Assembly (NCBI GenBank): GCA_963677485.1
Contig: OY781964.1
Coordinates: 4,288,001-4,352,000 of the forward strand
Direction of reading: 5' to 3'
Length of the DNA: 64,000 nt
DNA from: Armatimonadota bacterium
Lineage (GTDB): Bacteria > Armatimonadota > HRBIN16
Made by a program: the position numbers and the translations under genes. Shown piece by piece: positions 1 through 64,000 of the stretch (positions are counted from its first letter, which is position 1; the number at the start of each line of letters is the position of its first letter). The notes under the pieces were generated by a model. The model was not told the DNA's origin. It saw nothing but the letters and a program-made list of their open reading frames with translations, and did no database searches.

Positions 1-180
1 GCGCAATTATTGGAATTCCTCACAAAACTATCGAAGCAGACCTGGCCGGATGTTCAAAGGGTGAACCTGTTTGCGGGGGAGTTGAACTCCCGAGCTACCA
101 CCGAACAAGGTCGGTTTGGTTTTGTGGATGAAGGTCAGCAGACGAGTTATATCATGAGCCTGTTTAGCAAAAATGATTGA
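1..180 (+). CDS. 3' end of an unknown CDS truncated by the window edge
   Basis: Frame 1 is open from base 1 (AQLLEFLTKLSKQ...SLFSKND) to TGA at 178-180, 21 bp before the next ORF. No family recognised. Confidence 0.4.
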   Translation, partial: AQLLEFLTKLSKQTWPDVQRVNLFAGELNSRATTEQGRFGFVDEGQQTSYIMSLFSKND

Positions 181-201
181 TAGATTGTTTGGCGTCTGAG
201 A

Positions 202-1974
202 TTGTTGAGAATGGTGAAAAACCGGGTCCCGCCGTGGCGTAAACTCGTCATACTGTTGATCGCTATGTTGATTTTACGTACTGGCATCAACTACATGTGG
301 CGAAACGACGAAGGGACCACTTTAGGATTTGGTTCGAGCGCATCAATGATCTCGCGCCAACCTGTTGAGATTGATGCCGAGTTGCTGGCACCTGGACAAC
401 TAGTTTGTTCACGGGATTTGATGTATCTGCGAACGAAGTATCAGCGGGCTCTACGCTCGGAGAACTGGGCGCCCAGACGGAACCGTGCCCAACTCATGCA
501 AAACACGATCGAGTTTATCGGCGATGTACGGCGTAGGTACCCACAGGTGACCTTTTACCGTTGTGCAGGCAACTCCAAGAAGCTCCGGCTGATCCCTGTG
601 CGATGGGAGGAATCCATCCATGTCAAGAAGACACTCGATACGGATGTGACGGTCGTCGGCGCTGAACTCTCTTCGCTTGCTACTGCCATAGCTGCTGCGG
701 AGCGTGGATTTCGGGTGGTGGTGTTATATGCGGGACCGCTGGGCGGGTTATCATCGGACACAGGTGGGAACCTTCGTTTCTTTGACAACATTGCGCCCAC
801 TACACACCCGCAGGCGCAGCACATTCTCTTTCGTCAGGGACTGCGGATCAGCAACTGGACTGCAATCCCTCTCGATGTCGATTCGCGGCTGGCTGAATAC
901 CTCGCACAAAAGTATGCGGGACGGATTACGCTCATTAAGACGGCATCCTATGATTCGATCCACGTGAACCGTCAGGGAAACAACCTTCGGGATGTGCTGA
1001 CCCAGGAGGGCTGCAGGATCCGCTCACGCAGATATATTGATATGGACCCGGAAGCGCGTGTCACTGAAAAAAGAGGTGTCGCAATGGATACCGATACCCA
1101 GCATCTGTCGTATGGGTTAGTTTTTGATGTGATAGGGCTTTCGGCAGCGGACTGGGAGGCGCTCAGCAGCCACGCGAAACTGAGTGCTGACACGCTGATG
1201 ACATTAGCTGGTGTCTCGTTGTCGGAAGTATTAGCCAAACCTGATTCAGCCCGTTCCTATAAACTACTGCAACGTAAATTGCAGCATGATTTCTGCCGTG
1301 ATGGTGGATGCTACCGTTATGGCTACAGTGCTCTGGCGCAGGGCTTCAACTTCTATATGCAGTGTCGTGGTATCGCAGAACCTCAAAATCGCGATTTACG
1401 CTGGTTAAACTCCCGAAGATGCGTGAGCGGATTCAATATCGGCGTCTACAAAGATTTCGCCAACTTCAACAGTGTGAGTTACAAGTTCAGGAAGAGCTAC
1501 CTGCAGCAATCCCACAGCCTACATTCCGATACTGAGTTTGCGCCGATCTGCCATACCGAAGCACCAGCACTACAAGACTATTTTCGATATGTGACGGGGA
1601 ACTCGATGCTGACCGTGCGTATCCCTGACCAATTCTACATCCGCTCCGCCAGCGCGTTTTTCAAGACACTGCATCCTTACGAACCTGGTGAGTTCAACCA
1701 CGAATCCGGTAGCGGGTATCGGACATTTTACCCCATGGACCTTCGTGATTTATCAGCGCGGGATCGATATAGCTGGCGGACCATAGAGCGATATATAAAA
1801 ATCGCCCGGGGAAAGCACCTGTGGAGTTGTCGACCGTCAGCCACAACGACTTCGGTGCAGAACCTATACATTGTCAACAAGTGCGGGGTGACGCCTGCGT
1901 TTTTTGGTGGACAGAGGATCGAAGGTAACCAAACGAATATGGGCTGTGCATTGGTGAACAGCTTCAGCAGGTGA
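202..1974 (+). CDS. Membrane-anchored or secreted FAD-dependent oxidoreductase-like protein
   Basis: N-terminal hydrophobic segment (LVILLIAMLIL). Rossmann-like DVTVVGAELSSLATAIAAAERGFRVVVL...LGGL with a non-canonical glycine motif. Confidence 0.6.
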   Translation: MLRMVKNRVPPWRKLVILLIAMLILRTGINYMWRNDEGTTLGFGSSASMISRQPVEIDAELLAPGQLVCSRDLMYLRTKYQRALRSENWAPRRNRAQLMQNTIEFIGDVRRRYPQVTFYRCAGNSKKLRLIPVRWEESIHVKKTLDTDVTVVGAELSSLATAIAAAERGFRVVVLYAGPLGGLSSDTGGNLRFFDNIAPTTHPQAQHILFRQGLRISNWTAIPLDVDSRLAEYLAQKYAGRITLIKTASYDSIHVNRQGNNLRDVLTQEGCRIRSRRYIDMDPEARVTEKRGVAMDTDTQHLSYGLVFDVIGLSAADWEALSSHAKLSADTLMTLAGVSLSEVLAKPDSARSYKLLQRKLQHDFCRDGGCYRYGYSALAQGFNFYMQCRGIAEPQNRDLRWLNSRRCVSGFNIGVYKDFANFNSVSYKFRKSYLQQSHSLHSDTEFAPICHTEAPALQDYFRYVTGNSMLTVRIPDQFYIRSASAFFKTLHPYEPGEFNHESGSGYRTFYPMDLRDLSARDRYSWRTIERYIKIARGKHLWSCRPSATTTSVQNLYIVNKCGVTPAFFGGQRIEGNQTNMGCALVNSFSR

Positions 1975-1976
1975 TG

Positions 1977-3050
1977 CTATGAAGCTATCGGCAGCACAAA
2001 CCTTACGGTAGTGCCTACACCTACTGCGCTATCAATCCATATGCGACCACCCATGCTCTTCACAGCCAGTCGGCAGAAGGTGAGTCCTAAGCCTGAACTA
2101 GCCGCACCCGCTTTGCGTGCATCCATCTGTGTGTATTTGTCGAACACTTTACCAGCCCATTCGGAGTCAATGCCTGGTCCTTTGTCACTGACCGAAATCT
2201 GAGCTGTCCCATCAAGAAGCTGCTCTGCCAGGATGTCCACCACACTGTTTTCTGGGCTGAATTTCAAGGCATTGCTCAGCAGATTGACCATGACACGGGT
2301 GAGGATGGCAGGATCAGCCATGACGTGGAGGGGTTCAGCAGGCGCATGAAACTGGATATCGACACGGTTCTGTTTTGACCACAAAGCCACTTGTTGTTGA
2401 GCATCTTCAAAAATATCAGTGATAAGCACAGCCTTGGGCTGCAGTTTAAGTTTTTTTGATTCCAGCCTGGGTAAATCCAGCAGGGAGTTGATCATCCACA
2501 TAAGCCTGTCGGCCGAGATGAGGGAGATGTTCACCATCTCCTTGCCGGTGTCATCAAGCTGGTCACCCGAAATCATCTCAAGCGTCAGCAAGCCGGTCTT
2601 TACATTAGTCAAAGGTGATCTGAGGTCATGAACGATGAACTGTGTTAACTCGTCTTGACGCCGTCTGCTGTATAAAATGAGCGAGATTCCATAGGTAAGG
2701 AGAAGGAACACAACCAGCTTCAGAATCATGTCTACCCCGACGATGCTCAGCCGGGCCAGTGCCTGGTTTGCATAGTCCGAGTGCGTCGCTAACGCTGAGG
2801 CTGCGAATAACTCGGCGGCCGTCCACGCAAAAGCACTAAATATGGAAAGAATAAACGCATAGTATTCATGGCTTAATACGGCTGCTGTGACGATGGGAAT
2901 AAAATAGAATACCATCAAGTCAACATCGGTATCATAGTCAACTATGGCCAGCACGAGCATCAGCAGGAAGCTGAAGACGCCCCAGAACACGCGTGCGGCT
3001 TTAGTTTGAAGATAGAGATGTTGTTGTATGGTCTTGAGTGTGTTTTTCAT
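1977..3050 (-). CDS. Membrane sensor histidine kinase (HisKA + HATPase_c)
   Basis: About four TM helices, H-box HDLRSPLT, N-box NLLSNALKFS, G1 DKGPGI, G2 GLGL. Confidence 0.92.
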   Translation of the reverse strand: MKNTLKTIQQHLYLQTKAARVFWGVFSFLLMLVLAIVDYDTDVDLMVFYFIPIVTAAVLSHEYYAFILSIFSAFAWTAAELFAASALATHSDYANQALARLSIVGVDMILKLVVFLLLTYGISLILYSRRRQDELTQFIVHDLRSPLTNVKTGLLTLEMISGDQLDDTGKEMVNISLISADRLMWMINSLLDLPRLESKKLKLQPKAVLITDIFEDAQQQVALWSKQNRVDIQFHAPAEPLHVMADPAILTRVMVNLLSNALKFSPENSVVDILAEQLLDGTAQISVSDKGPGIDSEWAGKVFDKYTQMDARKAGAASSGLGLTFCRLAVKSMGGRIWIDSAVGVGTTVRFVLPIAS

Positions 3051-3125
3051 TACATTTTATTGTAAGCGCAATATCGGCTGGTGTATAGGGTAAAACACTC
3101 TTTGAGGTAAAATTAGATTAGGAGA

Positions 3126-3707
3126 GTGATGACCATGTCAGATGATCTATCTATGATGTTTACCGGGGTATCGAAAAATTACCCGGTGGTTTTATACGGT
3201 AACGAGATTCTACGGCAACCGACCGTCCAGGTTCGCAAGGTCGACAGTGAGATACGCCTGCTCGTCAGCCGAATGAGGACGATCATGACCGAAGCCAACG
3301 GCATCGGCCTGGCAGCACCGCAAGTCGGTGTATCGAAAAGTGTGATTGTGTATATGGACTTCATGCAGGGAGACGAGCCAGTAGTAAAGGCTCTAGTCAA
3401 TCCTGAAGTCGTGAAATTCAGCGAAGAGACAGAGCCGTTTGATGAGGGCTGCCTGAGCATGCCTGAACTGCGCGCGACGGTGATCCGGCCCAGCGAAGTG
3501 TGGGTGAAGGGTATGGACATGACCGGACGCACCATCCGCGTGAAGGCTCATGGCCTGACCGCGAGGGTGCTCCAGCACGAAATCGACCACTTGTCTGGTA
3601 AGCTGTTCATCGACATTGCCGACCCCAACAGCTTCTATTGGCTTGGTGACGAAGCAGAACCGGAAGAAGAGCAAGAACTAGAGCAAGAGCAAGCAGCAGT
3701 GTTATAG
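3126..3707 (+). CDS. def: Peptide deformylase
   Basis: GIGLAAPQVG, EGCLS and QHEIDHL motifs. Directly upstream of fmt. Confidence 0.97.
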   Translation: MMTMSDDLSMMFTGVSKNYPVVLYGNEILRQPTVQVRKVDSEIRLLVSRMRTIMTEANGIGLAAPQVGVSKSVIVYMDFMQGDEPVVKALVNPEVVKFSEETEPFDEGCLSMPELRATVIRPSEVWVKGMDMTGRTIRVKAHGLTARVLQHEIDHLSGKLFIDIADPNSFYWLGDEAEPEEEQELEQEQAAVL

Positions 3708-4672
3708 TGGCTAGAATCATCTTCTTTGGGTCCACCGGCTTCTCAGTGCCCAGTCTGCAACAACTAGTGCAGGCTGGGCATCACTTGGTTGCAGTAGTCA
3801 CACAACCCGACCGTCCCTCCGGCAGGGGACTTAAGATGCAGGCCACACCGGTCAAACACCTGGCGGAGGAGCTTGGCATCACGGTGTTCCAGCCTGAGCG
3901 GTGCCGATCCAAACGCTTTATCGATCAGATGGAATCACTGGAACCTGATCTGCTGGTGACGGCGGCCTTTGGTCAGATACTGCCCCAGCGCTTGCTTGAT
4001 GCAGCACGATCAGGATACGCGCTCAATGTGCATGCCTCACTGCTGCCCAAATACCGCGGCGCTGCACCAATACATCGGGCGATCATGGATGGTGAGGTGG
4101 AAACCGGTGTGGGCGTCATGCAGATGGTAGCAAAGCTGGATGCCGGCGATGTGTATGCGAGTGTCTCACGGCCGATTTTGCCGGAATATGACGTGCACAT
4201 TCTAGAATCACTGCTTGCCGATGATGGTGCAAAGCTGCTGGTGCAGACGATTGATGAGCTGTTGGCCGGACGAGCCAACCCCATCCCACAGGATGAGAAT
4301 CTGGTGACATATGCTCAGATGATGACTCGTCAGGACGCCTGCATCGACTGGCAACAGTCCGCAACACGCTGTTTTGGGCGTATGCGGGCGATGTCACCCA
4401 AACCAGGTGCGGAGTTCGCATGGAACGGCAAAGGCGTCAAACTGTGGCAGGCAGCCGTGATGCCTGAGACGAGTTCAGAACCCGCCGGGACGGTGGTGGC
4501 GGTGAATAAACAGAGCATCTGCGTGGCATGCGGTGAAGGATGCCTGGAGATATTCGAAGTGCAGCCGGCAGGTAAAGCACGCATGGGTGTGATATCTTGG
4601 ATGAACGGATCAAGGGTGAAGCAGGGCGATCTGCTGCAATCTCACCCCGATGTTGGAAAGGCGGACAGTTAA
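3707..4672 (+). CDS. fmt: Methionyl-tRNA formyltransferase
   Basis: VVTQPDRPSGRG, NVHASLLPKYRGAAPI and LDAGD motifs. Confidence 0.97.
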   Translation: MARIIFFGSTGFSVPSLQQLVQAGHHLVAVVTQPDRPSGRGLKMQATPVKHLAEELGITVFQPERCRSKRFIDQMESLEPDLLVTAAFGQILPQRLLDAARSGYALNVHASLLPKYRGAAPIHRAIMDGEVETGVGVMQMVAKLDAGDVYASVSRPILPEYDVHILESLLADDGAKLLVQTIDELLAGRANPIPQDENLVTYAQMMTRQDACIDWQQSATRCFGRMRAMSPKPGAEFAWNGKGVKLWQAAVMPETSSEPAGTVVAVNKQSICVACGEGCLEIFEVQPAGKARMGVISWMNGSRVKQGDLLQSHPDVGKADS

Positions 4673-6021
4673 TGAGCACCGAAACGCAGAGCACGGACCA
4701 TCAGACATTTCACGTGCCATATGAATATTACAAGTTAGATAATGGTCTGCGGGTGGTGCTTTCACCCGACCATCTGGTACCTGTGGTGGCGAACGTGGTT
4801 CTTTACGATGTGGGGGCGCGCAATGAGCAGTTAGGACGCACTGGCTTCGCCCATCTATTCGAACACATGATGTTCCAAGGTTCCGAGAACGTGCCGAAGG
4901 GTGAGTTCTTCAAGTGCGTGGAAGATAACGGCGGACTGATGAACGGCATGACCAGCAATGACTTTACGATTTATTATGAAGTGATGCCGGGGAACCAGAT
5001 GGAGCTGGCTTTATGGCTAGAGGCTGACCGTATGCGCGCACTGCAGGTAGATCAGGACAACCTGGACAACCAGCGTGATGTGGTGAAAGAGGAAAAGCGT
5101 CTCCGTTACGACAACCAACCATATGTGTATGCCATCTACGAACTGCTGATGGACAAGTTGTTCAAGAACTTCGCCAACGCGCACACCGTGATTGGCAGCA
5201 TGGATGACCTGAACGCGGCCACCCTTGCGGATGTTCAGAGTTTCTGGCGCACCTATTATGCCGTGAACAACGCCATCTTGGTTCTTGCCGGTGATTTCGA
5301 TGTCGACGAAGCCAAGCTGATGATAGAGAAGCACTTCGGCAGCATGAAGCCGGAAGTGCGGCCAGCAAACCCGGATTTCTCAGAACCAGAACGCGCTGAG
5401 CCGGAGAGCATGGACTACACTGACCCGCTGGCCGCGGTACCGGTGCTGGCGAGTGCGGTGATCGTGTGCGATGCGCTTAGTGATGATGCGCCTGCGCTCA
5501 CGCTGCTGGAACGGCTGCTGCTGGAGGGCGAGAATGCCCGGCTGCACCAACGGTTGGTGAAGAACGACCAGAGCTGTGCCTCCATTGGCGGTGGGTATGA
5601 TATGCGTCGCGGCCCTGGGTGCTTCCAGTTCATCGCGATGCTGAACCCTGGGGCGGAGTTCGGCACGGTGCTGGAGGCCATCCAGCAGGAGTTGCAACTT
5701 ATTGCGCAGCACGGCGTGAAACCTGAAGAGCTGGTGCGTATGAAGACGGCCGCCATGGCCCAGCGCTTTAATAGCGGCTTCGCGGGCACCGGCGGGCTTC
5801 AGACACCTCAAGGACGCGCATTTGAGCTGGGACTTCATACCCTCATCTCAAGCGATCCTGGGTTGATAAATACGGATATCCAACGCCTGTATGGCGTGAC
5901 GTCTGAACAGATTCAAGCGGTGGCGGCGAAATACTTCCAACCGGATAAGTATGTCACGGTGAATGTGCTGCCTGGTGCCGGTATGACTGACTCACCCGAG
6001 GAGGATGAAAATGACCGTTAA
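4672..6021 (+). CDS. M16B zinc peptidase, catalytic subunit
   Basis: GFAHLFEHMMFQGS (inverted HxxEH), LWLEADRM, VVKEEKR. Start taken at ATG 4672, which overlaps the fmt stop (TAATG). Confidence 0.92.
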   Translation: MSTETQSTDHQTFHVPYEYYKLDNGLRVVLSPDHLVPVVANVVLYDVGARNEQLGRTGFAHLFEHMMFQGSENVPKGEFFKCVEDNGGLMNGMTSNDFTIYYEVMPGNQMELALWLEADRMRALQVDQDNLDNQRDVVKEEKRLRYDNQPYVYAIYELLMDKLFKNFANAHTVIGSMDDLNAATLADVQSFWRTYYAVNNAILVLAGDFDVDEAKLMIEKHFGSMKPEVRPANPDFSEPERAEPESMDYTDPLAAVPVLASAVIVCDALSDDAPALTLLERLLLEGENARLHQRLVKNDQSCASIGGGYDMRRGPGCFQFIAMLNPGAEFGTVLEAIQQELQLIAQHGVKPEELVRMKTAAMAQRFNSGFAGTGGLQTPQGRAFELGLHTLISSDPGLINTDIQRLYGVTSEQIQAVAAKYFQPDKYVTVNVLPGAGMTDSPEEDENDR

Positions 6022-7357
6022 AGCTGCAAGTATGCCTTCTGCAGGGCCCGTCAAACCGTTGAACCTGCCTCAGACTACCCGATTCACCCTGTCGAACGGG
6101 TTGAGCGTGGTGGCATTGCACATGCCGAATGTGCCGATCGTGACGATGCAGATGAGTATCCTGGCCGGAGACGCGTATAGCCCAGCGGGGATGGGCGGTC
6201 TGTATGGCGCAGTGTGCCGCTTGCTGACGCAAGGCTGTGGCGATTTGGATGCAGTGGCTTTCTCACAGCGTCTGGATGACTATGGAGCCAGCCTTCAGGC
6301 TCACGGCGGCGTCGATTTCGCCGGTATTGGCGGCTCCTGCCTGGCGGAATATCTGCCGGACTATCTGAAGCTAGCGGCTCTGATGATCACAGCCCCTCGT
6401 TTCGATGAGCAAGAAGTGATGATCGACCAGCAGAACACCCTGCAAGAGTTGGCCTACATGCGCTCTCTGCCCAGTGTGATGGCCAGGCAATACTTCAACA
6501 GTGCACTGTATGGTGACCATCCTTATGGAGCCATGCTTCCCAGCGACGAACAGGTGATGGCCGCTGGTGCGGAGCAGCTACGAAGTGCTCACAAACTGCG
6601 CTACGTGCCGCAGGGAGCCACTCTTGTCGTCGTAGGGCAATATGATCCATCTTCACTGCTCGAGACGGTGCAAGCCGCTTTCGGTGAATGGGCTGGGGCA
6701 CCTGATGGGGCCACTTTGACATCTGTACCGAGTGTGGCAGGTAAACAGCGGGTCATACTGGTCGATCGGCCCGGTTCGGTGCAGGTAGACCTGAAGATAG
6801 GGCAGCTAGCCGTGGCGGGGGACTACCCAAACAACCATCAGCTTAGTCTGTTCAATGCAGCCTTTGGTGGTCGCGCAGGTTCTGTGCTGTTCATGAACGT
6901 GCGTGAGAAGCACGGCTACGCTTATAGTGTTGGCAGCTCCTTTGGTGTGAATGCCGTGAGCGGGCAGTTCAGTATGAGTGCGCAAGTTCGTAACGATGTG
7001 GTCGGTGACGCGATCCGGCTGATGCTGGAGGAGCTGCACACCGCCTGTCACGATGGGTTAAGCAGCGAGCAACTGCAGGCCGCGAAGAACTACATTGATG
7101 GCCAGTTTTGCATCAGTACCAGCACTCAGAACGGCATCGCAGGCCGGGTGCTTCATATAGAACAGCATGGTCGACCTGAGGATGACCTTTATACCTACAG
7201 GCAGCGGATTCAACAGACCGATGCCACCGCACTGGTGCAGACGCTGAACAGCGTGCTGAACCCGGACATCAACCTGATCGTGGCGGTTGGTGATGCTGCA
7301 GCGATCAAGCCTCAGCTAGAACCCTACGGTGAAGTGACCGTTGTGAAACCTTCATGA
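6005..7357 (+). CDS. M16B peptidase, non-catalytic partner subunit
   Basis: M16 architecture (TLSNGL, YGDHPYG, VREKHGYAY R/Y motif) without HxxEH. Overlaps the upstream M16 gene. Confidence 0.88.
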   Translation: MKMTVKAASMPSAGPVKPLNLPQTTRFTLSNGLSVVALHMPNVPIVTMQMSILAGDAYSPAGMGGLYGAVCRLLTQGCGDLDAVAFSQRLDDYGASLQAHGGVDFAGIGGSCLAEYLPDYLKLAALMITAPRFDEQEVMIDQQNTLQELAYMRSLPSVMARQYFNSALYGDHPYGAMLPSDEQVMAAGAEQLRSAHKLRYVPQGATLVVVGQYDPSSLLETVQAAFGEWAGAPDGATLTSVPSVAGKQRVILVDRPGSVQVDLKIGQLAVAGDYPNNHQLSLFNAAFGGRAGSVLFMNVREKHGYAYSVGSSFGVNAVSGQFSMSAQVRNDVVGDAIRLMLEELHTACHDGLSSEQLQAAKNYIDGQFCISTSTQNGIAGRVLHIEQHGRPEDDLYTYRQRIQQTDATALVQTLNSVLNPDINLIVAVGDAAAIKPQLEPYGEVTVVKPS

Positions 7358-8064
7358 CCATCGCGCCTCAAACTGAGCCGGTCAAGGGGTTGGTCACCGT
7401 GATTGTGCCCGTATATAACGAGCGCAAGACGGTAGAAACGCTTCTTGACCGGTTGTTCGAGGCCCCTTTTGAAAAACAGATCGTGGTGGTGGATGACGGC
7501 AGCACGGACGGCACCATCAGCGTGCTGCTTCAACGGCCGGGCATCACGCTGGTGCAGCATCCCAAAAACATTGGCAAGGGTATGGCCATCCGCAGCGGGA
7601 TCGCCCATGCGACTGGTGAAGTGTGCATCATTCAGGACGCGGACCTTGAATATTCCCCCGAAGAGATACCCAGTGTTGTCAAGCCGATCTTTGATGGTCA
7701 GGTAGACGTGGTGTATGGCAACCGCTTTTGGAACGGGCTGCCTAAAGACATGGCCTGGCCAAACAAGCTGGTGAACCGGCTGCTGGCGGCGATGGTCCGC
7801 GTGCTGTTCCGGGTTCCATTACAGGATGAAGCCACCTGTTATAAGGCGTTCCGAAGCTCGGTACTAAAGAGCGTGCCCTTGGATTGCCACCGATTTGAGT
7901 TCTGCCCGGAGGTCACCGCCAAGTTGCTCAGGCTAAATATACGGATCACCGAGGTGCCTCTGCAGAAATATCATCCGCGAACACATGCGGAGCACAAAAA
8001 AATCCGCTGGACCGACGGCGTAGAGGCGATCTGGACACTCATCCGCTACCGGTTCTGGAAGTGA
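7354..8064 (+). CDS. Glycosyltransferase family 2 (DPM1-like)
   Basis: IVPVYNE, VDDGSTDGT, GKGMAIR, QDADLEY, RFEFCPEVTAK. Confidence 0.93.
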   Translation: MTIAPQTEPVKGLVTVIVPVYNERKTVETLLDRLFEAPFEKQIVVVDDGSTDGTISVLLQRPGITLVQHPKNIGKGMAIRSGIAHATGEVCIIQDADLEYSPEEIPSVVKPIFDGQVDVVYGNRFWNGLPKDMAWPNKLVNRLLAAMVRVLFRVPLQDEATCYKAFRSSVLKSVPLDCHRFEFCPEVTAKLLRLNIRITEVPLQKYHPRTHAEHKKIRWTDGVEAIWTLIRYRFWK

Positions 8065-8065
8065 T

Positions 8066-8737
8066 TTGATGCCTGACCATCTCATGAGTTCGTGGCTGGC
8101 CAAAGTGAAGACCGACCTGCAGTTTGTCAAGTTTATAAACGCGGTCGGTTGCTGCACGGCGAAACCAATCCCCGCATGGCCGTTGTTTCCCAACCAGCAG
8201 CAGGCACTGGCTAGCATGGGGCTGTTTGATGTATGGTTCTGGAAAGATGATCTTCACACCGAAAAGAAGCTCTACTACACCCGGCTGTTTGGCGGGAAAC
8301 CTGGCTTTATCTCCAACGAAATGCTGCCCGCGTTTGTGGCCCGCTACGGCTGCGTGTTTGATGAGCTGCTGTTCCGTGGCGAACTGCCTGCTGGTGCCGT
8401 CGAAATATACCAATGTATCGAGCGTCATGGTCCGATCCCTATCCGTGAGTTGAACGCTCAGTTGAGTGCTGAGGCAAAGACCGGTGCTGATACCTATCTG
8501 CACTTACTCGACCGTAAGTTCCTCATCACCAAAAGCGGCATCACCGGCCGCACACGCGGCACCTATGGCTACATTTGGGACACTACCGAACGCTGGATGC
8601 CTGATGTGCTGCAGAGTGCCGGTAAACTGGGCAGTGAGCAGGCCATGCAGATCATCCGGGATCACATGCTGGCTTACGGCATCACACCGGAATGCAGCTT
8701 CTGGAAGCGTGTGATGGGCGAGACACCTTCACGGTAA
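8066..8737 (+). CDS. AlkZ-related / winged-helix protein
   Basis: VWFWKDDL..EKKLYYTRLFGGKPGFIS resembles AlkZ-related proteins. The C-terminal half is wHTH-like (IYQCIERHGPIPIREL...). Confidence 0.55.
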   Translation: MMPDHLMSSWLAKVKTDLQFVKFINAVGCCTAKPIPAWPLFPNQQQALASMGLFDVWFWKDDLHTEKKLYYTRLFGGKPGFISNEMLPAFVARYGCVFDELLFRGELPAGAVEIYQCIERHGPIPIRELNAQLSAEAKTGADTYLHLLDRKFLITKSGITGRTRGTYGYIWDTTERWMPDVLQSAGKLGSEQAMQIIRDHMLAYGITPECSFWKRVMGETPSR

Positions 8738-8776
8738 TCGCGTCGTAAATCTTACCGAAATACCCCCAAAATAGTC

Positions 8777-8805
8777 TTGACACTAAAGATAAATTCATGT
8801 AGTAT
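8777..8805 (+). promoter_or_regulatory. Sigma70-type promoter for the 8882-15249 operon
   Basis: TTGACA (8777-8782), 17 bp spacer, TAGTAT (8800-8805). Confidence 0.7.
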
Positions 8806-8881
8806 TATGTCTAGTGTTGGTATCGTCACCGCTCAGTACAACGCAACGGGGTAGTGGCTCCTAAATCCATCGGCAGAGGGT

Positions 8882-9955
8882 ATGAGTATGGCACAGAGTG
8901 AAGAGATTTTCATAGAGCAGATCAATGAGTTCTGCTCCATAGTAGACCGAAGCGAAACCAAGATCATCGGTATCGGCGTTCCGATATCCTTCGAGAGCCG
9001 CGGATATGGATATGGCGGCTACCAGTTCGCTAGTTGCGACTTGAATGACTACTTCTTTGCACGTAAAGTCATCCCTGAGGGTGAGGTGGCACTGCTGGCG
9101 AAGGTGCTCGGAGTCTGCTTGTCTGACACGGAGATCATCAGTGCCAGATACGATGTGGAGGGTGACGGAAACTACAAGGTGGTTGTTGGTTTTGTGGTCG
9201 ACAGCTTTGATAACATTCCAGAGTACCTCCCCGAGTATACCGTCACTTTGAGCGTACCGGCCTGCCGTTACGCTAAGATGCTGATCAACGAGAAGAAGCA
9301 GGAAGGCCGTATCGGTTACGACGAACGCATGCATGCCGACGAGTATTTCATTGGTGAGTTCCGCAAAGAGACCCCGTATGTGTATAACCAGGCGAGTTAT
9401 CCATTGAACACCTACGATGAAACAGGCGACATGCTGACCAAGTATGAGCCTGTGAAGATTCCGGCTGACGAGATCGAACGGTATGATTCTTTCCGGTTCA
9501 AAGTCGTCACCTTGCCTGAGATGAAGATCGCCTGCAGCATTTCTGTGCCCGGTTCGGGGGAATTTGTCATTTTCAAATACTTCGCCGTGGAGCAGCAAGT
9601 GTTCACCACGGACGCCGCGAGATACTATCTTCATGACTACTATGGCTTTCCCATCAGCACAGATGATGGGGGCTATAATAGTTGCTTTGGCACGCGTGTC
9701 AGCAGCTTTGAGGCCCTGCCGGAATGTGTGGAACGGATCACGCTGCCTGGAGGCATATATCTGCATATCACGCAACTTGAAGTCAACGGTGACAACCCAT
9801 CCATGCCATATGATGTCGCCTTCAACCATATTGACCGTCTGTTTTTGTCATCCCACCCACAGTATCAGCGTGACTTCAGCAAGCATGTCATCGCCAGATT
9901 CCGGCAGGCGAATTGCGCCTCGGTGTTTGTGCCCCTGCTGCTGGCTTGTAAATAA
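8882..9955 (+). CDS. Protein with two tandem GyrI-like effector-binding domains, no HTH
   Basis: Two units of the GyrI pattern: IVDRSETKIIG...VTLSVPACRYA...YEPV and VVTLPEMKIA...ERITLPGGIY...VFVPL. Confidence 0.7.
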   Translation: MSMAQSEEIFIEQINEFCSIVDRSETKIIGIGVPISFESRGYGYGGYQFASCDLNDYFFARKVIPEGEVALLAKVLGVCLSDTEIISARYDVEGDGNYKVVVGFVVDSFDNIPEYLPEYTVTLSVPACRYAKMLINEKKQEGRIGYDERMHADEYFIGEFRKETPYVYNQASYPLNTYDETGDMLTKYEPVKIPADEIERYDSFRFKVVTLPEMKIACSISVPGSGEFVIFKYFAVEQQVFTTDAARYYLHDYYGFPISTDDGGYNSCFGTRVSSFEALPECVERITLPGGIYLHITQLEVNGDNPSMPYDVAFNHIDRLFLSSHPQYQRDFSKHVIARFRQANCASVFVPLLLACK

Positions 9956-10094
9956 CTGATCGTAGGGGCGTCCCTTGTGGACGCCCTAAAACATGAACTA
10001 TCGAAGGAACAACGATTAGGGCGCCCACAAGGGACGCCCCTACGACAGTATCAGTTACAGCATGGGCTGCCTTGCAAGCACGGGCAAGTGCTTG
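9954..10094. repeat. GTAG-type REP doublet (REPIN-like), copy 1 of a 141-bp dispersed repeat
   Basis: 28-bp arms CGTAGGGGCGTCCCTTGTGGACGCCCTA (9961-9988) and inverted copy (10017-10044), one mismatch. Colinear with 18731-18871. Confidence 0.9.
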
Positions 10095-10127
10095 ATGAGA
10101 ACAAGTGACCAAAAGGAGATACCAGAA

Positions 10128-11165
10128 ATGAAATCATACCCTGTGATATCCAGTGCTGACGGCAAATACATCGACGGTATCCCTGTGCTGCGCTGGGGTA
10201 ATTGGCAGGACTGCACATATGGCGGGGCTGTGAAGTTGGTGATGGACGCTTTGGGCGTCAACGTGAGTTATGAGCAGATCATGGGCTATTCCGGCGTGTG
10301 TTACCGTATGGCTATGGCTGAGAACTGGGACCCAAGCTCCGGCATGCCACAGATTGGGCGCGATGTGGAAGCAGCTCTGAACAACGCGATTGGATTTGCC
10401 CCATATTGTATAGCTGATGCTGATCTACGCGATCAGCATGTAGTAAAATGCGTCGATGCCGGTGTACCTGTACTCGGTTGTGGGCTGAGAGGGGCACCTG
10501 AGTGGGGCGTGATTACGGGTTACGCTGGTAATGGCCACAACTTCTTTGGCCGGACCTACTTCGATGACGAAGGAGCGGATGCCAGTGAGACATATACCAA
10601 TAATCATTACTATCTGGCGGACCTGTATCCCGGCCAATTTCCCGAAAATCTGCTCAGGTTCTACGACAAACGATGCACACCGGTATCATCACGTGAAGCC
10701 TTGAAGGCCTCACTAATCGCCTGCTTAGAACTGTTTGAGCAGGCACCCAACAACTACCTGTTCGGTTACGATGCATACCAAGTGTTGATATCGGGTTTCG
10801 AATTAGATGATGATCAATATGACGAATTTGGTAATAACGGCGAACACCACCTCGGCACGCTGTTTGATGCCCGCAGATCCGCGTCTACCTACCTAAAGCA
10901 GAGTGCCATGTTGCTGGAGGAGCCCAATCGAAGCCGCATACTGCAGGTAGCCGACTTGTATTCTTCTATTGTCCGTGTTCTCCAGGCTGTTGTGCCATAT
11001 GAAGAAACATCCGCGGCGTTTGGTGGTCAAGAGACGTGGCCATGGGATCAACCACTGCGTATGCAGATAGCCGACGCGCTACGCCATGTGGTGCAGATTG
11101 AAAAAGAGCTGCGGTTAGTGGTGAAGGAGATATTATGCGAATGGGAGGACGGTCATGATCACTAA
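10128..11165 (+). CDS. BtrH_N / papain-like fold hypothetical protein
   Basis: SD AAGGAG before ATG 10128; the 10062 start lies inside the repeat. Motifs VSYEQIMGYSGVCYR, CVDAGVPVL and WGVITGY. Paralogous to 12392-13369. Confidence 0.6.
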   Translation: MKSYPVISSADGKYIDGIPVLRWGNWQDCTYGGAVKLVMDALGVNVSYEQIMGYSGVCYRMAMAENWDPSSGMPQIGRDVEAALNNAIGFAPYCIADADLRDQHVVKCVDAGVPVLGCGLRGAPEWGVITGYAGNGHNFFGRTYFDDEGADASETYTNNHYYLADLYPGQFPENLLRFYDKRCTPVSSREALKASLIACLELFEQAPNNYLFGYDAYQVLISGFELDDDQYDEFGNNGEHHLGTLFDARRSASTYLKQSAMLLEEPNRSRILQVADLYSSIVRVLQAVVPYEETSAAFGGQETWPWDQPLRMQIADALRHVVQIEKELRLVVKEILCEWEDGHDH

Positions 11166-11835
11166 AATCAATCTGCTTCACTATCTGAGTGAAGCGACAT
11201 ATAAGCGGATCTGTGAGAGGTTGGGTTTGAACTCTGGTGACAATATCATCGGAAACAACTTCGTGGAATACCCGGGCGGTGTGATCACAAAGGTCCATCT
11301 ATTCAATATCAACTACAAGAGCTTCGGCCGTATCTGGTTCATGCGTGTTGATGTGGATTTCAGGCTTCTGGGCTGCAACAACGAGCAGTTTCCCGAGGCT
11401 CTGCGCACCGCCTGCATGGGTCTGTTCGGTCAAGAGGCGATGGACGACTATCCTGTATATGATCAGATCAACTGCGACTACATCGAATACTCCGCCCTGG
11501 CAGACGTCAGAAACACTGATGAAGCCATCAATAGGCTTCTGCAGGGCAAGTGCGTTGCCGACCAGCTTGACCGGGATCGCTGGGCGAACTACGAGAAGCC
11601 TCACAGCACCATCGCTTTGTATATCTGCAAAGAAGACGACCAGCGCCTCAGACTTCTGGCGAAATGCCACGGAACGGCTATGAAGAGGCGAATCAAGGAC
11701 GCTTCACTCCATCGGGCAACTGGAATCATGTCGGCGGTTGCCGTGAACGCGCAGACGGAACAGAGTGTCTTTGAGTTCCTGTGGCGGCAGTATTTTACAC
11801 CATCTGGATTTGATGATATCAACCTGACTTACTAA
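11155..11835 (+). CDS. Hypothetical protein
   Basis: 226-aa ORF with SD GGGAGG, overlapping the upstream stop and co-oriented within the operon. Confidence 0.7.
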   Translation: MITKINLLHYLSEATYKRICERLGLNSGDNIIGNNFVEYPGGVITKVHLFNINYKSFGRIWFMRVDVDFRLLGCNNEQFPEALRTACMGLFGQEAMDDYPVYDQINCDYIEYSALADVRNTDEAINRLLQGKCVADQLDRDRWANYEKPHSTIALYICKEDDQRLRLLAKCHGTAMKRRIKDASLHRATGIMSAVAVNAQTEQSVFEFLWRQYFTPSGFDDINLTY

Positions 11836-11862
11836 TCTACCGAGAGGAATCATATAACAACA

Positions 11863-12336
11863 ATGTCATATCTCGACACGAAGCTACCGCTTGAGGCACT
11901 GCTTCAGAATTTGCCTGATGAGAAGAGGGCCAGTCTTGTCTGGCTGCTGGACTATATGAAAGCCCAGCGCATATCACCACACTGGTATGCCACCAATTCG
12001 ATGAACGTAAAGTTCAAAAACACGATCGTCTTTCGCTTTTGTATACGCCCGGAAGGGGACTGGGACATCAACCTGACAGTGGCCAGAGAGGACGACCTGG
12101 ATAGTACCCTACGCTCGCTCTCACAGGAGATGCAAGATTTCTATTTCAAGCATCTGAGGCCATGCCGACAATGCAACCCCACACACGGCAAGGGTCGGCA
12201 GATCACTATCCTCGGGCAGGAATATTACATCTGTGCCGCCCCCGAAATACAGATGCGCAACCCTTCAATTGATGACGTGCGGTATCTACAGCAGTTTGTA
12301 GATGTCAGGATGAACAACATCAAGTCCTTCAAATAG
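11863..12336 (+). CDS. Hypothetical protein with Cys motif (DUF3788/YdhG-like)
   Basis: CRQCNPTH...ITILGQEYYIC. Resembles the N-terminal domain of 13369-15249 (CEYC...C...ITFNGHSKKLC). Confidence 0.6.
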   Translation: MSYLDTKLPLEALLQNLPDEKRASLVWLLDYMKAQRISPHWYATNSMNVKFKNTIVFRFCIRPEGDWDINLTVAREDDLDSTLRSLSQEMQDFYFKHLRPCRQCNPTHGKGRQITILGQEYYICAAPEIQMRNPSIDDVRYLQQFVDVRMNNIKSFK

Positions 12337-12391
12337 AGGTTGTTACTGACCCAGCCGGAACTATATAAATCACAGAAATCGGAGAGTTAAC

Positions 12392-13369
12392 ATGCTTAGG
12401 AATGTGATCACAGGATTACCGAAGGTTGACTGGTCGGACGGCTCCCGCCAGAACGAGTTTGTGAACAGCGTGGTTTCTGCGCACAGTGCTCTTGGAGAGA
12501 CACTGGACTACGACACAGTATGCGCGGTATCGGGGAGTGCCTTTCGCACATCATTTTCGGTCGAAGGTTGGAACCACGGCAGCTACCACGTGGTGCATAC
12601 CCCGATTATCATAGAGCATACCTTCAATATGCTGGGATACTATGTCACGCAGCACATCCGAGGTCAGTATCAAGATGACAAAGCCTTGATCACTAGTAGC
12701 ATCGACAGGGGAGTGCCTGTCATCACGCTGGAGGGAGTGGTCAACTGCTCCGATGCCTGTGTGATCGCCGGTTATGACCAGGAAGGCGACGTGCTGCTGG
12801 GATACAGTCCTTTTATGTATATCCCCGATGATCACAACGAACCTCACGATGTGACAGGTTACTTCCGAAAGTCGAACTGGCACGATGGTTTCGCAGCTCA
12901 AGGCAGCTTGCTGCGTATCATCATAATCGATGGGAAGATTGAACAACCTGCGCCTGACGATGTGTTTCGTGAGACGCTGAAATTGGCAGTGCAGCTCATA
13001 GAGGCTCCCTCCCTGGTGGAAGGTCAGCATAATGGTCTTGCGGCGCACCAGGCGTTTGCGGATGCGTTGATGACACGTCAGTGGCAAGACGGCTTAGAGC
13101 CGTACCTTAACGTGATGTGCAACTACAAGCAATACCTCGACAGACGGTATGCCGCCGCCTATTTACGCATGAACGGCAGAGATGATTTTGCCAGTTACTA
13201 TGACAAGATCGCCGATCTCTGCGTGGAGATGGGCCAGATGATCCCTCAGGACTTTTCGGCACTGGATGTGTTCAGCGATAAGACGAAACTCAGGTTGTAT
13301 GCGGACCTGTTAAATCGCATTGGGGAGATTGAATCCAAATTCGTTAATAGGGTTAAGGAGTCATTATAA
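12392..13369 (+). CDS. BtrH_N / papain-like fold hypothetical protein
   Basis: LDYDTVCAVSGSAFR, SIDRGVPVI, CVIAGYD, GLAAHQAF. Paralog of 10128-11165. Confidence 0.6.
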   Translation: MLRNVITGLPKVDWSDGSRQNEFVNSVVSAHSALGETLDYDTVCAVSGSAFRTSFSVEGWNHGSYHVVHTPIIIEHTFNMLGYYVTQHIRGQYQDDKALITSSIDRGVPVITLEGVVNCSDACVIAGYDQEGDVLLGYSPFMYIPDDHNEPHDVTGYFRKSNWHDGFAAQGSLLRIIIIDGKIEQPAPDDVFRETLKLAVQLIEAPSLVEGQHNGLAAHQAFADALMTRQWQDGLEPYLNVMCNYKQYLDRRYAAAYLRMNGRDDFASYYDKIADLCVEMGQMIPQDFSALDVFSDKTKLRLYADLLNRIGEIESKFVNRVKESL

Positions 13370-15249
13370 TGAACGGCAACATCATCATTGAGCAGTTACT
13401 TCAGGATCTGCCAGAAAGTGTCCGAAACCTCGTCACGCCTTTACACGATGTCGCCGTCAGCCATTGCTGCCAATACCGAGTCGACACGGCAGAGGATGGG
13501 GTTCACATTGTGTACTCAGCGAGGTCGTTCGCAATTCACATCATGGGCGAACAATTGTCGTTCAGTGGGGAATATGACCTTCGTGCTTTTATGAACCTCT
13601 ACCATCATACGGAGGATCAAACTGCGAAAAAGCTGATGTTTGATGCGGCTGCTGTTTGTGAATATTGCATAGACGATAAATGCACTACGTTCCTGATGGC
13701 GAAGCAGCGTACGATCACCTTTAATGGTCATAGCAAAAAGTTGTGTGCCCCATGGCGGCATCATCTGCACATGAATGTGACGGTTGATGAGCTGGATTCA
13801 TGCCGTGCAATTGCCGTTATGATGTTTGAATATGTTTATCCGCATATGCATGTAGAATTATTCACCCAGAATGAGGTCACATATACGCTAATTGAGAAGG
13901 GCGTTTTCTACATCGTGGGCTACAAGACGGTTCATAACCAGTTCACCGTTTCTGACGAACAGTTTGTGGCTTCCATACTGAAAGCTGATATGAACGGTAG
14001 ACGCAAGATAGATGAGGTTCTGGAGGCCACTGGGCAAGCCGACGACGGTCATTACGTTGGTGCGACGGATAACTTCACCAATGGTGTTTTGTATGATTAT
14101 GTGTTTGGTGTGATATGCGGATCTGCACCTAAAGAGCTGCCAGAGGGAATGGTCTGCCGCAAGCTGCGATGCGGAACGTGGGCGGTCTACAACAGCAGCG
14201 CACACGACTATAAGAGCATATGGCGGCACTTCACCGACCATTTCTACGATGCTGAGAAAATGGGCTACGACACCGCCCGAATCCCATTTGAGTATTACGA
14301 CCGAGATGGACGATACTCAGATGTACATATTCCTGTAGACCCAGAAATGGGAAGAGATAGCGCGAAAACCTGGGTGCTAGTTCATACTCCGAATATCAAA
14401 ATGGCGGGATTCACGAACTATGTAGAAAATGACCACCCACTGCATAATGAATACAATTTCGACTGGTCATGTAAACTCAAAGAACTGTTTCCATATGCCG
14501 ATAAGCACATCAACACGAGCATCCATGCATTTTTTGGCAAGCCGATGCAGTGTATGAACGGCGTGGAAATTGGTGACCTGACACCAGTCCCTGATGGTGT
14601 GGAAATATACGACCTTAAGGGCGGCTACTGGCATGTGGAGGGCAAACAGCATTTCAACGGCGGGAGCTGCGGCTGGAACTTCGATAGCTTCTACGACAGC
14701 CTTCTGACTCGAGACACATTAGCGCATCCTAGAGCTTTCAACGAGTATGAATACCGTGCGCGCGGTGGATATACTGAGATAGTCGCCCCTGTCCGTGTGC
14801 GAGGCGAGCAGAAATTCGAGCTGGTGGAACTGGCGCCGCAAAATGTGATCGGGAAATTAGAAGCTCCACCTCACAGCGTAGTTTCTGATGCCGAAAAGCT
14901 GGCGTTCTATGAGTTGCCAGCGAATATGGACAAAGGTTCGTATATGATCGGGTATACACTGACGAAGGCGAACAAGATGCTGTTCTATGATAAACCACTC
15001 GTCAAAGGTGTATTAGCTAATATGGATGCGGTCATACCAGATGGTTACCAGTCATATACCCTTCAAGGTGGACGTTTCCTCAAAATCACCGAGAGTCTGC
15101 CGCTTGGGGAACCGGGATGGGAGATTGAATGGGTCAATAGCCCAGACTTCAGCATCAAGACCGGGCATGAGCCTGACTTTAGTCGGCAATTCATCATACG
15201 CCAGTATGGCTACGGTTGCACATACGAGTTTTACGTACCAGTACAATAA
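13369..15249 (+). CDS. Multidomain protein: Cys-rich N-terminal domain plus about three GyrI-like domains
   Basis: Three units with LPEGMVCRKLRCGTWAVY...HIPV, VPDGVEIYDLKGGYW...VAPV and IPDGYQSYTLQGGRF...FYVPV. Start overlaps the upstream stop (TAATG). Confidence 0.7.
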   Translation: MNGNIIIEQLLQDLPESVRNLVTPLHDVAVSHCCQYRVDTAEDGVHIVYSARSFAIHIMGEQLSFSGEYDLRAFMNLYHHTEDQTAKKLMFDAAAVCEYCIDDKCTTFLMAKQRTITFNGHSKKLCAPWRHHLHMNVTVDELDSCRAIAVMMFEYVYPHMHVELFTQNEVTYTLIEKGVFYIVGYKTVHNQFTVSDEQFVASILKADMNGRRKIDEVLEATGQADDGHYVGATDNFTNGVLYDYVFGVICGSAPKELPEGMVCRKLRCGTWAVYNSSAHDYKSIWRHFTDHFYDAEKMGYDTARIPFEYYDRDGRYSDVHIPVDPEMGRDSAKTWVLVHTPNIKMAGFTNYVENDHPLHNEYNFDWSCKLKELFPYADKHINTSIHAFFGKPMQCMNGVEIGDLTPVPDGVEIYDLKGGYWHVEGKQHFNGGSCGWNFDSFYDSLLTRDTLAHPRAFNEYEYRARGGYTEIVAPVRVRGEQKFELVELAPQNVIGKLEAPPHSVVSDAEKLAFYELPANMDKGSYMIGYTLTKANKMLFYDKPLVKGVLANMDAVIPDGYQSYTLQGGRFLKITESLPLGEPGWEIEWVNSPDFSIKTGHEPDFSRQFIIRQYGYGCTYEFYVPVQ

Positions 15250-15253
15250 GAGT

Positions 15254-15281
15254 GGTGGCGGGCGGTGTTATGCCTGCCATC
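15254..15281 (+). terminator. Stem-loop closing the GyrI operon
   Basis: GGTGGCGGGC / GCCTGCCATC 10-bp stem with G-U pairs just after the stop. The U-tract is weak. Confidence 0.5.
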
Positions 15282-15398
15282 TGAATCGCTTTCTTGGGCT
15301 AAAGTATCTAATATTTGATTTTGCCTTCGTAAATATGTCAGAATCAGAACGCAAAGAGGCGTAAATCACGCAATCAATGCGTATAGGAGGTCGGCAAC

Positions 15399-16436
15399 AT
15401 GGCAGAACCCTCAATCAACGAGGTAGTGCCCATCCACAGTAACTTTTCACCCCAGCAGATTTTAGATATATACCGCCGAATGATTTTGATCCGCCGTTTT
15501 GAGGAGAGCTGTTACGCTCCTTACAGGCAGGGTAAATTCGGTGGGTATCTTCACGTATATACAGGCCAGGAAGCTGTGGCCATGGGCTTCATGGAGGCTC
15601 TTCGATCGGATGACATGTTCATCTGCACTTATCGTGACCATGGGCATTTACTGGCACGCGGTGGTGACCCCAATCGAATCATGGCTGAGATCTTCGGTAG
15701 AGCAACAGGTGTAGCGCACGGAATGGGCGGCAGTATGCACCTGGTTGACCCTGCGCTGGGCTTCTATGGCGGATACGGCATTGTGGGCGGTAATGTGCCT
15801 CTGGCCACCGGTATCGGGTATTCCATCAAGTATAAGGGCGGCGATCAGGTCTGTCTGTGCTTCTTTGGTGAAGGCGCGTTCAATAACGGGGCTGTCCATG
15901 AAGCGCTGAATATGGCCAGCATATACGAAGTTCCAGTGGTATTTATCGTTGAGAATAACAACTATGCGATGGCCACTCCGGTGGAACGAGCCAGTGCCGT
16001 CACGAATGTCTCCGATAGGGTATCGGCCTCTTACGGCATGAAAAGTGAGCGTATCGCCGGTATGAACTTCTTCGAGGTCTACCGTGATGCCAAACGGGTC
16101 ATCGATGAGGTCCGCGCCACAGGTAAGCCATCATTCGTTGAAGCCATGACCTACCGCTTTGAAGGGCACGGCATCGCAGACAATGCCACCAACCAGGCAC
16201 TATACCGCTCGAAGCAAGAGGTGGAAGAGCAGAAGAAGCTTTGCCCGGTGGCGCAGTTGGAAGCCTACCTTTTGAAAAACGGCCTCGCTACTCAGCAACA
16301 GCTTGATGAGCTTGATAATGAGGCAAAAGCGAGAACCGCAGATGCGTTGAAGTTTGCTAATGACAGTCCTGAACCTGCAATAGCGGATCTGTATCGATCT
16401 GTGTATACGGACATGGAGGTGAAGGAATGGCGGTAA
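15399..16436 (+). CDS. pdhA: Pyruvate dehydrogenase E1 alpha
   Basis: GYLHVYTGQEA, TYRDHGH, GGSMH, TPP motif GEGAFNNG...ENN, TYRFEGH. Confidence 0.95.
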   Translation: MAEPSINEVVPIHSNFSPQQILDIYRRMILIRRFEESCYAPYRQGKFGGYLHVYTGQEAVAMGFMEALRSDDMFICTYRDHGHLLARGGDPNRIMAEIFGRATGVAHGMGGSMHLVDPALGFYGGYGIVGGNVPLATGIGYSIKYKGGDQVCLCFFGEGAFNNGAVHEALNMASIYEVPVVFIVENNNYAMATPVERASAVTNVSDRVSASYGMKSERIAGMNFFEVYRDAKRVIDEVRATGKPSFVEAMTYRFEGHGIADNATNQALYRSKQEVEEQKKLCPVAQLEAYLLKNGLATQQQLDELDNEAKARTADALKFANDSPEPAIADLYRSVYTDMEVKEWR

Positions 16437-17404
16437 TTTCATATAGAGAAGCGTTGCGACTTGCTCTTCGAGAAGAGATGGAGCGAGACGACAAAGTATA
16501 TATACTGGGCGAAGAGGTGGGACACTACCAGGGAACCTACCGCGTGACAGAAGGGCTGCTTGCAAAGTTCGGGGAGCGGCGAGTTGTTGATACTCCCATT
16601 TCGGAAGCCGGTATGGTGGGCATGGCCATCGGATCGGCGATGTGTGGCCTGCGGCCAGTGCTGGAATTCATGACCTTCAGCTTTGCCCTGGTGGCGATGG
16701 ATCAACTGGTGAACCATGCAGCCAAAATCCCCTATATGTTTGGTGGACACTTGAAAGTGCCTGCCGTGTTTAGAGGGCCCGCGGGCAGTGGTGCCCAACT
16801 GGGTGCTCAGCATTCGCAAAGCCTTGAGAGCTGGTATGCGCACATCCCCGGGATGAAGGTGGTGCTGCCCTCAACACCTGCGGACGCGAAAGGGCTGTTA
16901 AAGACTGCCATCCGCGATGACAACCCTGTGATCTTTATGGAGCATGCAAAACTCTATTCGCACCGCGCAGAGGTGCCAGAGGATCCCAACTTCACAGTGC
17001 CTTTTGGTGTAGCCAATGTGCTGCACGAAGGTGACGATGTGACGATTGTGACCTATAGCCTTGGCTGCTCGATTGCCATGAAGGCTGCGGAGACGCTTCA
17101 CGAGGCACACGACATCAGTGTAGAGGTGGTTGACCTGCGCACATTGATGCCACTAGACATGGATACTGTGCTAAATTCGGTCCGCAAAACCCATAAAGTC
17201 ATCGTTCTGCACGAAGAGAACCGCACCGGAGGGTTCGGTGGGGAAATCGCTTCACGGATATATGAAGAGGGCTTCGATGATCTCGATGCTCCCGTAAAGC
17301 GAGTGGGCTCTGCCGACGTGCCGATGCCGTTTGCCAGAAATCTCGAACGCGCTGCATTGATCTCAGAACAAGATGTGATCAACGCAGTGAAGAGCTTAAT
17401 GTAG
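16427..17404 (+). CDS. pdhB: Pyruvate dehydrogenase E1 beta
   Basis: DTPISEAG, EFMTFSF, GAQHSQSLE, VVDLRTL. Confidence 0.95.
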   Translation: MAVISYREALRLALREEMERDDKVYILGEEVGHYQGTYRVTEGLLAKFGERRVVDTPISEAGMVGMAIGSAMCGLRPVLEFMTFSFALVAMDQLVNHAAKIPYMFGGHLKVPAVFRGPAGSGAQLGAQHSQSLESWYAHIPGMKVVLPSTPADAKGLLKTAIRDDNPVIFMEHAKLYSHRAEVPEDPNFTVPFGVANVLHEGDDVTIVTYSLGCSIAMKAAETLHEAHDISVEVVDLRTLMPLDMDTVLNSVRKTHKVIVLHEENRTGGFGGEIASRIYEEGFDDLDAPVKRVGSADVPMPFARNLERAALISEQDVINAVKSLM

Positions 17405-17413
17405 GAGGATGCC

Positions 17414-18664
17414 ATGATTGACATTATAATGCCGAAAATGGGCGATGGGATGGAAGAAGGCGTCATCCTGCGATGGCTGAAGAAGCCTGGCGACAAGGTG
17501 GAGAACGGCGATTTGATTGCCGAGGTGGAGACCGACAAGGCCAGCGTCGATCTACCGTCGGATGTGGAAGGCATTCTAGTCGATGTGCTGATTACTGATG
17601 GTCAAAGTGCCCCTGTGGGTGCTGTCATCGCTCATTTGGGTAATCGCGATGAAATGGTCGTGCCACCGCAGCCTCCAGTGCCAGTCCAGCCGCCGGTTCC
17701 TGCACGACCAACGGTGGCAAGCCCACCTGCGCCTCATGTTGAAAAAGACAAAGAGGCACCGGTGGAACGTCACGAGGGGTCGAAAAGGGAGATCCGCGTA
17801 GTGGCATCGCCTTTGGCGAAGCGTATTGCCGCTGATAACGGCATTGACCTAAGCACGGTTCAAGGAACGGGGCCGAACGGCCGAATTGTGGAACACGATG
17901 TGCAGCAAGCCATGAAGAGCCGGAAAGCCCAGCCAGCAACGACACGCGGAGCCGTGCCGAAGGTGGCCGAACAGGGTCACAAGATCGTCCAGCCGATGAG
18001 CCGGATGCGTAAGCTGATTGCCGAACGAACCACCCAGACCAAACAAAATATCCCGCACTTTCAGGTGACTGTGTCGATCGATATGACGGCTGTACTGCTG
18101 CTCCGGACACAGTTGAACTCGGCGTCTGAAGAGCCGTCCGCTAAGCTGTCCGTGGGTGATTTCGTCACTAAAGCGACAGCGTTAGCCCTGGCCAAACACC
18201 AAGCTGTGAATGCTCTGTATGAAGATGATTCGATCGTGTATTGCGAGGATATCAATGTTGGATTCGCCGTCTCTATGCCTGACGGTCTGATCGTGCCGGT
18301 GATCAAACAGTGCCAGCATCTCTCACTACGCCAAATCAGCGCAGATACGAAGCGGCTGGCGGAAGCGGCCCGCAGTTTGAAAATCGCCCCCGATGAGATG
18401 ACCGACGCCACGTTCAGTATCAGCAACCTTGGGATGTTTGGTGTGGATGATTTCGTCGCGATCATCAACCCACCAGCAGTGGCCATCTTGGCAGTCGGCG
18501 GAATCCACAAGCAGCTGGTTGTGAATGATGATGACACGACAACGATCAAGAGCTTGATGCAGGTGACAGTTTCTGCCGACCACAGGGCCTTGGACGGAGC
18601 CGTAGTGGCTCAGTTCCTGAATACCCTCAAGGCCATCATGGAAAGCCCGTACAAGCTGCTGTAG
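17414..18664 (+). CDS. pdhC: Dihydrolipoamide acetyltransferase E2
   Basis: Lipoyl motif EVETDKA, Pro-rich linker, E3-binding ASPLAKRIA...GTGPNGRI, catalytic DHRALDG. Confidence 0.95.
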   Translation: MIDIIMPKMGDGMEEGVILRWLKKPGDKVENGDLIAEVETDKASVDLPSDVEGILVDVLITDGQSAPVGAVIAHLGNRDEMVVPPQPPVPVQPPVPARPTVASPPAPHVEKDKEAPVERHEGSKREIRVVASPLAKRIAADNGIDLSTVQGTGPNGRIVEHDVQQAMKSRKAQPATTRGAVPKVAEQGHKIVQPMSRMRKLIAERTTQTKQNIPHFQVTVSIDMTAVLLLRTQLNSASEEPSAKLSVGDFVTKATALALAKHQAVNALYEDDSIVYCEDINVGFAVSMPDGLIVPVIKQCQHLSLRQISADTKRLAEAARSLKIAPDEMTDATFSISNLGMFGVDDFVAIINPPAVAILAVGGIHKQLVVNDDDTTTIKSLMQVTVSADHRALDGAVVAQFLNTLKAIMESPYKLL

Positions 18665-18677
18665 AGTGGTGTGGGGT

Positions 18678-18729
18678 CATACCAGCAGACAGGGGCGGCT
18701 AATTATAGCCGCCCCTGTCCACTGGTATG
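18678..18729. terminator. Strong hairpin between convergent pdhC and rdgB
   Basis: GACAGGGGCGGCTA / TAGCCGCCCCTGTC (18688-18719), extended by CATACCAG / CTGGTATG. Confidence 0.7.
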
Positions 18730-18730
18730 C

Positions 18731-18871
18731 AACTGGTCGTAGGGGCGTCCCTTGTGGGCGCCCTGAATCCAAAATTATCGTATGAACAACGATTAGGGCG
18801 CCCACAAGGGACGCCCCTACGGCAGTATCAGTTACAGCCTAGGCTGCCGTGCATGCACGGGCGGGTGCTTG
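18731..18871. repeat. GTAG-type REP doublet (REPIN-like), copy 2
   Basis: CGTAGGGGCGTCCCTTGTGGGCGCCCT...AGGGCGCCCACAAGGGACGCCCCTACG plus a conserved 3' flank. Constant offset of 8777 from copy 1. Confidence 0.9.
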
Positions 18872-18889
18872 TATACCGGTGCTGTCTAT

Positions 18890-19501
18890 TTACGGATAAA
18901 TGGTCATGAGGTGGCGTAACAATGGCTGAGCCGCGGCCAGTGTTTTGGCGCGGTGGCTGATGGTGTTCTTCACTTCCATGCTTAGCTCCGCCATGGTGCA
19001 GCTCATATCTGGCAGGTAGAAAATGGGGTCGAAGCCAAACCCGGAATATCCAACCGGCTGAGTGTGGATGCGGCCGTTGCAGGTGTCTCGGAAGGTGTAT
19101 TCCGCACCGTCTGGGCAGCAGATGGCTACGCAACTCATAAAGCGCGCACCGCGCATCTCTTCGGGCACGTCAGTCAACATTTCCAGCATCCTGCCGATTT
19201 TGTGAGGCCATGATGAGCCTTCGCCCTCAAACCGCTTGCTGAAGATGCCCGGCTCACCGTTTAAGTGGGCTACTTCCAGGCCGCTGTCGTCGGCGATGCA
19301 TACGCATCCGGTGTGCTCCACGGCCGCGTGGGCCTTGATCAGCGCGTTCTCCAGGTAGTCGCTGCCGGTCTCCTCTGGCTCGGGGTAGGGTGGAAAATCC
19401 GCAAGAGTGAGTATCTCCAAACCCTCAGCCACGAGTTGCGAGAGGATGGCGGTCATCTCCTGGCCTTTTTTTACATTATTCGTGGCCACTACCAGTTTCA
19501 T
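18890..19501 (-). CDS. rdgB: Non-canonical purine NTP pyrophosphatase (Ham1/RdgB)
   Basis: ATNNVKK, ENALIKA, ADDSGL, GFGFDPIF, KNTISHR. Directly downstream of rph. Confidence 0.95.
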   Translation of the reverse strand: MKLVVATNNVKKGQEMTAILSQLVAEGLEILTLADFPPYPEPEETGSDYLENALIKAHAAVEHTGCVCIADDSGLEVAHLNGEPGIFSKRFEGEGSSWPHKIGRMLEMLTDVPEEMRGARFMSCVAICCPDGAEYTFRDTCNGRIHTQPVGYSGFGFDPIFYLPDMSCTMAELSMEVKNTISHRAKTLAAAQPLLRHLMTIYP

Positions 19502-20233
19502 CTATGAGTTCAAAGCCTCTTTGAGTGCATTGTTTTGTGCTTCCACTATGTCCGCAATGCCGCCCTGAGCCAAATCCAGCAGGCTGTTCAGGCGTTCCCG
19601 AGAGAAGGGTAGACCTTCTGCGGTGCCTTGAACCTCTACGATCTTGTTCTTGGCGGTCATGATGACATTCATGTCTACCTGAGCGGTGCTGTCTTCATCA
19701 TAACAAAGGTCCAGCATGTCGGTGCCACCCACTATACCTACAGAGATCGCGGCCACTTGGTCGATCAGCACAGGATGCTTCAGCATCTTGCGCTTTTTCA
19801 TCACGCTGAGTGCCTGAGCGAGTGCGATGAACCCGCCGCTGATAGAGGCGGTTCGGGTGCCGCCGTCGGCTTGGATGACATCGCAGTCGATTGTGATGGT
19901 CCGTTCGCCAAGAAGGTCAAGGTTGACCACTGACCGTAAGCTTCGGCCAATCAGCCGCTGTATCTCCAGACTGCGCCCATTGGGGCTGTTACGGCTGCTG
20001 TCGCGCTGTGTGCGCTGACGGCAACTCCGGGGCAGCATGGAATATTCGGCTGTGACCCATCCGGTACCGGAGTTTCTCAGATGCGGTGGGACTCTCTCTT
20101 CGACGGATGCGGTGCAGATCACTTTCGTGTTGCCAAACTCAATCTGGCAGGAACCTTCTGCATACATCATGTTGCCGATGGTGATGGTAAGGGGGCGGAG
20201 AGAAGATGGGGATCGTCCGTCTATTCTAGGCAT
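19502..20233 (-). CDS. rph: Ribonuclease PH
   Basis: GWVTAEYSMLP, EIQRLIGRSLR, QADGGTRTAS, EVQGTAE. Confidence 0.97.
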   Translation of the reverse strand: MPRIDGRSPSSLRPLTITIGNMMYAEGSCQIEFGNTKVICTASVEERVPPHLRNSGTGWVTAEYSMLPRSCRQRTQRDSSRNSPNGRSLEIQRLIGRSLRSVVNLDLLGERTITIDCDVIQADGGTRTASISGGFIALAQALSVMKKRKMLKHPVLIDQVAAISVGIVGGTDMLDLCYDEDSTAQVDMNVIMTAKNKIVEVQGTAEGLPFSRERLNSLLDLAQGGIADIVEAQNNALKEALNS

Positions 20234-20251
20234 TCTGGTTAGTCTATCTCC

Positions 20252-20289
20252 AATAAAAAGCGCCGTCTGGTTTTGTTTCAGACGGCGCT
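20252..20289 (-). terminator. Intrinsic terminator between the ANTAR regulator and rph
   Basis: 11-bp stem AGCGCCGTCTG / CAGACGGCGCT (20259-20289) followed on the minus strand by a T-run. Confidence 0.7.
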
Positions 20290-20306
20290 GTAGTGCTCGT
20301 TCGGAA

Positions 20307-20891
20307 CTACATTAAGTCGGCTGCTGTGATGATACTGTCAGCGATCTCTTTCATCTTTTTATGCTGGCTGCGGGCCTGGAAGTGAATCTTCTTGAAAGCC
20401 TCTTCTTCGGTTAAGCCCAGACGCTGCATGAGGATGCCTTTGGCTCGCTCAATGACCTTCCGTGTTTCAAGGGCCTCTTTCAGCTCGTCTACTTCGCGCT
20501 GTCGAGCCTGCACCTCGTTATACCGCTTCATGGCTACTAGCAGGGCAGGGCCTAAATCGTCTGTGCGGAAAGGCTTCATGAGGTAGCCAAAAGCACCCAA
20601 TTCCGATGCTGCCGACACGAACTCTTCTTGATTATAGCCAGTTAAAAATACGATGGCACATGAGTGCTGCTGTACGATTTGCCGAGCGGCATCCAATCCA
20701 TCCATGACGGGCATTTGAATATCCATAATGATGAGTTCAGGGTGTTCTTTGAGAGCGATTTCGATTGCTTGTTCACCATCTGCGGCTTCGCCAACAACTT
20801 GGTGACCTAGTGACTGCAAGCGAGCTTTCAGCATCTCGCGGATAAGTTGGTCGTCATCAGCGATTAGAATTTTATATCCGGCCATTGTCAT
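20307..20891 (-). CDS. Response regulator with ANTAR RNA-binding domain (PdtaR/EutV-like)
   Basis: REC domain (IADDD, MDIQMP, YLMKP) plus ANTAR (ETRKVIERAKGILM...EEEAF). Confidence 0.93.
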   Translation of the reverse strand: MTMAGYKILIADDDQLIREMLKARLQSLGHQVVGEAADGEQAIEIALKEHPELIIMDIQMPVMDGLDAARQIVQQHSCAIVFLTGYNQEEFVSAASELGAFGYLMKPFRTDDLGPALLVAMKRYNEVQARQREVDELKEALETRKVIERAKGILMQRLGLTEEEAFKKIHFQARSQHKKMKEIADSIITAADLM

Positions 20892-21113
20892 TCCTTCTAT
20901 CTTGGAGTGAGTCTCTATATTGCGGCTCGATCTAGTTCAAATGGACACCTTACGAAACAATGTTACCATACCGCTAGTTCATTATCCAACACATTTTAGC
21001 ATAATTGGTAATTTCTTTCTGAAACAGGCGGTATGTAAATAACATTCACGGCATCAACGCTTGAATCACCACTTGTTGGGGACTATCACAAACTCGACGT
21101 CCCCTCATGATGA

Positions 21114-23837
21114 TCAATCATTATCATTCTGCGACTTCAATTCCGCCATGTGTCTGGCACTGCGCCAGACAACCTTATCGATTTCGACGATGGCCATACA
21201 AGCTAATGTAACGCCGATGATATATGACCAAGCACCAAAGGGTATGGATGCCGTGCTGAAGATATTCTGCATTACGGTCAGGTTGACAAACGCATACTGG
21301 AGCAGCAGCATTGTAATCACGCTGACATGAATCCACTTATTACTGAAGAACGGAATTTCAAAGATTGACTTGAACCGCGAGCGGGCGCAGAACAAGAACC
21401 CGATTTCAATGCCAACTACAGTGGTGGCTGCAATAGACTGCGACTGAGGGATGGAGAGGCCCTGGTGGCGATGGAAGTAGTCATACAGGGACAGTCCGCC
21501 AGCCAGCATCATCACCGAAACCATCAGGATGCGCAGCATCAGGTCCAAGGGAAGCAGTGGTTCGTTCGGCTTCTTGGGCGGCCGCAGCATCAGACCCCGC
21601 TCTTTGGGCTCAAAAGCCAGCGAGGTTCCCAGCACTACCGCTGTGATCAGGTTGATCCACAAAATCTGAGCCGGGGAGACGGCTGGCGATTGGCCGGTGA
21701 ATACCGAATATAGAATCAACAGCCCAAGCCCACCGTTCGTTGGCAGCGACCAACTGATGAACTTACGAAGGTTATCAAATACACCGCGCCCTTCCTCCAC
21801 AGCCGCTGCGATGGAGGCGAAGTTGTCATCCGCCAGTACCATATCCGAGGCGTCCTTGGCCGCTTCTGTGCCGGTGATGCCCATGGATATGCCGATGTCG
21901 GCCTTTTTCAACGCTGGTGCGTCATTCACACCATCACCGGTCATGGCCACAATCTCGCCTAAAGACTGCAGGGCATTTACCAAATTGAGCTTCTGCTCTG
22001 GTGCTACTCTTGCGAAGACGTGGGTCTTGCTTGCTACCGTAGGCAGGTAGTCGTCCGGGACGCTCTCCAGCTCCTTACCTGTCATGAGACGTATCTCGTT
22101 CTCATCGGCCAGGCCGCATTGGACGGCAATCGCTTTGGCCGTCAATGGATGATCACCGGTGATCATCTTGACCGTGATCCCAGCCTCACGACAGAGTTTG
22201 ACTGCGGAAATAGCCTCTTCACGTGGTGGGTCGATCATGCCGATCAGCCCGATGAAGATGAGTTGATCCAGTATCTCGTCACCCTCCAGATGCTGCAGGT
22301 GAGCGGCTGGCTTCAGGGCAACGGCAAGCACACGGATGCCCTTGTTGGCCATCCCGGCTGCCTGTTCGTTCCAGTAATCCTCGTCAAGCTCCTCCGTCTG
22401 CAGGTCCGCTGTGTATTGGTAACGACAGCGTGTCAGCAGGCGCTCGATGGAGCCTTTGACACAGATGTGTACCCCATCTGGAGTGTTGTTGAGGGTGGCC
22501 ATATACTGGCGTTCCGATTCAAACGGAATGGTGTCAAGGCGCGTATATTGGTCTTCCTGACCCTCAGCGGGCAGGTGCAGTTTGGCGGCCAGTGTCAACA
22601 GCGAACCTTCCGTTGGGTCTCCTTCGATGCACCAGCGGCCATCGGTCTGTACAAGCCGTGCATCATTGCACAAACCGGAGGCGATCACGCAATGTGAAGT
22701 CAGCTTGGGCAGTACATCCAACGTCTTACCATCAAGCGAAACATGCCCTTCTGGCGCATACCCTTTTCCCGTGACCGCGAAGTCACCATCCGAGGTGCAG
22801 ATGCGTACCACCGTCATGGCGTTTTGTGTGAGTGTGCCCGTTTTATCGGTGCAGATGACCGTCGTGCTACCCAGTGTTTCGACGGCCGGCAACTTGCGGA
22901 TGATGGCGTGACGGTTCGCCATATAGGTGACGCCGATCGCCAGAACTATTGTGACAGCCGCAGGCAGACCTTCCGGGATGGCGGCGACCGCCAAGGCGAC
23001 TGCGGCGATAAAGACCTTCGAAAAAGGCTGGCCATTCACGATGCCGAAAACGAAGGAGATCACCGCGAAGAAGCAGATAGTCCAAGTCAGGAAGATGCTC
23101 ACACCCGCCAGCTTTTGGGTGAGGGGGGTATCATGCTTTTTAGCCGTATCCACCATAGTGGATATCTTGCCAAGTTCAGTCGCAGCGGCGGTTTCTACCA
23201 CGATGCCGGATCCGGTGCCGTAGGTGATCAGCGTGCCACTGTAAGCCATATTACTGCGGTCTGCCAGCACCGCTCCAGAACCAAGTGAACCGGTGTTCTT
23301 TTCGGAGGGCACCGATTCGCCGGTCAGCATCGCCTCTTCTATCTTCAGATCGCGCAGCTTTACCAACCGGAGGTCGGCCGGCACACGGTCACCGCTCGCC
23401 AGCATCACCACATCACCACGTACAAGCAGTTTGGTGGGGATCTTCTGTGCCACACCATCACGCACTACCGTGCATTCTGCGCTGAGCAGTTTGCCTAAAG
23501 CCGCGATCGCATTGACGGCTTTGCGTTCTTGAATGAACCCGATCAATGCATTCAGAAGCACAACGGCCAGTATGACGCCAAACTCGGTGTAGTCTTTCAG
23601 TATAAAGGTGACGAAGGCACTACCGATCAGAACATACATCAACGGGTCGTTGAGTTGCTGCAGGAAGGCGATATATGCTGGTGTCTCTCGTTTCTTCTTT
23701 AGCTCGTTCGGTCCTTGATTTTTTAACCGGGTATCGGCGTCTAGTGCAGTAAGGCCAGTTTCACAGCTCGTATTCAAGCTCTTCTCCACGGCTTCTACGT
23801 CGCAGGCGTGCCACGGCTGGGCGTTTAGGTTCGGCAT
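21114..23837 (-). CDS. Cation-transporting P-type ATPase (type IIA-like)
   Basis: TGES, IPEGL, DKTGTLT, MITGD, TGDGVNDAPALK. SD AAGGAGA supports the start at 23837. Confidence 0.95.
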   Translation of the reverse strand: MPNLNAQPWHACDVEAVEKSLNTSCETGLTALDADTRLKNQGPNELKKKRETPAYIAFLQQLNDPLMYVLIGSAFVTFILKDYTEFGVILAVVLLNALIGFIQERKAVNAIAALGKLLSAECTVVRDGVAQKIPTKLLVRGDVVMLASGDRVPADLRLVKLRDLKIEEAMLTGESVPSEKNTGSLGSGAVLADRSNMAYSGTLITYGTGSGIVVETAAATELGKISTMVDTAKKHDTPLTQKLAGVSIFLTWTICFFAVISFVFGIVNGQPFSKVFIAAVALAVAAIPEGLPAAVTIVLAIGVTYMANRHAIIRKLPAVETLGSTTVICTDKTGTLTQNAMTVVRICTSDGDFAVTGKGYAPEGHVSLDGKTLDVLPKLTSHCVIASGLCNDARLVQTDGRWCIEGDPTEGSLLTLAAKLHLPAEGQEDQYTRLDTIPFESERQYMATLNNTPDGVHICVKGSIERLLTRCRYQYTADLQTEELDEDYWNEQAAGMANKGIRVLAVALKPAAHLQHLEGDEILDQLIFIGLIGMIDPPREEAISAVKLCREAGITVKMITGDHPLTAKAIAVQCGLADENEIRLMTGKELESVPDDYLPTVASKTHVFARVAPEQKLNLVNALQSLGEIVAMTGDGVNDAPALKKADIGISMGITGTEAAKDASDMVLADDNFASIAAAVEEGRGVFDNLRKFISWSLPTNGGLGLLILYSVFTGQSPAVSPAQILWINLITAVVLGTSLAFEPKERGLMLRPPKKPNEPLLPLDLMLRILMVSVMMLAGGLSLYDYFHRHQGLSIPQSQSIAATTVVGIEIGFLFCARSRFKSIFEIPFFSNKWIHVSVITMLLLQYAFVNLTVMQNIFSTASIPFGAWSYIIGVTLACMAIVEIDKVVWRSARHMAELKSQNDND

Positions 23838-23969
23838 GCTGTCTCCTTGAGAGGTGATAATACATACATTGTACAGGTGAAATGGGAACCCTATCATGGT
23901 GATATGGGGTAATATTGATAAGAAGACAAGTGCTAACGCTGAATGCAAGCACAATATAAGGAGATACAG

Positions 23970-24494
23970 ATGATCACGAAGAAAATGGGCGACGCCCTTA
24001 ATGAGCAGGTGAACAAGGAGTTTTACTCTGCTTACCTATATCTCGCGATGTCAGCTTGGTTCCACAACAAGGGTTTGGATGGTTTCGCAAACTGGATGCG
24101 GATTCAATTTCAAGAAGAGCAAGCGCATGCACTCCGTTTCTATGATTTCTTGATAGAGCGGGACTTTGAAGTGGAATTGCTTGCGATCGACCGACCAACC
24201 AACACATGGGAATCACCATTGGATGCCTTCAAGGCCGTTCTAGAGCATGAGCAGTACATCACCGGCCGAATCAACATGCTCTCAGACATCGCGATCGAGC
24301 AGAAGGACCACGCTACACGATCGATGCTGGTTTGGTTTGTCGACGAGCAGGTCGAAGAAGAGAAGAACGCCAATGATATCATCAACCAGTTGAAGCTGAT
24401 TGGTGACAACGGATATGGATTGTTGATGCTTGATAAAGAATTGGCATTACGGGTATTCGTCGCACCGACCTTCGGGCAGGGGCCAGCGGCCTAA
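23970..24494 (+). CDS. ftnA: Non-heme ferritin
   Basis: EFYSAYLY, EEQAHA, HEQYIT, WFVDEQVEEE. SD AAGGAG before ATG 23970. Confidence 0.93.
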   Translation: MITKKMGDALNEQVNKEFYSAYLYLAMSAWFHNKGLDGFANWMRIQFQEEQAHALRFYDFLIERDFEVELLAIDRPTNTWESPLDAFKAVLEHEQYITGRINMLSDIAIEQKDHATRSMLVWFVDEQVEEEKNANDIINQLKLIGDNGYGLLMLDKELALRVFVAPTFGQGPAA

Positions 24495-24508
24495 ATCTCT
24501 CCGGTCAT

Positions 24509-24539
24509 GAGTGTGCAGGGAGGATTTCTCTGCACACTC
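24509..24539 (+). terminator. Hairpin after ferritin
   Basis: GAGTGTGCAG / CTGCACACTC perfect 10-bp stem. Confidence 0.55.
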
Positions 24540-24609
24540 GTATTATAATAGCTATGAGCATCGATAATCATACTCTGCTCGGTATCATCACATAAGAGGA
24601 ATTAGAGAT

Positions 24610-26400
24610 ATGCCAGAAGTTAAGAACCGACTGATTAGGACGGTACCAAAGGTTGGTATCCGCCCGACGATAGATGGCCGATACGGCGGCCCGCGTGAAG
24701 CTCTGGAAAGCCAGTGCTTGCAGATGGCCCGCTTGGTTGCCGATTTCATACAGGCAGAGGTCCGTACCGCTGACGGGCAGCCTGCAGAGTGTGTGATTGC
24801 CGATAGCTGTATCGGCGGATTTGCAGAGGCGGCAGCCTGCGCCGAGAAGTTCGACCGCGCCGGCGTGGGTGTCTCGCTGACCGTGACGCCTTGCTGGTGT
24901 TATGGCTCAGAGACGATGGATTTGGACCCAATCCGCCCGAAAGCCATTTGGGGATTTAACGGAACCGAGCGTCCGGGTGCTGTCTACCTGGCGGCCGCTT
25001 TGGCCGCTCATTCGCAAAAGGGTATCCCTGCTTTCGGTATCTACGGCCGAGACGTGCAGGATGCCGGTGACACTACGATCCCTGCCGATGTGCAGCAGAA
25101 GATCCTCCGATTCATCAAGGCCGGTCTCGCAGTCGCTGAGATGCGTGGGAAGGCATATGTCAGCCTTGGAAGCGTCTCGATGGGCATCGCGGGCAGTGTT
25201 GTTAACCCCGACTTTTTCCAGGAGTATCTCGGTATCCGCTGCGAGTATGTGGATATGATTGAGCTTCTGCGCCGTATGGAGCGTGGTGTTTATGACCATG
25301 CGGAATATGATAAAGCGATGGCTTGGGTGAAGGCCAACTGCAAGCAGGGCGAGAACCGCAACAAACCCGAAAAGCAACGCAGCGCGGAGCAGCTTGAGGG
25401 CGACTGGCAGCGCAGCGTTCTGATGGCGATGATCGCACGCGATATCATGGTGGGTAACCCCAACCTGGCGATCGATGGATATTACGAAGAGGCGAGGGGA
25501 CGCAACGCCATCGCCGGTGGATTCCAGGGACAGCGTCAATGGACAGACCACATCACCAACGGTGACTTCATGGAAGCCATGCTCTGCAGCTCCTTTGACT
25601 GGAACGGCATCCGGCAGCCGTTTGTGATGGCGACCGAGAATGACAGCCTGAACGGTGTGGCGATGCTGCTTTGCCACCAGTTGACCGGCAAAGCCGCGAT
25701 GTTCAGCGATGTTCGGACCTTCTGGAGCCCCGATGCAGTGAAGCGGGTCACCGGCCATACTCTGGACGGTCATGCCGCGAATGGCATCATCCACCTCATC
25801 AACAGCGGTGCCAGCGCGCTGGACTGGAGCGGAGCTTCGGTGGCGAATGGCCAGCACTGTCTGAAGAACTGGTGGGAGATGACAGAATCCGACGTCAAGG
25901 CCTGCTTGGATGCCACCAAATGGTGTCCGGCTAACACCGAATACTTCCGAGGCGGCGGCTATTCCAGCAACTTTGAGTCCGCTGGCGGTATGCCTTGCAC
26001 GATGGTGCGTATGAATATGGTGAAGGGCCTCGGACCTGTGCTGCAAATCGCCGAGGGCTACACCGTGCAGCTTCCAGGCGAAGTAAACATGGTGCTGACC
26101 GAACGCACCGACCCGACCTGGCCTACCACCTGGTTTGCTCCAAGGGTGACCGGTGAGGGTGCCTTCAAGGACGCTTATAGCGTGATGAGCAACTGGGGAG
26201 CCAACCACGGAGCTATCAGCTACGGTCATATCGGAGCGGATCTGCTGACGATGGCCAGCATGCTGCGAATTCCAGTAGACATGCATAATGTGCCCGAGGC
26301 CGATGTGTATCGACCGTCAGCCTGGGCCCGCTTCGGAACCAGCGAGCTGGAGGGTGCAGACTACCGAGCCTGCGCCGCCTACGGCCCGTTGTATAAGTAG
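24610..26400 (+). CDS. fucI: L-fucose isomerase
   Basis: [44 protein letters not shown]. Confidence 0.97.
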
Positions 26401-26411
26401 CGATTCATTAA

Positions 26412-26437
26412 GGGGGTAACCGCCATCAGTTACCCCC
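26412..26437 (+). terminator. Hairpin after fucI
   Basis: GGGGGTAAC / GTTACCCCC 9-bp stem. Confidence 0.55.
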
Positions 26438-26470
26438 GGCTATGCATCTAGGTCGACCACTTGGTTGGCT

Positions 26471-26626
26471 ATGTCCGGGGCGGTCTGTCAGTACGCTTGC
26501 GAGGGCCGCTGCTTATAGACCGCGCCGGTCTTGTTCACGACACCAAGCATACATGGCTAACCGCCAGACTAGCGCGGTCTCGAGCCTTCTGCAACCGTTA
26601 GCCTACGCACAGACCGCCCCGGACAT
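26471..26626. repeat. 156-bp element with nested inverted repeats (MITE- or REP-like)
   Basis: Perfect 18-bp terminal IR ATGTCCGGGGCGGTCTGT (26471-26488 / 26609-26626). Inner 15-bp IR (26517-26531 / 26566-26580) matches at 13 of 15. Confidence 0.7.
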
Positions 26627-26677
26627 TGGCAACTCTTGCAGGTTCATGGAAACCCACATCACACCATCCTTGCGATC

Positions 26678-27493
26678 TTATAACCTCTGGCAGACGGGGC
26701 AGATGTAGCTCGTGGTGCTGCCTGTTTTGATCTGCTCAATGGCATGGCCGCAGAGCGAGCAGCTTCCATTCTCTTTGTAGCCGACCAAAAAGTCGTCTAT
26801 TGTGAACTCGCCAGGGTTGCCATAGATGTCCTTCTCGTAGGAGAAGGCTCCTTTAGCTTCCGACCGCCTGAGCGTATCCAAAATGCTGTGATAGAGCTGT
26901 GTGAACTGCTGTTCGCTGATATCGGAGATCGTGGTTTGCGGGTGCAGTCGGGCTGTGAACAAGATGTCGTGCATGTACATATTGCCGATTCCGCTGATGT
27001 TCTTTTGATCCAACAAAAAGGGCTTGATCTGCGTCCGTTTGCCGGTGAATAGCCGTCTGAAATACTCGTAAGTAAATCCTTCGTCGAAAGGGTCTATCGC
27101 GATACTGCAGGTGTTAGCCTCCGTCGGCAAGGCATCATCCGACACGAGCAGAAACCGGCCAAACCACCAAAACCGGATGGTGAAGCATGTTCCGTCATCA
27201 AAATCCAGCTTGATCTGGTATTTCGCGTCTGTCGTGGATTCGTTCAGATAGAGCAGATCGCCACCCATCCCAAGCGAAAGCAGCATGTTCTCATGGTTCT
27301 CCAATTTGATGACGAACCATTTGCCTTTATTCTGAACACCAGCGATTTTCGTCCCGTGGCATCTCCTCTGGAACTCTTCGGGAGGGATGTTCAGGCACTT
27401 CTCCTGAAGCAGATGCAGGTGCTGAATCCGCTTGCCGGAGAGTTCGGCGTCCATCTGTCTGCGGAACTTGTGGATTTCGGGTAGTTCAGCCAT
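26678..27493 (-). CDS. Fpg/Nei family DNA glycosylase, divergent
   Basis: MAELPE N-terminus, KGK, LGMGG, H2TH LLDQKNISGIGNMY, zinc finger CSLC...CPVCQ. Confidence 0.88.
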   Translation of the reverse strand: MAELPEIHKFRRQMDAELSGKRIQHLHLLQEKCLNIPPEEFQRRCHGTKIAGVQNKGKWFVIKLENHENMLLSLGMGGDLLYLNESTTDAKYQIKLDFDDGTCFTIRFWWFGRFLLVSDDALPTEANTCSIAIDPFDEGFTYEYFRRLFTGKRTQIKPFLLDQKNISGIGNMYMHDILFTARLHPQTTISDISEQQFTQLYHSILDTLRRSEAKGAFSYEKDIYGNPGEFTIDDFLVGYKENGSCSLCGHAIEQIKTGSTTSYICPVCQRL

Positions 27494-27511
27494 CAACTTG
27501 CCTCCATGAGT

Positions 27512-28006
27512 TTAGGGCAGGAACCGAGCGGTCGCGATGGATTTACCGGTAGCCGTTCGGAAATTCATAACGATGTATTTCGCCAATTCGGGCTTGTTAT
27601 TTCGGATATCCATCCCTTCCACGTTGACCAGAAGGTCCGCATCCCATTGCACCTGGAAATCGCGCCCATCGATGTAGGCCGGGGAATGGTGGTGCCGGAC
27701 GATGTAGCAGACGCGTGCTATGAAGCTTTCTTCATACCCCAGGTCGGTCAGTATCTGTCGGGCGATAATCGGCCCCTCGATCTCTTGGTACTGGGCCTCA
27801 GAGGATCCGTGCTTCCGCTTCGCTTCCAGCACACCGATGTCATGCAGGATCACGGTGGTTGTGATCAACTCCCTCTCATAACCCTGGATACCTTCGCCAT
27901 CCATAATCGCCTCTGCATCTTTGAGCACGGCAAGGGTGTGCTCGATTCCATACGGTGCATCTCGAAACAGTTCCTTCATGGCGGCGATCACTTGATCATG
28001 TGGCAT
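27512..28006 (-). CDS. HD-domain protein
   Basis: H...LHDIG...HHH...DAD. SD AGGAG supports the start at 28006. Confidence 0.88.
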   Translation of the reverse strand: MPHDQVIAAMKELFRDAPYGIEHTLAVLKDAEAIMDGEGIQGYERELITTTVILHDIGVLEAKRKHGSSEAQYQEIEGPIIARQILTDLGYEESFIARVCYIVRHHHSPAYIDGRDFQVQWDADLLVNVEGMDIRNNKPELAKYIVMNFRTATGKSIATARFLP

Positions 28007-28110
28007 TGGGTCTCTCCTGAGTGGTGATTGTTCTTCCATAGTATACGCCGGGTTTGGACTGTTGTAAAACAGGCTCCAGGGCTCGTCACATGGGACAGAC
28101 GGCCCCGTGC

Positions 28111-28139
28111 TTGACGTGATGGCGGCATAAGCTTAAAAT
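28111..28139 (+). promoter_or_regulatory. Sigma70-type promoter for icd
   Basis: TTGACG (28111-28116), 17 bp spacer, TAAAAT (28134-28139). Confidence 0.65.
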
Positions 28140-28205
28140 AGAGGTGATGGCATAATGGGCGTATTACCTCCATTGTGAACCATTATATAAATGGAGGATT
28201 ACACC

Positions 28206-29276
28206 TTGATATATAACGTAACACTGATTCCTGGCGACGGCACCGGTCCTGAACTGGCGGAAGCCACCCGGCGCGTGCTGGATGCCACCGGCGTTTCATT
28301 TAACTGGGACGTGGTAGAAGCTGGTGTGGATGTGATGGAAAAATACGGCACACCGCTGCCCCAGGGAGTGCTCGATAGCATTCGCAAGAACAAGATCGCC
28401 ATCAAAGGACCCATCACGACCCCCATCGGCAGCGGATTCCGCTCTGTCAATGTGGCTTTACGGCAAGAACTAGGGTTGTATGCCTGTCTTCGCCCTGCCC
28501 GCAGTTACAAGGGTGTGCGCAGTCGATATAAAGACATAGACCTGGTGGTCGTACGTGAAAACACCGAAGACCTGTATGCCGGCGTGGAGTTTGAAGCGGG
28601 CACCAAAGAGGCAGAGGGCATCTGCGCGATGTCACCCAAAATCCGGCCGGGTTCCGCGATCAGCATCAAGCCGATCTCCGTTGAAGGAACCACGCTGATT
28701 GCGGAATACGCTTTCCAATACGCTCTGAAGAACAACCGCAAGAAGGTCACCGCCATCAGCAAGGCGAACATCATGAAGTACACCGACGGCCTGTTCTTCC
28801 ATACCTGCCGTGAAGTGGCCAAGAAATACGACGGCCAGATTGAGTATGATGAGCGATTGGTGGATGCGCTCTGTATGCAGCTTGTGCAGCGTCCTGAGGA
28901 GTTCGATGTGCTCTGCCTGCCCAACCTCTACGGCGATATCATCAGCGACCTGTGCGCCGGTCTGGTGGGCGGTCTTGGTGTGGCCCCGGGTGCGAACATC
29001 GGCAAAGACTGTGCGATGTTCGAGGCGGTGCATGGCTCCGCTCCCAAGTATAAGGGACAGAACAGGGTCAACCCCACCGCTCTTATCTTGTCAGGTATGC
29101 TGATGCTTCGATACCTGGGTGAATTGGAAGCGGCGGATAAGCTTGAGAAGGCCGTTGAGCTCGTGCTGGCTGAGGGCAAACACGTGACTTACGATCTGAA
29201 ACCTACCCGCACCGACCCCACGGCAGTCGGTACCAGTCAGATGGCAGACGCCATCATTGAAGCGATGAACGCCTAA
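28206..29276 (+). CDS. icd: Isocitrate/isopropylmalate dehydrogenase family, probably NAD-dependent isocitrate dehydrogenase
   Basis: [65 protein letters not shown] favours TTG 28206. Confidence 0.85.
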
Positions 29277-29830
29277 TGGCATCGCACTTAATGCAGTGTT
29301 CTGAAGCGGTTCTGGTGGTCATTGACCTCCAGGAGCCGTTTCTGAACGCCATTTTTCAACGGGACAGGGTGGAAGCGCAGAGTCGGATGCTGATCGAAGC
29401 GGCCAAGATTATGGCTGTTCCGATCATCGCCACAACGCAGTATACGGAGCGAATGGGAGGGGTCGTGGCGGCGGTCGCCTCCACCTTACCTGATACGACT
29501 CTGTATGTGGACAAGATGAGCTTTAGCTGCGCGAAGCAACCGCTGTTCATTCAGGCTCTCGAATCCACAGGTAAAAAGCAAGTGGTGCTATGCGGTGTGG
29601 AGACGCACATCTGTGTGATGCAGACCGCACTTGATCTTCAGCAACTGGGATATGATGTGGCGGTGGTGACCGACGCCGTCTCCAGTCGTAACCCGTCCAA
29701 CTGGCAGAGCGCGTTGTATCGGCTGGGAGCCGCCGGAATTGAGCTGCCAGTGACCGAAAGCGTGCTGTATGAGTTGCTTGAAGCGGCTGACGCTCCTGAG
29801 TTCAAGTCGATACTGAAACTGGTCAAGTAG
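29276..29830 (+). CDS. Isochorismatase-family cysteine hydrolase
   Basis: VIDLQE, DKMSFSC, GVETHICVMQTALDL. Confidence 0.92.
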   Translation: MASHLMQCSEAVLVVIDLQEPFLNAIFQRDRVEAQSRMLIEAAKIMAVPIIATTQYTERMGGVVAAVASTLPDTTLYVDKMSFSCAKQPLFIQALESTGKKQVVLCGVETHICVMQTALDLQQLGYDVAVVTDAVSSRNPSNWQSALYRLGAAGIELPVTESVLYELLEAADAPEFKSILKLVK

Positions 29831-29844
29831 ACACAGCTCATCTT

Positions 29845-29884
29845 GTCTGCCTCCGGTAAGCAATGGAGGCAGACCTCACTTTTT
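29845..29884 (+). terminator. Intrinsic terminator
   Basis: GTCTGCCTCC / GGAGGCAGAC stem, then CTCACTTTTT. Confidence 0.55.
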
Positions 29885-29909
29885 ACGCGTCTTGTCAGGA
29901 GGAGCACCG

Positions 29910-31370
29910 ATGCCATACTCCGTGCGCGAAAGGCTAAACCCTTTAGCTACTCTGGTGATTTTTGGGGCGACGGGTGACCTGACTCGGCGTCTGCTGCTGC
30001 CTGCCCTCTACTGCCTTCACAAAGCCGATCTGCTCCCCCGCGATATACGACTGGTGCTTTATGCCCGTAAACCCATAGGTATCATTGAGATGCTGGGTAA
30101 GATGGGAGGCACCAACTACGACAGGCCTTCCGACAGTGATCTGGCTGGTTTCGCCCAGCGGTTTGACGCGCCGGTTCTTGGTGGCCTAGATGCGGAAGGT
30201 GTAGCTCAACTGCGTAATGTGGTGAAAGGTGACGCCCTTTTCTATCTGGCCCTTCCACCCGGCATGTTTGCTCAGGCGGCAGAGGCACTGGGTGAGGTCG
30301 GTCTGAATGATGAGAGCCTGGCACCCAGGCGTTTAATAGTCGAAAAGCCGTTTGGCCGCGACTTGGAATCTGCGTTACAGCTACAACAACGCGTGAGCAA
30401 ATACTGGCGGGAAGAACAGATATTCCGCATTGACCACTATCTGGGCAAAGAGACCGTGCAAAACCTGCTGGTGATGCGGTTTGCGAATATCTTGTTTGAG
30501 TCTGTCTGGAACCGGAACTACGTCGACCACGTACAGATTGTGGCGGCTGAGACGCTGGGGTTAGAGGGACGGCCTGGTTATTACGATCAAAGCGGTGCGC
30601 TGCGGGACATGGTCCAGAACCACATGATGCAGATGCTGGCACTTACTGCCATGGAGGCTCCTCCGCGGATCCAGTCGCATGAGCTGCGCAACGAGAAGGT
30701 GAAGGTGTTGCAAAGTGTGCGGCAAATTCCATCGAATGCCGTCAGTGCTTTTGCTGTACGCGGGCAATACACCGAAGGGTTGAACGGCGGTCAGCCGGTC
30801 GAAGGTTACCTTGATGAGACCGGCGTGGCCAAAGACAGCCGCACTGAAACATATGCCGCGGTGAAGCTGTATGTCGATAACTGGCGATGGCAGGGGGTGC
30901 CGTTTTATCTGCGCACCGGCAAACGACTTGCTGGAAATCGCAGCGAAATCATGATCCAACTGAAGCGTCCCCCGGTACAGCTATTCCGTGACACCCCGCT
31001 GGATGTGATGGAACCCAACCGGTTTATCTTTGAGTTAAAGCCCAACGAGAGCATCTGCTTGGTGGCACAGGCTAAGAAGGAAGGGTTGCAGCTCAAACCC
31101 CGCAGTGTAGAGCTGGTGTCACCTTACCGCACCGATGGCGGCGGTTTCGGCGCGTATGAGCTGCTGATCCTGGACGCCTTCCTGGGTGACCGCACTCATT
31201 TCCTGCGAATCGATGAGGTGGAGTGGGCCTGGCGGGTGCTGGATCCCGTCATCACATCCTGGCGTGAGGAAGCAGTGCCCCTGTATCCATACGTGAGCGG
31301 CAGCGACGGACCTCGCGAGGCGAACCGCATTTTGGACTCTCCGTCACATGTATGGAGACCACTGGCATGA
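29910..31370 (+). CDS. zwf: Glucose-6-phosphate 1-dehydrogenase
   Basis: FGATGDL, EKPFG, RIDHYLGKE, RDMVQNH, RWQGVPFYLRTGK. SD AGGAGG before ATG 29910. Confidence 0.97.
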   Translation: MPYSVRERLNPLATLVIFGATGDLTRRLLLPALYCLHKADLLPRDIRLVLYARKPIGIIEMLGKMGGTNYDRPSDSDLAGFAQRFDAPVLGGLDAEGVAQLRNVVKGDALFYLALPPGMFAQAAEALGEVGLNDESLAPRRLIVEKPFGRDLESALQLQQRVSKYWREEQIFRIDHYLGKETVQNLLVMRFANILFESVWNRNYVDHVQIVAAETLGLEGRPGYYDQSGALRDMVQNHMMQMLALTAMEAPPRIQSHELRNEKVKVLQSVRQIPSNAVSAFAVRGQYTEGLNGGQPVEGYLDETGVAKDSRTETYAAVKLYVDNWRWQGVPFYLRTGKRLAGNRSEIMIQLKRPPVQLFRDTPLDVMEPNRFIFELKPNESICLVAQAKKEGLQLKPRSVELVSPYRTDGGGFGAYELLILDAFLGDRTHFLRIDEVEWAWRVLDPVITSWREEAVPLYPYVSGSDGPREANRILDSPSHVWRPLA

Positions 31371-32050
31371 GGCAGTGGCGTATTTATGATGATCGAGAGC
31401 AGCTAGCTCGAGCGGCAACCGATGAGATCGTTCAGGCTGTGCAGAACACAACGGGTCTGTTCACCATGGCTTTGAGTGGCGGCACCACGCCTGAGACCGT
31501 TTACCAGTTGCTGGCGGGTGAATATGCCCAACGTATTGATTGGACGCGTGTACGGCTGATTCTGGGCGATGAACGGTATGTTCCTATTGATCATCCCAGT
31601 AGTAATACGCGCATGGTTGAGGAGTCGTTGATACATCCGCTGGGATTGACACCTGATCAATGGATCACCATGGATACCGAGTTGGATTGGGAAGATTGCG
31701 TGACGGACTATAGCCGCCGGGTTCAATCCGTGAGTATCGATCTGGTGCTGCTCGGTATGGGGAATGACGGCCACACAGCTTCGCTATTTCCCAGGCAGTT
31801 TGGTCCTGAAGTTCAAGCGAGAGCTGTCAAAGGTCTGGCACCGGTCGCGCCTCATCAGCGCATCAGCCTGAGCCTGCCGTTCATAAACAGTGCCCGGCGC
31901 GCCTTGTTCCTAGTGGCTGGCGAGGAGAAGGCCTGCACCGTCAGCGAGGTTTTGTCAAACCCGCCCAGTGAGGACTTCCCCAGCTCGATGGTAATTCCTG
32001 ATGGCGACTGCCTCTGGCTGCTGGACAAGGCCGCCGCCAGCGAGCTGTAG
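31367..32050 (+). CDS. pgl: 6-phosphogluconolactonase
   Basis: LSGGTTP, GDERYVP, LGMGNDGHTASLFP. ATGA overlap with zwf. Confidence 0.95.
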   Translation: MRQWRIYDDREQLARAATDEIVQAVQNTTGLFTMALSGGTTPETVYQLLAGEYAQRIDWTRVRLILGDERYVPIDHPSSNTRMVEESLIHPLGLTPDQWITMDTELDWEDCVTDYSRRVQSVSIDLVLLGMGNDGHTASLFPRQFGPEVQARAVKGLAPVAPHQRISLSLPFINSARRALFLVAGEEKACTVSEVLSNPPSEDFPSSMVIPDGDCLWLLDKAAASEL

Positions 32051-32083
32051 AGGGGCGGGTGCTGCTCACCGGCTCCTTCACCA

Positions 32084-32135
32084 CCGCGCCCTGAAGGACA
32101 CGGCTTATTATCCGACAAGTCGGCTGAAGCCGTCT
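32084..32135. repeat. 52-bp double-hairpin REP-like unit, left copy
   Basis: CCGCGCCC-TGAA-GGACACGG...AGTCGGC-TGAA-GCCGTCT. Ungapped identity to 33193-33244 is 36/52. Confidence 0.6.
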
Positions 32136-32298
32136 ACCGGTATTTTGCTGTTCAATCAAGGTTTGATCGCTTACCAATACACCGCAACTCGTTTCAACGG
32201 GTATTTCATATAAGACAACGCAATGCATTCCCTGCTAAAATAAAGAATGGGACTTGCTTATTACAACTGAGTGGACTCAGAGAAATCAGAAAAAAGTA

Positions 32299-32910
32299 AT
32301 GTCACAAGAAAAAAATGAACTAGCTAATCGTGCTATATGCGCATTTAGCTCAATATCTACGGTCATTCTTGGACGCCAGATCTGCCAGCTAGCGTTAGTT
32401 GTTCGTGACATGAACGCTGAGTATACAATGCATATTGAGTTCGCGACCGTTGAGAATGACATGCTATCGTGTTATATGGAATGCAATTATCGTACTGAGT
32501 TAGCTTACGAAACTGAGACCTATAACCTCGACCTGCCAATGGATGATGGCACGGTTGAGGAACAGCATCTCGATGATTGTATATGGCCTAAAGTAGCTGC
32601 TTATAGACGCTCTATTGATCTTGAAGAGGAAGGTGATAATGTAAGGCAAAGCATTATTTCGGCGTTGCATATTACCTGCTCAGCAATAGAGAAAACCAAG
32701 TCGGATGTTTGGAACTGTGTGGAGTTCCCCTTGGTATTGTGTTTCATTGACATAGACACTAAATACCATGTCCACGTTCAAGTCGATAAGGATACAGTGC
32801 AGCCCGAAAATGGGATCGCATTTGAAGCCTCCGGTTACATAGTTGCATCTTTTCAGTCAAGTAGCACACCCTATCTGATTGTTGAACACAGAAGGTTACT
32901 CATCGCATAA
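32299..32910 (+). CDS. AT-rich orphan hypothetical protein (acidic)
   Basis: Open ORF of about 200 aa in a visibly AT-richer segment. No family recognised and the start is uncertain. Confidence 0.5.
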   Translation: MSQEKNELANRAICAFSSISTVILGRQICQLALVVRDMNAEYTMHIEFATVENDMLSCYMECNYRTELAYETETYNLDLPMDDGTVEEQHLDDCIWPKVAAYRRSIDLEEEGDNVRQSIISALHITCSAIEKTKSDVWNCVEFPLVLCFIDIDTKYHVHVQVDKDTVQPENGIAFEASGYIVASFQSSSTPYLIVEHRRLLIA

Positions 32911-33192
32911 GTCCTACAACATTATGCTGCCTGTGCATTGTCTGTGGGATCGTCCTTTTTACAGATGCTCCCAAGATATATCAAGAGGTAACGGCAACGG
33001 TGATAGCGACTACGAACGTTGGTGGTCAGCGTATATACACATTTGGACATTCACATGCGTGTAATGGCCCCTGCTTAGTCGTAGTTCATCAAGTTTTTTC
33101 GCTTGCTTATTCCGGTTGCTGGGTAGCCTAAGCAACAGGATGATCAGTCAGTAAAAAACAACACATGAATGATAGGTATATGGCCTCCGATT

Positions 33193-33319
33193 CCGCGACA
33201 TAAATGTCTCGGCTATTGACTTGCCAAGCCTGCTGAAGCAGTCTGGGACTAGCATTAGCGCTCACTTTACAGGGCGAATCCCTGCAGCCTGCTTCAGCAG
33301 GTTTGGCAAGTCAATAGCC
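33193..33319. repeat. REP-like double-hairpin unit with an inverted partner (31-bp IR)
   Basis: GGCTATTGACTTGCCAAGCCTGCTGAAGCAG (33211-33241) is inverted at 33289-33319 with one mismatch. Confidence 0.8.
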
Positions 33320-33358
33320 ATGTACTATAGCGCTTGGTATGGCGGAATGTAATGATTT

Positions 33359-34279
33359 TCACCGCGTCACCGGCTGGCAACTGATGATCTTCACCGGCAG
33401 CGTCCGCACGAGACGAGCCGTATTCCTGCCCAGCTCTACCTCGTAAATCGCGCTCTTATCAGCACCAAATAGCCGACCGTCCCACACAAACGCCCCTGCG
33501 CTGTAGATGATCGGCTTGCCTTTGTATATCTCGGTGGGCTGCAAGACATGCGGATGGTGGCCTATGACGAGGTCGGCCCCTGCGTCGATGCATTGGCGCG
33601 CGATGGCCCGCTGGTGTTCCGTGGGCTTCTTCATATACTCCACACCCCAGTGAAGGGAGACCACCAGTGTGTCGCACTTCCGGCTGGCGGTTTTGATCTG
33701 CTCGCTCAGCTCATCGGGCTCCAGTCCTGCGATGGTGGGCTTGTCCGACAGCCGTACCACGCCGTCGGAAGGCATGTCGGAGTAGGCCAGAAATCCGATT
33801 TTCAGCGACTTGCAGTGTATGATCTTCAGTTCCAAGGCCTCGCTGCGGTTGTTTCCAGCACCGACTGGTGTGATTCCTGCCGATTTCAGGGCGGAGATGG
33901 TATCGGTGAGTGCCTCTCGCCCGTAATCGAGCGTGTGGTTGTTGGCCACTGAGACCACATCAAAGCCGTTGGCTTTGAGTGTGTTTGCGCATTTTGGATC
34001 GGCTCTGAATAGGAACTTTCTGCGCCTGGGCACCCCGCGCAGGGAGAGCGGGCACTCCAGGTTACAGAAGGCGATGTCGGCTCCACTGATGGTGTTCTTC
34101 ACGTGAGTGAACAGCCAGTCCGCACCGTGCCTCTCGATCTGCTTGCCCACACCTCTGGCGAAAAGAATGTCACCCACAGCCACCAATTTGACAGTGTCGT
34201 GTCTGATGGATTCTCCACCAGACACGACACATATGGCCATGAGTGCCAGGCACATCGCGGATAGATGCCGAATTAGCAT
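33359..34279 (-). CDS. CapA/PgsA-family metallophosphoesterase
   Basis: VGDI, NLECP, ANNHTLDYG, SLHWGVEY, GHHPHVLQ. Confidence 0.92.
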   Translation of the reverse strand: MLIRHLSAMCLALMAICVVSGGESIRHDTVKLVAVGDILFARGVGKQIERHGADWLFTHVKNTISGADIAFCNLECPLSLRGVPRRRKFLFRADPKCANTLKANGFDVVSVANNHTLDYGREALTDTISALKSAGITPVGAGNNRSEALELKIIHCKSLKIGFLAYSDMPSDGVVRLSDKPTIAGLEPDELSEQIKTASRKCDTLVVSLHWGVEYMKKPTEHQRAIARQCIDAGADLVIGHHPHVLQPTEIYKGKPIIYSAGAFVWDGRLFGADKSAIYEVELGRNTARLVRTLPVKIISCQPVTR

Positions 34280-36477
34280 CCGCTGCTGAAGGCCTCGAAG
34301 TTGTTGTCAAGCTTCTTTTTCGGTTCGGTAAAGAAGCTCTTGATCCAGTCCGCCAGCGTCGGTGTCTTTCCAGATTTCAGCATCTTTTGCCAGGCCTCGT
34401 CGGTCAGCCTGTTGGATGCCGGCCATTCGAACTCATAGTGAGTATATACAGCTCCGCGTGTCAGGTAGAGTTTGCCTTGTATGGGCACCACCACATAGAT
34501 GGCGGAAGCCCGTCCGGTGGCCTCCTCCAGGCAGGTGCCAGTGCTGCCATCGGTGTGGGTGTCGGCGATTAACGCCATGTCCTTATCGGCGTCGCTCAGC
34601 AGGTCACCGCCCGAGAAGGAGATCACCAACGACTCCAACTCGGCGCCATACAGGCATATCTGGTCGTATTCTTCCTTCGTCACGGTTTTGCCGGTCAGCT
34701 CTTTGACGGTGATCTTGCGGCAGAAGCTTAACCAGTCATCCATTCGAGTGAACTTATCTTTCATTTCCTCATTAAGCAAGCCGCGGCTGTTGAGCCCGTC
34801 CTTAGTGTATTTGTTCAGCCACTGCAACCGCGTCCAGAACTCCAGGTTCGGCTCCACATATCCCTTAGGCGTAGGCGGGGCTTCAGAATCGCCGCCGCAT
34901 TCGGACACGCTCTGTTTCGCATACAAGATGGTGTCATGCCTGAGTTCCGTCCAGGAACCGAGTGCTGTGAACAGTGATTTATCCAGCCATGCGTCGTTTG
35001 TCATGAACGAGGGATAACCCTTGGGCGAGGGTTCCACCACAGACTGCAGCGACCATAACCATCCGTAATACAGGTTCGACTGCCATTTACTGCGTGGTGT
35101 CTCGGCCATCTCCTTGCGCATCTTGGCCATCTGCAGGTCGTAGTTCGGAAACTTCTCCACCTTGTAGTAATTCTTTAAGTGGCTCAACGCACGGTCTGAC
35201 CCCATGGCGGCGAAGATATCCAGCCCTCGGGGGATACCCCTGCCGGTGACGAGATCATCAGTCATTTGCCTCATGATGCGCGAATCGGGGATGAACCGCT
35301 GTCCCATGAATCGGAATTGCGAGCCACCAGTTCCCGCGCCGTTATCGATCCCAGGTGCTGGCAGCTTACTGACCTCTACGTTGAACTGGCTGAGTTTTGA
35401 TTGCTCCGCGAACTGATTGGCATTGGCGTTCTTGCCATAAACCTTCTCTAGTATCTTGCTGTACTGGCTATAGGTGAAATCATCCGCCGTGCCCACATAG
35501 AATGCGGTGGGCTCGTAGATCATGTCCCAGAGCTTCAACGCTGGCGTGCCGTCTATAGACGCGGTTTGGAGGGCTTTTGTCATCAGCATCGCTTGCAGGT
35601 TGGCTCTGAGCTCTTTAGCTGGAAATGGGGAGAGGCCGTACCACATCATAGCCATGAAATACTTCTTCAACTTGGGGCTGCGGGTGTAGTGCCCGCGCGG
35701 TACAAACTGGCTGAAGTCCATCTTGGCACCCGTTACACTAGATGGTGTGATGCCAGAGTGCTTAGCGATCAGTTTTAAATCCGCGTTCGCCATGGGATTG
35801 GCATCTTTCGTGGCTCCAGCAAGCAGTGCTTTCCCTACGGTGAAGAAGGCCACATTGCGGGCTGCGGCATCTATGAGTTCGGCACGGCTCACCGTCGATA
35901 ACTGCTTTTTGGATGCCTCCAGCATGGAAGTGGTGAGTTTGGCAGCCGCATCGGACAGCTTACCGGATTCAACCTCGCGCAGGGTGTAGTCATAAAACAC
36001 GTGGTAAGTGTGAAGCATGCTGTCCGAGGTGATGAATGAGGGTATCTTCTCAGGACGCTGGTATTCGTTGTTTTCATAGACATAGAAAATCTGGGTATAG
36101 TCCGTCGGGGTGACCACAAAACTGTTCTTCGTCAGCAGCGAACTCATCTTGGGATCCAGCAATTTCTTGAATAGCTTCAAGTTCTGCACGTTCGACAGGT
36201 CAGCTTTCACGGTATATGCGGGTATGGCTGGTTTTATCTTCCCAATATCAGCAGCTAAGCCGTCGTAGCTGCCTGCCGAGGCGAAAGAAGAAGGCTTGAC
36301 CTCCTTAGTGGGCGATTGAGTCTCCGCCTTGGGTGCCGGGGTGGACACCTGTGCGAGCTGAACGGGTGGCTTCGAACTTGCAACCGGTCTTGGCTTCGGT
36401 CCGTTGAGGGCATACATCAACCCAGAGATGACCAATATTACAAGTACCACGAATGCAACAGCGACATGCTTCTTCAT
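34273..36477 (-). CDS. DUF3160 domain exported protein
   Basis: N-terminal TM/signal, FITSDSMLHTYH, DFSQFVPRGHYT, LGSWTELRHDTILYAKQ, GYVEPN, RLTDEAW. Confidence 0.85.
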   Translation of the reverse strand: MKKHVAVAFVVLVILVISGLMYALNGPKPRPVASSKPPVQLAQVSTPAPKAETQSPTKEVKPSSFASAGSYDGLAADIGKIKPAIPAYTVKADLSNVQNLKLFKKLLDPKMSSLLTKNSFVVTPTDYTQIFYVYENNEYQRPEKIPSFITSDSMLHTYHVFYDYTLREVESGKLSDAAAKLTTSMLEASKKQLSTVSRAELIDAAARNVAFFTVGKALLAGATKDANPMANADLKLIAKHSGITPSSVTGAKMDFSQFVPRGHYTRSPKLKKYFMAMMWYGLSPFPAKELRANLQAMLMTKALQTASIDGTPALKLWDMIYEPTAFYVGTADDFTYSQYSKILEKVYGKNANANQFAEQSKLSQFNVEVSKLPAPGIDNGAGTGGSQFRFMGQRFIPDSRIMRQMTDDLVTGRGIPRGLDIFAAMGSDRALSHLKNYYKVEKFPNYDLQMAKMRKEMAETPRSKWQSNLYYGWLWSLQSVVEPSPKGYPSFMTNDAWLDKSLFTALGSWTELRHDTILYAKQSVSECGGDSEAPPTPKGYVEPNLEFWTRLQWLNKYTKDGLNSRGLLNEEMKDKFTRMDDWLSFCRKITVKELTGKTVTKEEYDQICLYGAELESLVISFSGGDLLSDADKDMALIADTHTDGSTGTCLEEATGRASAIYVVVPIQGKLYLTRGAVYTHYEFEWPASNRLTDEAWQKMLKSGKTPTLADWIKSFFTEPKKKLDNNFEAFSSGC

Positions 36478-36482
36478 GCGGT

Positions 36483-37169
36483 TTACCTTGTGATCTCCTT
36501 CCACATGGTGGGTTTGGCACTGCCGATCCAGTCAAACCCAAATGAACTCCATCTGTAAATCCCTATGCGTTGCGGCTTGCCGGGTGATACTTCTATGGCC
36601 AGCAATTCCGCCCAGCCGTCCTTATTGATATCACGGACATCGAAGTCAATGAACCGCCTGCTGAGGCGGCTTCCCAGCCACTTCGGAGACATTCGGCTTC
36701 CTGTCCACGAGTAGACAAAGCATCTTTTTGCCATTATCGGGTCTCTAGGGCTCTTTTTCCACACCCCTGTGATGATTTCCTTGTGGCCGTCACCATCGAC
36801 ATCGGCCACACGCAGCTTCCATGGGTTGAGTTGCTTTTGTGACCAGACTGGACGGAAGATGACTTGCGTCTTCTGCATGACGATCACCTTGCCGCCCAAA
36901 GGGTGGTTGTTTTCGATGCTCTTGCAGGTGATCGCGATGAGTTCAGAGCGGCCGTCGTGGTCAAGGTCGGTCTGAACCGCACTTAGCACCCTGCCTTCGG
37001 CACCATACCCAAGCACCCGTTGGGCCAGTGCCACGGGACTAATTAAAGCCGCGACGCAGATGCTGCCTGCACACATGACCAGCATCATGCAGAGAGCTAT
37101 AGTAAACCTCAAGTGCCACACCGTCCTGCCATGATCTAGACTGATTATACCGTATACACGCAACGACAT
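36483..37169 (-). CDS. Secreted FG-GAP/VCBS-like Ca-binding repeat protein
   Basis: DLDHDGRSE, DVDGDGHKE and DINKDGWAE repeats, PKWLGSRLS. Start uncertain. Confidence 0.75.
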   Translation of the reverse strand: MSLRVYGIISLDHGRTVWHLRFTIALCMMLVMCAGSICVAALISPVALAQRVLGYGAEGRVLSAVQTDLDHDGRSELIAITCKSIENNHPLGGKVIVMQKTQVIFRPVWSQKQLNPWKLRVADVDGDGHKEIITGVWKKSPRDPIMAKRCFVYSWTGSRMSPKWLGSRLSRRFIDFDVRDINKDGWAELLAIEVSPGKPQRIGIYRWSSFGFDWIGSAKPTMWKEITR

Positions 37170-37282
37170 ATACGCATTGGGGCGTAAATGTGAGCAGAAA
37201 TGCTAAGTTGGGATTTATGTGACGGGAGGTTTGCCTTATCGCCGCGAGGAATATGACCATCCATAGTAAACCGGTGTCAGCT

Positions 37283-37322
37283 AAATAAAAAACACTCGGC
37301 TGGCCAGATGGCCAGCCGAGTG
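37283..37322 (-). terminator. Intrinsic terminator of hpf
   Basis: CACTCGGCTGGCCA / TGGCCAGCCGAGTG followed on the minus strand by TTTTTTATTT. Confidence 0.85.
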
Positions 37323-37344
37323 ATGATCTGCGGTAATTGAACCG

Positions 37345-37923
37345 TTAGTTACGCGGTATTATAATCCCATAACTACCATCCTTACGTTGGTAGATCACTT
37401 GGAACTGGTCACTTTCAGCCTCGCGGAAGAGGTAGAAGTCATGGCCTAGCATCTCCATATTGAGTGCGGCATCCTCCTGGCTCATAGGCTTCAATTCGAA
37501 ATGTTTCTGTCTTGCAATGCGAAATTGCTTACTAGACTCATTACTATCGCTCTTAACATTAGCTGTCGGCTCGATGTCCTCCAGTGCGAGTAGTAGTTCA
37601 CCATCAAGATGGTGGTTGGCCTCCCGTCGGCCTGCGATCGCTCGGAAGCGTTTGCCCTTAAATCTGAGGAGACGAGTTTCCAAGTGGCTGACCGTCTCAT
37701 CAATGGCTATGCGCAGATCAGGATTTGATTCCTCCGCTCGAAGCACCAATCCGTGCCCCTCCACAGTGATTTCGATTGTGTGGCTTTCACGCACCGCCTC
37801 ATGCACAACGGTCGCCTCGTCGATTCCTTTGAAGTGTGAAGTGAGTTTCATGACGGCTTGCTGTGCGTAGTCTCTCAGGGTAGCTGGTAGGGTTCCTGCG
37901 GCATCTCTTGTAGTGACAACCAT
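37345..37923 (-). CDS. hpf: Ribosome hibernation promoting factor (long HPF / RaiA)
   Basis: LRAEE...AIDE..LE.RL.RFK N-domain, and C-domain LKPMSQEDAALNMEMLGHDFYLF...YQRKDGSYG. SD GGAGG before 37923. Confidence 0.92.
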   Translation of the reverse strand: MVVTTRDAAGTLPATLRDYAQQAVMKLTSHFKGIDEATVVHEAVRESHTIEITVEGHGLVLRAEESNPDLRIAIDETVSHLETRLLRFKGKRFRAIAGRREANHHLDGELLLALEDIEPTANVKSDSNESSKQFRIARQKHFELKPMSQEDAALNMEMLGHDFYLFREAESDQFQVIYQRKDGSYGIIIPRN

Positions 37924-38109
37924 CGTAGTGCCCTCCGAATTACTGTGTAATACACACTCCTGTAAAGAAGTGTGTATTAGGTATACCCTCTGCAGCCAGA
38001 AAATGATAGTGGGTATAGCGTTGTATTCCGTCCAAGGTTTAGAAACTGGCATAAATGTGTGCTATAGTTATCACATAAGAACCACCCTAAGATACTGGAG
38101 AAGACAACC

Positions 38110-39486
38110 ATGAGATTCGCCAGATCCATTACTTTAATGCTTGCCGCAACAGGATTATGCTGCTGGCAGACCGACGCTCGTAGCCAGGAGGTGACCCCGA
38201 AAATGCGCGCACTGATCGCAAAGACACAGTCATTTGGACTGACCCGATTTCCCATTAGTTTCTGGAGCTACACAAACCTGAAAGAACACGGGAAGCACAT
38301 GACCGAGGATGAGGTGAAATCCTGGGCAGACGCAGGGTTTACAGTGCCTCAAAGCTCTAGTTTTGACCCAAAGGACGCAGCACAGATGTCACAGATGCAC
38401 AAGATATTGGGCTGGGCAAAGAAATATGAAATGAAGATGGTGGTATGCGACCCGCGTGGCTATGCTCAGAAAGGCTCTGACGGTATACCTCCCAAGCAAT
38501 ATGCGGAAGGCATCCGCGAGGCTGTGGCCGATTTTGGCAAGGATCCGGCCTTGTTTGGCTTCCACATTGGTGATGAGCCTGATGCTGAAATGAAGAACAG
38601 CTTCTTTGAGTGTTACCGGATACAAAAGGCGATCGCTCCGAACCTTCATCCGTTTGCCAATCTGCTGCCATATTTTACAGGCGCTGAATTGAGGGCAGGC
38701 ACAGATACCTGGCCTAACTATCTGGACGAATATGCTAAAAAGAGCAACGCAGACTTGCTGGGTTACGACCATTACGCACAGATGAACCCAGGAGAGGGTG
38801 GCATCCACGAGTATTACAGAAACCTGAAGCTGTATCGAGAAGCGGCGTTGCGTAACGGCATCCCGTTTTGGAATACTGTGCTTTCGGTCGGGCACTACAA
38901 ATACCGGTGTCCCAACCAGGATGACCTGCGATGGCAGTTCAACACCTCCTTGGCTGCCGGTGCCAACGGCATTGTCTGGTTCTTTTATTACATGCGTCAG
39001 CCGCACGCCAACTACCGCATGTCGCCTGTGGATGAGCTTTGGGAAAAGACGCAGGGGTATTATGACCTGCGACGCATCCAAACTGGATTCCATCGGCGGT
39101 ATAAGGACCTGTTCAACCATATTGCCTCCACCCGCGTGAGCTTCGTGGGCAAGGTTTACGGTGATGGAGAAGCCTTCACACCAGATCGGTTGGTAAAGCA
39201 AGTGGAGTGCGGCAAGGACGCTCAGTTGCTTATCGGTGAGTTCGCGGACCTGCAGGGGCGGTCTTATGTGATGTTCGTGAATAACAGCATGGCCGAGAGT
39301 GAGTTTTTCAATGTGAGTTTCCCCAAAGGCACCCGTAGCTTCAGCCAGGACTGGAATGGGAAGGAGTATGAGGGAGGTGCTTATTGCGCAGGCAATGTGG
39401 ATGTGGATGAGAACGGCTGTCCAAGGCATCAGTTGATCCTGGCGCCTGGTCAAGAGGCGTTCTACCGTCTTGAGCCGGCGAAGTAG
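38110..39486 (+). CDS. Secreted glycoside-hydrolase-like TIM-barrel protein
   Basis: Signal peptide, GFHIGDEP, LGYDHY, LRWQFNTSLAAGANGIVWFFY (clan GH-A-like pattern). Confidence 0.65.
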   Translation: MRFARSITLMLAATGLCCWQTDARSQEVTPKMRALIAKTQSFGLTRFPISFWSYTNLKEHGKHMTEDEVKSWADAGFTVPQSSSFDPKDAAQMSQMHKILGWAKKYEMKMVVCDPRGYAQKGSDGIPPKQYAEGIREAVADFGKDPALFGFHIGDEPDAEMKNSFFECYRIQKAIAPNLHPFANLLPYFTGAELRAGTDTWPNYLDEYAKKSNADLLGYDHYAQMNPGEGGIHEYYRNLKLYREAALRNGIPFWNTVLSVGHYKYRCPNQDDLRWQFNTSLAAGANGIVWFFYYMRQPHANYRMSPVDELWEKTQGYYDLRRIQTGFHRRYKDLFNHIASTRVSFVGKVYGDGEAFTPDRLVKQVECGKDAQLLIGEFADLQGRSYVMFVNNSMAESEFFNVSFPKGTRSFSQDWNGKEYEGGAYCAGNVDVDENGCPRHQLILAPGQEAFYRLEPAK

Positions 39487-39790
39487 CTAGATTCATGCAG
39501 AACTCTGAATCAGTTCTGAGCAGGTGGTCTACCTGAACAGTCACGCAGCCTGCGGCAAAAAACGCATGGCTGCTGTGGCTATGCATCAGTTGGCGCGGAA
39601 GTCGGTATACTGGTACAAATAATTGGAATGTACAAATATCCGATATTAGTGTAATAAATAGTACAATGTATGATTTGTATATGCTACAATATTATATTCG
39701 TCAGGGAGCGCAGATATTCACAGATGATGAACCAGCAGATCATTCGGCGTGACCAAGATGAATCGAAAACCAACATGAAGGGAGATACCT

Positions 39791-40471
39791 ATGCAAGCTA
39801 GACTGAGAGTCTCGAGTATCACTTGTCTGATACTTCTTATGAGCTTCGCTGCTCAGGCTGCGGTTACGCTCACCACCAAAGCTCCTGGAGATGCCCAGTA
39901 CGCCTGGAACAGCAAGTATGGGCCGTATGGTTATACTACAGGTACAGATTCAATAGGCGTAGGCCTACAGAACAACTCCCCCTACGGTATCGACTACACC
40001 GTGTCGATTTTCATGATTCCGCTCATTGACTTGGGGGGCAAAGACATATCGAGTGCACTGCTGGAAGTGGAATCACTGGGGTTCAGCACCGGGTATTACT
40101 ATGGCTCTGCCAAAATCGGATGGTTGAATACCGGTTCAACTGTTCTTACAGGTGATGTGGAAGCTGATAAGATGGGTCCGGCAAGTTCAGGAATGCCAGG
40201 CGATTTTGTGATTTACAACAGTGATTACGGTGACACACCAGGCGTGAAGTCATTTGATGTCACTAGTTTCGTCCAACAAGATATCGCCGCCGGTCATGCT
40301 TATTCCACATTCGTGATGTCAGGATCCAGAGATACTGGTGGCTCCATTTACACCGCGGAGAGCGGTAAAGGTCCACGGATCATAGCCGTTCCGGTGCCTG
40401 AGCCAGCATCAATGGTGCTCTTAAGCGCGGGTGTAGCCAGCTTGCTACTTAAGCGTAGACGAAGAGCATAG
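39791..40471 (+). CDS. PEP-CTERM sorting domain protein
   Basis: Signal peptide (AQA) and C-terminal VPEPASMVLLSAGVASLLLKRRRRA. Confidence 0.92.
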   Translation: MQARLRVSSITCLILLMSFAAQAAVTLTTKAPGDAQYAWNSKYGPYGYTTGTDSIGVGLQNNSPYGIDYTVSIFMIPLIDLGGKDISSALLEVESLGFSTGYYYGSAKIGWLNTGSTVLTGDVEADKMGPASSGMPGDFVIYNSDYGDTPGVKSFDVTSFVQQDIAAGHAYSTFVMSGSRDTGGSIYTAESGKGPRIIAVPVPEPASMVLLSAGVASLLLKRRRRA

Positions 40472-40491
40472 CAGCAGTTTGTTCCCTGGTA

Positions 40492-40520
40492 ATCGGACGG
40501 ATTCGACCGATTGGACAGAT
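40492..40520. repeat. Short 9-bp-period imperfect tandem repeat
   Basis: ATCGGACGG ATTCGACCG ATTGGACAG AT. Confidence 0.45.
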
Positions 40521-40532
40521 ATATTGCTGAGC

Positions 40533-40562
40533 AAGTGCCCCACCAGGCGGTGGGGCACTTTT
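40533..40562. terminator. Terminator between the convergent PEP-CTERM gene and gltX
   Basis: AAGTGCCCCACC / GGTGGGGCACTT perfect 12-bp stem with TTTT. Confidence 0.8.
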
Positions 40563-40574
40563 AACGTCAGCTTG

Positions 40575-42020
40575 CTAACCTGCTTGGGCGAATTCTGCTG
40601 CCTTTTCCAGCCGCGCTACAACACGCTCAATACCCAGAACCTCGATCATCTCAAACAGGCCGGGGCCTACGAGTCGGCCGCTGACAGCCAGGCGGGTGGT
40701 GTGAATCGCCTGACCTGCGCCCACACCCAGCTCCTCGGCGGCCGCGCGAACCTCGGCCTCAATGCTGGGCACGGTGAAGTCTGTGAGTGCCTGCAGTTTG
40801 GACGATATCAGCTTCAGTAGCGGTGCCGATTCGGGTTTCGATAACCACTTCTTGGTGCCTTTAGAGTCATATTCGCTGATCTCTTCAAAGAAGAATCTGG
40901 TCAGCTCCACAATCTCCGGCAGCAGCTTCAAACGCTCTGCTTCTAGTGCGATCACGCTTTGTGCATACGCCAGGTCACTCTCAGAGGGTTCAGCAGATAA
41001 AAGCCCGGCTGCCTGTAGATGCGGAACGCACAGTGCTGCCAATTCATGCAGCGGCTTCTTGCGGATGGCCAGGCCGTTATACCACAGCAGCTTCTGACCG
41101 TCGAAAATCGCGGCGTGATCCGTCACCTTATCGAGGTCGAACATCGACACGATCTCTTCTGTGCTGAACTCTTCACGGTCATCCCCCGGACTCCAGCCTA
41201 GCATGGTCAGGAAGTTGAACATCGCCTCTGGCAGGTAACCCTGGTCTATGTAGTCCACAAATTGCACGGAACCATGCCGCTTCGATAGCTTCTTGCGGTC
41301 GCTTCCCAGGATGATCGGTAGGTGAGCGAACACAGGGTGCTGCCATCCCATGCCTTCATAGAGCAGTACGTGCCGGGGAGTGCTGGATATCCACTCCTCG
41401 CCGCGGATGACATGGGTGATCTCCATATCATGGTCATCCACAATGCTCGCCAGATGATAGGTAGGATATCCATCGCTCTTGAGCATCACGAAGTCATCCA
41501 GAAGCCTGTTTTCAAAACTGACTTCCCCGCGGATGGCATCGGTGAAGCTGGTCACACCCTCGTCGGGCATGGCGAAGCGCACCACACAGGGAGCTCCGCT
41601 CTCCTCAAGCTTCGCCACCTCATCTGCACTGAGGTTGCGGCAGTGGCGGTCGTATCCTGAGGGGGTGCCTTCCGCCTCTTGCTTCTGGCGCATGGCATCG
41701 AGGCGCTCTGAGCTGCAGAAGCACTTGTAGGCATGGCCGCTGGCTATCAGCTGGTCGGCAGCCTGTGTATACAACGGCAGCCGCTCCGACTGGTAGAAGG
41801 GGCCTTCGTCCCAGTCCAAGCCCAGCCACTGGCAGGCGCGCATGATCTGCTCCACCGAACCCTCGACAAAGCGGTTACGGTCGGTGTCTTCGATACGCAG
41901 TAGAAACTGCCCGTTGTGGTGACGGGCATACAGCCAGGCAAACAGCGCAGTGCGGATGTTGCCAATGTGCGGTGATCCTGTGGGACTAGGTGCGAAGCGG
42001 GTGCGGACGGATTTATTCAT
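40575..42020 (-). CDS. gltX: Glutamate--tRNA ligase
   Basis: RFAPSPTG, HIGN, LRIEDTD, KLSKR, anticodon-binding domain present. Confidence 0.97.
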   Translation of the reverse strand: MNKSVRTRFAPSPTGSPHIGNIRTALFAWLYARHHNGQFLLRIEDTDRNRFVEGSVEQIMRACQWLGLDWDEGPFYQSERLPLYTQAADQLIASGHAYKCFCSSERLDAMRQKQEAEGTPSGYDRHCRNLSADEVAKLEESGAPCVVRFAMPDEGVTSFTDAIRGEVSFENRLLDDFVMLKSDGYPTYHLASIVDDHDMEITHVIRGEEWISSTPRHVLLYEGMGWQHPVFAHLPIILGSDRKKLSKRHGSVQFVDYIDQGYLPEAMFNFLTMLGWSPGDDREEFSTEEIVSMFDLDKVTDHAAIFDGQKLLWYNGLAIRKKPLHELAALCVPHLQAAGLLSAEPSESDLAYAQSVIALEAERLKLLPEIVELTRFFFEEISEYDSKGTKKWLSKPESAPLLKLISSKLQALTDFTVPSIEAEVRAAAEELGVGAGQAIHTTRLAVSGRLVGPGLFEMIEVLGIERVVARLEKAAEFAQAG

Positions 42021-42080
42021 GAACAGGCGGCTCCTGGTTATTTCAGATGACGTTAGGGGATGGTATCCCCACAGTAGATG

Positions 42081-43388
42081 TTACCAAATCGTGAAGATGG
42101 CCATGGTACTGAGGGTGATCATAGTCAATATCAATATCAAGTCGGCACCACCTCGAACAGCCTTCGGGAAGATGCTGCGCCAGCCGAATGCGAAGATAAT
42201 AGCGAGAGGGCCAAGCGCACCAAACAGGTAGCGCCCTTGCGTTTGAAAATACTTCAAGGTGAAGCCAGCGAACCCCAATACTACAACCGCGATGAGGGCC
42301 CAGGCAGGCCACCACCATGTGGGTAGTGCCTGTGAGTTATCACTTTTGTTGGTGAACAGGCCGAATATGTAGCCGACAAAGGCGATAACGCACACGATCA
42401 GCAGCACATTGTAAACGCCATCTTGCCAGAAGGCCGGCATGCCTACCTTCATAGTGCTTGGCGTGCCATATGCGAACCAAAACGACTTGAAGGTCCAGTT
42501 CGCGACCAGCTTTATATAGCCTAGCATCCCACCGGTTTGCGACATGATCTGGTCAGCCAATGCGGTGGTTTTGAAGGTCTGCTCGAACGCTTTCAGTAAC
42601 AGCGGGTCATCGGGACGAGACCGGATGGTGCTAATCCAGTAAGGTGCGGCAAGGCAGAGCGAGATGACTGAGCTGATGAGTGCGGTGATCCACTTTTGGC
42701 GCCGGTCACGGCCGGGACTCAGGATGATGGCAAACATCACGAAGCCAAACGCAATGGCGAAGTTCATCTTCGTGAGAAGGCCGATTCCTAGCCAGAGACC
42801 TAGGCGTGTGATGGGCCAGGGGTTTAACTCTCGTTGGGCGTATATCTGAGCGGTCTCCATCACGCAGAGCGCGAACATTAGGTTGGCCAGAGGGTCATTA
42901 TTGATGGCACTGTTCAAAAACAGGTTCATGGGCAATAACCCGTAGAACGCGGTGGCAGCAAGAGCCATAGTCTGCGACCCATTGTAAAGCCATCGGCTGG
43001 TTTTGTATACAGCCAGCATGGCCAAAACTCCGAATAGCACGGAGAGAAGCCGGACCCAACGGGCTGGGGAATCGGTGAATGGGTTGACTGCTTTATACAA
43101 GTTGCCCGCCAGGATGTAGTAAGCCGGCGGCTGATGCGCTTCATACCCACCTACACCGCTGTAACCCTCGAACTTAGGAGTGGTGGAGTGCTCTGCCACA
43201 TAGCGCACATACTGCAGATGGGCTCCTTCGTCGGGCGTATGAAAAAGGCCATTTTGGCCCACAGGGGTGTGAAACGCCAGGCCGATCTGCATCAAGACGG
43301 CCAGCACACATAAAGCGGTCAGCCAGAAAGAGAACGAGGGCATCTCGGAAGATGCCCCCGCTGTTGTAGTCGTGCGTGCTTTACGCAT
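42081..43388 (-). CDS. GT-C fold membrane glycosyltransferase (PMT/DUF2142-like)
   Basis: PDEGAH, YEAHQPPAYY, INND, QGRYLF, multiple TM helices. Confidence 0.75.
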   Translation of the reverse strand: MRKARTTTTAGASSEMPSFSFWLTALCVLAVLMQIGLAFHTPVGQNGLFHTPDEGAHLQYVRYVAEHSTTPKFEGYSGVGGYEAHQPPAYYILAGNLYKAVNPFTDSPARWVRLLSVLFGVLAMLAVYKTSRWLYNGSQTMALAATAFYGLLPMNLFLNSAINNDPLANLMFALCVMETAQIYAQRELNPWPITRLGLWLGIGLLTKMNFAIAFGFVMFAIILSPGRDRRQKWITALISSVISLCLAAPYWISTIRSRPDDPLLLKAFEQTFKTTALADQIMSQTGGMLGYIKLVANWTFKSFWFAYGTPSTMKVGMPAFWQDGVYNVLLIVCVIAFVGYIFGLFTNKSDNSQALPTWWWPAWALIAVVVLGFAGFTLKYFQTQGRYLFGALGPLAIIFAFGWRSIFPKAVRGGADLILILTMITLSTMAIFTIW

Positions 43389-43401
43389 GAACCTTCTTCA
43401 A

Positions 43402-44985
43402 CTAGAGGCTGGCCACCTGCGCCAGTTCCAAGCCATCGAGCTGGCGGAACTCATGCAGGAGCGTCTCGTCGAGTGGGGTATCGATCATCAGAACCATCAA
43501 TGCCGTACCGCGAGGTACCTGACGTCCCAGGTTCATACCGGCGATGTTCACGCCTCTAGAGCCAAGCAGCGTGCCGATGCGTCCGATCACACCAGGTGTG
43601 TCGGTGTGCATGGTGAAGATCATGTGACCTTCGGGCACGATGTCGACCAGGAAGCCGTTCACGTCAAGAATGCGCGGCCCTTGAGGGGTCACGGCTCCCG
43701 TCACGCTGGTGGTTTTCCCGTCGATCTCGGCAGAGATGGTGATGGAGCTCTGGTAGCTGTTAATACGGCTCTGGCTTTCGATGGTCGTGTTGATCGCCAT
43801 GCCACGGTTCTTAGCGATCAGGAACGCATTGACCGGATTAACCGGGTGCGATAACTGAGGCCTTAAGATACCAGAGACGGCACTTCTCACCACCAGGTCT
43901 ACGGGCTGTCCTGCGAAGTCGCTTGTAAACTTGACGTCTACTTTTGTCACAGCGCCTGTATTGAGCTGGGTCATCAGCTTACCCATCTGCTCTGCAAGGT
44001 AGATAGCAGGCCCGAGTTTCTTCAGCTCTTCAGAATCGACTGGCGGCAGGTTCACCGCACTGCGTGCGGCGCCACCCTGAAGCACTTCAGCGATCTGCTC
44101 GGCGACATCAATGGCCACATTCACTTGTGCTTCCACAGTGGAGGCGCCAAGGTGAGGGGTAAGGATGCAGTTTTGAGCTTTGAGCAGAGGGTTGTCCGCC
44201 TTGATGGGCTCACTGGAGTAGACGTCAACGGCAGCCGCTTTAATTCGGCCTTCGTTGAGGGCATCTGCCAGGTCCTGCTCATTGATGACTCCACCACGTG
44301 CGCAGTTGATCAGGTGTGCAGAGGGCTTCATTAATGCAAGCTTCTTTGCATCGATCATGTTGCGGGTGCTGTCGTTCAATGGAGTGTGGATGCTCACAAA
44401 GTCAGAAACCTTGAGCAGTTCATCCAACTCGGTGAGGATGATGCTGTATTGTTCGGCAACATCGGCAGGGGTGTATGGGTCGTAGGCCAGAACAGTCATG
44501 CCGAAGGCACGCGCACGGCGGGCAAGTTCGGTTCCGATCTTGCCAAGACCGATGACGCCCAGCGTCTTTCGGTTAAGTTCCGTGCCTACTAGCTTACTGC
44601 GCTTCCACTCTCCGGCTGAGGTGGACATATGGGCTTGGGGAATATTGCGGGCGGAAGCCATCATCAAAGCGAACGCGAGTTCGCATGCTGCAATGGTGTT
44701 ACCGCTGGGAGAGTTTACGACGATGATACCGCGCTTGGTAGCTACGGGGACATCGATATTGTCTACACCCACTCCGGCGCGGCCGATAATCTTCATGTTG
44801 GTAGCTGCTTCAAGAATATCAGCAGTCACCTGGGTTTGAGATCGGACTATCAACGCGTCGAAATCAGGGATTATTTTCTTGAGTTCTTCAGGGGCTAAGC
44901 CTGTGCGGACGTGTACTTCACCTGCTGGGCGAAGGGCATCAATACCGGCTTCAGCAATTGGGTCAGCGACCAAAATGCGTGCCAT
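43402..44985 (-). CDS. serA: D-3-phosphoglycerate dehydrogenase (long form with ACT)
   Basis: GRAGVGVDN, GLGKIG, INCARGG, TPHLGAST, DTPGVIG ACT domain. Confidence 0.96.
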   Translation of the reverse strand: MARILVADPIAEAGIDALRPAGEVHVRTGLAPEELKKIIPDFDALIVRSQTQVTADILEAATNMKIIGRAGVGVDNIDVPVATKRGIIVVNSPSGNTIAACELAFALMMASARNIPQAHMSTSAGEWKRSKLVGTELNRKTLGVIGLGKIGTELARRARAFGMTVLAYDPYTPADVAEQYSIILTELDELLKVSDFVSIHTPLNDSTRNMIDAKKLALMKPSAHLINCARGGVINEQDLADALNEGRIKAAAVDVYSSEPIKADNPLLKAQNCILTPHLGASTVEAQVNVAIDVAEQIAEVLQGGAARSAVNLPPVDSEELKKLGPAIYLAEQMGKLMTQLNTGAVTKVDVKFTSDFAGQPVDLVVRSAVSGILRPQLSHPVNPVNAFLIAKNRGMAINTTIESQSRINSYQSSITISAEIDGKTTSVTGAVTPQGPRILDVNGFLVDIVPEGHMIFTMHTDTPGVIGRIGTLLGSRGVNIAGMNLGRQVPRGTALMVLMIDTPLDETLLHEFRQLDGLELAQVASL

Positions 44986-45118
44986 GGAAACCTCCTAGGG
45001 CGATTGTGCTGCTATGCACTTAAGAGCGGAATAGGGGAAAAACCCGCATTCTGCCAGCATGTTAATTGTGACACAGAAAGAGCAAAACGGCCAAGTGCGG
45101 CACCGCCTGCTGAAGGAT

Positions 45119-45189
45119 ATCTCACGCGGAGACGCGGAGGGCGCGGAGAGGAGCTGGTCATCTCACGCGAAGCCGCGAAGATCGCGAAG
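45119..45189. repeat. Two blocks of 9-bp-period triple repeats
   Basis: ATCTCA-CGCGGAG-A-CGCGGAG-GG-CGCGGAG (45119-45148) and ATCTCA-CGCGAAG-C-CGCGAAG-AT-CGCGAAG (45160-45189). Confidence 0.8.
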
Positions 45190-45253
45190 GGGAAGGCGAA
45201 TGACCGGCGCGGTCTGGCAGATGGTCTGGAGACTGCGCTTTATAGCCGCAGTG

Positions 45254-46594
45254 TCATCCACCATCACTGTGTGCAAGAACACCATGAGCGGAGATATTCC
45301 GCATGGAATTCCTTGCATCGATGAATACGCCATTGTAAAAACCCCAATCCAACTGCTTATACTCGGACCAGTCGGTGGCTATCACCACTGCGTCTGTGTT
45401 GAGCGCACATTGTGTGGGGGAGGAGCACAACATAACATCAAGATGCGGGTAGGCATGACGGAAATTCTGTATGCCTTTAGGGTCATGTGCCTTCACATAA
45501 GCACCACGTTCCAGAAGAAGTTCAACCAGCTCCACAGCCGGTGATTCGCGAACATCGTCTGTACCTGGCTTAAAGGTGAGACCCATCACACCGATGGTAC
45601 GGCCACGCAGACCTTTCAGAGCTATCTGAAGCTTCTCCACAATGACCATGCGCATTCTCTTGTTGACTTCAACCGCAGCTTGGATGAGTGGCATGCTGAG
45701 GTCATGTTCTTGTGCCATGGCCAGCATCGCTTTAGTATCTTTCGGGAAGCAGCTTCCACCCCATCCAATTCCGGCATTCAAGAAAGCGGGGCCGATCCTG
45801 GTATCCAGCCCCATTCCGCGGGCCACCTCGGTGACGTCTGCCCCCAGCTTCTCGCAAAGCTGTGCAATTTCATTGATGTAGCTGATTTTGGTCGCCAGGA
45901 AGCAGTTGCTTGCATACTTGATCATTTCGGCACTGGTAGCCGATGTCATTATCAACGGGGGATGCATGTAGTTCTGTGATCTCGGTAAAACTAAAGGCGG
46001 TTCGAAACTCTGCTCCAGTATCGGTCTGTATAAACCATAAAGCATGTCGGAATCGCTCTGGGTTTCGCACCCAATCACCACACGGTCAGGGTAAAGCATG
46101 TCTGACAGTGCACTTCCTTCGCGCAGGAACTCGGGGTTACTGGCGGTATGCACATCGCGTGTCAGACCACGTTTCTCCAGCTCACGAGAAATGATGGTGC
46201 GTACACGGCGATGAGTGCCTATCGGAACCGTCGACTTTACAACGACAGTCTGTCTTTTTGTGGGCGAGAGATGGGTGGCCAGTTCAGCGGTGCAGTTTTC
46301 TACATATGAGTTGTCAGCATGGCCGTTTTCCATAGTTGGTGTACCAACGGCGATCATCACGATATCAGCCTCGGAAACAAGCTCCATATTGTTGCAAACA
46401 ACTAAACGCTGTTGAACAGCCGGCATTTGCAGCAGCTCTTGCAACCCATGTTCATGGATGGGACTTTGCCAGCATCGCAGCATCGCCAATTTGTTGTCGT
46501 CTTTTTCAATGAGCACAACATCGTGACCAACAAAGGCAAATGCGACTGCACAATTGAGCCCCACATAACCGGCACCGATGATCAAAACCTTCAA
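45254..46594 (-). CDS. ugd: UDP-glucose 6-dehydrogenase family
   Basis: GAGYVG, KSTVPIGT, NPEFLREG, GWGGSCFPKD, FKPGTDDVRES. Confidence 0.93.
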   Translation of the reverse strand: MKVLIIGAGYVGLNCAVAFAFVGHDVVLIEKDDNKLAMLRCWQSPIHEHGLQELLQMPAVQQRLVVCNNMELVSEADIVMIAVGTPTMENGHADNSYVENCTAELATHLSPTKRQTVVVKSTVPIGTHRRVRTIISRELEKRGLTRDVHTASNPEFLREGSALSDMLYPDRVVIGCETQSDSDMLYGLYRPILEQSFEPPLVLPRSQNYMHPPLIMTSATSAEMIKYASNCFLATKISYINEIAQLCEKLGADVTEVARGMGLDTRIGPAFLNAGIGWGGSCFPKDTKAMLAMAQEHDLSMPLIQAAVEVNKRMRMVIVEKLQIALKGLRGRTIGVMGLTFKPGTDDVRESPAVELVELLLERGAYVKAHDPKGIQNFRHAYPHLDVMLCSSPTQCALNTDAVVIATDWSEYKQLDWGFYNGVFIDARNSMRNISAHGVLAHSDGG

Positions 46595-46826
46595 ATCGCC
46601 ACTCTCTGCTTCTTGTTGTGCTTGAATAGAACGCTCTGTATGGCTAGCCTATACGAACAGGCATGACCCCATTACGTAGATTTTACCATATGGCTCTGAG
46701 CATACTATGACCTCTTGATGTGCGGTGGCTGGCCCCTCATGTAACAGTGTCGAAGCCTTAAGCGTCAAACCATATCGGATAAGCAGTGCATGTAGAATGT
46801 AACTGTATGGTCGCCATGGCACTTTC

Positions 46827-49550
46827 ATGTGCCGAAATTCCGTGAGGTATAATCGCTTGACAAGACGAAACAGCGTGATTCAACTCGCCTCTTTACTGCT
46901 GGCCGGTATGGCGTTAACAGGGGGTGTGCAAGCACAGGGTAACCGGGTTAACACACCATTCAAGACAGTTACAGATAGCCTTCAATCGGCATATGTCGTA
47001 CAAACTACACGCTCAGCGGTAGATATGACGCCCATCAAAAACTACCAACGCAGCATGGCCAGGGCCGTTGCACCGACTGTCGCCCGGTTGCGTGCGAAAA
47101 GTGTGCTGCCTGGCGCCATGCCATTTGCGGTAGACACGCTGGTAGCCCAGTTGTCCTCTGGCAAGCTGGTAAGGACGGCAGCTACTAGAAGCACCGCACT
47201 GAGCTTCGTGGTACCAACCACGGGTACCGGTGCATGGACCACGGAGCAAGCCGCCTTCATCAAGTCGGTTGCTGATCAAGCTGTGATCGAGCTTACCTCG
47301 ATATGTGGTGCTCCATTGAATGGGGGGACTATCACCATTCTGAATGATGATGCTAACATATCGGACCGTAACGCCGTTGCGGGTGGGATATATAACGTCT
47401 CGACTAACCAGTTTTTGTTCCCTGTTTATAACAGCGAAGTCTCCGTGATCGCCAACATGACGCACCTCGTGGCACATGCCATGCGCGGAGCGGACATCCT
47501 GGCGTATGATTCATGGGAAGAAGGGATTGCGCGGGCAACAAGCCAGATTGCGGCACCCCGAGTGGCTCAAGCATTGGGACGCGCGACCAGTGTGGTTGAC
47601 GCGCTGCGCCGAGAAAGCAATTACCACGCATTGCCGTTCTACGACCTGATGAATCAGCCTGCACTGGCCAACAACAGCTTCATACCGAAATCACAGCTCA
47701 CAACACCCATCGAGTCTGGATCCATCGGTGGCATCTGGCTGCCCAGGTATATGATGGCAGGATCGGCTTGGATGAAGGTGTATATCGACGACCCACTGTT
47801 TTTCAAGAACTTCATGCAGGCATATAAGACGGCAGGCGGTGCAGCCATCGCAGGCGATGTGCCGAAACTGCGCCAGGTGTTGAAGCAGGTCATGACAACC
47901 GTAGAAGGCGATCCGGTGGACACCTGGTTTAGCAAACAGTATGTGCTGGATAACAGCATCCGGGTTGGTCGTAAGCTTTATGCTTACAATGTGCCGATAC
48001 GGACTGCCTCAGGAACCGATAGCTCCATATTCATCGATCTGATGTATGTCGATACCGCAACCGATGGCGATGAAACGCCGGTAAGCGGCTTCAGTTATCC
48101 TCAGTATTTCGACTTTGAAGAGGTGAACATCTATCCTGGTGCTCAGTATGAGTCGGTTGAGGTGTATCAGGGCGAGGGGGCCTTTAGCCCAAGCTTTCAA
48201 AACGACTTCCTGGGCGGTGCCCAGCGGGTAAGGATGAGCTTACCTGTGGGCATGGAGAGTGTGGAACTGCCCTACGCATTCGGCCAGCCCGGCAGTTTGA
48301 GCTCTCCGAATACGCTCTATGGTGTGGTGGATGGATTGACCACCGGCACCATCGAGGTGAGCAGCGCGGTAGGCACCATCAGCGGAGCTGTCGTAAGGGG
48401 CAGTTTTGGTTTGGTCTTGCCCACCGGAAGTTTTGACACCCCACGCACCTACCAGATCACAATCAAAAACGGTAGTGGAACCACGGTCGGCACCAGGCAG
48501 GTGAACCTTGGTTATACCGAAGGCGTAGTCTATATCAACCTCAACTCGGCGGAAATTACGGTCAACAAGCCATACAATGCCGGACTAAGCATGTTCAGCA
48601 TACCGATGAGTTTCATGCAGGCAGATAACGCCAGGGTGCTTGGTGTGCCGGCGCTTGGGCTCAAACTGGCCAGGTGGATACAGCCGAATAAGGCCTACTC
48701 GCTCTATCCTGCGATCGACAGCTTTGCTCCAGGCAGGGCGTTTTGGATGAAGCCCGATACGAATTTCACGGCTATCCTGACTGGCACCAGCACCCCGATG
48801 GACCGCGATGCGATCTTCCCGGCTGTGTTTGGCTGGAACATGGTGGGGCTGCCAGTGGATCGTACGGTGGCCCTCAGCGAGCTGCTGGTGCAGGTGAAGG
48901 ATCAAACGCCGGTAAGCTTCGCTACCGCAGTGACACAGGGCGTCGTTGGCAACAGCTTCTTGAAATATAACAGCGGTTATGAACCCATCCTATCCACTGG
49001 CAGCCTATCACCTTGGGAAGGATACTGGATACGAGTCAGGCAGTCCGAAGGGGTGACTTTCATCGTTCCGCCATCATCTGTTGCAGCGGCTTCGGTATCA
49101 AGCCGCACGATGGCTCCGTATGCAGCCGCTGCAGATGGCTGGCGGACAGCTATTCAAGTCAATGCTGGTAATGCACAGACAAAAGTGTGGATCGGGCAAT
49201 CAAAACTGGCTACGACCGGTTTCGATCTTGCCTATGATGCGGAGAGCGGTCCGGCTGATCCTTCGGGCTTGAACGCACAGATCACAGCAAATCAACCGCT
49301 GCTGCAGGACATTCAGCCAGTCGTCAATAGGTCGGTATGGCGGGTGCAGGTATCGGGTGCTACACCTCGCGGTGTGATCACGTTAAGCCTGTCCGATCTG
49401 GCGTCTGTGAAAAGACTAGGGCGGATTGTGGTGACCGACCAAACCACACTCATCAGCCAGATGCTGACTGGTGGCTGGCCTATCAAAATCAAAACCGACG
49501 CAAATGGGCGTGCCTATATGATCGTGCAATATCAAAGGATGGTCTTTTAG
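46827..49550 (+). CDS. Large secreted multidomain protein with a degenerate zincin-like motif
   Basis: Signal peptide (LLLAGMALTGGVQA), HLVAH...WEEGIA, and beta-rich C-terminal part with GWNMVGLP and PWEGYWI. True start probably slightly downstream. Confidence 0.7.
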   Translation: MCRNSVRYNRLTRRNSVIQLASLLLAGMALTGGVQAQGNRVNTPFKTVTDSLQSAYVVQTTRSAVDMTPIKNYQRSMARAVAPTVARLRAKSVLPGAMPFAVDTLVAQLSSGKLVRTAATRSTALSFVVPTTGTGAWTTEQAAFIKSVADQAVIELTSICGAPLNGGTITILNDDANISDRNAVAGGIYNVSTNQFLFPVYNSEVSVIANMTHLVAHAMRGADILAYDSWEEGIARATSQIAAPRVAQALGRATSVVDALRRESNYHALPFYDLMNQPALANNSFIPKSQLTTPIESGSIGGIWLPRYMMAGSAWMKVYIDDPLFFKNFMQAYKTAGGAAIAGDVPKLRQVLKQVMTTVEGDPVDTWFSKQYVLDNSIRVGRKLYAYNVPIRTASGTDSSIFIDLMYVDTATDGDETPVSGFSYPQYFDFEEVNIYPGAQYESVEVYQGEGAFSPSFQNDFLGGAQRVRMSLPVGMESVELPYAFGQPGSLSSPNTLYGVVDGLTTGTIEVSSAVGTISGAVVRGSFGLVLPTGSFDTPRTYQITIKNGSGTTVGTRQVNLGYTEGVVYINLNSAEITVNKPYNAGLSMFSIPMSFMQADNARVLGVPALGLKLARWIQPNKAYSLYPAIDSFAPGRAFWMKPDTNFTAILTGTSTPMDRDAIFPAVFGWNMVGLPVDRTVALSELLVQVKDQTPVSFATAVTQGVVGNSFLKYNSGYEPILSTGSLSPWEGYWIRVRQSEGVTFIVPPSSVAAASVSSRTMAPYAAAADGWRTAIQVNAGNAQTKVWIGQSKLATTGFDLAYDAESGPADPSGLNAQITANQPLLQDIQPVVNRSVWRVQVSGATPRGVITLSLSDLASVKRLGRIVVTDQTTLISQMLTGGWPIKIKTDANGRAYMIVQYQRMVF

Positions 49551-50227
49551 TGAACCAGTCTAAATACACTCAGTTTCTTGGCCTTGGTGTCTTGCTGTGC
49601 GGCTTATTGCTGACGGGCTGCGGCGGCGGGGGAGGTGGCGGCGATACACCTGACCCTGCGAAAACCGTGACGGTGACCGGCTTGGCTAGTCAAGAAAGCG
49701 ATGCTCTGGCCGATGCGGGCACCGTGGTGAAGGTGGGCGATGTGACGTCCGTGGTCTTCAGTCCACCAAAGGCGCTGGGCACTGGAGAGCTGTATAACTT
49801 CCAGATCACCGTGCCACTGACTTCCAGCAAGGGCAGCTTTACCCAGGGTTCTACTGTGAGCGAATTCCCGCTGACGGCGACACCTGGAGTGTCGCTGACT
49901 GCCGGAACCCTTGATCTTGGCACTGTATATGTAGGCACGAATTCCGGGATATGTCAGGTCACAGGACGGGTAGTCAATACGAAGTCGGAGATGGTACCGT
50001 CTGCCATCGTGAAGATCGGTAAGTTCACTACCACGACGACAGCTGACGGCACTTTCAGCTTCGCCCAGGCCCCTGCCTGGTTTACCACTGTGACCATATC
50101 GGCATCAGGGTATGATACCCGCACGATCGTGCTTGATAATCCTCTGACAAAGAGTATCAGCAACAGTCTTGGCGATTTACGCTTCCAAGATGACATCACC
50201 GATGATCCGCCGCCGCCGCCATTCTGA
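49550..50227 (+). CDS. Lipoprotein with carboxypeptidase-regulatory-like beta-sandwich
   Basis: GTG 49550 overlaps the upstream stop. Lipobox LLTGC plus poly-Gly, VTGRVV...TTTADGTFSF...SASGY, C-terminal PPPPPF. Confidence 0.8.
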   Translation: MNQSKYTQFLGLGVLLCGLLLTGCGGGGGGGDTPDPAKTVTVTGLASQESDALADAGTVVKVGDVTSVVFSPPKALGTGELYNFQITVPLTSSKGSFTQGSTVSEFPLTATPGVSLTAGTLDLGTVYVGTNSGICQVTGRVVNTKSEMVPSAIVKIGKFTTTTTADGTFSFAQAPAWFTTVTISASGYDTRTIVLDNPLTKSISNSLGDLRFQDDITDDPPPPPF

Positions 50228-50328
50228 GGCCAAATTCATGATCGGCACCTCGAGCAACGAATGTCTGTTCGAGGGCCGTATCATATGGTATGCTTGATAG
50301 TACCATTGCCATTGCTGATGGAGAAGAT

Positions 50329-51618
50329 ATGCGGGAAAAATCGTGGATTAGTAAATATGGATTGCAGGCACTTGCCTATATGGGGGTTTCTGCTGCGCTT
50401 GTTTTAAGCTATATGGGCATCAAGGCACTGGAACGTTATGATCCGATGGCGCACTACAGTGAACAATACGCCGATGCTGGCATGAACAATGCGGTGTTGG
50501 TGTGTGATGACGTGAAGGTGAGTTCTCGCCGCTACACTTCGGTGAACTGGCAGTTTCAAGCACGGCACATCAGTATGCTTCGTGACTTGGGAAGTTGGAA
50601 TGTTGATGGCCTGTACAACGGCTCCGTCACACTCCCTGGGCAAAAAAAGCTGACGCTGAAGTTTGCCTCCAAAACCGCCTCATACAGCCGCTGGGAACGC
50701 CGTCTGCGTATGGAAAACGCGGAGGTGATGCCCAACGCTGGCAAGCTGATGACTTCTGAAGCGGTGTATGATGAAACGACCAGAAAGCTAGAGCTGCCGA
50801 AGGGTTGCCGCGGCCGATATATGGACGCAGATGTCGTGTTCAAGAAGGTTGCCTTCAACCTCGACACCAACAGTGCTGTGGTCACAGATGGCAAGATGAC
50901 GGTCGCAGAGAAACCTGCTCTTGCAGTGGACAATAACCCAAAAGCGAAGAAGACCCGTCAGGTGACCGTCTCGTTTAAGTCTTTTGAGGAACTTCAAGGG
51001 AAGACCCGCAAGGGGCAGGCATTGAAGGTTGTGGACGGGGATACTCAGTTTCAAGCAGATCAGGCTACTCAGGATATCGCGAAAAACACGGTTTTGGCAA
51101 CAGGTAACCTGAAAATGGATGACGTAAAATACTCAGGCACCGGCGATAAAGCCGATATCGAGATCAAACCTCGGCACGCTGTGATCACCGGACACGTGAT
51201 CATCGTCACAAAACCTTCAGTGAAAAAGGCCGATGTGAAGCCTGCTGAACCTGCAGCACCGACCGCCGATTCCAAACCGGCTAAGGAAGACAAAAGCCTG
51301 GCCACAGAACGTAACAAGCCGGCTACAATCACCTGCGATAAGGCTGATGTGCTGTATGGCACCAAGATCATCACGCTGACGGGCAACCTGAAAATAGTTC
51401 AGAGGATCACCGAGGGCACAAGGACACTCACCGCCAATAAAGCGGTCTACGACGTGAATGGTGAAGTAATGGAGCTCACCGGAAACGTGTATGCGATAGA
51501 CGAGAAGGGGCAAGAGTTGCGGGTACCCAGCATGACGCTTGGGTTAAAAGAGGGCGATGAGTGGATCAAGGCGACTGCAGGCGGAACCATGACCATCATT
51601 GAAGAGGACGAGGAGTAG
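50329..51618 (+). CDS. LptC/LptA (OstA)-like beta-jellyroll protein
   Basis: N-terminal TM, repeated A.Y......LTGNV-type strands (LATGNL, ITGHV, LTGNL, LTGNV), ITCDKA. Confidence 0.65.
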   Translation: MREKSWISKYGLQALAYMGVSAALVLSYMGIKALERYDPMAHYSEQYADAGMNNAVLVCDDVKVSSRRYTSVNWQFQARHISMLRDLGSWNVDGLYNGSVTLPGQKKLTLKFASKTASYSRWERRLRMENAEVMPNAGKLMTSEAVYDETTRKLELPKGCRGRYMDADVVFKKVAFNLDTNSAVVTDGKMTVAEKPALAVDNNPKAKKTRQVTVSFKSFEELQGKTRKGQALKVVDGDTQFQADQATQDIAKNTVLATGNLKMDDVKYSGTGDKADIEIKPRHAVITGHVIIVTKPSVKKADVKPAEPAAPTADSKPAKEDKSLATERNKPATITCDKADVLYGTKIITLTGNLKIVQRITEGTRTLTANKAVYDVNGEVMELTGNVYAIDEKGQELRVPSMTLGLKEGDEWIKATAGGTMTIIEEDEE

Positions 51619-51621
51619 ACA

Positions 51622-52809
51622 ATGTGGATAAGGATGGGAACTTCACGAAGCGGGGGAGTGGTCGTTGGAGTCGCTCGCGTCGTTGAGGATCCCAGACAGC
51701 TACTCGAAATGGCTGTTCACGAAACCGCCGCCGCGTACATCGACCCGGAGCTGGGCTATGTGCTGGTGACCAGAGATGCCTCCATGGCTGAACGCTTATT
51801 GCCCTTCAACCCAGCCATTCAGGCGATTGTGGCTGATTTTGGCGGTGAGGACGTGACGATGGGGCACCCCTCTATCCCTATCGTAGCGGATGTTGAGGAT
51901 GCCACCTCGGAGATTCAAGATGGCGACCTGTTGATTGTGGAGGGATACCGCGGGTTGGTGATATCAAACCCCTCGCTAGAGCTTATCTCCAAATTCCAGC
52001 AGATCATGCAGCATCGAAGCCGCAACAGGTACAGGTTGGAGCAGGGCACCGATGTGCTTCAAAGCCTTGATGGGCATACCGTCAGGATGTATGCGCATCT
52101 ACAATCATCGACCGACTTTATGATAGCCGAAGACGCAGGGGCAGACGGTGTCTATCTTGATGGTAGTTGGGCCTCGCAGTGTCTGCAGGATAAACGCTGG
52201 GTAGAACGGCTCATCGAATACTGCGGAGGCCGCGGCATGGCTTTAAAGATGCCTGCTTCCCTCGAGGGTGCCGCGCTGGACGGGTTAATGCGCATTAGCG
52301 AAGAGTTGACCGTGACGGCCGTGTACGGGCCTCAGTCGGTCAAACAAAGCATCTATCGCATGGCTGAGGCGGGAGCAAGTCGGACGAGTGAACAGACATG
52401 CGGCATATGCCTTAGTCGCCCAGTTTTGTCGGGTGCGGTCTGGCAGCCAGGATCGGAGCCAATAGAGCAGTTTGACGACATCAACAGCCTGTGGGTTGAC
52501 CTGCCGCCTGTGAGTATGCTGGACAAGCTGTGCGCGTCACAATGCATCGTTCAAAACCAGTACGCTCAGAATGCTTTGCTGACACGAATGGCGGTGACTG
52601 GTGCGGTAGATCCCACGGTGTTTGGTGTCTATCTTGGACTGGGGTATAGCGACCTTTGTATGCCGCTGCATTGCATTATGCCGTGTAAGAAGATGCTGCC
52701 CATGGTCTCCTGGGAGTTAGCGCGTCAAGCTGTGGGTGAAGCCATGTCCGAAGATGGCGAGATACGGTGGGCGGATCTTTTAGATAGATACCGCATTCTG
52801 ACTACGTAG
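51622..52809 (+). CDS. Degenerate PEP-utilising enzyme (PTS enzyme I-like)
   Basis: SGGVVVGVA, swivel domain IPIVADV.DAT..IQDGDLLIVEGYRGLVISNP, SLDGHTVRMYAH, GADGVYL, LGLGYSDLCM. Catalytic motifs eroded. Confidence 0.6.
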   Translation: MWIRMGTSRSGGVVVGVARVVEDPRQLLEMAVHETAAAYIDPELGYVLVTRDASMAERLLPFNPAIQAIVADFGGEDVTMGHPSIPIVADVEDATSEIQDGDLLIVEGYRGLVISNPSLELISKFQQIMQHRSRNRYRLEQGTDVLQSLDGHTVRMYAHLQSSTDFMIAEDAGADGVYLDGSWASQCLQDKRWVERLIEYCGGRGMALKMPASLEGAALDGLMRISEELTVTAVYGPQSVKQSIYRMAEAGASRTSEQTCGICLSRPVLSGAVWQPGSEPIEQFDDINSLWVDLPPVSMLDKLCASQCIVQNQYAQNALLTRMAVTGAVDPTVFGVYLGLGYSDLCMPLHCIMPCKKMLPMVSWELARQAVGEAMSEDGEIRWADLLDRYRILTT

Positions 52810-52828
52810 CCGGCCACAGCTCGGTACC

Positions 52829-53659
52829 TTACTGAATAATGGGTTTGGGTATGGGTTTCCGGTGTTCGTATGTCAGTATCTCACGAAAACCAATATGGTA
52901 GAGCATCAAGCTGGCTTCCTGCATCCTCGCTGCGATCCGTTTGGGTTGATGGGCATCGGAACCCAGCGTGATCATACGCCCGCCTGTCTCATAGTACAGT
53001 TCCAGCATAGTCCAGTCAGGATAAGTCACCATGGGCGGCTGATATAAACCGGCGGTGTTGATTTCCAGGGCGATGTTCTTCTCCATCATCAACTCAAAAA
53101 TCTCCACGAGCTGATCCCGGAATGTGCCCACCTTGAAGTCACCGAACAACCCTGTGCCACGTTTCTGCGCGTATCCTAAATGGCCGACGATGTCGAGGGC
53201 TCCAGACTGAACGGAGTACAGGATGGCCTGATGATATGCCCCGTAGGCCTCTAGCTCTGTGGGGTATACCTCCAGGTATTCAGGGGTCATCAGCATTCGT
53301 CCGTCAATGTGATGCACAGAAGATATCACATAGTCGAATGGGTGCTGAATGAGCCAGCGGTGCAGCTCATCGACAAACCACTGCTGGAAGTCGAGTTCTA
53401 TACCGTGCCGAATGGTCAGTCGGCCTGCGAAATGTTCACGCTCACGCGCAATGTCATCGGCATACGCCAGAGGGTCAAAATGGTGGACTACCGGGTCATT
53501 AGGGTCAAAATCTTTGTGTTCTGCAAAGCCTATCTCGTCAAGTCCCATTGATGCTGCCATCGTACACTGCTCAGACATGGTAGCCCGACCATCATGCGAT
53601 CGGAATGTGTGTATGTGGTAGTCGGTGATGTAGAGCTGTTCGGTCCTAAGCTTACGCAT
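52829..53659 (-). CDS. PHP-family histidinol-phosphatase-like (HisJ/HisK)
   Basis: DYHIHT, EH, SSVH, GHL, EINT, GSDAH. Confidence 0.88.
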   Translation of the reverse strand: MRKLRTEQLYITDYHIHTFRSHDGRATMSEQCTMAASMGLDEIGFAEHKDFDPNDPVVHHFDPLAYADDIAREREHFAGRLTIRHGIELDFQQWFVDELHRWLIQHPFDYVISSVHHIDGRMLMTPEYLEVYPTELEAYGAYHQAILYSVQSGALDIVGHLGYAQKRGTGLFGDFKVGTFRDQLVEIFELMMEKNIALEINTAGLYQPPMVTYPDWTMLELYYETGGRMITLGSDAHQPKRIAARMQEASLMLYHIGFREILTYEHRKPIPKPIIQ

Positions 53660-53777
53660 TTTGATGTATATCCAAACAAATAGTATATCAGGGCTATACT
53701 GTAGCAACCCTAAAACACTTTAGCACATTCCAAGCGAAGTGTGCCTGACATATTGGATACAATGACAGTGTGGAAAA

Positions 53778-54884
53778 ATGCGTGATACAGGTAACCAGCA
53801 GTTAATGGCGCCTGAAGAGATACAAAATTACATTCCAGAGTGGGAAGAAGCACTTCAAAGATGCGCGGCGGTGCCAAGCCGTGTGATGGTCATGGGGATA
53901 TCGGATGTTGGTAAGACGACTTTGGTTAACTTGTTGGCAGCGAGAATCCTGCAGCATCAACCGGAAGTAGCCGTTTTGGACTTGGACCTGGGGCAGAGTG
54001 AGGTAGGACCTCCAACTACCATGGGCCTGGGGTTACTCGACCGTGTGGCGCATCAGGTGGGATACGCGAAGCCTCTGGGAATGGGGTTTGTTGGTGCATT
54101 AACACCCGGTGGTATGGGCATCGAGACCATACAGGCACTGCTGCCCGTACTGCCGCTGATTCCGCAGAACATGAGTTGTCTCATTGATGGACACGGTCTT
54201 GTTGTTGGCGGTGTGGCTCGAAGGCTGTGGCTGAGCTATTATGAAGCACTAAGGCCCGATATTATACTTGCTGTACAATCTAGTGGCGAACTCGAACCAC
54301 TACTCCAAACATTTGACCGCCGCCTAGCTAGAATCATCAGGCTTCCGCGTCCCAATTCTGTGGGCACCAAAAGCAGGGAACTGCGCTCAGAACGTCGGAG
54401 CCGAAGATTATCCCGCCATTTAGCTGCGATGAAGAGGGTATACATCGATTGGTCAGAGGTCAGTATTGACGGAAGCTGGCTGTTTAGCGGTACCGCTTTG
54501 AGCCGTGAACAGATCACTGAGTTATCGGAGCTGCTTGACCTTCATGTGGTGTGGGCCGAAAGAGTGGACAACCGGATATATTCGATGATTTCCGAACGCG
54601 AGGCGGACATGAGCCCATTGCGGGTTCAAGGCAGCTGGGGTGATTGCGAACTTAAGATTAGTTGTCAGCACTATTTCAGTCAACTGATCTGCGGTTTGAT
54701 CGGTACCGACGGATTATGTCGTTCACTTGCGGTTTGTGAAAAAATAGATTTTCAGAACAAGCGGCTCCAATTAATGAGCCCTTACCAACAATTTCAAGAG
54801 ATTTGCGCATTGCGGCTTGGACGCCTGTTCGTGGATTCATCGGGCGTACCGGGTAGCAGTGCTCCACTAGGGGAATACTACTAA
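53778..54884 (+). CDS. Clp1/Grc3-family polynucleotide 5'-kinase
   Basis: P-loop GISDVGKTT, DLDLGQSEVGPPTTMGL, Arg-rich lid RSERRSRR. Confidence 0.85.
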   Translation: MRDTGNQQLMAPEEIQNYIPEWEEALQRCAAVPSRVMVMGISDVGKTTLVNLLAARILQHQPEVAVLDLDLGQSEVGPPTTMGLGLLDRVAHQVGYAKPLGMGFVGALTPGGMGIETIQALLPVLPLIPQNMSCLIDGHGLVVGGVARRLWLSYYEALRPDIILAVQSSGELEPLLQTFDRRLARIIRLPRPNSVGTKSRELRSERRSRRLSRHLAAMKRVYIDWSEVSIDGSWLFSGTALSREQITELSELLDLHVVWAERVDNRIYSMISEREADMSPLRVQGSWGDCELKISCQHYFSQLICGLIGTDGLCRSLAVCEKIDFQNKRLQLMSPYQQFQEICALRLGRLFVDSSGVPGSSAPLGEYY

Positions 54885-54885
54885 T

Positions 54886-55665
54886 ATGGTTCAACAGAAG
54901 CGGGGATGTGCCCCCGAACACTTTGAGCAAGCCATACAATACTGCCAAAGTTATGTTAAACGCCAGAACTGGTCGGATTTGCATCGTGAGCTATCGGCTC
55001 CATCGATCCAGGCCGTCGCACAACTGGAATCTGCCGGGCAGAAATGTGTGTTGTTCAATGAGGCTGAGTATTCCCGCCGCCCGTTTTCAGACCATTGGGC
55101 CATCAATCTGCTGATGGTCGATGCAGAAATCAATATCGTGATCAATACTATGCTGGCAGCGGAGTGGGTGTATCAGCCTAACCGCTCGGTGTACAAGAAC
55201 TGGGTGCTGGAGTTCACACATGGGGTGAACATGATCCGTGTGTGGCGCGGTATTCCTGGGGTGCGAAAACGCTCCTCTGTGCTGGACAGCATTGAGATGG
55301 CAACCGATGGACGGAAGGTGCTGGCACCTGATGTCGCCGTCGCGGCCTTATGTGCGGAATACTGCTTTTCAGGACACGGTGACGACCCAATCAGTTTAAT
55401 GGCTGGTGGGGTAGCCATTTGGCATGTGGATGACTGGGTAAGCCTTATCACCCGGTCTTACGAGCTGGGATTATGCCGTTCTGTCTATGTTCTGGGTAAC
55501 CATGCTCGACGCTGGTTAGGAATTGATGTGCCGCATCACCTTCTCGTGACCATGCGGTTTTTGCCTACACCTGTCGTGACGCGTGCCATATACGAAATCG
55601 GTCGAAAGCGGCTGTTGGCCCCTTTTGCGGAATGGCTTTGTGACAGGCTCTCATGGATTGACTAG
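54886..55665 (+). CDS. Degenerate nucleotidyltransferase-family (NTP_transf_5-like) protein
   Basis: RPFSD...INLL, VLAPDVAVAALC and DWVSLITRSYELGLCRSV...ARRWLGIDVP follow the family pattern, but the DxD motif is not intact. Confidence 0.5.
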   Translation: MVQQKRGCAPEHFEQAIQYCQSYVKRQNWSDLHRELSAPSIQAVAQLESAGQKCVLFNEAEYSRRPFSDHWAINLLMVDAEINIVINTMLAAEWVYQPNRSVYKNWVLEFTHGVNMIRVWRGIPGVRKRSSVLDSIEMATDGRKVLAPDVAVAALCAEYCFSGHGDDPISLMAGGVAIWHVDDWVSLITRSYELGLCRSVYVLGNHARRWLGIDVPHHLLVTMRFLPTPVVTRAIYEIGRKRLLAPFAEWLCDRLSWID

Positions 55666-56277
55666 AAGCCTGCTCATGCGGTTCATCTTGTTCTCGCCTG
55701 TGCTGAGCCTTGCCATGAACCCTAGTTCTGAAATGCGCGACATGCTGAAGCCGCAGCTATTATAAACATGAATGGCAATGCTGTTAGACGGTAGTACATC
55801 CAGATCAATCCATTTCCGCCCCATGCTGGTTCCGGTCGAGATCGCATAATGAAGCATCGCTTTTGCGACGCCTCTATTGCGGTAGACGGTGGCTACACTG
55901 AGGGAGCTGATATACACGTTGTCTTTTCTTGGCCATCGTGATGTAGCCACTTGCACCATCAACGATAAGCCGTAGCGCTGGTACAAGCTTTTGGCCATTG
56001 AAGCGTAGTTCCACGCCTTCAACCATGGCAACGGTGGGGGAACCTCAGTATGTGTTTGCATGATCATCATACCGGCTGGATGGTTGTCTATTCGGGCTAC
56101 GATGATCTCATCATGTGCCATCGCTTTATCTTCGATTAAACGGATGAAAACCTGCCTGACAATATCTGGCGTGATTCCCGCCCAGGCAAATTTGGATGAA
56201 AAGCCTTCGACGTAGATATCAGCCAGAGCTGGCATATCTTGTTCTCGTAGTGGCGATATATCGTATATATTGTTCAT
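55651..56277 (-). CDS. GNAT acetyltransferase
   Basis: YISSLSV...YRNRGVAKAML, N..AIHVYNSCGF. Confidence 0.88.
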   Translation of the reverse strand: MNNIYDISPLREQDMPALADIYVEGFSSKFAWAGITPDIVRQVFIRLIEDKAMAHDEIIVARIDNHPAGMMIMQTHTEVPPPLPWLKAWNYASMAKSLYQRYGLSLMVQVATSRWPRKDNVYISSLSVATVYRNRGVAKAMLHYAISTGTSMGRKWIDLDVLPSNSIAIHVYNSCGFSMSRISELGFMARLSTGENKMNRMSRLLVNP

Positions 56278-56282
56278 ATGTT

Positions 56283-56319
56283 AAAAAAACGGGGAGACGG
56301 GCTGTACCCGCCTCCCCGT
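56283..56319 (-). terminator. Intrinsic terminator after the HEAT-repeat gene
   Basis: ACGGGGAGACGGG / CCCGCCTCCCCGT followed on the minus strand by a T-run. Confidence 0.8.
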
Positions 56320-56333
56320 AACTCCGGTTCGAA

Positions 56334-57785
56334 CTAGATTTTCATCAATGCTTCGGCAAGCACCCAACGGATGTTCATCGGCACTTTGTTAGATGCACTG
56401 AGCGTAGTCAGCAGCTTCGCGGCATCTGCCGTGCCCACATTGGCCAGGGAGCGGATTGCCCACATCATTTGAGGCCCTGGTTTGTTGGCGGATACACCTA
56501 GAGGTTTCACGTCGATGTTTGCGATTTTGGAAATCGCTTCACTCGCAAGGTAGGCTACATTCACGTTAGGACTGGCCATAGCGGCGACCAATGGCATTAC
56601 GGCAGGCTGTCCAATCAAACTTAACGACTGGCTGGCCGTATAGGCCACAGAGCCCTCGGAATCGCCTAAGGCAGCCATCAGCACGGGAACGGCCTCGGGA
56701 CGGAGCGTCTTGCCCAGTGCTTCCGCAGCCAGTATTCGGTACTGAGTAGGGGCTGACTTCATGATGCTGGACAACAATGGCACTGCAGCCACATTGCGCA
56801 TCCCGCCCATCGCAGCAATAGCAGCTTCTTTGGTATCGCTGTTACCAGTGGCCCACACGCGCTGAAGCACAGGCAGGGTGATGGGTCCGGCGATGGAGAA
56901 TCCAACCGAACTGCCTTCACGAATGAGCATATCATCACTGTTAATCGATCGCTCAAGCTGGGCGATCGCCGTTGGAGTGGCTAGACCACCCAGGGACTCA
57001 GCGCACTGGGCGCGCAGTTCCGAGGCGTCTGTTGGCGAGTTGACCGAGTCGATGTACACCTTCTCTGCAACGGGATCAACGATATTGGCCAGTGCGCTGA
57101 CCATCACAGCCCGTGTCGATGGGTATTTTACTAGTGTGTCCATCAATGGCTTGGTGGCTCGTTTGTCTGCCAGTTTTCCCAACAGGTCAGCGGCTCCGTT
57201 GCGGAAATAGTCCACCGTCAGGAAGACAACCACATCAGAGTCCTTGTTCAGCAGGGGCAGAACATAGGGCAGCACAGGCTTTCCGATTTTTGCGAGTGCC
57301 TGGCTGGCCGATGACTGACCTACAAGGTCTTGCATCACAAGTATCAGGCCAGGAACAACGGGCATTCCTACACGGCTAAGCACCAGCATGCAACTGTTGC
57401 GTACGTTCAGATCAGGGTTTTTGAGTCCGTCTAGAATTGGCTGTGGATGCTTGGAAGCAGATTGTTGAAGTACTTCAATCATCTGCTCACGCACCTTCGG
57501 TTCTGGCTCCCTCATGAGGGCGACAAGTGCGGCGGTCGCAGCGTCGTTGTCGGCAGCGACTAAGCCTTTAGCACATTGCACCCGCTCGGGGTCGGTGCGT
57601 TGTTGCACAACGTCATAAAAAGTTTCCCAAGTGATGACTACTTTTGAAGCGGCCACCTGCTCTTGAGTATTGGTACCAACCATATCGGCCATGAGGCGGT
57701 TACTGGTAACCTTGACATACGAAAACCATACAATGGAAACAATGGCGACCAGACCCCAGAACACCGCGGTACTATACTTTCCCAT
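56334..57785 (-). CDS. Membrane-anchored HEAT/PBS-lyase repeat protein
   Basis: N-terminal TM and repeated A..ALG.....AVP.L units. Confidence 0.85.
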   Translation of the reverse strand: MGKYSTAVFWGLVAIVSIVWFSYVKVTSNRLMADMVGTNTQEQVAASKVVITWETFYDVVQQRTDPERVQCAKGLVAADNDAATAALVALMREPEPKVREQMIEVLQQSASKHPQPILDGLKNPDLNVRNSCMLVLSRVGMPVVPGLILVMQDLVGQSSASQALAKIGKPVLPYVLPLLNKDSDVVVFLTVDYFRNGAADLLGKLADKRATKPLMDTLVKYPSTRAVMVSALANIVDPVAEKVYIDSVNSPTDASELRAQCAESLGGLATPTAIAQLERSINSDDMLIREGSSVGFSIAGPITLPVLQRVWATGNSDTKEAAIAAMGGMRNVAAVPLLSSIMKSAPTQYRILAAEALGKTLRPEAVPVLMAALGDSEGSVAYTASQSLSLIGQPAVMPLVAAMASPNVNVAYLASEAISKIANIDVKPLGVSANKPGPQMMWAIRSLANVGTADAAKLLTTLSASNKVPMNIRWVLAEALMKI

Positions 57786-57951
57786 GAAACTTACGACTCC
57801 CGTTTAGTAAATAGAACTGTAAGCGCGACGGCTTATCAATGTCTTATTTTGCCATATATCGACTGAATCAGACGAATATATCATATCACAAGCTGGCGGT
57901 AGATATATGCATCCTTCTATGTTTGTATAAGTGGTACTATGAATCTGAGGG

Positions 57952-59889
57952 GTGCAAAATCCGATAGTATTGCACATCCTATCACAGAATACGAGGATCG
58001 CAAGTTTGCTAGATGTCCGAAGTCTTCATGTCTGCTTAGTGAAACCGTCTAAGTACGATGCCGATGGATACGTAGTCCACCATTTTCGTGGTGTGTTGCC
58101 TTGTAATACACTGAATGCACTGAACGGTCTTTTCCGTTCGGCACTAGAAAGACTAAATCTTCCCCATAAAATTAGCATAATCGACGAGACCGTTGAGCTG
58201 GTTAAACCCGAAGCGTTAATGAAGAAGCTCAAACAGGGTTGCGAAAAAATCCTGGTCGGTCTGGTAGGCGTCCAGTCAAACCAGTTCCCCCGAGCAGCAG
58301 ATCTGGCCGTCAGGTTCAAAAAAGCCGGAGCCATGGTCATCATGGGCGGCTTCCACATCAGCGGAACCAAAGCACTGCTAGGCGGAGCCCAAGAGATTGA
58401 TAAGCTGCAAAATGACGGTGTCAGCCTGTTTCTTGGAGAGGCCGAAGGCCGTATCGACGAGTTGATAGCGGATGCCATGAATGGTCAGCTCAAGACAGAG
58501 TATGGCAGCAGTAATGTGCCAGACCTATCGCAGTGCTGGGCTCCTCCGCTAGTCGATGACCAGACTGCCGCCAAATTCGCCGTTGCCCACACCGGTACCA
58601 TGGATACCAGCCGCGGTTGCCCTTTTAAGTGTTCATTCTGCACGATTATTCACGTGCAAGGTAATAAGATGCGGTTCCGAAGTACAGAAATTATCGAAAA
58701 GCACATTAGGGAACACTACCCTAATATCCCATTTTATTTTTTCACCGATGATAACATGAGCCGAAATCCTCATTGGCCGGAGATTTTTGATAGTCTCACC
58801 AAGATGCGTGAAGAAGAGGGCATGGACCTTCAATTCATGATGCAGGTGGATGTGCCCAGCTACAAGATACCGGGATTTGTAGAGAGGGCGAGGCGTGCGG
58901 GCTGCCAGGAGGTCTTTGTGGGGTTGGAAAGCCTTAACCCTGACAACCTGAAGGCCGCAGGAAAGACGCAGAACGACGCTAGCGGTTTTCAAACCATGGT
59001 CTCCACATGGCATGAACACGGCATTCCCGTCCATACAGCCTACATCATCGGCTTCCCCTTTGACACCAAGGCGAGTGTCGCCCAGGATGTGAAGATGCTG
59101 ACGGAAGTTATACGCCCAGATCAGGCCAGTTTCTTCATGCTGACACCTCTGCCTGGTTCTGTGGACCATCAGCGGAAGCTGGAGAACAACGAATGGATGA
59201 GTTCGGACCTTAACGAATATGACAGCTTCCATGCCGTTTCAGATCATCCGTTGATGTCACGCCAGGAATGGGAAGAGGCGTATGATCACGCCTTCAATAC
59301 TTTCTATTCACACGATAATCTGGTGAGGATACTTTCGAGTGCTAAGCCATCTTATTACTGGCGAGTATTCAAGAATGCTGCCTGGTACCGCAACTCATGG
59401 TTTACCGAACGCGCTCACCCCATGATCACTGGATTCTGGCGTCTGAAAGGGCGTACAGAGCGGCGACCGACTTTCAAGATGGAAGGCCGGTTTAATTACT
59501 TCATGCGCCGTTTCAACGACACCATGATATACAGTAAGCGGCTCATCAGCACGGTGCTGTTCATGGAGAGTATCTGGCGTGAAACATGGCTGTTGAAGTA
59601 TAAGCGCGAACTAGCTGAGCAGGTTTCTGAGCGTGTGCAAAACACGAAGGATCAACATAATATCCTGCGGAAAAAACTCAGTAATACCGTGGTGGGGTGG
59701 ACTAGCAGCCTCTATCTGCATTTGGGTAACGCGTCGGCCCGCTGGAAGCGGACACGTCAACTGGTACAGACCGGGCGTATCTGGGATCCTCGGATTTACC
59801 TGAATACCCTATGGGCTAGCGTGCTCAGTGTGTTTGAGGTATTGACGAAGGGCTGGCTATTTATGGCTCATTTTGTCATGGAAACCTAG
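57952..59889 (+). CDS. B12-binding domain radical SAM protein
   Basis: MGGFH, GEAEG, SRGCPFKCSFC (CxxxCxxC), FTDDN, GLES, LTPLPGS. Start uncertain. Confidence 0.88.
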   Translation: MQNPIVLHILSQNTRIASLLDVRSLHVCLVKPSKYDADGYVVHHFRGVLPCNTLNALNGLFRSALERLNLPHKISIIDETVELVKPEALMKKLKQGCEKILVGLVGVQSNQFPRAADLAVRFKKAGAMVIMGGFHISGTKALLGGAQEIDKLQNDGVSLFLGEAEGRIDELIADAMNGQLKTEYGSSNVPDLSQCWAPPLVDDQTAAKFAVAHTGTMDTSRGCPFKCSFCTIIHVQGNKMRFRSTEIIEKHIREHYPNIPFYFFTDDNMSRNPHWPEIFDSLTKMREEEGMDLQFMMQVDVPSYKIPGFVERARRAGCQEVFVGLESLNPDNLKAAGKTQNDASGFQTMVSTWHEHGIPVHTAYIIGFPFDTKASVAQDVKMLTEVIRPDQASFFMLTPLPGSVDHQRKLENNEWMSSDLNEYDSFHAVSDHPLMSRQEWEEAYDHAFNTFYSHDNLVRILSSAKPSYYWRVFKNAAWYRNSWFTERAHPMITGFWRLKGRTERRPTFKMEGRFNYFMRRFNDTMIYSKRLISTVLFMESIWRETWLLKYKRELAEQVSERVQNTKDQHNILRKKLSNTVVGWTSSLYLHLGNASARWKRTRQLVQTGRIWDPRIYLNTLWASVLSVFEVLTKGWLFMAHFVMET

Positions 59890-59928
59890 ATGTTTCGGTA
59901 AAATGTGATGGGAGACAAAAACCGACAT

Positions 59929-60183
59929 ATGAAGAAACTCAATGTGACAATTACGGCGACTGCAGAGCAGATCACCGAACCTATCCTGTGGAAACTAGGA
60001 CAGGATTTCAAGGTGAAGGTGAATCTACAGAAGGCCAGCTTCACCGAATCTGGAGGCTCTGCTGTTGTAGAACTCCAGGGGGACGTTTCGGAGTTACAAC
60101 GCGCCATCGCATGGCTCCAAACAACTGGCGTGATCATGGAAACATCGGAACGGGCTATGTTCCCGAAAGTAAAACCCGGTTGA
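59929..60183 (+). CDS. Stand-alone NIL domain protein
   Basis: ITEPILWKLGQDFKVKVNL..A......AVVELQG.....RAIAWL..GV. Confidence 0.8.
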   Translation: MKKLNVTITATAEQITEPILWKLGQDFKVKVNLQKASFTESGGSAVVELQGDVSELQRAIAWLQTTGVIMETSERAMFPKVKPG

Positions 60184-60211
60184 TCCTGGACTCGCAGTAC
60201 GCAAGACTTGA

Positions 60212-60242
60212 TAAGGGTCGGTTGGATTACAACCGGCCCTTA
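60212..60242 (+). terminator. Hairpin after the NIL gene
   Basis: TAAGGGTCGGTTG / CAACCGGCCCTTA 13-bp stem with one G-U pair. Confidence 0.55.
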
Positions 60243-60256
60243 AGTCATTAGCGCTC

Positions 60257-61441
60257 ATGCATCACTACCCAATCACCGAAACCGAGGCTGTACAGGTAAG
60301 TGGGGTTGCTGACCTGCTTCACCGTGAAGATATAAAGCCGGACCGACGTGCTTTGTGGCTTAGGGGCAAATATGAGCCTGAGCTTTGTCAGGCCGCTTTG
60401 GAACTGCTTCAGGCTCGTGAGAAGGCTGCTGGTCGATATCAGCACGCAGATCGCATGTATTTCACGAAACATTCTCTAGAACAGGCCACTGATGCAAATA
60501 TAGCTGACTACCATGCCTCGTTGTTTCCCAACGATGCCGTGGTGCTTGATGCAGGTTGCGGTTCAGGCATAGATAGTATAGGCTTTGCCAAGCACGGTAG
60601 TCGTGTTGTGAGTGTGGATATTGACCCCGTTCACTGTATATATACGAGGCTGAACAGCCAGTTATGCGATGTGGCCGACAGGCTGACTGTAGTCCATGCC
60701 GATTTGATGCAGTGGCCTGTCAACCGAGCCAAATGGCTGTTTGCCGACCCCATGCGGCGCAGCGAGCAAGGGCGGCTGCTGCTGCCGGAGCAGTGGAAGC
60801 CACCGCTGTCATTCTATCTTGAGTCAGGAGCATCTAGTGGAGTTATCAAAGCTTCGCCTATGCTCAAGCCGGACCGGACTCTGCTGAACGGTCGGCAGAT
60901 CAGTTATCTTGAGAGTAGCAGTGAGTGTAAAGAGGCTATGATCAGTTGGGGGAGTTGCTCATGCCATCCTGGCCAGGTTGTGGCTGTTCATGTCGGCTCT
61001 GGATCCGAGATTCTCTCCACCCAGCCACAGTGCGACGATGTCAAACCAATCGGTCGGTACCTGTATGACCCATCGGCATCGGTGTTGGCTGCCGACCTGC
61101 TTCCGCAACTGTCTGACCAGATTCAAGCCTGGAGGCTTTCACCATATTGTGGTTACCTCAGCGGTGACAAGCTCATAGCCAGCCCATTCGCGCGGGCGTA
61201 TGAAGTCGTCCGGGTTTTCAAATACCGAAAATCCACCATGAAAAGCTACTTGTCCGACAGATCCATCAGCCAGGTGATCATCAAGAAAAGGGGACTGCCG
61301 GCCGATTGGGGGCATGAGTGGGTGAGGCCTGATCAGGGTGGGGGAGAGATCGGTTTGTTTGCAGCATTCCCAGTGCAAAACAGGCTTGATGTATGGGTTG
61401 CTCATTTATCAAATGAGCCAGTTGGAGCAGCCATCGGCTGA
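60257..61441 (+). CDS. Class I SAM-dependent methyltransferase with THUMP-like C-terminus
   Basis: SLEQAT...A.YHA, LDAGCGSGID, FADPMRR, YLYDP, IKKRG. Confidence 0.85.
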   Translation: MHHYPITETEAVQVSGVADLLHREDIKPDRRALWLRGKYEPELCQAALELLQAREKAAGRYQHADRMYFTKHSLEQATDANIADYHASLFPNDAVVLDAGCGSGIDSIGFAKHGSRVVSVDIDPVHCIYTRLNSQLCDVADRLTVVHADLMQWPVNRAKWLFADPMRRSEQGRLLLPEQWKPPLSFYLESGASSGVIKASPMLKPDRTLLNGRQISYLESSSECKEAMISWGSCSCHPGQVVAVHVGSGSEILSTQPQCDDVKPIGRYLYDPSASVLAADLLPQLSDQIQAWRLSPYCGYLSGDKLIASPFARAYEVVRVFKYRKSTMKSYLSDRSISQVIIKKRGLPADWGHEWVRPDQGGGEIGLFAAFPVQNRLDVWVAHLSNEPVGAAIG

Positions 61442-61601
61442 TTGAGACATCGTGTAAAGCGCGCTTAGAAAGTGTGACGCCGGCGCCTCATTACCCACAG
61501 AATGCATTAGTGAGCCGTAACCAAAATTGCGACGATATGCTGGAATCAGGTATCATGAGGTAGGCGCAACCGCTACAAATCAAGCAGAGGTTAACGAGCT
61601 T

Positions 61602-62060
61602 ATGCTCAACTCATATATCCCCGTGTTGCTCATGCTAGTGCTGTCGCTATTACTCGCGATTGTGCTTGTTGTGTTCTCTTTTCTCTTCGGCCCCAAACGC
61701 GGTAACAGTTTAAAATCGGAACCCTATGAATGCGGAGTGACCCCGGTAGGATCAGCACGCGAGAGATTTCCTGTACACTTTTTTCTGATTGCTATGTTGT
61801 TCATCGTATTTGATGTTGAAACTATTTTCCTATACCCCTGGGCAGTTGTCTACAGAAGCTGGGATAAAGCCGGTATGATGTTCAACCTGGTAGAAATGGC
61901 TGCGTTTGTGGCCATCTTGTTCGTGGGATATTTCTACATACTTAGCCGTGATGTGTTTGACTGGTCCAAAGCCAATAAAAAATATTCGCCCCGAGAAGTA
62001 AAGCTGAGTGAAACAGCGATCCCTCATTCTATAGCTCAGGGGGGCAAAACAGATGACTAG
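61602..62060 (+). CDS. nuoA: NADH-quinone oxidoreductase subunit A
   Basis: PYECG, FIVFDVETIFLYPWA, three TM helices. Confidence 0.95.
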   Translation: MLNSYIPVLLMLVLSLLLAIVLVVFSFLFGPKRGNSLKSEPYECGVTPVGSARERFPVHFFLIAMLFIVFDVETIFLYPWAVVYRSWDKAGMMFNLVEMAAFVAILFVGYFYILSRDVFDWSKANKKYSPREVKLSETAIPHSIAQGGKTDD

Positions 62061-62646
62061 CATTTCTAAGGGTAGCAGTGAGTTCCAACAATCCCTCGTA
62101 GATGCAGTAGCGAAACGCTTTGGTAGTGCTGTGCTGAACACCAACCAGTTTCGAGGCGACCAATGGCTGCTGATATCGGCTGCCTCTCTGCCCGACATCC
62201 TAACCTACCTGCGTGATACCACTGAATTTCAGATGAACTTCCTTTCGGATATAGTCGGTGTCGACATGCTGGGTAGAAGCCAGCCTCGTTTTGAGATCAT
62301 CTACAACCTGTACAGCATGTTCAACTTCAATAGAGTGTTTTTAAAAGTAGCCGTAGATGAAGGCCAGCCTATTCCTTCGGCAACCGCTGTTTTCCCCGGC
62401 GCCGATTTTCCTGAGCGCGAGATATATGATATGTTCGGAGTGAAGTTTACGGGCCACCCAGACCTCACCCGCATTCTCATGCCCGATGACTGGGTAGGCC
62501 ATCCTCTGCGGAAAGATTTCCCACTTGGTGGTGAAGAAATTGAATTTACCCAAGACACACATGGTCCTTCCACCTCTGAAGAACAGCAGCCATATCCCGG
62601 CAGTTCCTTTTTTGGCATTACCGGCTCATCGGAACGTGAAGAGTAA
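62053..62646 (+). CDS. nuoC: NADH-quinone oxidoreductase subunit C
   Basis: EREIYDMFG...F.GHPDLTRILMPDDWVGHPLRKDFP. Confidence 0.95.
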   Translation: MTSISKGSSEFQQSLVDAVAKRFGSAVLNTNQFRGDQWLLISAASLPDILTYLRDTTEFQMNFLSDIVGVDMLGRSQPRFEIIYNLYSMFNFNRVFLKVAVDEGQPIPSATAVFPGADFPEREIYDMFGVKFTGHPDLTRILMPDDWVGHPLRKDFPLGGEEIEFTQDTHGPSTSEEQQPYPGSSFFGITGSSEREE

Positions 62647-63893
62647 TGGCAGATGAGATCATGAACAACAACCAACAGCCAACCGCCAACCTGACCGGCG
62701 ATTTGAGCCGAATGTTCGAGCACGCTGACGACGGCTCGATGATCATCAACATGGGGCCACAGCATCCGTCTACCCACGGTGTTCTGCGCATCGTGCTTGA
62801 GCTCGAAGGCGAATTGATCAGCAAAGCCCGCCCGATCATCGGATATCTGCACACAGGTATTGAAAAGAGCTGCGAGTATCAGCCCTATAAAGGCGTCATC
62901 CCGCTTGTGGAACGCATGGACTACCTGAGTGCCTTCAACAACTCGTTAGCATATGTGCTGAGCGTGGAAAAGCTGATGGATGTTGAGATTCCTGAGCGTG
63001 CGGCCTGGTTGCGGATGATTTTCAGCGAACTGCAGCGCATCGCAAGCCACCTGGTGTGGTTGGGCACGCACTGCCTTGATCTGGGAGCCATGACGGTGTT
63101 CTTCTGGTGTTTCGCACAACGCGAAACCGTCCTGAGCATATTTGAAGAGTTCTCAGGTGTACGGATGTTCCCCGCTTGGCAGCAAGTCGGCGGCTGGAGG
63201 CAAGACGTGCCTGCTGGTCTGCTGGACAAAGTGCGCGCATTCGCCGCTCAGTTCCCGAAAGAGCTTGATGACTACGAGGGCATTCTGACCAAGAATCCCA
63301 TCATCATGGAGCGCATGCAGGGCGTAGGCAGCATTAGTGCCGATACACTGATCAGCCTGGGTATCAACGGCCCGATGTTAAGGGGCAGCGGTGTGGCTCA
63401 TGATGTGCGTAAGGCGAACCCTTATCTCTTCTATGATCGGGTTTCATTTGACATCCCTACTGGATCGCAAGGCGATGTGTATGACAGGTATCAAGTGCGC
63501 GTCATGGAGATGAGACAATCCACGCGGATCATCGACCAGTGTCTTGATGTGATTCCTGAGGGGCCTGTGTCCATTGACGACCGCAAGATGGTACCGCCGC
63601 CTCGTCCTGAACTTGATACCAGTATGGAAAGTGTCATCCACCACTTCAAGTTGTGGACAGAAGGTTATCGGCCGCCTGTTGGTGAGGCCTATGTGCCCGT
63701 TGAAGGCCCAAAGGGTGAGATTGGCTACTATGTGGTCAGCGATGGCTCTTCCAGGCCCTGGCGAGTGAAGACCCGTCCGCCGAGTTTTATGAACCTGCAA
63801 TCACTGGCACCGATGTTGCGCGGTCACCTTGTGGCCGACGCCGTGGCGATTATTGGAAGTATCGACATCGTCCTTGGCGAGATCGATAGATAG
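62646..63893 (+). CDS. nuoD: NADH-quinone oxidoreductase subunit D
   Basis: NMGPQHPSTHGVLR, GYLHTGIEK, RMDY, EGPKGE, DIVLGEIDR. Confidence 0.97.
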   Translation: MADEIMNNNQQPTANLTGDLSRMFEHADDGSMIINMGPQHPSTHGVLRIVLELEGELISKARPIIGYLHTGIEKSCEYQPYKGVIPLVERMDYLSAFNNSLAYVLSVEKLMDVEIPERAAWLRMIFSELQRIASHLVWLGTHCLDLGAMTVFFWCFAQRETVLSIFEEFSGVRMFPAWQQVGGWRQDVPAGLLDKVRAFAAQFPKELDDYEGILTKNPIIMERMQGVGSISADTLISLGINGPMLRGSGVAHDVRKANPYLFYDRVSFDIPTGSQGDVYDRYQVRVMEMRQSTRIIDQCLDVIPEGPVSIDDRKMVPPPRPELDTSMESVIHHFKLWTEGYRPPVGEAYVPVEGPKGEIGYYVVSDGSSRPWRVKTRPPSFMNLQSLAPMLRGHLVADAVAIIGSIDIVLGEIDR

Positions 63894-63913
63894 AAAGGAG
63901 CCACAACACACCG

Positions 63914-64000
63914 ATGAATATACAAATTAACCCACCTGCTGACTGGGATAAAAATATCAAACTGCAGTTTTCTGAGCTGGCTGTGAAGCAGCTTCAGAAG
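63914..64000 (+). CDS. 5' end of the next nuo-operon gene (possibly NuoE), truncated by the window edge
   Basis: SD AAAGGAG, ATG 63914, open to the end (MNIQINPPADWDKNIKLQFSELAVKQLQK). Identity inferred from gene order only. Confidence 0.5.
   Translation, partial: MNIQINPPADWDKNIKLQFSELAVKQLQK

Follow-up and report, generated by a model that had tools for sequence, protein, structure and literature searches.

Organization of the six-gene island

Six open reading frames were verified on the same (+) strand at positions 8882-15249 of the window, the whole 64,000-nucleotide stretch of DNA that was analyzed. ORF1 (8882-9955, 357 aa) probably contains two GyrI-like-type domains, as judged from its sequence. 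ORF2 (10128-11165, 345 aa) has a BtrH/CtaG/AziU-like two-part fold without the canonical His, ORF3 (11155-11835, 226 aa) belongs to an orphan family, and ORF4 (11863-12336, 157 aa) is a small protein with the invariant pattern C101-x2-C104...H108...C124. ORF5 (12392-13369, 325 aa) is a divergent BtrH-like paralog, and ORF6 (13369-15249, 626 aa) carries a Cys-rich N-terminal domain followed by GyrI-like-type domains. Two starts were possible for ORF2, 10062 and 10128, giving 367 and 345 aa, respectively; an AAGGAG motif 8 nt upstream and the 345-aa form in the database supported the latter. The spacing from ORF2 to ORF6 was tight: ORF3 starts inside the end of ORF2 (11-nt overlap), gaps of 27 and 55 nt follow, and the ORF5 stop and ORF6 start overlap by 1 nt.

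One flank of the island encodes two M16 peptidases, a GT2 protein and an AlkZ-related protein, and the other encodes E1alpha, E1beta and E2. The seven flanking ORFs scanned were of housekeeping type, including 2-oxoacid dehydrogenase subunits, so that the arrangement in the original prediction, six co-oriented and closely spaced ORFs inserted between core genes, was confirmed. GC content was 0.45-0.53 in the island vs 0.54-0.59 upstream. None of the six proteins was recognized by Pfam, NCBIfam or PADLOC, and PADLOC-DB models of anti-phage defense matched 0 of 6 at E<=0.1. As predicted, no HTH was detected in the six proteins by Pfam at E<=0.1, apart from a non-significant Sigma70_r4_2 hit of 22 residues in ORF3 (E 0.091), and no signal peptide or transmembrane segment was visible on reading the sequences.

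The genes had also been assigned one promoter and a terminal hairpin. A single sigma-70-like motif, TTGACA-17-TAGTAT (8777-8805, +; 10 of 12 matches, weak), was found upstream of ORF1, but promoter-like sites in the region showed no excess over shuffled sequences (7 vs 8.9+/-3.3). A modest hairpin with an 11-bp stem (15254-15281, +; -23.1 kcal/mol, z -2.73, equaled by 2 of 200 shuffles) lies just 3' of the ORF6 stop, although it has no clean T-run and the terminator scan gave no call. Between ORF1 and ORF2, an 82-bp REP/MITE-like palindrome (9962-10043) with two inverted 19-mer arms folded at -65.3 kcal/mol (z -12), and its arm occurred in 140 copies genome-wide compared with 1 for the reversed control. 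The palindrome was missing from the sister genome G001, where the ORF1-ORF2 gap is ~37 bp; a single transcript for the island is therefore only putative.

GyrI-like domains of ORF6 and, probably, ORF1

The ORF6 model (pLDDT 93.5) begins with an alpha/beta, Cys-rich domain (13369-13848, +; aa 1-160) with invariant columns C34, C97, C100, C105, C126, H26 and H161. Structural matches of this domain were in the middling range: the YdhG-like protein 9t2w (Z 7.2, 107 of 123 aligned), the integron cassette protein 3imo (Z 6.6) and frataxins (Z 5.5-5.8). A weak match to the C-terminal, DNA-binding domain of MotA was also obtained (Z 5.1-5.4).

The following domain 1 (13870-14343, +; aa 168-325) gave direct structural matches. 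VIA comparisons retrieved BrlR (Z 14.3, 145 aligned, 21-23% identity), Cass2 (12.3), STM3175 (11.6), SbmC/GyrI (11.5) and CtaZ (11.3), and 43 GyrI-like PDB entries matched at Z 8 or more. Lin2189, a GyrI-like hydrolase, was among the ORF6 matches at fold level only (Z 9.4). Domain 3 (14806-15249, +; aa 480-626) matched the multidrug-binding domain of BmrR (2bow; VIA Z 8.7, 112 aligned). The model thus predicts the GyrI-like tertiary fold (~150 residues) in aa 168-325 and aa 480-626. The beta-rich region between them (14365-14799, +; aa 333-477), which had no direct match among the structural matches listed, is probably a degenerate GyrI-like domain, as suggested by its secondary structure and by the homology that it shows with the C-terminal half of ORF1.

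ORF1 and ORF6 were related by BLASTP (E 6e-5) and by hhalign, in which ORF1 residues 84-326 aligned with residues 228-454 of the ORF6 family (85.6%, E 5.6e-6, 218 columns). ORF1 residues 85-138 matched Pfam Cass2 at E 1.2e-5 just below the cut-off (26.0 bits, cut-off 27), ORF6 matched neither GyrI-like PF06445 nor Cass2 PF14526 at E<=0.1, and an ORF6 homolog, P0044, exceeded the Cass2 cut-off (31.6 bits). Searched with Cass2 in six frames at E<=0.01, the genome yielded two other genes, neither of them ORF1 or ORF6. Of the approximately five GyrI-like domains originally proposed, two in ORF6 were recovered by fold, and the ORF6 middle domain and the two of ORF1 are suggested by homology.

According to PMC9545259, some GyrI-like proteins act by binding a ligand, as CtaZ does, others by hydrolysis (YtkR7/C10R6) or by inhibiting gyrase (GyrI), and still others as effector domains (BmrR, Rob). 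CtaZ is presented there as a cytoplasmic closthioamide-binding self-resistance protein that confines its ligand. Like CtaZ (7zhd), ORF6 domain 1 shows the GyrI-like fold without a DNA-binding head. Unlike CtaZ, a single 150-aa domain encoded beside a biosynthetic cluster, ORF6 has three domains behind the Cys-rich one, lacks a nearby biosynthetic cluster and shares only 6% identity with CtaZ. Domains 1 and 3 had their best structural matches (BrlR and BmrR, respectively) in the group of BmrR, BrlR, EcmrR and Rob, but these regulators carry a MerR- or AraC-type N-terminal HTH where ORF6 has the Cys-rich, possibly YdhG/frataxin-like domain. YtkR7, C10R6 and Lin2189 represent the cyclopropanoid cyclopropyl hydrolases (see PMC5684135), a GyrI-like subgroup with catalytic and aromatic-cage residues.

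BtrH-like proteins and their fused homologs

Residues 16-343 of the ORF2 AF2 model (pLDDT 91.7) were matched by VIA to AziU2-U3 (Z 16.8), CtaG (Z 14.8) and CcbD (Z 14.5) over about 265-280 residues, while unrelated rows of the comparison reached Z 9.6 or less; a Foldseek match had E 9.7e-5. [quoted passage not shown] The same two-part architecture, a papain-like N-domain and a helical C-domain, is predicted by the ORF2 model. ORF2 and ORF5 were distant paralogs by BLASTP (E 3e-5), in agreement with the expected pair of papain-like proteins. Pfam BtrH_N (PF14399) gave no match on ORF2 or ORF5 at E<=0.1, and at E<=0.01 it matched 0 of 43 family members and nothing genome-wide.

The papain-like proteins had further been called dead. 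The triad was incomplete in both: ORF2 lacks the His, and ORF5 lacks both Cys and His. Among 43 aligned ORF2-family members, C29 was present in 33, and W126 and D146 in 42 each. Position 127, the expected His position (assigned by secondary structure and motif alignment rather than by superposition), was occupied by G, T, D, S, N or C and by His in 0/43, and no His in the alignment was invariant or at least 90% conserved. However, the Cys at the nucleophile position, located at the N-terminus of the first long helix, is retained in ORF2, so that "dead" refers to the absence of the canonical His and not to an empty site. The strong conservation of polar D28-C29, E125, R142 and D146 in the family is as compatible with an unconventional active site as with a binding site.

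ORF2 therefore resembles the CtaG, BtrH and CcbD ligases and AziU3-U2 in architecture and in its retained Cys, but differs from the ligases in the missing His, the lack of a BtrH_N match and the absence of a carrier-protein gene nearby. Moreover, whereas the ligases belong to biosynthetic clusters, ORF2-family members were found fused to sigma, XRE, MerR or GNAT domains. An XRE-type HTH was fused to the ORF2-like domain in 13/43 members, Sigma70_r2 + r4_2 (ECF-type sigma) in 2/43 and GNAT in 2/43, giving DNA-binding heads in 15/43. In the genome of the window itself, a MerR protein of 869 aa has a full BtrH-like domain at its C-terminal end (hhalign 96.5%, E 9e-10, 306 columns).

Some ECF sigma factors carry regulatory C-terminal extensions. 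The two sigma-type homologs, P0011 and P0020, are like these in running on into the ORF2-like domain, whereas the proteins in the window have no sigma part. To our knowledge, a BtrH-like fold has not been described as such an extension, although no dedicated literature search was made. The search for homologs fused to regulators thus returned several, and these fusions are the best support for the idea of headless sensors: the island proteins appear as headless versions of modules borne elsewhere on regulators.

Distribution and candidate functions

ORF6 was present in 3/41 relatives, all of one genus, and this together with the lower GC content indicates that the island is accessory. All six genes occurred in G000 and G001, but only ORF4 and ORF6, side by side, in the sister species G002, and ORF3 homologs lay amid unrelated neighbors at the three loci inspected; clustering of the six genes was accordingly not conserved. 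At distant metagenome loci, the arrangement found repeatedly is that of an ORF6-like gene adjoining a BtrH-like gene. In L027, L030 and L033, whose ORF6-like proteins share 37-49% identity with ORF6, BtrH-like genes directly follow the ORF6-like gene, in the order opposite to that of the window: one in L027 (98.4%, E 4e-15; 34% identity to ORF5), two copies in L030 (97.4% and 95.4%) and one in L033 (97.4%). L029 had two weak candidates (64% and 56%), and in L028 no BtrH-like gene was found among the neighbors tested. The longest ORFs of the L027 and L030 partners start with hydrophobic, potential signal-peptide segments, which, if real, would place them in another compartment than the ORF6-like protein. 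MFS and ABC transporter genes were also present around ORF6-like or ORF3-like genes, and L029 contained a gene for a MerR-pentapeptide-repeat protein.

We tentatively interpret the island as a genus-restricted accessory set of headless ligand-binding modules for cytoplasmic capture or sensing of toxic compounds. Its conserved core would be a two-gene pairing of an ORF6-type protein with a BtrH/CtaG-fold protein. The first partner is the rare four-domain ORF6, with its Cys-rich, possibly YdhG/frataxin-like N-domain and three putative GyrI-like-type domains. The second would be ORF5, which no longer has the canonical Cys-His-Asp chemistry and of which ORF2 would be another, diverged copy. ORF1 would be paralogous to the GyrI-like region of ORF6, but shorter. 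By analogy with CtaZ, SbmC, BmrR and BrlR, the GyrI-like domains may bind hydrophobic or planar toxic compounds, for example antibiotics or other xenobiotics, and the His-less BtrH-like proteins may serve as binding or adaptor modules, perhaps in contact with them, of the type fused elsewhere to ECF sigma, XRE, MerR or GNAT domains. Of the original idea of a sensor panel, the GyrI-like and BtrH-like folds without an HTH and the fusions elsewhere stood, but the six genes did not form a conserved unit. The data do not discriminate between sponge, sensor and enzyme roles.

Partners fused in some genomes often interact as separate proteins in others. By this Rosetta-stone logic, the stand-alone BtrH-like proteins, ORF2 especially, might bind and control a sigma factor or HTH regulator encoded at another locus, as detached anti-sigma or co-sensor domains, with the GyrI-like proteins recognizing the ligand. 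The sigma- and GNAT-fused homologs are closer to ORF2 (42-48% identity) than the XRE fusions (28-34%), and the MerR fusion is encoded in the same genome. However, the seven flanking ORFs scanned included no regulator or sigma gene, and the island itself gave no HTH-like signal other than the non-significant one in ORF3; we consider such control in trans unlikely.

It is likewise improbable that ORF2 and ORF5 act as enzymes by non-thiol or Cys-Glu/Asp chemistry and form, with at least one GyrI-like domain working as a cyclopropanoid-type hydrolase, a detoxification or small-molecule modification pathway. The top structural match, AziU2-U3, is functionally unrelated to the ligases in the description of PMC12865890, the polar residues D28, C29, E125, R142 and D146 are conserved, Lin2189 is among the matches, and GNAT occurs both as a fusion and as a neighbor (in L028, L029, L030 and L024, around ORF6-like or ORF3-like genes). 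On the other hand, ORF5 lacks both Cys and His, DNA-binding heads as frequent as those of the family are more typical of sensor domains, and the seven flanking ORFs scanned contained neither carrier-protein or adenylation genes nor any other biosynthetic gene, just as Pfam detected no carrier or adenylation domain in the island proteins.

That a variable hotspot between the AlkZ-related gene and the 2-oxoacid dehydrogenase operon merely gathered unrelated same-strand orphans would suit the gene content of G002, the neighbors of ORF3 homologs, the mobile REP-like element inserted in one genome only and the lower GC content, but is unlikely given the overlapping or near-abutting genes from ORF2 to ORF6, the internal paralogy (ORF2/ORF5, ORF1/ORF6) and the repeated ORF6-like/BtrH-like adjacency.

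ORF3 is outside the module scheme altogether. Its 16 homologs (0/16 with a Pfam domain) share the invariant motifs NCDYIEY and CHGTA.K, and their neighborhoods were unrelated in the 3 loci examined, of 8. In addition to the Sigma70_r4_2 hit, ESM Atlas gave Phage_CRI/Rep_trans-like neighbors with low recognition. ORF4 and the ORF6 N-domain, proposed as two related Cys-rich domains, do share a collinear C-x2/4-C...C-A-(A)-P motif, but only that, and homology between them was without statistical support (hhalign 1-3%). The ORF4 family comprised 6 members with 57-100% identity, two of them Armatimonadota-type by source name, and its Atlas neighbors were unnamed clusters of 156-161 aa.

Layout of the six-gene island

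The ORF listing of the window contained six co-oriented ORFs on the forward strand, as the original prediction had claimed: ORF1 (8882-9955), ORF2 (10062/10128-11165), ORF3 (11155-11835), ORF4 (11863-12336), ORF5 (12392-13369), and ORF6 (13369-15249). The likelier start of ORF2 is 10128, which is preceded at a distance of 8 nt by AAGGAG and yields the 345-residue form found in the database. From ORF2 to ORF6, neighboring genes overlapped or were separated by gaps of 27-55 nt. The island was flanked upstream by genes for two M16 peptidases, a GT2 glycosyltransferase, and an AlkZ-related protein, and downstream by those for the 2-oxoacid dehydrogenase subunits E1alpha, E1beta, and E2. The GC content of the island was 0.45-0.53, compared to 0.54-0.59 upstream and 0.51-0.59 downstream. 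The candidate for the proposed single promoter was a TTGACA-17-TAGTAT motif at 8777-8805, but promoter-like sites were not in excess in the region (7 versus 8.9+/-3.3 in shuffled sequences). ORF6 was followed by a hairpin with an 11-bp stem (-23.1 kcal/mol, z -2.7). A 322-aa antisense ORF opposite ORF1 (8861-9829, reverse strand) also appeared in the mechanical listing and is only a candidate reading frame.

The original prediction had not mentioned that the 172-nt gap between ORF1 and ORF2 held an 82-bp palindrome (9962-10043; -65.3 kcal/mol, z -12), with a second copy at 18739-18820. The 19-mer arm of this palindrome occurred 140 times in the 5.22-Mb genome (69 forward, 71 reverse), mostly as convergent pairs approximately 63 bp apart, and its reversed control occurred once. 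In the sister genome G001, the palindrome was absent and the ORF1-ORF2 gap was only approximately 37 bp, which marks the element as a recent REP/MITE-like insertion.

Library searches did not recognize these proteins. ORF1 had a sub-threshold match to Pfam Cass2 (26.0 bits, cut-off 27), and ORF3 had a non-significant match to Sigma70_r4_2 (E 0.091); ORF2, ORF4, ORF5, and ORF6 matched no Pfam family at E<=0.1. None of the six proteins was matched in NCBIfam or PADLOC, and matches in PHROGs were weak and all to families of unknown function. PDB sequence searches with ORF1, ORF2, ORF5, and ORF6 gave nothing below E 0.2, and neither the ORF2 nor the ORF3 alignment retrieved a BtrH-like or Rep-like chain in PDB profile searches. 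Comparisons within the island indicated that ORF2 and ORF5 are distant paralogs (24% identity over 137 residues, E 3e-5) and that ORF1 matches ORF6 by sequence (E 6e-5) and by hhalign against the ORF6 family (85.6%, E 5.6e-6; ORF1 84-326 on ORF6 228-454).

The BtrH-like fold of ORF2 and its paralog ORF5

ORF2 had 43 relatives among the 5.8 billion proteins searched. After removal of P0001, which has the same sequence as ORF2, and of the 251-aa fragment P0025, the alignment of 43 rows comprised 41 relatives, ORF2, and ORF5. The AlphaFold2 model of ORF2 was confident (pLDDT 91.7, pTM 0.91), and its sole strong structural matches, spanning residues 16-343, were AziU2-U3 (Z 16.8, 280 residues aligned), CtaG (Z 14.8), and CcbD (Z 14.5). 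Unrelated helical bundles scored Z <=9.6, and C39 peptidase domains scored approximately 7 against the N-domain. These results confirm the assignment of ORF2 as BtrH/papain-like at the level of fold. At E<=0.01, no Pfam model covered the BtrH-like region of any aligned sequence (0/43), and Pfam BtrH_N had no match in the whole genome.

According to PMC12865890, the CtaG group is characterized by a papain-like N-domain joined to a helical C-domain, with a Cys11-His128-Asp144 triad; AziU2/U3 is described there as structurally similar to this group without a functional relation. The ORF2 family retained the nucleophile-position Cys in 33/43 sequences, ORF2 included, and D146 in 42/43, with no His at the expected position. 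This position was set from secondary structure and the WHVVTGY motif of a protein neighboring an ORF6-like gene at metagenome locus L029, not from coordinate superposition; the corresponding strand carried P124-E125-W126 in 41-42 of 43 sequences, and the next column held G, T, D, S, N, or C and never His (0/43). No His was invariant or at least 90% conserved across the 43 rows. The description of ORF2 and ORF5 as a "dead" papain-like pair therefore holds for the missing canonical His in the family and for ORF5, which also lacks the Cys, but not fully for ORF2, which keeps it. That the island encodes unconventional enzymes, perhaps with non-thiol or Cys-Glu/Asp chemistry, seems unlikely.

Homologs fused to regulator domains, which the original prediction had proposed to look for, were found. 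XRE-type HTH domains were present in 13/43 aligned sequences, Sigma70_r2 with r4_2 in two, Sigma70_r4 in three, and a GNAT domain in two. In three fusion sequences inspected, the extra domain preceded the ORF2-like domain, which formed the C-terminal part, and no membrane segment was obvious by eye. The same genome encoded further BtrH-like paralogs: a stand-alone copy beside peptidyl-tRNA hydrolase, one with an N-terminal hydrophobic segment, and an 869-aa MerR-family protein (L018 6343-8952, reverse strand; G000:C1 approximately 3.640-3.643 Mb). The MerR-family protein consisted of an HTH (residues 11-75), approximately 460 residues of unknown nature, and a full-length BtrH-like domain at 535-865 (hhalign 96.5%, E 9e-10, 306 columns). 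Judged from its sequence, it is the "headed" counterpart of ORF2 and ORF5, and, set beside the sigma, XRE, and MerR fusions, the stand-alone BtrH-like proteins of the island are headless versions of the same domain. A GyrI-like assignment of the middle region of the MerR protein was rejected (hhalign against the ORF6 family, 0.2%). None of the papers listed by the literature searches treated BtrH-like domains fused to regulators; the CtaG-homolog supplement (PMC12865890 Table S4, Figure S8), outside their scope, might bear on whether the family is already on record. That the headless proteins control a sigma factor or regulator in trans would be in keeping with these fusions, but we consider it improbable.

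Locus L017 of the same genome (5748-7259; G000:C1 approximately 4.4197-4.4213 Mb) encoded an ORF5-like paralog (27% identity over 281 residues, E 5e-18) whose longest ORF started with a hydrophobic stretch, so some BtrH-like members may be exported or membrane-anchored.

GyrI-like and Cys-rich domains

The ORF6 family was rare, with 45 clusters at E<=0.001 among 1.84 billion representatives; one homolog, P0044, cleared the Pfam Cass2 cut-off at 31.6 bits. A model of ORF6 from a 37-row alignment (pLDDT 93.5, pTM 0.88) revealed a clear GyrI-like domain at residues 168-325, which matched BrlR (Z 14.3, 21-23% identity), Cass2 (12.3), SAV2435 (12.2), STM3175 (11.6), SbmC (11.5), and CtaZ (11.3). 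Residues 480-626 matched the drug-binding domain of BmrR (Z 8.7). The region between them (333-477) was beta-rich with one helix and aligned with the second half of ORF1; structure search of the model gave no direct match for it, and it is probably a degenerate GyrI-like domain. Thus, two of the "about five" GyrI-like domains originally counted were demonstrated (ORF6 168-325 and 480-626), and we infer the other three.

In the N-terminal 160 residues of ORF6, C34, C97, C100, C105, C126, H26, and H161 were invariant. The best structural matches of this domain were middling: a YdhG-like protein (9t2w, Z 7.2, 107/123 residues), an integron cassette protein (Z 6.6), frataxins (Z 5.5-5.8), and the MotA DNA-binding domain (Z 5.1-5.4). 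A metal site, Zn or Fe-S, can reasonably be inferred, and a DNA-binding role is conceivable. ORF4 had only six relatives (57-100% identity), in which C101, C104, H108, and C124 were invariant. A Cys-rich module recurring in ORF4 and the ORF6 N-terminus had also been predicted. The two shared an LLQxLPExxR start and a collinear C-x2/4-C...C-A-(A)-P motif, but their homology was not supported statistically (BLASTP E 0.072; hhalign 1% and 2.8%).

Recurrence of the ORF6/BtrH-like pair and candidate roles

Among 41 related genomes, the window's own included, ORF6 was found in three, all of one genus, and ORF2-like sequences in ten. G001 carried all six genes in the same place (78-92% identity). A second relative of the same genus, G002, carried only ORF4 (67%) and ORF6 (62%), flanked by the AlkZ-related gene on one side and E1alpha on the other. 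A metagenome scan for ORF6 with a 10-row alignment found eight loci, five of which were examined; L031, with a match of the same length and identity as that of L030, was taken to be a duplicate of it, and L032 and L034 were too short to inform. At L027 (49% identity to ORF6), the next gene was BtrH-like (hhalign 98.4%, E 4e-15, 311 columns) and 34% identical to ORF5. Two BtrH-like genes (97.4% and 95.4%) and then a GNAT gene came next at L030 (39%), and one BtrH-like gene (97.4%) at L033 (37%). These adjacencies suggest that the recurring unit is an ORF6-like gene with a BtrH-like gene, in an order differing from that of the window. In their longest ORFs, the BtrH-like partners at L027 and L030 started with hydrophobic stretches, which might be signal peptides. 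Complex prediction for ORF6 and ORF5 scored 0.00 against a mark of 0.32, which counts neither for nor against contact.

At L029, a protein with a MerR HTH fused to pentapeptide repeats (3840-5219) was encoded between the ORF6-like gene and two weak BtrH_N-like candidates downstream (64% and 56%), and a GNAT gene lay upstream. Pentapeptide-repeat proteins are known gyrase protectors. No BtrH-like gene was present among the neighbors tested at L028 (radical SAM, GNAT, NAPRTase). The ORF6-like match there (2643-4510, within 2574-5083) was split over two overlapping ORFs, 2574-4220 and 4184-5083, which suggests a frameshift or an assembly error in the metagenome contig.

ORF3 had 16 relatives with strongly conserved motifs, none with a Pfam domain. 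A Phage_CRI/Rep_trans-like assignment from the ESM Atlas was rejected (low recognition, 1508; minority family shares 14-37%). Homologs occurred at eight loci of the species-genome collection, and the neighbors at the three examined were unrelated: MFS; NUDIX, Dus, and tRNA methyltransferase; and GNAT, GrpB, and ABC. That the island genes have no joint function is the least probable reading; the scattered ORF3 neighborhoods speak for it and the recurring ORF6/BtrH-like pair speaks against it.

The results are most consistent with an accessory collection of stand-alone ligand-binding modules with the ORF6/BtrH-like pair as its conserved core. PMC9545259 gives four modes for GyrI-like proteins: binding (CtaZ), hydrolysis (YtkR7, C10R6, Lin2189), gyrase inhibition (GyrI), and regulator effector domains (BmrR, Rob). 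By analogy, binding or sequestration of small molecules, with the BtrH-like proteins as adaptors, is our favored though tentative reading, with a little less than an even chance of being correct. Three observations are indications that the island may sense or capture toxic small molecules: the GNAT, MerR, pentapeptide-repeat, and transporter neighbors, the occurrence of the BtrH-like domain on regulator heads, and the lack of biosynthetic genes among the seven flanking ORFs scanned.

GyrI-like proteins are a recognized, poorly charted route to antibiotic tolerance via binding, hydrolysis, or regulation. All three folds are already known. What the locus adds is a branch of the BtrH/CtaG ligase fold that escapes Pfam, lacks the catalytic His, and recurs joined to transcription-factor heads; a rare architecture in which three GyrI-like-type domains follow a Cys-rich, possibly YdhG-like N-domain; and the recurrent pairing of the two. 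None of the papers listed by the literature searches described the branch, its fusions, the ORF6 architecture, or the pairing; the CtaG supplementary tables might list related homologs. If the pairing is functional, ECF sigma, XRE, and MerR regulators would gain a previously undefined type of input domain, a new kind of module for capturing small molecules would be defined, and both would help to annotate the many "hypothetical" genes near resistance and detoxification loci.

A more specific, speculative reading, doubtful as a whole, joins these elements. The His-less BtrH/CtaG fold would be a new class of cytoplasmic sensor that, in fusion proteins, gates the attached ECF sigma, XRE, or MerR regulator. 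On its own, it would partner the multi-GyrI-like, metal-cluster-bearing "capture" protein of the ORF6 family, and the pair would form a two-protein module for sensing and sequestering xenobiotics or genotoxins. The adjoining AlkZ-related gene, specific to the genus, may contribute a DNA-repair arm to this defense. AlkZ-type proteins are DNA glycosylases acting against genotoxic natural products, and for this reason the gene might, by analogy, belong functionally with the GyrI-like genes. It lies directly upstream of the island (8066-8737; Pfam AlkZ-rel, E 1.4e-28), is genus-restricted (3/18 family genomes at E<=1e-20), and still adjoins ORF4 and ORF6 in G002.
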